Source of the DNA: a virus
Lineage: Duplodnaviria; Heunggongvirae; Uroviricota; Caudoviricetes
Direction: 5' to 3' (one strand)
DNA: 40,184 bases
IMG/VR virus record: IMGVR_UViG_2563366911_000003
Shown here: piece after piece, positions 1 to 40,184 of the stretch
Position numbering within the stretch: the stretch's first letter is position 1
Layout: each line of letters starts with the position of its first letter
Made by a program: the position numbers and the translations under genes
The notes under the pieces: generated by a model
The model's input: the letters and a program-made list of their open reading frames with translations, nothing else
Databases searched by the model: none
What the model was told of the DNA's origin: nothing

Positions 1-1236
1 CTACGATAACCGCGCATTCAACATGGCTATCTGTTCGTCGTTCATGTCATCAATCCACATACCGTAAATTTCATACACCATCTGCGCAGTTTCATGCCCC
101 ATTTGGCTGGCTATAAATGCCGGGTTCGCTCCTGCCGTCAACAGCCAGCAGGCAAAAGTATGCCGCGTATGGTACGGATTACGACGGCGAATACCAGCAC
201 GTTTTACTGCTGCATTCCACCTTGCCCCCAAACTGCTTACCGAGTAATAAGGTTTTTGTTTTCCGTTACACACCCTGGGCATGAAAACAAAATGCAGTTT
301 TTGCTTTTCGGTTCTGCCGTACTCCCGATGATAAAAGGTGATTTCGCTTTTGCGATGATGCCCGGTCAGTTTGTATTGCTCCTTCAGTGCTTCAAGAGCA
401 GGCTGCAGTAGTGTTACTGTCCGGATCCCGGCATTTGTTTTTGGGGGACCGAACATATCAAGTATCGTCAGGTTTCTTCTGACATTCACTATTCCCTTTT
501 CGAGATCCACATCCTCCCACGCCAGAGCTGCCAGTTCCCCGTGACGAAGTCCTGAGTAAACGGCAAATTTCCACAAGTTCTGGCTCTGTCCTTTTTCACT
601 TTCCATTAATGCATTGAATTCTGTTTTAGATAACGGATCAGGCTTTATTCTGTTTCGCTGTAATTTTTTTACTCCTTCAAATGGTTTGGTTGATATAAAT
701 CCCGACTGATACGCAAAACGCAACAGCGAACAGAGCAGGGCGATATAGTTATCAACTGTGCGCACGGTTCTTCCTTTTTTGTTGGATCTTGGATTATCCA
801 GGTAAAGCGTTTCTCCATGCAGCAGTTCATTCCGGTAGTTTAAGATATCGCTATAACGAATATGTGATATCGGGGTACTTTCACAAATTATTATTCTGAG
901 TGTTTTTAATTGTGATTTTGTTTTCTTCATTGTGTTTGTTGTTAACTCTGTCTCTTTAATTTTTGTCCAGATATCACAAAGCTCTCCGAACGTTTTTATG
1001 ACTCTCGTTGTCACCATTTTTGCCCCAGTGCTGGACTGGGGAAAACGTCTTAAATACTCAAATTCACCGGAGTTTATTTCATGAACTATCAGCGCTCTTA
1101 AATTTCCGGCCTTTTTAATATTACTGTTTGTAATCTCCCAGCCTTTTAATGTTTCCCGACATCGTTTTCCTCGAAACATGAACCAGATGCGAATGTATCT
1201 ACCTCTAATCTCGACACCTGTTGGTAATTTAGACAT
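1..1236 (-). CDS. intR: Prophage integrase, tyrosine recombinase (Rac IntR-like)
   Basis: 411-aa ORF at the prophage edge, followed by an excisionase-like gene; translation matches my recollection of Rac IntR. No search run. Confidence 0.85.
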   Translation of the reverse strand: MSKLPTGVEIRGRYIRIWFMFRGKRCRETLKGWEITNSNIKKAGNLRALIVHEINSGEFEYLRRFPQSSTGAKMVTTRVIKTFGELCDIWTKIKETELTTNTMKKTKSQLKTLRIIICESTPISHIRYSDILNYRNELLHGETLYLDNPRSNKKGRTVRTVDNYIALLCSLLRFAYQSGFISTKPFEGVKKLQRNRIKPDPLSKTEFNALMESEKGQSQNLWKFAVYSGLRHGELAALAWEDVDLEKGIVNVRRNLTILDMFGPPKTNAGIRTVTLLQPALEALKEQYKLTGHHRKSEITFYHREYGRTEKQKLHFVFMPRVCNGKQKPYYSVSSLGARWNAAVKRAGIRRRNPYHTRHTFACWLLTAGANPAFIASQMGHETAQMVYEIYGMWIDDMNDEQIAMLNARLS

Positions 1237-1237
1237 A

Positions 1238-1453
1238 TCATGAGTCTTTGATAAACTGATTTATCTTTGGATAGTTGTACCAGATAATCCCTCGTTTGCT
1301 GTCTGGCTTACCTAAAGGAGATACTCGTTTGAAGTGGAAGCCCTCCACCCAACAGTTCTGGCGGTATGCTTCAATTTGTCTGGCCCCCAGACCAGTGCGA
1401 AGCATCAGGCCGTATTCAACCATCCACTCTTCATTAAAGATTACTTGTGCCAT
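1238..1453 (-). CDS. ydaQ: Excisionase-like protein (YdaQ/XisR-like)
   Basis: Small ORF directly upstream of the integrase on the same strand; internal Met start ([10 protein letters not shown]...) chosen to give the ~71-aa product I recall for YdaQ. Confidence 0.7.
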
Positions 1454-1531
1454 CGCATCACCTCTGGCAGGCGCCAATGTTAGACTGAAATTGACGCCCG
1501 ATGTTGATTATTAATAATCAGCTATGAAGTT

Positions 1532-1741
1532 TTAATTTGAATACAATGCAATTCTCGAGGACTGAAGTTTCTCGCAATTAAAATTTATCAGTTTTACTTT
1601 CTGCTCTCTGGAAACGCCTGCTTCTTTTTTACCTGAGAGCATTTTTTCGCATTCTGATTTCGTTAGTTTAGATTTTGAATATCTTGTCCAGTTAGTAGGA
1701 GTGCCACCTTCCTTTTCAATAGTGGCGGTAATTTTATACAT
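1532..1741 (-). CDS. ydaC: Rac prophage small protein YdaC-like
   Basis: Small ORF (MYKITATIEKEGG...) in the position of ydaC; start codon uncertain (1741 or 1753). Confidence 0.5.
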   Translation of the reverse strand: MYKITATIEKEGGTPTNWTRYSKSKLTKSECEKMLSGKKEAGVSREQKVKLINFNCEKLQSSRIALYSN

Positions 1742-1928
1742 GAACACCTCCATTATTATTTCCAGTGGTTCGTTTATTCCATCTTTCGAGTGCTTCTTTT
1801 TCACTTCCACCATAACCGGTTCGGGATTCGCATCCGTTACACTTCGCTCGGTAATATCCTGAAATGGCTTTCACCGTTACTGATGGACAACCACAAAATG
1901 GACATGGTTTAACATTGTCATATCTCAT
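1734..1928 (-). CDS. ralR: Restriction alleviation protein Lar/RalR-like
   Basis: 64-aa Cys-rich product (MRYDNVKPCPFCGC...CNGC) immediately upstream of recT, as in Rac. Confidence 0.6.
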   Translation of the reverse strand: MRYDNVKPCPFCGCPSVTVKAISGYYRAKCNGCESRTGYGGSEKEALERWNKRTTGNNNGGVHV

Positions 1929-1984
1929 AATTTTTCTCATAAAAAATATTTCAAGTTGGCGGTGCATTACACCGCCAGGCTCAA

Positions 1985-2794
1985 TTATTCCTCTGAATTA
2001 TCGATTACACTGTATTCCCCGGTTAATACAGAGGAATCTGCAGGATCGATTGTCAGTGGTTCCTTTTCATCCATTGATACTGCACGCTGGATCTCAATTG
2101 ATACGGGCAGATATTTGAACAGGCGACGAATAGCCGTTTTCTTTGCCATTTCTTCCCAGTGAGTTACCCACGGCCCGTTATTACCAGCTTTACTCAGGCT
2201 GCGCACCAGCTCAATCTGTTTGCGCGTCATAACTTCAAACTGAGTACCTCCGTCTTTCAGTCTTGCGACAGCATAGACGTGGGTAACCGGGGCATCTTCG
2301 TTTTCTCCCGGGCGGTGTATTAACTTTTCATCAAGGCCAAATTCGAAGCTAAACTCGTCACCTTCACGGACAACACGGGCTGACAGGCTGGCGATTTGAC
2401 CAGAACGGCGAGCCAGATCAATCATGCCGCGATAGCCAATGATTAGCTGAACGTTCTTTTTACCGCTCTTTTCGTTTTTATTACCAAAAGGCAGTAAATA
2501 TGCATGACCGAGGGCGCTACCTGGCTCAAGTCCGAGCTGTGAACACTGTACGATCGCACTGACAAAACTCATAGTGTCACAGTTTCCTAACGCCGGAACT
2601 TTACGAATTTCTGTGGTGGCGATACGGATCATACGTTCAGCCGTCATATGGCGTGGAAGAGCTGCTGCCAGTTGCTCTTTCATTGATGGCTGGTTAATAA
2701 AACTAATCACGTCGCTATTTTTAACTGCTGCTGGTGCACGGTTTCCCTGAGTTTTTTGCAGATCGGCTTTTGCGATTGGTGGTTGCTTAGTCAT
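1985..2794 (-). CDS. recT: Recombinase RecT (single-strand annealing protein)
   Basis: 269-aa product from the internal Met ([18 protein letters not shown]...), matching recalled RecT; 3' end of recE overlaps its start. Confidence 0.9.
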
Positions 2795-5387
2795 TTGCAT
2801 ATTCCTTAGCCCAGCGGGGCAGTGATAATGTCTTAATAGCTGGCCATTCATCGGTATTCAGGCAGTCAGACAGGGTTCGCAGATTGCGGTGATATTCCTG
2901 TTGACCTGTCAGTTTTGCTTCTTCGCCCATCATGAAAATTTCAACCGGATAACGTCCGCATTCAATAGTTGTGCTGGCAACCAGAAAAACGAAAGTTGGC
3001 TGCACTCCAAACTGTGCTTCATAACCGTCACTGTAGAATGCATCCTGAACGTGATAGCGGTAGTCGTAATAAGCGGTTTTGAATCGTTGAATATCCGCCG
3101 TAGTTTTCACGTCCATGATCCAGTGAAATTCAGGGATAATTTTGTCCGGACGGCACCGACACAAAATTCCTGTTTCAGGATCTTCCCAGTAAATTGATGA
3201 TTCAGCGTGTCCGGCGCTTTCAACAAGCCATTGCCCCAGCGGCAAAGCCATAACGCTTTGATACATGAGTTCAATTTTCCGGCCTTCTTCCGCAGTGATA
3301 ACCGTTTTTCCTGTGCTTGCGCATTCCATCAGAAACGCTTTCTCTTCTTCTTTTCCGGCGTTTGTACGGCGGTTAAATTCAGGTGCTACGATAAAGCGGT
3401 TACTGAATTCCTCCGGTTCAAGTACCCGGCAGTGGAAAGCGGTTCCTAAATCGAGCGTTTTTGTCTTTGTGGTGTCCACGGGGGCATTTTTACGCCACAA
3501 ATATAGTGCCGGAGTATCAGCAATGTCATCGAGCTGAGACTTACTGACACCGGGACCCGCGTGGTAATTCTCATTCGAAATTCCGTAATAAATACCTGGC
3601 TCTATGTCTTCTACGATTACGGGATCTGCGACTTCGCCAGTTTCATCACTGCAATCGCGATGCGGATCGCTGCCAGCATTCTCATTGTGCGGATGTTCAG
3701 CGCCTTCCATTTCCTCCGGATCATTTTCCTTAGCTTCAACCTGACTCTCTTCATCGAATGTTTCCTGGTATGTTGCGTCGCCCATCACCGCACCACAGTC
3801 AGGGCAGTTATCCCCGCCAGTCTGGCCGCAGGCATTGCAGGCTATTTCCGGTTCCTGTTGCACTACTGGCTCAGGTTGATTCATATCCGGGCTGGTTTTT
3901 TCCGTTTCTGGCTGGTTCTGGTACACACAATCGCGAGTCTGGATCCCATTTACCCATTTCGGATCGTTCGGGTCGCTAATTCCGTCAACAAATTCACCAC
4001 GTGATGCAGCAAGCAATTTATCGGCATCGACAGGATTTTTTGATGGAATGTTTTTCCGGGCTTCATGGAGTTCTGCCCGCAGTTCCTGATATTTCGCATC
4101 AACAGAATTTACCTGTGACTGAGCATCCAGCGGCTGCGTGTCCTGATGATGTTCAGTTGCGTCCGGTTCCATTGTTTCAGCCTCTCCCTGTTCAACTGCC
4201 GTTGTTCCAGATGGTTGCGGTTTTTCTTCATCATCCTGTTTTCCTTCTTCTGTTACTCGCTGCGGCATCGGGGCAGAGGAGCGACCGCAGGCAATATCCA
4301 CGATTTCCGGATCAGGGTTGGCATGATCGGTTTCAGTCAGTACTTTGTTCAGATATTCAGTGACGTGCGCGGGGATGACCTCGATCCCAATTGGTGCTTC
4401 TTTTACGGACGCAACCACGATGGCGCGGGAATAATCCAGCCCGCCAGGCATGGTGATGAATTTGTCGCGGAAAACAGAAAAGGGCGGTTTATTTTCAGCG
4501 ATAATTTCCTCAATGCGTTTAGCGTGTGCCGGATGAAGGTTATAGATGTCCAGATCCATTGAACGGGCCAGTACGCCAGTGGCTACGTCGCGCGCCAGTG
4601 ACGTCAGATCGTGTACGAAACCTTCGCCGCGATCGGTGAGGTTTCCGCCGCCAGCATTAGCACCGGAAGCCGTGCGAGTGATGTGTGAAACACGATTACC
4701 CTTCATCCACTCTTTTGTCAGCAGTCCTCGATCGGTGTAGTCAGCGTTCAGGTATGCTTCGAAAAAAGCAGTTATCAGTCCCAGGTTTGAATTACCAGGA
4801 TTAGGGAAAACTTTGTCAGTGTCACGAACCAGTTTGTGGAGTTCGCGAATTTCCAGCGGGTCGAGCAGGCTGGTTTTGTGGGAAACAGCCAGGGCAGTAA
4901 CAGCCGGTAGTTCTTCAGCCCGAGCAATGTGTAATGCCTGGAGTCCGTCGCGTGAAACGTGCGTTACCGGTTTTTCGCTGCCGTGTTGAGCAAGCCAACG
5001 AATGGGCAGTTCCTGGCCAGAAATTGGGAGTAGCATATTCTCCTCAATCTCAGTCATGTCTTCGCCGTTGACGTTGGTATTGCCTTGATAGTGAGCGTTG
5101 TCTGGTGCTGCTCCCGGTTTTAGTTCCCATGTCATGGAGTCTTTGCTGAGTTGATAGCGTTCACTCCAGGTAAAATCGATCTCACCTTCAGCGGGCAGGT
5201 CATTAACGACAGGAAAATTCGTGGCAACAGCTTTAAAATAGCTGCTCAGTTTTTTACCTGACTTAACGATCAGGTAGTCCAGAGTGGCACAGGTCGATTC
5301 AAAATCGTTGCTTGCCCACAGGACGACGTCAGGTTCACCGGATGATTTTTTCGCTTTCCGTAACAGGAAGAGTGGTTTTGTGCTCAT
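2787..5387 (-). CDS. recE: Exodeoxyribonuclease VIII (RecE)
   Basis: 866-aa ORF immediately upstream of and overlapping recT; size and position match Rac RecE. Confidence 0.9.
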
Positions 5388-5488
5388 TGTTTTTTAACCT
5401 CAACTCAGATTAAAATTCGTTTTGTTCAGTGAATGATCTTGCCGGATACACACTGTTCATAGCCTGCGCCATACGCAGGCTATTTCTT

Positions 5489-5764
5489 TCAGATTTCACC
5501 TTTTAATTTCATTGCAATTAGAGTTGCCAGAAATTCGGCTTTATTTTCTGCGGGCAGATTCTTTCCGATATGCACCAGGCACATTTTTTTGACACCTTCA
5601 TCAAGTGTTTTTACGTTGCCTGATGGACCATCGATATCAACCACAGTGAATGGGGTTTCTTTATTTTCTGTTTTAATTACGTAGCCAATGCGCTTTCCTT
5701 CCAGATTCACCTCGTGAACAATGTCATCGGTAGTTACAACAGTGGCTTCATAATTGGTAATCAT
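5489..5764 (-). CDS. racC: Rac prophage protein RacC-like
   Basis: ~91-aa product from the internal Met (MITNYEATVV...), located upstream of recE as in Rac. Confidence 0.65.
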   Translation of the reverse strand: MITNYEATVVTTDDIVHEVNLEGKRIGYVIKTENKETPFTVVDIDGPSGNVKTLDEGVKKMCLVHIGKNLPAENKAEFLATLIAMKLKGEI

Positions 5765-5838
5765 GTTTTTCTCCTTAATTAAGGTTGAGCGAATACCTGC
5801 CATTTCTGGCATAAATTCAGTTTCGAATAGTCAATTAA

Positions 5839-6009
5839 TTAAAGTTCATGTGCCATCTGGTCTTTTTCGGCACAAGCTTCACTGCAATATTTTCTCGGTT
5901 CGTCTTTTGATAAAATCCCGTGCATAAAGTGAAGCATTCTTTCAATAGCTTTGCTTTCTTCAACGTCTTTTTTACAAAGGTGGTAAGCACATTTTATTTT
6001 CTTAGTCAT
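5839..6009 (-). CDS. ydaE: Small Cys-rich protein YdaE-like
   Basis: Hand-translated 56-aa minus-strand ORF ([20 protein letters not shown]...CSEACAEKDQMAHEL), not in the supplied ORF track (<60 aa). Confidence 0.7.
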   Translation of the reverse strand: MTKKIKCAYHLCKKDVEESKAIERMLHFMHGILSKDEPRKYCSEACAEKDQMAHEL

Positions 6010-6230
6010 CACCATGACTCCGCCTTTACAGGTAAACCATCACGACCGAGGAAGACTTTAATCATGCGGTCAGTAATGCATGTTTTTGTGGTCAGGTTAC
6101 GAATATATAGTTTTCGCTTTTTAATATTGTTTGCCGAGGCAATATATGTCCGGCCTTCATGAAGAACATAATCGCCAGGAGTCACACACTGACGTGGTAT
6201 TTCATCAGTTCCGAAGTGATGTGCAATCAT
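6009..6230 (-). CDS. kilR: Cell-division inhibitor KilR-like
   Basis: 73-aa product from the internal Met ([15 protein letters not shown]...), matching recalled KilR; its stop overlaps the ydaE start. Confidence 0.8.
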
Positions 6231-6671
6231 AATTATCTCCATTTTTACAAATGAACTTTGTTGATGCGGTGCCTGGTGCCTCCAGGTGACTGCAACCAGT
6301 TAACAATTACAGTCGGCTTTCCCACCCAAACCAATAAGGACTAACATGACTTTTAACTGTGCCACGTGCGCTTAGCCGCATTCACCGCATCACAAAATTC
6401 ACTTTAAAAAGGGCGGACATCAGCCGAACTTCAAGAAAAAAACTGATGCCGCCAGGACTACACACAGCAATGTCGTTATTTACAACCGGAGGCGCACTCC
6501 CACCATTTAAATTTAACAGACAAGACCGACTCTTTATGGATATCGGAAATGCGCCTTCGTGTTGTGCCCGGTTTTATTTCACCACCTCCGGGCTTCGGTG
6601 GTCTCGGCTATACCCCTACAGCGAGAGCTTGTGTTAACATTTCAATACCCTTACAGTTGAGAGTTATTGAT

Positions 6672-7160
6672 ATGTTGGATGTATTTACTCCATTGTTGAA
6701 ACTTTTTGCTAACGAGCCACTCGAAAGACTTATGTATACGATTATCATTTTTGGTCTCACTCTCTGGCTGATACCGAAAGAGTTTACTGTCGCATTCAAT
6801 GCTTATACTGAAATACCTTGGCTCTTTCAGATTATCGTTTTTGCCTTTTCTTTCGTGGTCGCCATTTCCTTCTCAAGATTGCGAGCACATATTCAAAAGC
6901 ATTATTCATTACTACCAGAGCAACGAGTATTGCTTCGTTTATCTGAGAAAGAAATCGCTGTATTTAAAGATTTCCTTAAAACAGGAAATCTTATTATCAC
7001 TTCTCCTTGCCGTAACCCGGTTATGAAAAAATTAGAACGGAAGGGCATCATTCAACATCAGAGTGATAGCGCAAACTGTTCTTATTATCTCGTCACCGAA
7101 AAATACTCCCATTTTATGAAGTTATTCTGGAACAGCAGGAGTAGACGTTTTAATCGTTAG
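6672..7160 (+). CDS. sieB: Superinfection exclusion protein SieB-like (membrane protein)
   Basis: 162-aa hydrophobic product from the ATG at 6672 (MLDVFTPLLKLF...); the longer 6549 start in the ORF track looks like an upstream extension. Confidence 0.7.
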   Translation: MLDVFTPLLKLFANEPLERLMYTIIIFGLTLWLIPKEFTVAFNAYTEIPWLFQIIVFAFSFVVAISFSRLRAHIQKHYSLLPEQRVLLRLSEKEIAVFKDFLKTGNLIITSPCRNPVMKKLERKGIIQHQSDSANCSYYLVTEKYSHFMKLFWNSRSRRFNR

Positions 7161-7312
7161 CTTACTGTGTGCTTCTCCAACCATCGGCGCGCACCAGTTT
7201 CGGTTTTAAATGTTTTGCTTTTGGTATACGTCATGGCAGTGAACGTTCCATCCTGGTTGGGGAACACGCCGCACACCAGGGATTCGTTGTTGCCGAGGTC
7301 GATTTTTTGCAT
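7157..7312 (-). CDS. ydaF: Small protein YdaF-like
   Basis: Hand-translated 51-aa minus-strand ORF (MQKIDLGNNESLVCGVF...); not in the ORF track. Confidence 0.5.
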   Translation of the reverse strand: MQKIDLGNNESLVCGVFPNQDGTFTAMTYTKSKTFKTETGARRWLEKHTVS

Positions 7313-7322
7313 TTTGCGAATC

Positions 7323-7457
7323 TCACATCTTGTTGCTACGTATAGCGACTTCTGCCTGCCAGAGATCCCAGTCGTTGCTGCGTAAAGCCTGCACAGCCTG
7401 GTTGTAAGTGATACCGCAACAATCCATCAAATACTGAACTACTTCGTAATGCACCAT
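7323..7457 (-). CDS. ydaG: Small protein YdaG-like
   Basis: Hand-translated 44-aa minus-strand ORF (MVHYEVVQYLMDCCGITYNQ...); not in the ORF track. Confidence 0.5.
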   Translation of the reverse strand: MVHYEVVQYLMDCCGITYNQAVQALRSNDWDLWQAEVAIRSNKM

Positions 7458-7764
7458 CTTATCTCTCCCCTTAACGCCGGGTGGCGGAACTAACTGCTGC
7501 ACTGCAAAATTTGAATCCCGCCGTCATGTTCATACGCCTCGGGCTGGCTACTTAACCCCTTACCACTGCCTGGTAACTCGAAGTATTGCCCGGCGTTCTG
7601 TGGGGCGGGGTGGGTGGTATGCTGGAACTATAGGTAATGCCTAATTGATTGTCAATAGGCTATGCCTAATGTTTTGAGCGTAACCTAATAGGTGATGGCA
7701 ACAGGAGAAAGTGATGGGGGGTTAAATAACGGAATCCAGGAGTTTTCCGTCAGACCATATAAGT

Positions 7765-8241
7765 TTAAGTTCCAGTTTTTGTGATGTTCTGGCTTTTCCG
7801 TTCAGATTCTAGAGCTTTCAGATACTTACCCACTTTCATTTCCATCGCTGCTATGTAGGCGCGAACATCGTGGTCAACCCAATCTGGTTCTGTAGCATTT
7901 CCAGATAACAGGAAAGCTACAATCGCTCTTATTTCATCAGAGGCTGCTTGATAAAGGTTGTTTATATCTAAAAGTTCACTTTTTGTATCTGAATTGGTGG
8001 CGGTTGGTATGGGGTATTCGTTAAGCCCCCAATGCTCTGGACCAACAACATCAGAAAAGAAACGCCATAATTCTGGAAGTTTATCTTTACTTATGGAGCC
8101 TTTCTTAATCCAGTCATAAATTGATGGTGGTTGGACTTTGAAGTGGCGTGCGACCTCCGCCTTTGATTTGACGGATCCCGATGCGATTTTTTTGTTAATG
8201 GCCTGCTCTATCGCTCGGCCTAAGTCTTTACCACTAAGCAT
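7765..8241 (-). CDS. racR: Prophage repressor RacR-like (HTH)
   Basis: 158-aa ORF divergent from ydaS across an intergenic region full of inverted repeats; translation matches recalled RacR. Confidence 0.85.
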   Translation of the reverse strand: MLSGKDLGRAIEQAINKKIASGSVKSKAEVARHFKVQPPSIYDWIKKGSISKDKLPELWRFFSDVVGPEHWGLNEYPIPTATNSDTKSELLDINNLYQAASDEIRAIVAFLLSGNATEPDWVDHDVRAYIAAMEMKVGKYLKALESERKSQNITKTGT

Positions 8242-8364
8242 TGCTTAATATTCTCCTATGCTCATTGCATTAGGCAATCCCTACCCTTATTGCATTAGGC
8301 ATAGCCTATTGACATTTGCGTTAGGCGTCGCCTAATATTTCTGTGTGTTTTTGGAGTTCATTCG
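8242..8364. promoter_or_regulatory. Divergent racR/ydaS control region with repeated operator-like half-sites
   Basis: Three copies of a tgcattaggc/gcctaat-type motif (ttgcattaggcaatcc; ttgcattaggcatagcctattgaca; gcgttaggcgtcgcctaat) between the divergent starts. Confidence 0.5.
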
Positions 8365-8622
8365 ATGAAAAAAGAGAACTATTCATTCAAGCAAGCTTGT
8401 GCTGTTGTCGGTGGGCAATCAGCAATGGCTAGGCTTTTAGGTGTATCACCTCCAAGCGTAAATCAATGGATCAAAGGGGTACGTCAATTGCCTGCCGAGA
8501 GATGTCCAGCAATTGAACGTGCAACAAGAGGTGAGGTTCTGTGCGAAGAACTTCGTCCTGATATTGACTGGTCATATTTACGACGTTCGGCATGTTGTTC
8601 GCAGAATATGTCAGTGAAGTAA
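8365..8622 (+). CDS. ydaS: Cro-like HTH protein YdaS
   Basis: Small HTH-type ORF divergent from the repressor gene; translation matches recalled YdaS. Confidence 0.75.
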   Translation: MKKENYSFKQACAVVGGQSAMARLLGVSPPSVNQWIKGVRQLPAERCPAIERATRGEVLCEELRPDIDWSYLRRSACCSQNMSVK

Positions 8623-8683
8623 CTAAATGACAGTAACAAATCCTCATTTGATCATACCTGAAACATCAAGAGGCAAATGATTC

Positions 8684-9106
8684 ATGAAAATCAAGCATGA
8701 GCACATCGAATCAGTGTTGTTTGCCCTGGCAGCCGAAAAAGGGCAGGCATGGGTAGCCAATGCAATTACTGAAGAATATCTGCGCCAGGGGGGCGGCGAA
8801 TTGCCCCTGGTTCCAGGCAAGGACTGGAACAATCAGCAGAATATCTATCACCGTTGGTTGAAAGGTGAAACGAAAACGCAAAGAGAAAAAATTCAGAAGC
8901 TGATCCCAGCAATTCTGGCAATCCTTCCGCGCGAGCTGCGTCACCGACTCTGCATCTTCGATACCCTGGAACGCCGTGCATTACTGGCGGCGCAGGAAGC
9001 GTTAAGTACGGCAATTGATGCGCATGATGATGCAGTCCAAGCCGTTTACCGGAAAGCGCATTTCAGCGGCGGCGGGTCTTCCGACGATTCTGTCATTGTT
9101 CATTAA
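8684..9106 (+). CDS. ydaT: YdaT-like protein (cII-position regulator/toxin-like)
   Basis: 140-aa ORF directly downstream of ydaS, as in Rac. Confidence 0.7.
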   Translation: MKIKHEHIESVLFALAAEKGQAWVANAITEEYLRQGGGELPLVPGKDWNNQQNIYHRWLKGETKTQREKIQKLIPAILAILPRELRHRLCIFDTLERRALLAAQEALSTAIDAHDDAVQAVYRKAHFSGGGSSDDSVIVH

Positions 9107-9118
9107 GCAAAAGTTTCC

Positions 9119-9976
9119 ATGCTGTTTGTGCTTATTCTAAGCCACCGGACAGCATCATACGGGGCAATTATGGCCGCATTACCATACATGCAACTGTACA
9201 TAGCTGATTACCTGGCTGACACCATGCATTTGTCAGCAGAGGAGCATGGTGCGTATTTGTTGCTGATGTTCAATTACTGGCAAACAGGAAAGCCAATACC
9301 TAAAAACAGGCTGGCAAAAATTGCCCGCCTGACTAACGAGCGATGGGCTGATGTTGAACCATCCTTGCGGGAGTTTTTTTGCGATAACGGCGAGGAATGG
9401 GTGCATCTTCGGATTGAGGAAGATCTGGCATCAGTCAGGGAAAAATTAACCAAAAAATCAGCCGCAGGAAAAGCATCGGTTCAGGCCAGAAGAAGCAGAA
9501 AGGAAGCAGATGTTCAAACAAAACAAGAGAGAAATTTAACAGGTGTTCAAACAGATGTTGAAGTGGTGTTTGAACATGATGTCAACACAAAGGCAACTAA
9601 TAAAGATACAGATAAAGATCTAAAAACAGATCCCCCCCTAAATCCCCCCCGGGGGAATCGAGGTGTCAAAAAGTTTGACCCTCTGGATATTGCTTTGCCG
9701 AACTGGATTTCTGTCTCGCTTTGGCGTGAGTGGGTTGAATTTCGTCAGGCATTGCGTAAACCGATTCGAACGGAGCAGGGCGCTAACGGGGCGATACGGG
9801 AGCTGGAAAAATTCCGCCAGCAGGGTTTTTCACCTGAGCAGGTGATTCGACACAGCATCGCCAATGAATACCAGGGCTTGTTCGCGCCAAAAGGTGTTCG
9901 ACCTGAGACGTTACTCCGACAGGTTAACACCGTCTCGTTACCGGATAGTGCGATCCCGCCAGGCTTCAGGGGGTAA
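9119..9976 (+). CDS. ydaU: Phage replication protein YdaU-like
   Basis: 285-aa ORF directly upstream of the DnaC-like gene; contains C7/C7/G5 homopolymer tracts in its coding sequence. Confidence 0.65.
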   Translation: MLFVLILSHRTASYGAIMAALPYMQLYIADYLADTMHLSAEEHGAYLLLMFNYWQTGKPIPKNRLAKIARLTNERWADVEPSLREFFCDNGEEWVHLRIEEDLASVREKLTKKSAAGKASVQARRSRKEADVQTKQERNLTGVQTDVEVVFEHDVNTKATNKDTDKDLKTDPPLNPPRGNRGVKKFDPLDIALPNWISVSLWREWVEFRQALRKPIRTEQGANGAIRELEKFRQQGFSPEQVIRHSIANEYQGLFAPKGVRPETLLRQVNTVSLPDSAIPPGFRG

Positions 9977-9982
9977 CTGACC

Positions 9983-10729
9983 ATGAAAAATATTGCGGCA
10001 GGCGGCATTCTTGAACGTATCCGCAGACTGGCCCCGCCACATGTAACCGCCCCATTCAAAACGGTAGCGGAGTGGCGCGAGTGGCAACTTTCCGAAGGCC
10101 AGAAACGTTGTGAGGAGATCAACCGTCAGAATCGTCAGTTGCGGGTGGAAAAAATTCTGAATCGCTCTGGCATCCAGCCATTGCACCGCAAATGCTCGTT
10201 TGCGAATTACCAGGTGCAGAACGACGGTCAGCGATACGCGTTGAACCAGGCGAAATCTATCGCTGATGAACTGATGACCGGGTGTACAAATTTTGCGTTC
10301 AGCGGAAAACCTGGTACCGGAAAAAACCATCTGGCGGCGGCTATCGGGAATCGCCTGCTGAAAGATGGCCAGACAGTGATTGTGGTTACCGTGGCTGATG
10401 TCATGAGTGCTCTACACGCCAGCTATGACGACGGGCAATCAGGCGAAAAATTTTTGCGGGAACTGTGCCAAGTGGATCTGCTGGTTCTTGATGAAATTGG
10501 CATTCAGCGCGAGACAAAAAACGAGCAGGTGGTGCTGCACCAGATTGTTGATCGCCGGACAGCGTCGATGCGCAGCGTGGGGATGCTGACAAACCTGAAC
10601 TATGAGGCGATGAAAACATTGCTCGGCGAGCGGATTATGGATCGCATGACCATGAACGGCGGACGCTGGGTGAATTTTAACTGGGAGAGCTGGCGTCCGA
10701 ATGTCGTCCTGCCAGGAATTGCGAAGTGA
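9983..10729 (+). CDS. ydaV: DnaC-like replicative helicase loader (YdaV)
   Basis: 248-aa ORF with Walker A ([15 protein letters not shown]) and Walker B-like LLVLDEIG motifs, typical of DnaC/IstB-type AAA+ loaders. Confidence 0.85.
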
Positions 10730-10751
10730 TTTTTACCGGGAGGAAATTTTA

Positions 10752-20038: not shown

Positions 20039-21496
20039 ATGAATACATCTCATGTAAGAGTTGTTACTCATATGTGTGGGTTCCTGGTTTGGCTCTATAG
20101 TCTTTCAATGTTGCCACCAATGGTTGTAGCATTGTTTTATAAAGAAAAAAGCCTGTTCGTTTTCTTTATAACTTTCGTTATATTTTTTTGTATTGGTGGC
20201 GGAGCGTGGTATACAACTAAGAAATCTGGCATTCAATTACGTACCCGTGATGGGTTTATTATAATTGTAATGTTTTGGATTTTGTTTTCTGTTATTAGTG
20301 CATTCCCTTTATGGATTGACTCAGAACTTAATTTAACGTTCATTGATGCTCTGTTTGAAGGGGTTTCTGGAATAACAACAACAGGAGCAACTGTAATTGA
20401 TGATGTTAGTTCATTACCTCGGGCATATTTGTACTATCGGTCACAGTTAAATTTTATAGGTGGTTTAGGAGTTATTGTTCTGGCGGTTGCTGTATTGCCA
20501 TTATTGGGTATTGGTGGTGCAAAGCTTTATCAGTCAGAAATGCCGGGGCCATTTAAGGATGACAAACTCACTCCCCGCCTGGCCGATACGTCACGGACAC
20601 TGTGGATAACTTATTCTTTATTAGGTATTGCTTGTATTGTCTGTTATAGACTTGCAGGAATGCCTTTGTTTGATGCTATTTGTCACGGGATTTCCACAGT
20701 TTCGCTTGGTGGTTTCTCAACTCATAGCGAGAGTATCGGATATTTTAATAACTATTTGGTTGAGCTGGTGGCTGGTTCTTTTTCCCTGCTATCGGCTTTC
20801 AACTTCACTCTTTGGTATATTGTTATTAGCAGGAAAACGATAAAACCTTTAATCAGAGATATTGAACTTCGTTTCTTTCTGTTAATAGCCTTAGGGGTGA
20901 TCATTGTTACCTCTTTCCAGGTCTGGCATATAGGTATGTATGACTTGCATGGAAGTTTTATTCATTCGTTTTTTCTTGCCAGCTCCATGCTCACTGATAA
21001 TGGTTTAGCTACGCAGGATTATGCAAGCTGGCCCACGCACACGATAGTGTTTTTGCTGTTGTCAAGTTTCTTTGGGGGATGTATAGGTTCAACTTGTGGT
21101 GGAATTAAGTCACTTCGATTTCTTATACTTTTCAAACAAAGCAAACACGAGATAAATCAGCTTTCTCATCCCAGAGCGTTGTTGAGTGTAAATGTAGGAG
21201 GGAAGATAGTTACAGATCGTGTAATGAGGTCTGTATGGAGTTTCTTTTTTCTTTATACTCTCTTCACGGTGTTTTTTATACTGGTGTTAAATGGTATGGG
21301 ATATGATTTTCTTACATCATTTGCAACAGTGGCTGCATGTATTAATAATATGGGATTAGGTTTTGGGGCTACTGCATCGTCATTCGGAGTGCTTAATGAC
21401 ATTGCAAAATATTTAATGTGCATAGCTATGATTCTTGGTCGCCTTGAAATTTATCCTGTTATTATATTGTTTTCAGGTTTTTTTTGGCGCTCCTAA
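20039..21496 (+). CDS. trkG: Potassium uptake protein TrkG (TrkH-family K+ transporter)
   Basis: Polytopic membrane protein from the ATG at 20039 (MNTSHVRVV...), matching recalled Rac TrkG; AT-rich codon usage. Confidence 0.85.
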   Translation: MNTSHVRVVTHMCGFLVWLYSLSMLPPMVVALFYKEKSLFVFFITFVIFFCIGGGAWYTTKKSGIQLRTRDGFIIIVMFWILFSVISAFPLWIDSELNLTFIDALFEGVSGITTTGATVIDDVSSLPRAYLYYRSQLNFIGGLGVIVLAVAVLPLLGIGGAKLYQSEMPGPFKDDKLTPRLADTSRTLWITYSLLGIACIVCYRLAGMPLFDAICHGISTVSLGGFSTHSESIGYFNNYLVELVAGSFSLLSAFNFTLWYIVISRKTIKPLIRDIELRFFLLIALGVIIVTSFQVWHIGMYDLHGSFIHSFFLASSMLTDNGLATQDYASWPTHTIVFLLLSSFFGGCIGSTCGGIKSLRFLILFKQSKHEINQLSHPRALLSVNVGGKIVTDRVMRSVWSFFFLYTLFTVFFILVLNGMGYDFLTSFATVAACINNMGLGFGATASSFGVLNDIAKYLMCIAMILGRLEIYPVIILFSGFFWRS

Positions 21497-21633
21497 TATA
21501 TGGCTGATTTATAATTGTGAGTTTAATATTATGTTGACTCACTCATTGATCCAATACCTAACTTTACCAGCAACACCTCCGCCCCCAGTAGCACTGGCTG
21601 CTGGGGTGCGTTTTATTCATAAAGCAAGGATGT

Positions 21634-22425
21634 ATGAGCGAGAAATTAAAGATAGTCTATCGCCCATTACAAGAATTGTCACCGTATGCGCACAACGCCA
21701 GGACGCACAGCCCTGAGCAGGTGGCACAACTGGTAGAAAGTATTAAGCAATTCGGCTGGACTAATCCGGTGCTGATTGACGAAAAGGGCGAAATTATTGC
21801 GGGTCACGGTCGTGTTATGGCGGCTGAAATGCTCAAAATGGATTCTGTTCCGGTCATTGTTCTGTCTGGCCTGACGGATGAGCAGAAAAAGGCGTACCGC
21901 CTGGCAGATAATCGCCTGCCGATGAATGCTGGCTGGGATGAAGATCTGTTGCGGATGGAGCTGTCGGACCTAATCAATGCTGATTTTGATGTCTCCCTGA
22001 CAGGCTTCATCCCGACAGAAATTGATGAACTGTTGACGGATGTTTTGCCCGGTACAGGAAATGAGGAGGAGCCGTATACGACGAAAATTGATACGCCTGT
22101 TTATGAGCCGTCGGGCGGTAAACCGGATATCAGTGAACTGTACGACGATACGAAAACGCAGGAGCTGATCAGCCGGATACGTTCGGCTTCCCTTGAGCCT
22201 GATATTGAGAAATTCCTCCTGTGTGCGGCAGAACGTCACACGGTGTTTAATTTCAGCAGAATTGCGGACTATTACGCTCACGCCCCCGCTGAAATTCAGT
22301 GTTTTTTCGAGGAGTCGGCGCTGGTGATCATTGATTATCAGCAGGCTATTGAAAATGGATTTGTCCGGATGACGCAGCGCATGGTGGAGATCATGCATGG
22401 TGGTGAGGAGGAGGAATATGCGTGA
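21634..22425 (+). CDS. ynaK: ParB-like nuclease-domain protein (YnaK-like)
   Basis: N-terminal ParB-N-like motif (LSPYAHNARTH ... GHGR) upstream of the packaging genes. Confidence 0.65.
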   Translation: MSEKLKIVYRPLQELSPYAHNARTHSPEQVAQLVESIKQFGWTNPVLIDEKGEIIAGHGRVMAAEMLKMDSVPVIVLSGLTDEQKKAYRLADNRLPMNAGWDEDLLRMELSDLINADFDVSLTGFIPTEIDELLTDVLPGTGNEEEPYTTKIDTPVYEPSGGKPDISELYDDTKTQELISRIRSASLEPDIEKFLLCAAERHTVFNFSRIADYYAHAPAEIQCFFEESALVIIDYQQAIENGFVRMTQRMVEIMHGGEEEEYA

Positions 22426-23350
22426 TGATTTTTGCGCCTTTATTCTGACTCACGGGCGACCGGACAAAGTTCTGACTTACCGAACGTTGCGTCGTGCTGG
22501 CTATACCGGGAAAATTTTTATCGTTGTTGATGATGAAGATAAGACACGGCATCAGTACATGGCTGAATTTGGTGAACAGGTGCTGGTGTTTTCCAAAACC
22601 GATATCGCCAGTCGTTTTGACGAAGCCGATAATTTCTGTGACCGCCGCTCAATTTTTTACGCCCGTAATGCCTGTTTCGACCTGGCAAAACTGGTCGGGT
22701 GTAAATACTTCATTCAGCTCGATGATGATTATCACGAGTTCCAGTTTCGGGTGGATCGCAACTATGACCAGGCCTATTTTCCGATAAGGAAACTGGATGC
22801 GATCCTTTCTGAAATGCTGGCGTACTACGAATCAATACCTGCTCTTTCCATCGCTATGTCGCAGGGCGGGGATTTTCTTGGTGACAATGGCGGCCATGCT
22901 TCGTGGGTGAAACGCAAGGCAATGAACAGCTTTATCTGTTCGGTTGATCGACCGTTCTCATTCATGGGGCGCATTAACGAGGATGTGAATACGTACACGA
23001 ATCTCGGTCGCTGTGGTGAATTGTTTATGACGATCGGTGCTGTCCAGTTAGGGCAGAAACAGACGCAGAAAAACAGCGGCGGAATGACCGAGCTGTATCT
23101 GGATTCCGGAACCTACGTTAAAAGTTTTTACTCCGTCATGTATGCGCCGTCGTGCGTAAAAATTTCACTGATGGGTGCCAGCCATAAACGCATTCACCAT
23201 CAGGTCACCTGGAACAACGCTGCAGTAAAAATCCTTCACGAAAAATACAGGAAGAAGACACCCTGCATATCAATGGGGGTGACAAATGATTCCGTATTCG
23301 AAAGTCGAGTCTCTGGCAGCGTGCCGGATGACTGCACAACAAATCGCTGA
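22418..23350 (+). CDS. ydaY: Hypothetical phage protein (YdaY-like)
   Basis: ORF with a gaggagg RBS before the ATG at 22418; function unknown. Confidence 0.45.
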   Translation: MRDDFCAFILTHGRPDKVLTYRTLRRAGYTGKIFIVVDDEDKTRHQYMAEFGEQVLVFSKTDIASRFDEADNFCDRRSIFYARNACFDLAKLVGCKYFIQLDDDYHEFQFRVDRNYDQAYFPIRKLDAILSEMLAYYESIPALSIAMSQGGDFLGDNGGHASWVKRKAMNSFICSVDRPFSFMGRINEDVNTYTNLGRCGELFMTIGAVQLGQKQTQKNSGGMTELYLDSGTYVKSFYSVMYAPSCVKISLMGASHKRIHHQVTWNNAAVKILHEKYRKKTPCISMGVTNDSVFESRVSGSVPDDCTTNR

Positions 23351-23537
23351 CGTTCTGGATGTTGATCTGAACCGACTGAAAGAAAATCGGGAAGCAATGA
23401 CAGATTTTTATGCGGCCATCCGTAAGGGCAGAGCGAAAGGTGAAGCCGAGTTACGAGCGGCATTGTTTAAGCTTGCCAGAAAAGGGGATGCCTTTGCTCT
23501 GCGCGAACTACTCAGGGTGGATAAAAATCAGGACTAA
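23328..23537 (+). CDS. Small hypothetical protein, possibly packaging-associated DNA-binding
   Basis: Short ORF immediately before the terminase small-subunit candidate; start uncertain (23286 or 23328). Confidence 0.3.
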   Translation: MTAQQIADVLDVDLNRLKENREAMTDFYAAIRKGRAKGEAELRAALFKLARKGDAFALRELLRVDKNQD

Positions 23538-23540
23538 CTG

Positions 23541-24635
23541 ATGAGCAGACCGGACTGGGGGGCGTTGCAGCAGGAGTATATTGCTGAATACACCCGCTCC
23601 GGTATATCTCCGGTGGCATGGTGTGAAGCAAGGGGACTGAATTACGCAACAGCCCGTCGTTACATCAAAAAAACTCCGAAAAATGCGCAGACAGAAATGC
23701 GCAAAACTGCGCAAAAAAGTGCGCAGAAAAAATCTGCGCAGACTGCACAAAAGCGGAACGAAAAATCTCAGGAAAAAAAGCCAGTATTCGATGCGGGCCT
23801 GAATGAGGGCGACGCGGAGGAATTTTCGTTCTGTCCCGATGAATTCGGCATTTCTGACCAGCAGGCTAAGTTTGCGATGCTTGTTGCTCAGGGTAAAAAG
23901 CCGACAGAGGCGTACCGACTAGCCGGTTATGAGGGGCAAGGTGCGACAGCTAACAGCAACGCCAGTCGTATGCTTAGAAATGCCAGGGTTTATCGTGCTA
24001 TCAGCTACTTCCGCAATCAGTACCAGAAACGCTATACCGCAGACCTGGATTTACTGGTGAGCCAGTTGATGGCCATTGTCCAGGCCGACCCCAATCAGTT
24101 GGCACAATTTCGCCGTGTTAACTGCCGTTATTGCTGGGGCGAGAATCATCTCTACCAGTGGCGTGATATTGCAGAATTCGATAAGGCTGCGGCACAGGCC
24201 TCCAGAGATGGTAAACCCGAGCCGGAATATGGAGGCCTCGGCTTTGTTGATAACGCCATACCCAATCCGGATTGCCCGAAGTGCTGCGGTGAGGGAACGG
24301 GACAGCTTTATATGGCTGATACCACACTGCTTGATGGGGATGCGCGGCAATTATATGCAGGGTCAAAGCTCGGAAAATACGGTGTTGAGATCCTGCTGGA
24401 GGATAAGGCTGCCGCCCGGCGTGAATTGTTGCGTTTGCTTTCTGCTGGCGGGGCATTATGTGCAGATAAGCGGCTACAGGAACTGGAAATTGAACGGCGC
24501 AGAATAGAAAACCAGAAGCTGCGCAAAGAGATCGAAACGGTGGAGGATAATGAACATCCCCAGCCTGTGGCGATCAATATTAATGTGGTTGATGCCAGAG
24601 TAAGGAGTGATGAAGATGATCTCTCCGACGCTTAA
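23541..24635 (+). CDS. Putative terminase small subunit
   Basis: Immediately upstream of and overlapping the terminase large subunit; N-terminal HTH-like region and an internal Cys cluster (CRYC...CPKCC). Confidence 0.55.
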   Translation: MSRPDWGALQQEYIAEYTRSGISPVAWCEARGLNYATARRYIKKTPKNAQTEMRKTAQKSAQKKSAQTAQKRNEKSQEKKPVFDAGLNEGDAEEFSFCPDEFGISDQQAKFAMLVAQGKKPTEAYRLAGYEGQGATANSNASRMLRNARVYRAISYFRNQYQKRYTADLDLLVSQLMAIVQADPNQLAQFRRVNCRYCWGENHLYQWRDIAEFDKAAAQASRDGKPEPEYGGLGFVDNAIPNPDCPKCCGEGTGQLYMADTTLLDGDARQLYAGSKLGKYGVEILLEDKAAARRELLRLLSAGGALCADKRLQELEIERRRIENQKLRKEIETVEDNEHPQPVAININVVDARVRSDEDDLSDA

Positions 24636-25917
24636 TGTGCCTCAGGCGCGATTTCTTTCAATGCCCCATAAATTTAAAGCCTATATTGCTGGTTTTGGCT
24701 CGGGCAAAACATGGGTTGGGTGTGGCGGCATATGCAAGGGGATTTGGGAGCATCCAGGTATAAATCAGGGATATTTTGCGCCAACGTATCCCCAAATTCG
24801 CGATATTTTTTACCCTACAGTGGAAGAAGTTGCTGCTGACTGGGGATTGAACGTAAAAATTAATGAGGGAAATAAAGAGGTTCACTTTTATTACGGACGC
24901 CAGTATCGGGGAACCACTATCTGCAGATCGATGGAGAAGCCACAAACGATCGTCGGTTTCAAAATTGGTAATGCGTTGGTGGATGAACTGGACATTTTGC
25001 CGAAGGAAAAAGCCAGAACGGCGTGGCGCAAGATAATTGCACGTATGCGTTATAAGATTGATGGACTTCGCAACGGTATTGACGTTACAACCACGCCGGA
25101 AGGATTCAAATTTGTCTACGAGCAGTTTGTTAAAGCCGTGCGTGAAAAAACAGAGCTGGCCTCACTGTATGGTCTGGTGCAGGCATCTACTTTCGATAAT
25201 GAAAAGAACCTGCCAGCAGATTACATTCCTTCGCTTCTTGAATCATACCCTCCAGAGCTGATTAAAGCCTATCTTCGAGGACAGTTTACTAACCTGACAA
25301 GTGGTACTGTTTACCATCAGTTTGACCGGAAACTGAATAATTGCGAAGAAGTGGAGCAGCCAGGGGAGCCGATTTATATTGGGATGGATTTTAACGTTGG
25401 AAAGATGGCGGGAATCGTCCATGTGCTGCGTTTGGGGCTTCCATGTGCGGTAACTGAAATCATCAATGCCTACGATACGCCGGATATGATCCGCATCATT
25501 AAAGAACGCTTCTGGCTGTATGATGGGAATGATTACCGGAAAGTGAGGGAAATTTATATTTATCCAGATGCTTCCGGGGATTCCAGAAAATCAAGTAACG
25601 CAAGTACGACGGATATAGCCCAGCTTAAGCAGGCTGGTTTTAACGTTGTGGTGAACAGCTCGAACCCGCCAGTAAAAGATCGCGTTAACTCAATGAATGC
25701 AATGTTCTGCAATGCCAATGGTGAGCGTCGCTATAAAGTTAATGTGAAGCGTTGCCCGTTATATGCCGAATCTCTGGAGCAACAGGTCTGGGATGAGAAG
25801 GGGGAGCCTGATAAAAAATCTGGCAATGATCACCCGAATGATGCCGGAGGTTATTTCATCGTTAAGCAATTCCCTATTGTCAAACCGACCGGAAGAGTCA
25901 CATCACTTCGGATTTAA
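24616..25917 (+). CDS. Terminase large subunit
   Basis: Walker A (AGFGSGKTW) near the N-terminus, with a C-terminal nuclease-like region; aaggag RBS before the ATG at 24616. Confidence 0.8.
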   Translation: MISPTLNVPQARFLSMPHKFKAYIAGFGSGKTWVGCGGICKGIWEHPGINQGYFAPTYPQIRDIFYPTVEEVAADWGLNVKINEGNKEVHFYYGRQYRGTTICRSMEKPQTIVGFKIGNALVDELDILPKEKARTAWRKIIARMRYKIDGLRNGIDVTTTPEGFKFVYEQFVKAVREKTELASLYGLVQASTFDNEKNLPADYIPSLLESYPPELIKAYLRGQFTNLTSGTVYHQFDRKLNNCEEVEQPGEPIYIGMDFNVGKMAGIVHVLRLGLPCAVTEIINAYDTPDMIRIIKERFWLYDGNDYRKVREIYIYPDASGDSRKSSNASTTDIAQLKQAGFNVVVNSSNPPVKDRVNSMNAMFCNANGERRYKVNVKRCPLYAESLEQQVWDEKGEPDKKSGNDHPNDAGGYFIVKQFPIVKPTGRVTSLRI

Positions 25918-25919
25918 TT

Positions 25920-27326
25920 ATGGCTGATATATCAACACCCAACCTCGACTATAACGATATGCTGGAGGCGTGGGATATTAACGACGCACTGATGGGCGGT
26001 ACGCTTGAAATGCGCAGGCAGGGGGAAAATTATCTCCCAAAATGGCCTAACGAAGATGAAGACGCTTATAAAAAACGCCTGTCTGTGGCTACGCTACTTC
26101 CTGTGTATGAAGAAAGCATCAAGCAAAATATTGGGCGCATATTTGCAGAGCCGACAGTATTGAGTGAGGAAACGCCGGCAAAAATCAGGGAATATGCAGA
26201 AAATATCGACATGGAGGGGAGCCGACTGGATGTGTGGGCGCAGCAATTTTTCAGCCTCGCATTTCAGTATGGTGTGGCACATGCGCTGGTGGACTATCCA
26301 CGAACGGATATGAAAGAGATTCGGACAAAAGCCGATGAAAACGCGACCGGTGGTCGTCCGTACGTTACGATGCTGAATCCACGCCAGGTTATTGGATGGA
26401 AATCGAAAGTTGAAAAAGGGAAAGTTGTTCTCACTGATTTGCGTATAAAAGAGGTCATCATTATTGATGGTGATGATTTCGGGCAGAAGAAGGTGGAGCA
26501 GATCCGCCATATTATGCCCCGTCGAGTTGAAATTTATCGACGTAGCGAAGGCACTAATGGCGAATCTGTCTGGACGCTTCATGAGTCATGGAATACCAGC
26601 CGTGATGATATTCCTCTGGTAACACTGTACACGAAGAAAACAGGATTTATGCGTGGTACACCGCCATTGCTTAATCTTGGCTTGCTGAATATCAAGCACT
26701 GGCAAAGCCAGAGCGAGCAGGACAATATTCTTCATGTTGCCCGCGTTCCATTGCTGGTGGCCTACGGGCTGGACAGGAATGAAGAACTGACGGTTGGTGC
26801 ATCCACCGCTACGATTTTTGAGGACAGAACAAAAAATGGCCTCGAATATGTTGAACATAGTGGCGCAGCGATAGAATCTGGCGAAACATCACTTGAGAAG
26901 CTGGAAAATCAGATGCGTCATGCCGGCGCTAAACTTCTGCGTGCTGAAAATACATCCACCAAATCTGTTGATCAGACTAATGAAGAGCGAATGCAGGAAA
27001 ACTCGCCGCTTTATACAATGGCGAACTCCCTCGAAGATGCCCTCGATAATATTCTCCAGATAATGGCGGAATGGATCGGAGAGAGTTGCGGTGGCAATGT
27101 GGATGTGCGCACTGAACTGGATGTATCTGCCCAGGTGTTTGACTCATCCTCCGCGCTGGCTGTTCAGTCATTGCGTCAGGGCGGTGATATACGTCAGATT
27201 GATGCGGTTCGGGTGTTGCAGGCGTTGAAATTTATCGATCAGGATTCCCGTCCAGAGGAAGTGATCGATGAATTAAAAAATCAGAGTGTAATGCTGATGG
27301 AAATCAATGATGCAAACCGTGAATGA
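25920..27326 (+). CDS. Portal protein
   Basis: 468-aa ORF directly after terminase large subunit; assignment by position and size. Confidence 0.7.
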   Translation: MADISTPNLDYNDMLEAWDINDALMGGTLEMRRQGENYLPKWPNEDEDAYKKRLSVATLLPVYEESIKQNIGRIFAEPTVLSEETPAKIREYAENIDMEGSRLDVWAQQFFSLAFQYGVAHALVDYPRTDMKEIRTKADENATGGRPYVTMLNPRQVIGWKSKVEKGKVVLTDLRIKEVIIIDGDDFGQKKVEQIRHIMPRRVEIYRRSEGTNGESVWTLHESWNTSRDDIPLVTLYTKKTGFMRGTPPLLNLGLLNIKHWQSQSEQDNILHVARVPLLVAYGLDRNEELTVGASTATIFEDRTKNGLEYVEHSGAAIESGETSLEKLENQMRHAGAKLLRAENTSTKSVDQTNEERMQENSPLYTMANSLEDALDNILQIMAEWIGESCGGNVDVRTELDVSAQVFDSSSALAVQSLRQGGDIRQIDAVRVLQALKFIDQDSRPEEVIDELKNQSVMLMEINDANRE

Positions 27327-28422
27327 ACGGCTGCGTGATGAATCAATTGCTCATGCAGTCTGGATATCCCGCTATAGCACTGGCGTGGCTGCCAGAATGG
27401 TGAAAATACTGAATGACAGCGATGCGGAACTTACTGCTCGCCTGCTGATAGCACTGGACAGCCTCGATCCAGGTAGTTTTACCGTTAAGCGCCTGGAGTC
27501 ACTTCTGGCGAGCGTCAGAGAGGTTAACCGCACTGCTATTAACAGCATGTTTACCAGTCTCTCCGGAGAGCTGAACGAGCTGGCAATTTATGAGGCTGGT
27601 TATCAGTTAAGTCTGTTTGATTCTATGCTACCTGATTTTGTTGCTGATGTTCACCCTCTGGTTGGTATCTCTCCTGATGCACTTTATGCCGCTGCAATGG
27701 CGCGACCATTCCAGGGACGACTGCTCAGTGAGTGGGCCTCAGATCTTGAGGCGGATCGGCTCAGACGCATAACAAATACAGTGCGTCAGGTTTTTTTGCT
27801 GGGGGATACCAATGAGCAGATCGCAAGAAAAATTCGGGGACATGTCAGTAAGGGATTTCAGGATGGTGCATTGCAGATGAGCCGGGCTAATGCGGCCAGC
27901 ATTGCAAAAACAGCGGTTGGACATCTTGCTGCTACTGCCCGTGAGAGTTTTGCCAGCGCGAATAATGATTTGATTAAGGGTAAGCAATGGTTATCAACGC
28001 TTGATAATCGTACTACGCCACAATGTCGAATCAGGGATCGCCTCAAATATACGCTGAATAATAAACCTGTAGGTCACAGCGTGCCTTATTTGCAGGGGCC
28101 GGGAAAAATTCATTTCTGCTGCCGCTCAACGGAAACGTTCATTCTGAAATCAGCGAAGGAACTGGGTATTGATGTTCGCGATATTTCCCCGGCTGAGCGG
28201 GCCAGCATGGATGGCGTGGTGGCCGGAGATACAACCTACAGGGAATGGTTTTTGCGTCAGCCTTACACCAGACAAAAACAGATTGTGGGGGAAACCCGAG
28301 CAAAGCTGATTCGGGATGGTGGTATGTCGCCAGATGAATTTTACACCGATAAAGGCGAATGGCTGACGCTGAAGCAGCTCCGTGAGCGTGATGCACAGGT
28401 ATTCAGAAAAGCAGGGATTTAA
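27307..28422 (+). CDS. Head morphogenesis protein (Mu gpF / SPP1 gp7-like minor head protein)
   Basis: 371-aa ORF overlapping the portal gene end; assignment by position and size. Confidence 0.6.
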   Translation: MMQTVNERLRDESIAHAVWISRYSTGVAARMVKILNDSDAELTARLLIALDSLDPGSFTVKRLESLLASVREVNRTAINSMFTSLSGELNELAIYEAGYQLSLFDSMLPDFVADVHPLVGISPDALYAAAMARPFQGRLLSEWASDLEADRLRRITNTVRQVFLLGDTNEQIARKIRGHVSKGFQDGALQMSRANAASIAKTAVGHLAATARESFASANNDLIKGKQWLSTLDNRTTPQCRIRDRLKYTLNNKPVGHSVPYLQGPGKIHFCCRSTETFILKSAKELGIDVRDISPAERASMDGVVAGDTTYREWFLRQPYTRQKQIVGETRAKLIRDGGMSPDEFYTDKGEWLTLKQLRERDAQVFRKAGI

Positions 28423-28442
28423 ATAAATCATTTATTACAACA

Positions 28443-28466
28443 GGCTACCTTCGGGTGGCCTTTTTT
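28443..28466 (+). terminator. Stem-loop with T-tract inside the head operon
   Basis: ggctacc-ttcg-ggtggcc stem (one G-U pair) followed by T6. Confidence 0.45.
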
Positions 28467-28526
28467 ATTGCTGCGATCCGGATGGTGAGCAGCGTAACTG
28501 TCGGAAGACTTAAACCAGGTACTAAT

Positions 28527-29291
28527 ATGAAACTGAAAACGGTCGAGATTAACGGAAAACAATACGCAGAAATTGATACTGCTGGCCTGCCAGTTTATGT
28601 GCACGACGATGGTAAAGAAATTGGCTTCGATGCACCGCTGGCGACAAAAAAAATTACAGAGCTTAATGGCGAGGCAAAAAATCATCGCCTGGCTAAAGAA
28701 GCTGCAGAGGAAAAACTGGCTAAGTTTGCCGCGATCGAAGACCCGAAGAAGGCGATCGAGGCACTGGAAATGCTGTCAAAAATCGACCAGAAAAAGCTGC
28801 TCGATGCGGGACAGGTTGACCAGGTTAAGGCAGAAATTACGAAAAATTTTCAGCAGCAATTAGATGAAGAAAAGCAACGCTCTCAGATGCTGGAGAAGCA
28901 GCTTTACGATTCTATGATTGGCGGTAGTTTTGCGGGTTCAAAATATATTGCCGATAAAATTGCGATCCCGGCAGATTTATTACAAGCCCGCTTCGGGCAG
29001 GCATTCAAAGTGGAAGAAGGGAGGATCGTTGCTTATGACGCTTCCGGCAACAAAATTTATTCCCGCGCGAAGCCTGGCGAACTGGCGCAGTTTGATGAGG
29101 CGCTGGAGTTCCTTGTCGAAAATTACCCTCAGAAAGACTACATCCTGAAAGCCAGTGGCAACAATGGCGGCGGCTCCCGTCCGACACAGCATGATATTGG
29201 TCAGAAAACGATGAAACGCTCTGCTTTTGATGCACTGGATGTTGCAGGTAAGCAAAACGCATTGAAAGACGGTATCACAATCGTTGATTAA
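28527..29291 (+). CDS. Putative scaffolding protein
   Basis: Charged, helical, coiled-coil-like sequence immediately upstream of the major capsid gene. Confidence 0.5.
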   Translation: MKLKTVEINGKQYAEIDTAGLPVYVHDDGKEIGFDAPLATKKITELNGEAKNHRLAKEAAEEKLAKFAAIEDPKKAIEALEMLSKIDQKKLLDAGQVDQVKAEITKNFQQQLDEEKQRSQMLEKQLYDSMIGGSFAGSKYIADKIAIPADLLQARFGQAFKVEEGRIVAYDASGNKIYSRAKPGELAQFDEALEFLVENYPQKDYILKASGNNGGGSRPTQHDIGQKTMKRSAFDALDVAGKQNALKDGITIVD

Positions 29292-29389
29292 CACATTTGT
29301 CAGCTTCCGGATGGGAGCTGGTGTCAGGGCTGGATAGCTCATTACTCCATCTATTCACAATTACGCAAATTTTTAAGGAATATTTAATT

Positions 29390-30529
29390 ATGGCTGGAAA
29401 TACCCTGACCGGGTTGATCCCGACTATTTATACCGCCCTGGATGTTGTATCCCGTGAGCAGGTAGGTTTTATCCCTGCGGTAGCAAAAAACGCAAAAGCT
29501 GACGCCGCAGCAAAAGATCAGACGGTAACCGCGCCAGTTGCGCCTGAGGCGAAAACCGAAGATATCGTACCGGGGCCGTCAGCTCCGAATACCGGTGATC
29601 AAAATATTGGCACTGTTGATGTAAAAATTACTAAATCCAAAATGGCACCGGTTAAATGGAATGGTGAAGAACAACTGGCTCTTGGCCCTTCAGGGACTTA
29701 CAACACCATTCTGGCTGATCAGTTCAAGCAGGCTTTTCGCGCCCTTGCAAACGAGGTTGAGGCTGATCTTGGTGCGTTGTATTTCGGTGCTTCCCGCGCC
29801 GTGGGAACCGCAGGGACAACGCCGTTTGGTGTTAAAGATGATCTTTCTGATGCTGCTCTGGCTCGTCAGGTTCTGGAGGATAACGGCGCACCGACAACCG
29901 ATCTGCAGATGGTGCTTGGCTCCACTGCCATTGCTAATTTGCGCGGAAAACAGTCTGTATTGTTTAAAGTGAATGAATCCGGCACTGAACAGCTACTGCG
30001 TGAGGGCGTGTTGGGGCGTCTGGAGGGATTCAATATTCACAGTTCGGCAGGTGTGAAACGAGCGCCAAAGGTTGCTGCAACTGGTTATCTCGTGAATGGA
30101 GAGAAAAAAGAAGGCGATGTTCTTATTTCCATTGATACTGGTTCGGGGAGTATTTCTGCAGGTCAGATTGTTACGTTCGCTGGTGATCCGAATCAGTATG
30201 TTGTGGCAGCAGCGACCAGCAATCTGATTACTCTTGCAGCGCCCGGACTGCGTCAGGATCTGGCCGATGATACTGCCATCACAGTTGTTGGGGCCTTTAC
30301 TGCAAATATGGCGTTTGATCGCAACGCGTTTCTGCTGGCATCCCGTACTCCGGCAATGCCGGAAGGTGGCGATAATGCTGATGATGTAATGAATGTTACG
30401 GACCCGATTTCAGGGATTACATTCCAGATTGCACTGTATCGTCAGTATCGCCAGGTGCGCTATGAAGTTGGACTGGCATGGGGTGTTTCATCAGTGAAGC
30501 CGGCACATGGTTGTCTGATTCTTGGTTAA
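29390..30529 (+). CDS. Major capsid protein
   Basis: ~380-aa ORF from the ATG at 29390 (RBS aagga), followed by a strong terminator hairpin. Confidence 0.65.
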   Translation: MAGNTLTGLIPTIYTALDVVSREQVGFIPAVAKNAKADAAAKDQTVTAPVAPEAKTEDIVPGPSAPNTGDQNIGTVDVKITKSKMAPVKWNGEEQLALGPSGTYNTILADQFKQAFRALANEVEADLGALYFGASRAVGTAGTTPFGVKDDLSDAALARQVLEDNGAPTTDLQMVLGSTAIANLRGKQSVLFKVNESGTEQLLREGVLGRLEGFNIHSSAGVKRAPKVAATGYLVNGEKKEGDVLISIDTGSGSISAGQIVTFAGDPNQYVVAAATSNLITLAAPGLRQDLADDTAITVVGAFTANMAFDRNAFLLASRTPAMPEGGDNADDVMNVTDPISGITFQIALYRQYRQVRYEVGLAWGVSSVKPAHGCLILG

Positions 30530-30539
30530 ACATTCAAAC

Positions 30540-30559
30540 GGGGCTTCGGCCCCATTTTT
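30540..30559 (+). terminator. Rho-independent terminator after the capsid gene
   Basis: ggggc-ttcg-gcccc stem-loop followed by a T-run. Confidence 0.6.
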
Positions 30560-30571
30560 AATGGGGGGCAT

Positions 30572-40184: not shown

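Follow-up and report, generated by a model that had tools for sequence, protein, structure and literature searches.

The Rac Immunity Region

The window analyzed here is the whole 40,184-nucleotide stretch of DNA in the IMG/VR virus record IMGVR_UViG_2563366911_000003. The region of the window that surrounds racR was identified by sequence match as the immunity region of the Rac prophage. It is 100% identical to the same region of E. coli strain 19KM1766N and 98.9% identical to that of K-12 MG1655. According to the annotation of 19KM1766N, the window begins at intR, adjoining ttcA, and then extends across a more complete Rac-like prophage. Among the cryptic prophages of E. coli K-12, Rac is the one that has been studied best, and its racR gene is essential. 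The features of the region are collected in Table 1.

The product of ydaS in this DNA contains 85 amino acids and is shortened relative to that of K-12. The genes on the other side of racR are all encoded on the minus strand in the order ydaG-like, ydaF, kilR, ydaE, racC, recE, recT, ralR, rcbA, xisR, and intR, and sieB is found on the strand opposite to these leftward genes. The first of the leftward open reading frames is annotated in the identical strain 19KM1766N as a 44-residue “phage protein” (7323-7457).

Table 1. Genes, operators, and promoters around racR (coordinates of the window)
Feature	Position	Strand	Remarks
ydaF (DUF1391), second leftward gene	7157-7312	-	ORF list and 19KM1766N annotation
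ydaG-like ORF, first of leftward operon	7323-7502	-	weak UBA-like match
Conserved PL leader, ~150 nt	7466-7620	-	C-rich 5' end; 76-99% identity among heteroimmune lambdoid prophages
Predicted PL	7655..7627	-	-35 TTGACA 7655..7650; 17-bp spacer; -10 TATAGT 7632..7627
OL1, promoter-proximal, ATAGGTAATGCCTAA	7630-7644		1 mismatch to WTAGGC-N3-GCCTAW; fills PL spacer and overlaps PL -10
OL2, distal, ATAGGCTATGCCTAA	7655-7669		exact match to WTAGGC-N3-GCCTAW
Candidate weak OL3, TTGAGCGTAACCTAA	7674-7688		3 mismatches here; 19 bp from OL2; assignment tentative
racR, repressor gene	7765-8241	-	between both operator clusters; 100% identical to annotated 19KM1766N racR
Further weak site	8209-8223		3 mismatches; inside racR
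Weak operator, published O3 (PMC9638921), CTAAGCATTGCTTAA	8234-8248		over racR ATG
Extra right operator, TTAGGCAATCCCTAC	8270-8284		from 25-bp tandem duplication
OR2, TTAGGCATAGCCTAT	8295-8309		adjoins PydaST -35; inside RacR-footprinted region (PMC9638921)
PydaST, PR-equivalent promoter	8309-8338	+	TTGACA-18-TAATAT; 10/12 consensus positions
OR1, TTAGGCGTCGCCTAA	8321-8335		perfect palindrome; overlaps spacer and -10 of PydaST
ydaS, Cro-like gene	8365-8622	+	matches YdaS_toxin / P22_Cro / HTH_3
ydaT	8684-9106	+	19KM1766N annotation

Operators between racR and ydaS

A preliminary description of this DNA, made from the sequence alone, had noted repeated ATTAGGC motifs on both sides of racR. The motifs were found by a palindrome scan at the positions given there. 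In the spacer between racR and ydaS there are three direct copies of a 19-nt sequence at 8265, 8290, and 8316, which are separated by 25 and 26 bp. Each of these contains the 15-bp palindrome TTAGGC-N3-GCCTAA, and the palindromes that start at 8270, 8295, and 8321 differ from it at two, one, and no positions, respectively. The tandem duplication that gave rise to the 8270 copy (8255-8279 and 8280-8304, 76% identity) is specific to the Rac prophages of Escherichia, and this operator is without a counterpart in other genera. Those genera have three right-hand sites only, and the site equivalent to O3 is stronger there, with one or two mismatches. The promoter PydaST is built as OR2-TTGACA-N6-OR1, with OR1 overlapping the TAATAT hexamer.

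The right-hand cluster is already published as a set of RacR operators (PMC5700373, PMC9638921). RacR was shown to shift the 123-bp racR/ydaS spacer into three complexes and to be enriched there in ChIP-qPCR (Krishnamurthi 2017, PMC5700373). The DNase I footprints have been mapped, and so have the ATTAGGC half-site, three operators (O1-O3, a number later raised to four), and the promoters PracR1-3 and PydaST (Wisniewska 2022, PMC9638921; PMC11879457), and PydaST has been verified experimentally (PMC9638921, PMC11879457). Of the published sites, O1 required the least RacR for protection, and the published operator consensus, W-TAGGC-n3-GCCTA-W, was derived from the right-hand sites only (PMC9638921). 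These studies examined the DNA upstream of racR together with its first codons, and the sites at 7630-7688 lie outside the fragments and alignments described (PMC5700373, PMC9638921).

A Second Cluster beyond the 3' End of racR

The preliminary description had also placed three motifs at 7630-7700, past the 3' end of racR. Two of these, OL1 and OL2, are good palindromes. The third, OL3, given there as gtaacctaatagg, is a weak site that overlaps the palindrome ACCTAATAGGT at 7682-7692. It is retained within the Escherichia Rac group, where it has two mismatches in the E. ruysiae locus L008 and in L095, and it is absent from other genera. The left-hand sites have the form of RacR operators, which is a 15-bp inverted repeat of ATTAGGC half-sites around a free 3-bp spacer, and the cluster holds at least two copies of the operator found on the right (exact at 7655, one mismatch at 7630, weak at 7674). 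A half-site of OL1 carries a C-to-T change in the Escherichia lineage. OL1 and OL2 are spaced by 25 bp, and the pair is located approximately 100 bp past the racR stop codon.

The two operators overlap a predicted sigma-70 promoter, PL, that reads away from racR on the side opposite to OR and in the same direction as racR itself. In a consensus scan, which scores the match to consensus only, 11 of the 12 sigma-70 positions were matched. Transcription from PL would start near 7620, judging from the position of the hexamers. OL2 adjoins the -35 hexamer and shares a single base with it: on the minus strand the hexamer opens with the T at position 7655, which is the 5'-most base of OL2 on the plus strand. 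Read on the minus strand, the left cluster is ATTAGGCATAGCCTAT-TGACA-ATCAA-TTAGGCATTACCTAT-AGT, and the arrangement of OL2 and OL1 on PL is the same as that of OR2 and OR1 on PydaST. By gene order, the predicted promoter heads the early-left operon with its kil, recombination, and xis/int genes.

The preliminary description offered two readings of the downstream motifs, a second operator cluster resembling lambda OL/OR or a separate binding array. The latter is unsupported because the downstream sites are of the same operator type as those on the right. The former is supported by the match to the consensus, the overlap with a promoter, the conservation behind RacR homologues, and the exchange of the cassette as a unit, of which the last two are described below. 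Two other candidate sites were set aside as chance occurrences. One is an isolated site with two mismatches at 9745, inside ydaU. The other, TTGATT in the spacer of PL (7646-7651), is half of a YdaT box; it has no partner half-site and is not kept in O157 or L002.

Frequency and Clustering of the Motif

The preliminary description had made its proposal depend on a motif frequency above that expected by chance for this composition. For the short words the frequency is at or below chance, and this count taken by itself would go against the proposal. ATTAGGC occurs 5 times in the whole window (4.96 expected) and TTAGGC occurs 8 times (17.1 expected). Their placement is confined, with five of five ATTAGGC and seven of eight TTAGGC words falling within 7639-8336. 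The full palindrome, its clustering, and its phasing are far above chance. With up to two mismatches allowed, 6 palindromes were observed in the whole window against 1.36 expected, and 5 of these matches are found within 710 bp, where no more than 2 were reached in any of 1000 first-order Markov simulations. Three pairs of palindromes are 24-27 bp apart, an outcome reached in none of the 1000 simulations. With the published consensus, WTAGGC-N3-GCCTAW, and at most one mismatch, there are four matches in the 40 kb compared with 0.28 expected, and none of 100 shuffled sequences reached four. The matches are at 8295 and 8321, within the known region, and at 7630 and 7655, which are the sole ones outside of it. 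The signal of this motif is the full palindrome together with its clustering and phasing; the short words alone prove nothing.

Conservation behind RacR Homologues

The left-hand pair and its promoter form a conserved block, ATTAGGC-N3-GCCTAT-TGACA-N5-WTAGGC-N3-RCCTAW-(TAT/AGT), which is found downstream of, and co-directional with, the genes for RacR homologues. The block was found in E. coli K-12, O157, the Klebsiella phage KpF5, Mixta, Morganella, Achromobacter (a MAG), and Pigmentiphaga, and it spans prophages of the gamma- and beta-proteobacteria. Proteus has the same layout with TTGACT as the -35 hexamer. The RacR homologues outside of Escherichia (KpF5, Mixta, Morganella, Proteus, Achromobacter, and Pigmentiphaga) are 57-75% identical to RacR, and behind each of them the pair spaced by 25 bp is fused to the -35 hexamer and to TAATAT or TACTAT, within flanks that are unrelated. 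Among 58 distinct Rac-type sequences from Escherichia, almost no change is seen in the half-sites and hexamers, and the N3 spacers are variable. In the copies that are ~87% identical (O157, CFE299), the spacer of OL2 is TAC or TGC compared with TAT here, and the half-sites are intact. This combination of a free N3 and fixed half-sites is the signature of a protein operator and not of a hairpin.

The block occurs with the leftward promoter rather than with the end of the repressor gene. When cargo genes follow racR, the block is found at the promoter, 0.9-1.95 kb away, and not at the racR stop. Cargo genes separate the repressor gene from the block in KpF5 and Pigmentiphaga, where the block is at a distance of 1.2-1.4 kb from the stop codon of that gene. 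Exactly one copy of the junction pattern GCCTATTGACA-N5-WTAGG is present in 91 of 96 loci. A reverse search was made with the DNA block alone. Of the 79 viral contigs that it retrieved, 76 carry a gene for a RacR homologue upstream of the block and on the same strand, at a distance of approximately 50-200 bp (61 loci) or 0.9-1.95 kb (15 loci). For the other three, only ~1.5 kb of upstream sequence was searched, and two of them show the cargo gene that is found in KpF5. No OL pair was found within 4 kb in the RacR homologue locus of Klebsiella sp. R390 (L011), where the right-hand promoter also appears to be degenerate. The distance from OL to OR ranges from ~615 bp to ~2.2 kb across the lineages compared, among which no conserved helical phasing of this distance was seen.

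In two loci from the Burkholderiales (L013 and L014), the DNA-binding domain of RacR is fused to an S24 peptidase of the LexA/CI type, and the operators and their layout are unchanged. The motif tracks the N-terminal domain of RacR even where, as in these fusions, the C-terminal domain differs.

Exchange of the Immunity Cassette

Many prophages have only the segment 7400-7620 in common with the window. The sequence of the heteroimmune phage vB_EcoS-666R9 matches that of the window base for base as far as 7615 and bears no relation to it beyond this position, and the phage's own repressor gene is flanked on both sides by a different repeat, of the AGTAC/GTACT type. The breakpoint at 7615/7616 is ~5 bases inside the predicted PL transcript. 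Ten aligned relatives, which represent at least six unrelated promoter-operator types, all meet the same leader no more than a few bases from the predicted +1. The vB_EcoS-666R9 breakpoint and the joining of unrelated promoter-operators to one leader indicate that OL, the repressor gene, and OR travel as a single unit of immunity specificity, and the linkage found in the reverse search is of the same kind. The left edge of this unit, from the same breakpoint and the shared junctions, is the predicted start of PL.

The leader itself is common to at least seven heteroimmune cassette types and is present in thousands of E. coli prophages. Its identity as a nut element (lambda N) or a put element (HK022) was considered and found no support. 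The test was one of structure, for a boxB hairpin or for two put stem-loops just downstream of PL with covariation. The leader had no match in Rfam at E ≤ 1, its single-sequence fold is unremarkable (z = -1.76), and RNAalifold applied to 10 diverged copies gave a covariation term of +0.28, with one of 30 pairs compensatory and no support for a structure. No arginine-rich reading frame resembling N was found among the ORFs after PL.

Published Evidence for Leftward Regulation

The expression of the leftward genes is known to respond to racR. When racR transcription was blocked by a foreign C protein, ydaF, ydaG, kilR, ydaE, and racC increased by 40-70-fold (PMC6765115). CRISPR interference with racR lowered its own transcription by 11-20-fold and derepressed the leftward genes through intR (bioRxiv 10.64898/2026.09.06.749655). 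The derepression of these genes despite the fall in racR transcription argues for a separate promoter downstream of racR. Transcription that reads through from the racR promoters might account for some of the leftward transcripts, and this partly confounds the argument. Rho-dependent termination within or after racR was proposed to keep kilR silent (PMC4150792), and it would be a complementary safeguard. The classical zygotic induction of the Rac recombination functions (PMC5917428) points in the same direction as a separate leftward promoter.

RacR runs as an octamer on size exclusion, and in the published model the whole octamer is placed on the four right-hand repeats (PMC11014345). In the same report YdaS competes with RacR for the right-hand operators, and the RacR regulon, including the neighboring ydaFG operon, was called uncharacterized as of 2023 (PMC11014345). 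No description of OL or PL in Rac was found in the full-text literature that we searched, and an earlier one may exist in the older sbcA/kil papers, EcoCyc, or RegulonDB. The left operator half of the finding is apparently undescribed, and it is a predictable member of a textbook architecture.

Comparison with Lambda and CP-933P

The arrangement in Rac resembles OL/PL and OR/PR-PRM of lambda, with its CI and Cro, in several respects. The repressor gene is located between two operator clusters, and the left cluster sits on a strong promoter, co-directional with the repressor gene, that drives genes for recombination, kil, and excision (as predicted for Rac). Sites are 24-26 bp apart from center to center, and the strongest is on the -10 side of the lytic promoter. 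Cargo may separate the repressor gene from OL, as do rexAB in lambda and the cargo genes in KpF5 and Pigmentiphaga. The whole unit is exchanged as an immunity cassette, and the repressor is reported to be octameric. The two systems differ in that the RacR operator is a 15-bp TTAGGC-N3-GCCTAA palindrome and the lambda site is 17 bp, and in the non-S24 C-terminal domain of enteric RacR. The Rac OL has two good sites and at most one weak site, and the four sites of OR in Escherichia Rac include one that covers the start codon of racR. The distance from OL to OR is ~0.65 kb in Rac compared with 2.3 kb in lambda, and no recognizable N gene or nut site follows the Rac PL.

The closest experimental parallel is found in CP-933P, where PL933P, with OL1-3 beyond the repressor operon, is repressed by PaaR2 and by YdaS in a reporter assay (Jurenas 2021, PMC8630535). 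Rac and its sister prophage CP-933P are both cryptic and lambdoid, and each encodes, besides its repressor, a YdaS that resembles Cro and a YdaT that resembles CII. Both have a second promoter, a predicted one in Rac, past the repressor operon with -35 and -10 hexamers like those of PR and three copies of the operator, the third a weak candidate in Rac, and in both the repressor is reported to be octameric. The operators of CP-933P, unlike those of Rac, are repeats of the GTTTAGTAA type, and a toxin-antitoxin pair is located between its repressor gene and OL. PL and OL of CP-933P were shown by experiment, whereas those of Rac are predicted here from sequence. The published O1-O3/O4 operators of RacR and the left-hand sites described here have the same ATTAGGC half-site, the same palindrome, and the same layout of operator and promoter.

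Interpretation

We propose that one motif cluster is the right operator (OR) and the other the left operator (OL/PL) of a lambda-type immunity cassette in which RacR is the repressor, and we assign to this reading a probability of roughly 85%. The occupancy of OL by RacR is inferred from the fit of the sites to the footprint-derived consensus. RacR dimers bound to OL1 and OL2 would occlude RNA polymerase at PL and would silence the early-left operon, from ydaG-ydaF and kilR through ydaE, racC, recET, and ralR to xis-int. When the level of RacR falls, PL would fire. The Cro-like YdaS probably uses the same OL sites. Several observations stand against this proposal. The published model, with its octamer on the four right-hand repeats, needs no OL (PMC11014345). 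The L011 locus is without the pair within 4 kb, OL1 carries the C-to-T change, and the weak OL3 is confined to one lineage. With Rho-dependent termination put forward as the control on kilR (PMC4150792), transcripts that run on past racR would be a partial alternative source of leftward RNA.

It is improbable that a protein other than RacR, such as YdaS, is the main occupant of the downstream sites. PaaR2 and YdaS each repress PL933P ~100-fold in CP-933P (PMC8630535), and the competition of YdaS with RacR at the right-hand operators (PMC11014345) would be in keeping with such a role. The sites fit a consensus that was obtained from DNase I footprints of RacR, however, and the motif follows the N-terminal domain of RacR through the exchange of the C-terminal domain in L013 and L014. 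The sharing of sites by repressor and Cro is the norm among lambdoid phages and does not exclude RacR. We give very little credence to the notion that the downstream copies came together by chance or were left behind, without function, by an inverted duplication of part of the racR/ydaS region, even though a 33-nt inverted repeat with 85% identity links 7650-7682, which includes OL2, to 8282-8314 and the short words are no more frequent than expected. The clustering and phasing were seen in none of the 1000 simulations, the block is kept in gamma- and beta-proteobacterial prophages between unrelated flanks, its spacers vary within fixed half-sites, and it is a single-copy element in 91 of the 96 loci. 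A relic or chance origin is effectively refuted by the simulations, the conservation across genera, and the reverse search. Just as improbable is a role for the palindromes as RNA hairpins or transcription terminators. The consensus scan marked 7656-7668 and 8320-8336 as terminator-like on the plus strand, but this is not the strand transcribed through racR, the stems have only 5-7 pairs with poor T-runs, and the N3 loop varies freely while the letters of the half-sites are fixed without compensatory change.

Within the proposed OL/PL arrangement there is the question of whether OL acts alone or together with OR. A purely local role, in which RacR occludes PL without contact or looping to OR and the octamer is devoted wholly to the four right-hand repeats, has in our judgment a little under an even chance of being correct. 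The range of OL-OR distances across lineages, with no obvious phasing, and the three right-hand sites in genera other than Escherichia both favor it. On the other side, paired sites with cooperative spacing that flank the gene for an octameric repressor are the looping arrangement of lambda, and PaaR2, likewise an octamer, has sites at both OL and OR in CP-933P (PMC8630535). Looping between OL and OR, made plausible by the octamer reported for RacR (PMC11014345), is a tentative proposal that may well turn out to be wrong; the bridge would create a loop of ~640-690 bp around racR, held by this octamer. A combination of two further ideas is unlikely, namely, that the octamer bridges across racR and that the leader is an undescribed cis-acting element of early-left transcription. 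The bridge from OL1-OL2 to OR1-OR2 would in that case form an unusually short loop of ~0.65 kb enclosing racR and its Rho-dependent terminator, and the leader could be a site for Rho loading or antitermination that acts by its sequence and not by a conserved fold.

Conclusions

In current models RacR represses ydaS and ydaT and acts only in the racR/ydaS intergenic region. Direct control of PL by RacR, if true, would provide a one-step account of the rise of kilR, recET, ralR, and xis-int when RacR falls. It would also raise the question of whether the excision of Rac after loss of RacR is due to YdaS or simply to the derepression of PL, and it would give the RacR octamer another possible use. 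If the bridge between OL and OR exists, then the repression of the lethal ydaST and kilR operons would be mechanically coupled to the autoregulation of racR. The general picture of lambdoid regulation is unchanged, and the wider interest of the finding is modest. For this family of repressors, prophages of enteric bacteria and of the Burkholderiales have preserved a single DNA-binding specificity and the OL/OR layout through the exchange of the C-terminal domain.

Left Edge of the Immunity Cassette and the PL Leader

On its left side, the immunity cassette ends at an abrupt mosaic breakpoint with the heteroimmune phage vB_EcoS-666R9 at 7615/7616, which falls ~5 nt within the predicted PL transcript. 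The leader RNA itself was found to be 76–99% identical among heteroimmune lambdoid prophages that have different repressors and at least six unrelated promoter-operator sets. Matches were obtained to 3840 E. coli records, the majority via the leader segment. The 5' end of the leader carries a C-rich stretch, CCACCCACCCCGCCCC. A search of the leader against Rfam returned no matches, and a covariation check gave no support for a structure. The coordinates of the features are collected in the table.

Features of the prophage and of related loci (L-numbers; coordinates within each locus)
Feature	Coordinates	Strand	Description
PL leader RNA	7466-7620	minus	~150 nt, 5' end at predicted PL start; relatives L217, L219-L225
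Tandem duplication	8255-8279 / 8280-8304		25 bp, 76% identity
ydaS	8365-8622	plus	product of 85 aa
ATGATTCATGAAAATCAA	8677-8694		covers ydaT start codon
Extra content of the prophage	~12800-14200, ~17000-17200		NACHT-domain NTPase, tRNA-Thr and tRNA-Gly genes, lysis genes, trkG, terminase and head genes (annotation of L096)
RacR-Peptidase_S24 fusions	L013 4001-5098; L014 4001-4906		Achromobacter MAG; Pigmentiphaga
Inserted cargo genes, repressor gene-OL interval	L003 (KpF5) 428-1582; L118; L177; L014 4869-6044

Right-Hand Operators and Rightward Genes

The extra operator at 8270 was created by the tandem duplication. In other genera, the sites of the homologous loci are limited to O1, O2, and the one that overlaps the start codon. 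The ydaS product is shorter than that of K-12 (98 aa), and the annotation of strain 19KM1766N, which is identical in the racR region, lists ydaS as a pseudogene with an incomplete C terminus. The sequence that covers the ydaT start codon is the same as the published YdaT-box (PMC11879457). According to the annotation of L096, the prophage is fuller than K-12 Rac.

RacR and Its Operators in Related Loci

In the Achromobacter and Pigmentiphaga loci, the N-terminal DNA-binding domain of RacR (~75% identical across residues 1-77) is joined to a C-terminal domain of the LexA/CI type, and both loci keep the operator sequence TTAGGC-N3-GCCTAA as well as the arrangement of OL and OR. The C-terminal domain of the enteric RacR is different and non-S24.

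Two other loci are unusual. A 5.2-kb contig (L007) that bears the label of a 'Candidatus Nanosynbacter' MAG has a racR gene whose product is 99% identical to that of E. coli, along with the same OL block; the contig most likely comes from an enterobacterium and was mis-binned. For the RacR homologue of Klebsiella sp. R390 (L011 3900-4000), the right-hand promoter is degenerate, with TTTTAT replacing TTGACA, and no OL pair was found within 4 kb. This cassette may be in decay.

A type I restriction HSDR_N-like domain is present in the 384-aa product of one of the cargo genes. In KpF5, a hairpin resembling an intrinsic terminator, aatcccgc-ttat-gcgggattttttt, is located immediately ahead of OL2. 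The cargo genes of L003, L118, L177, and L014 occupy the position where rexAB sits in lambda.
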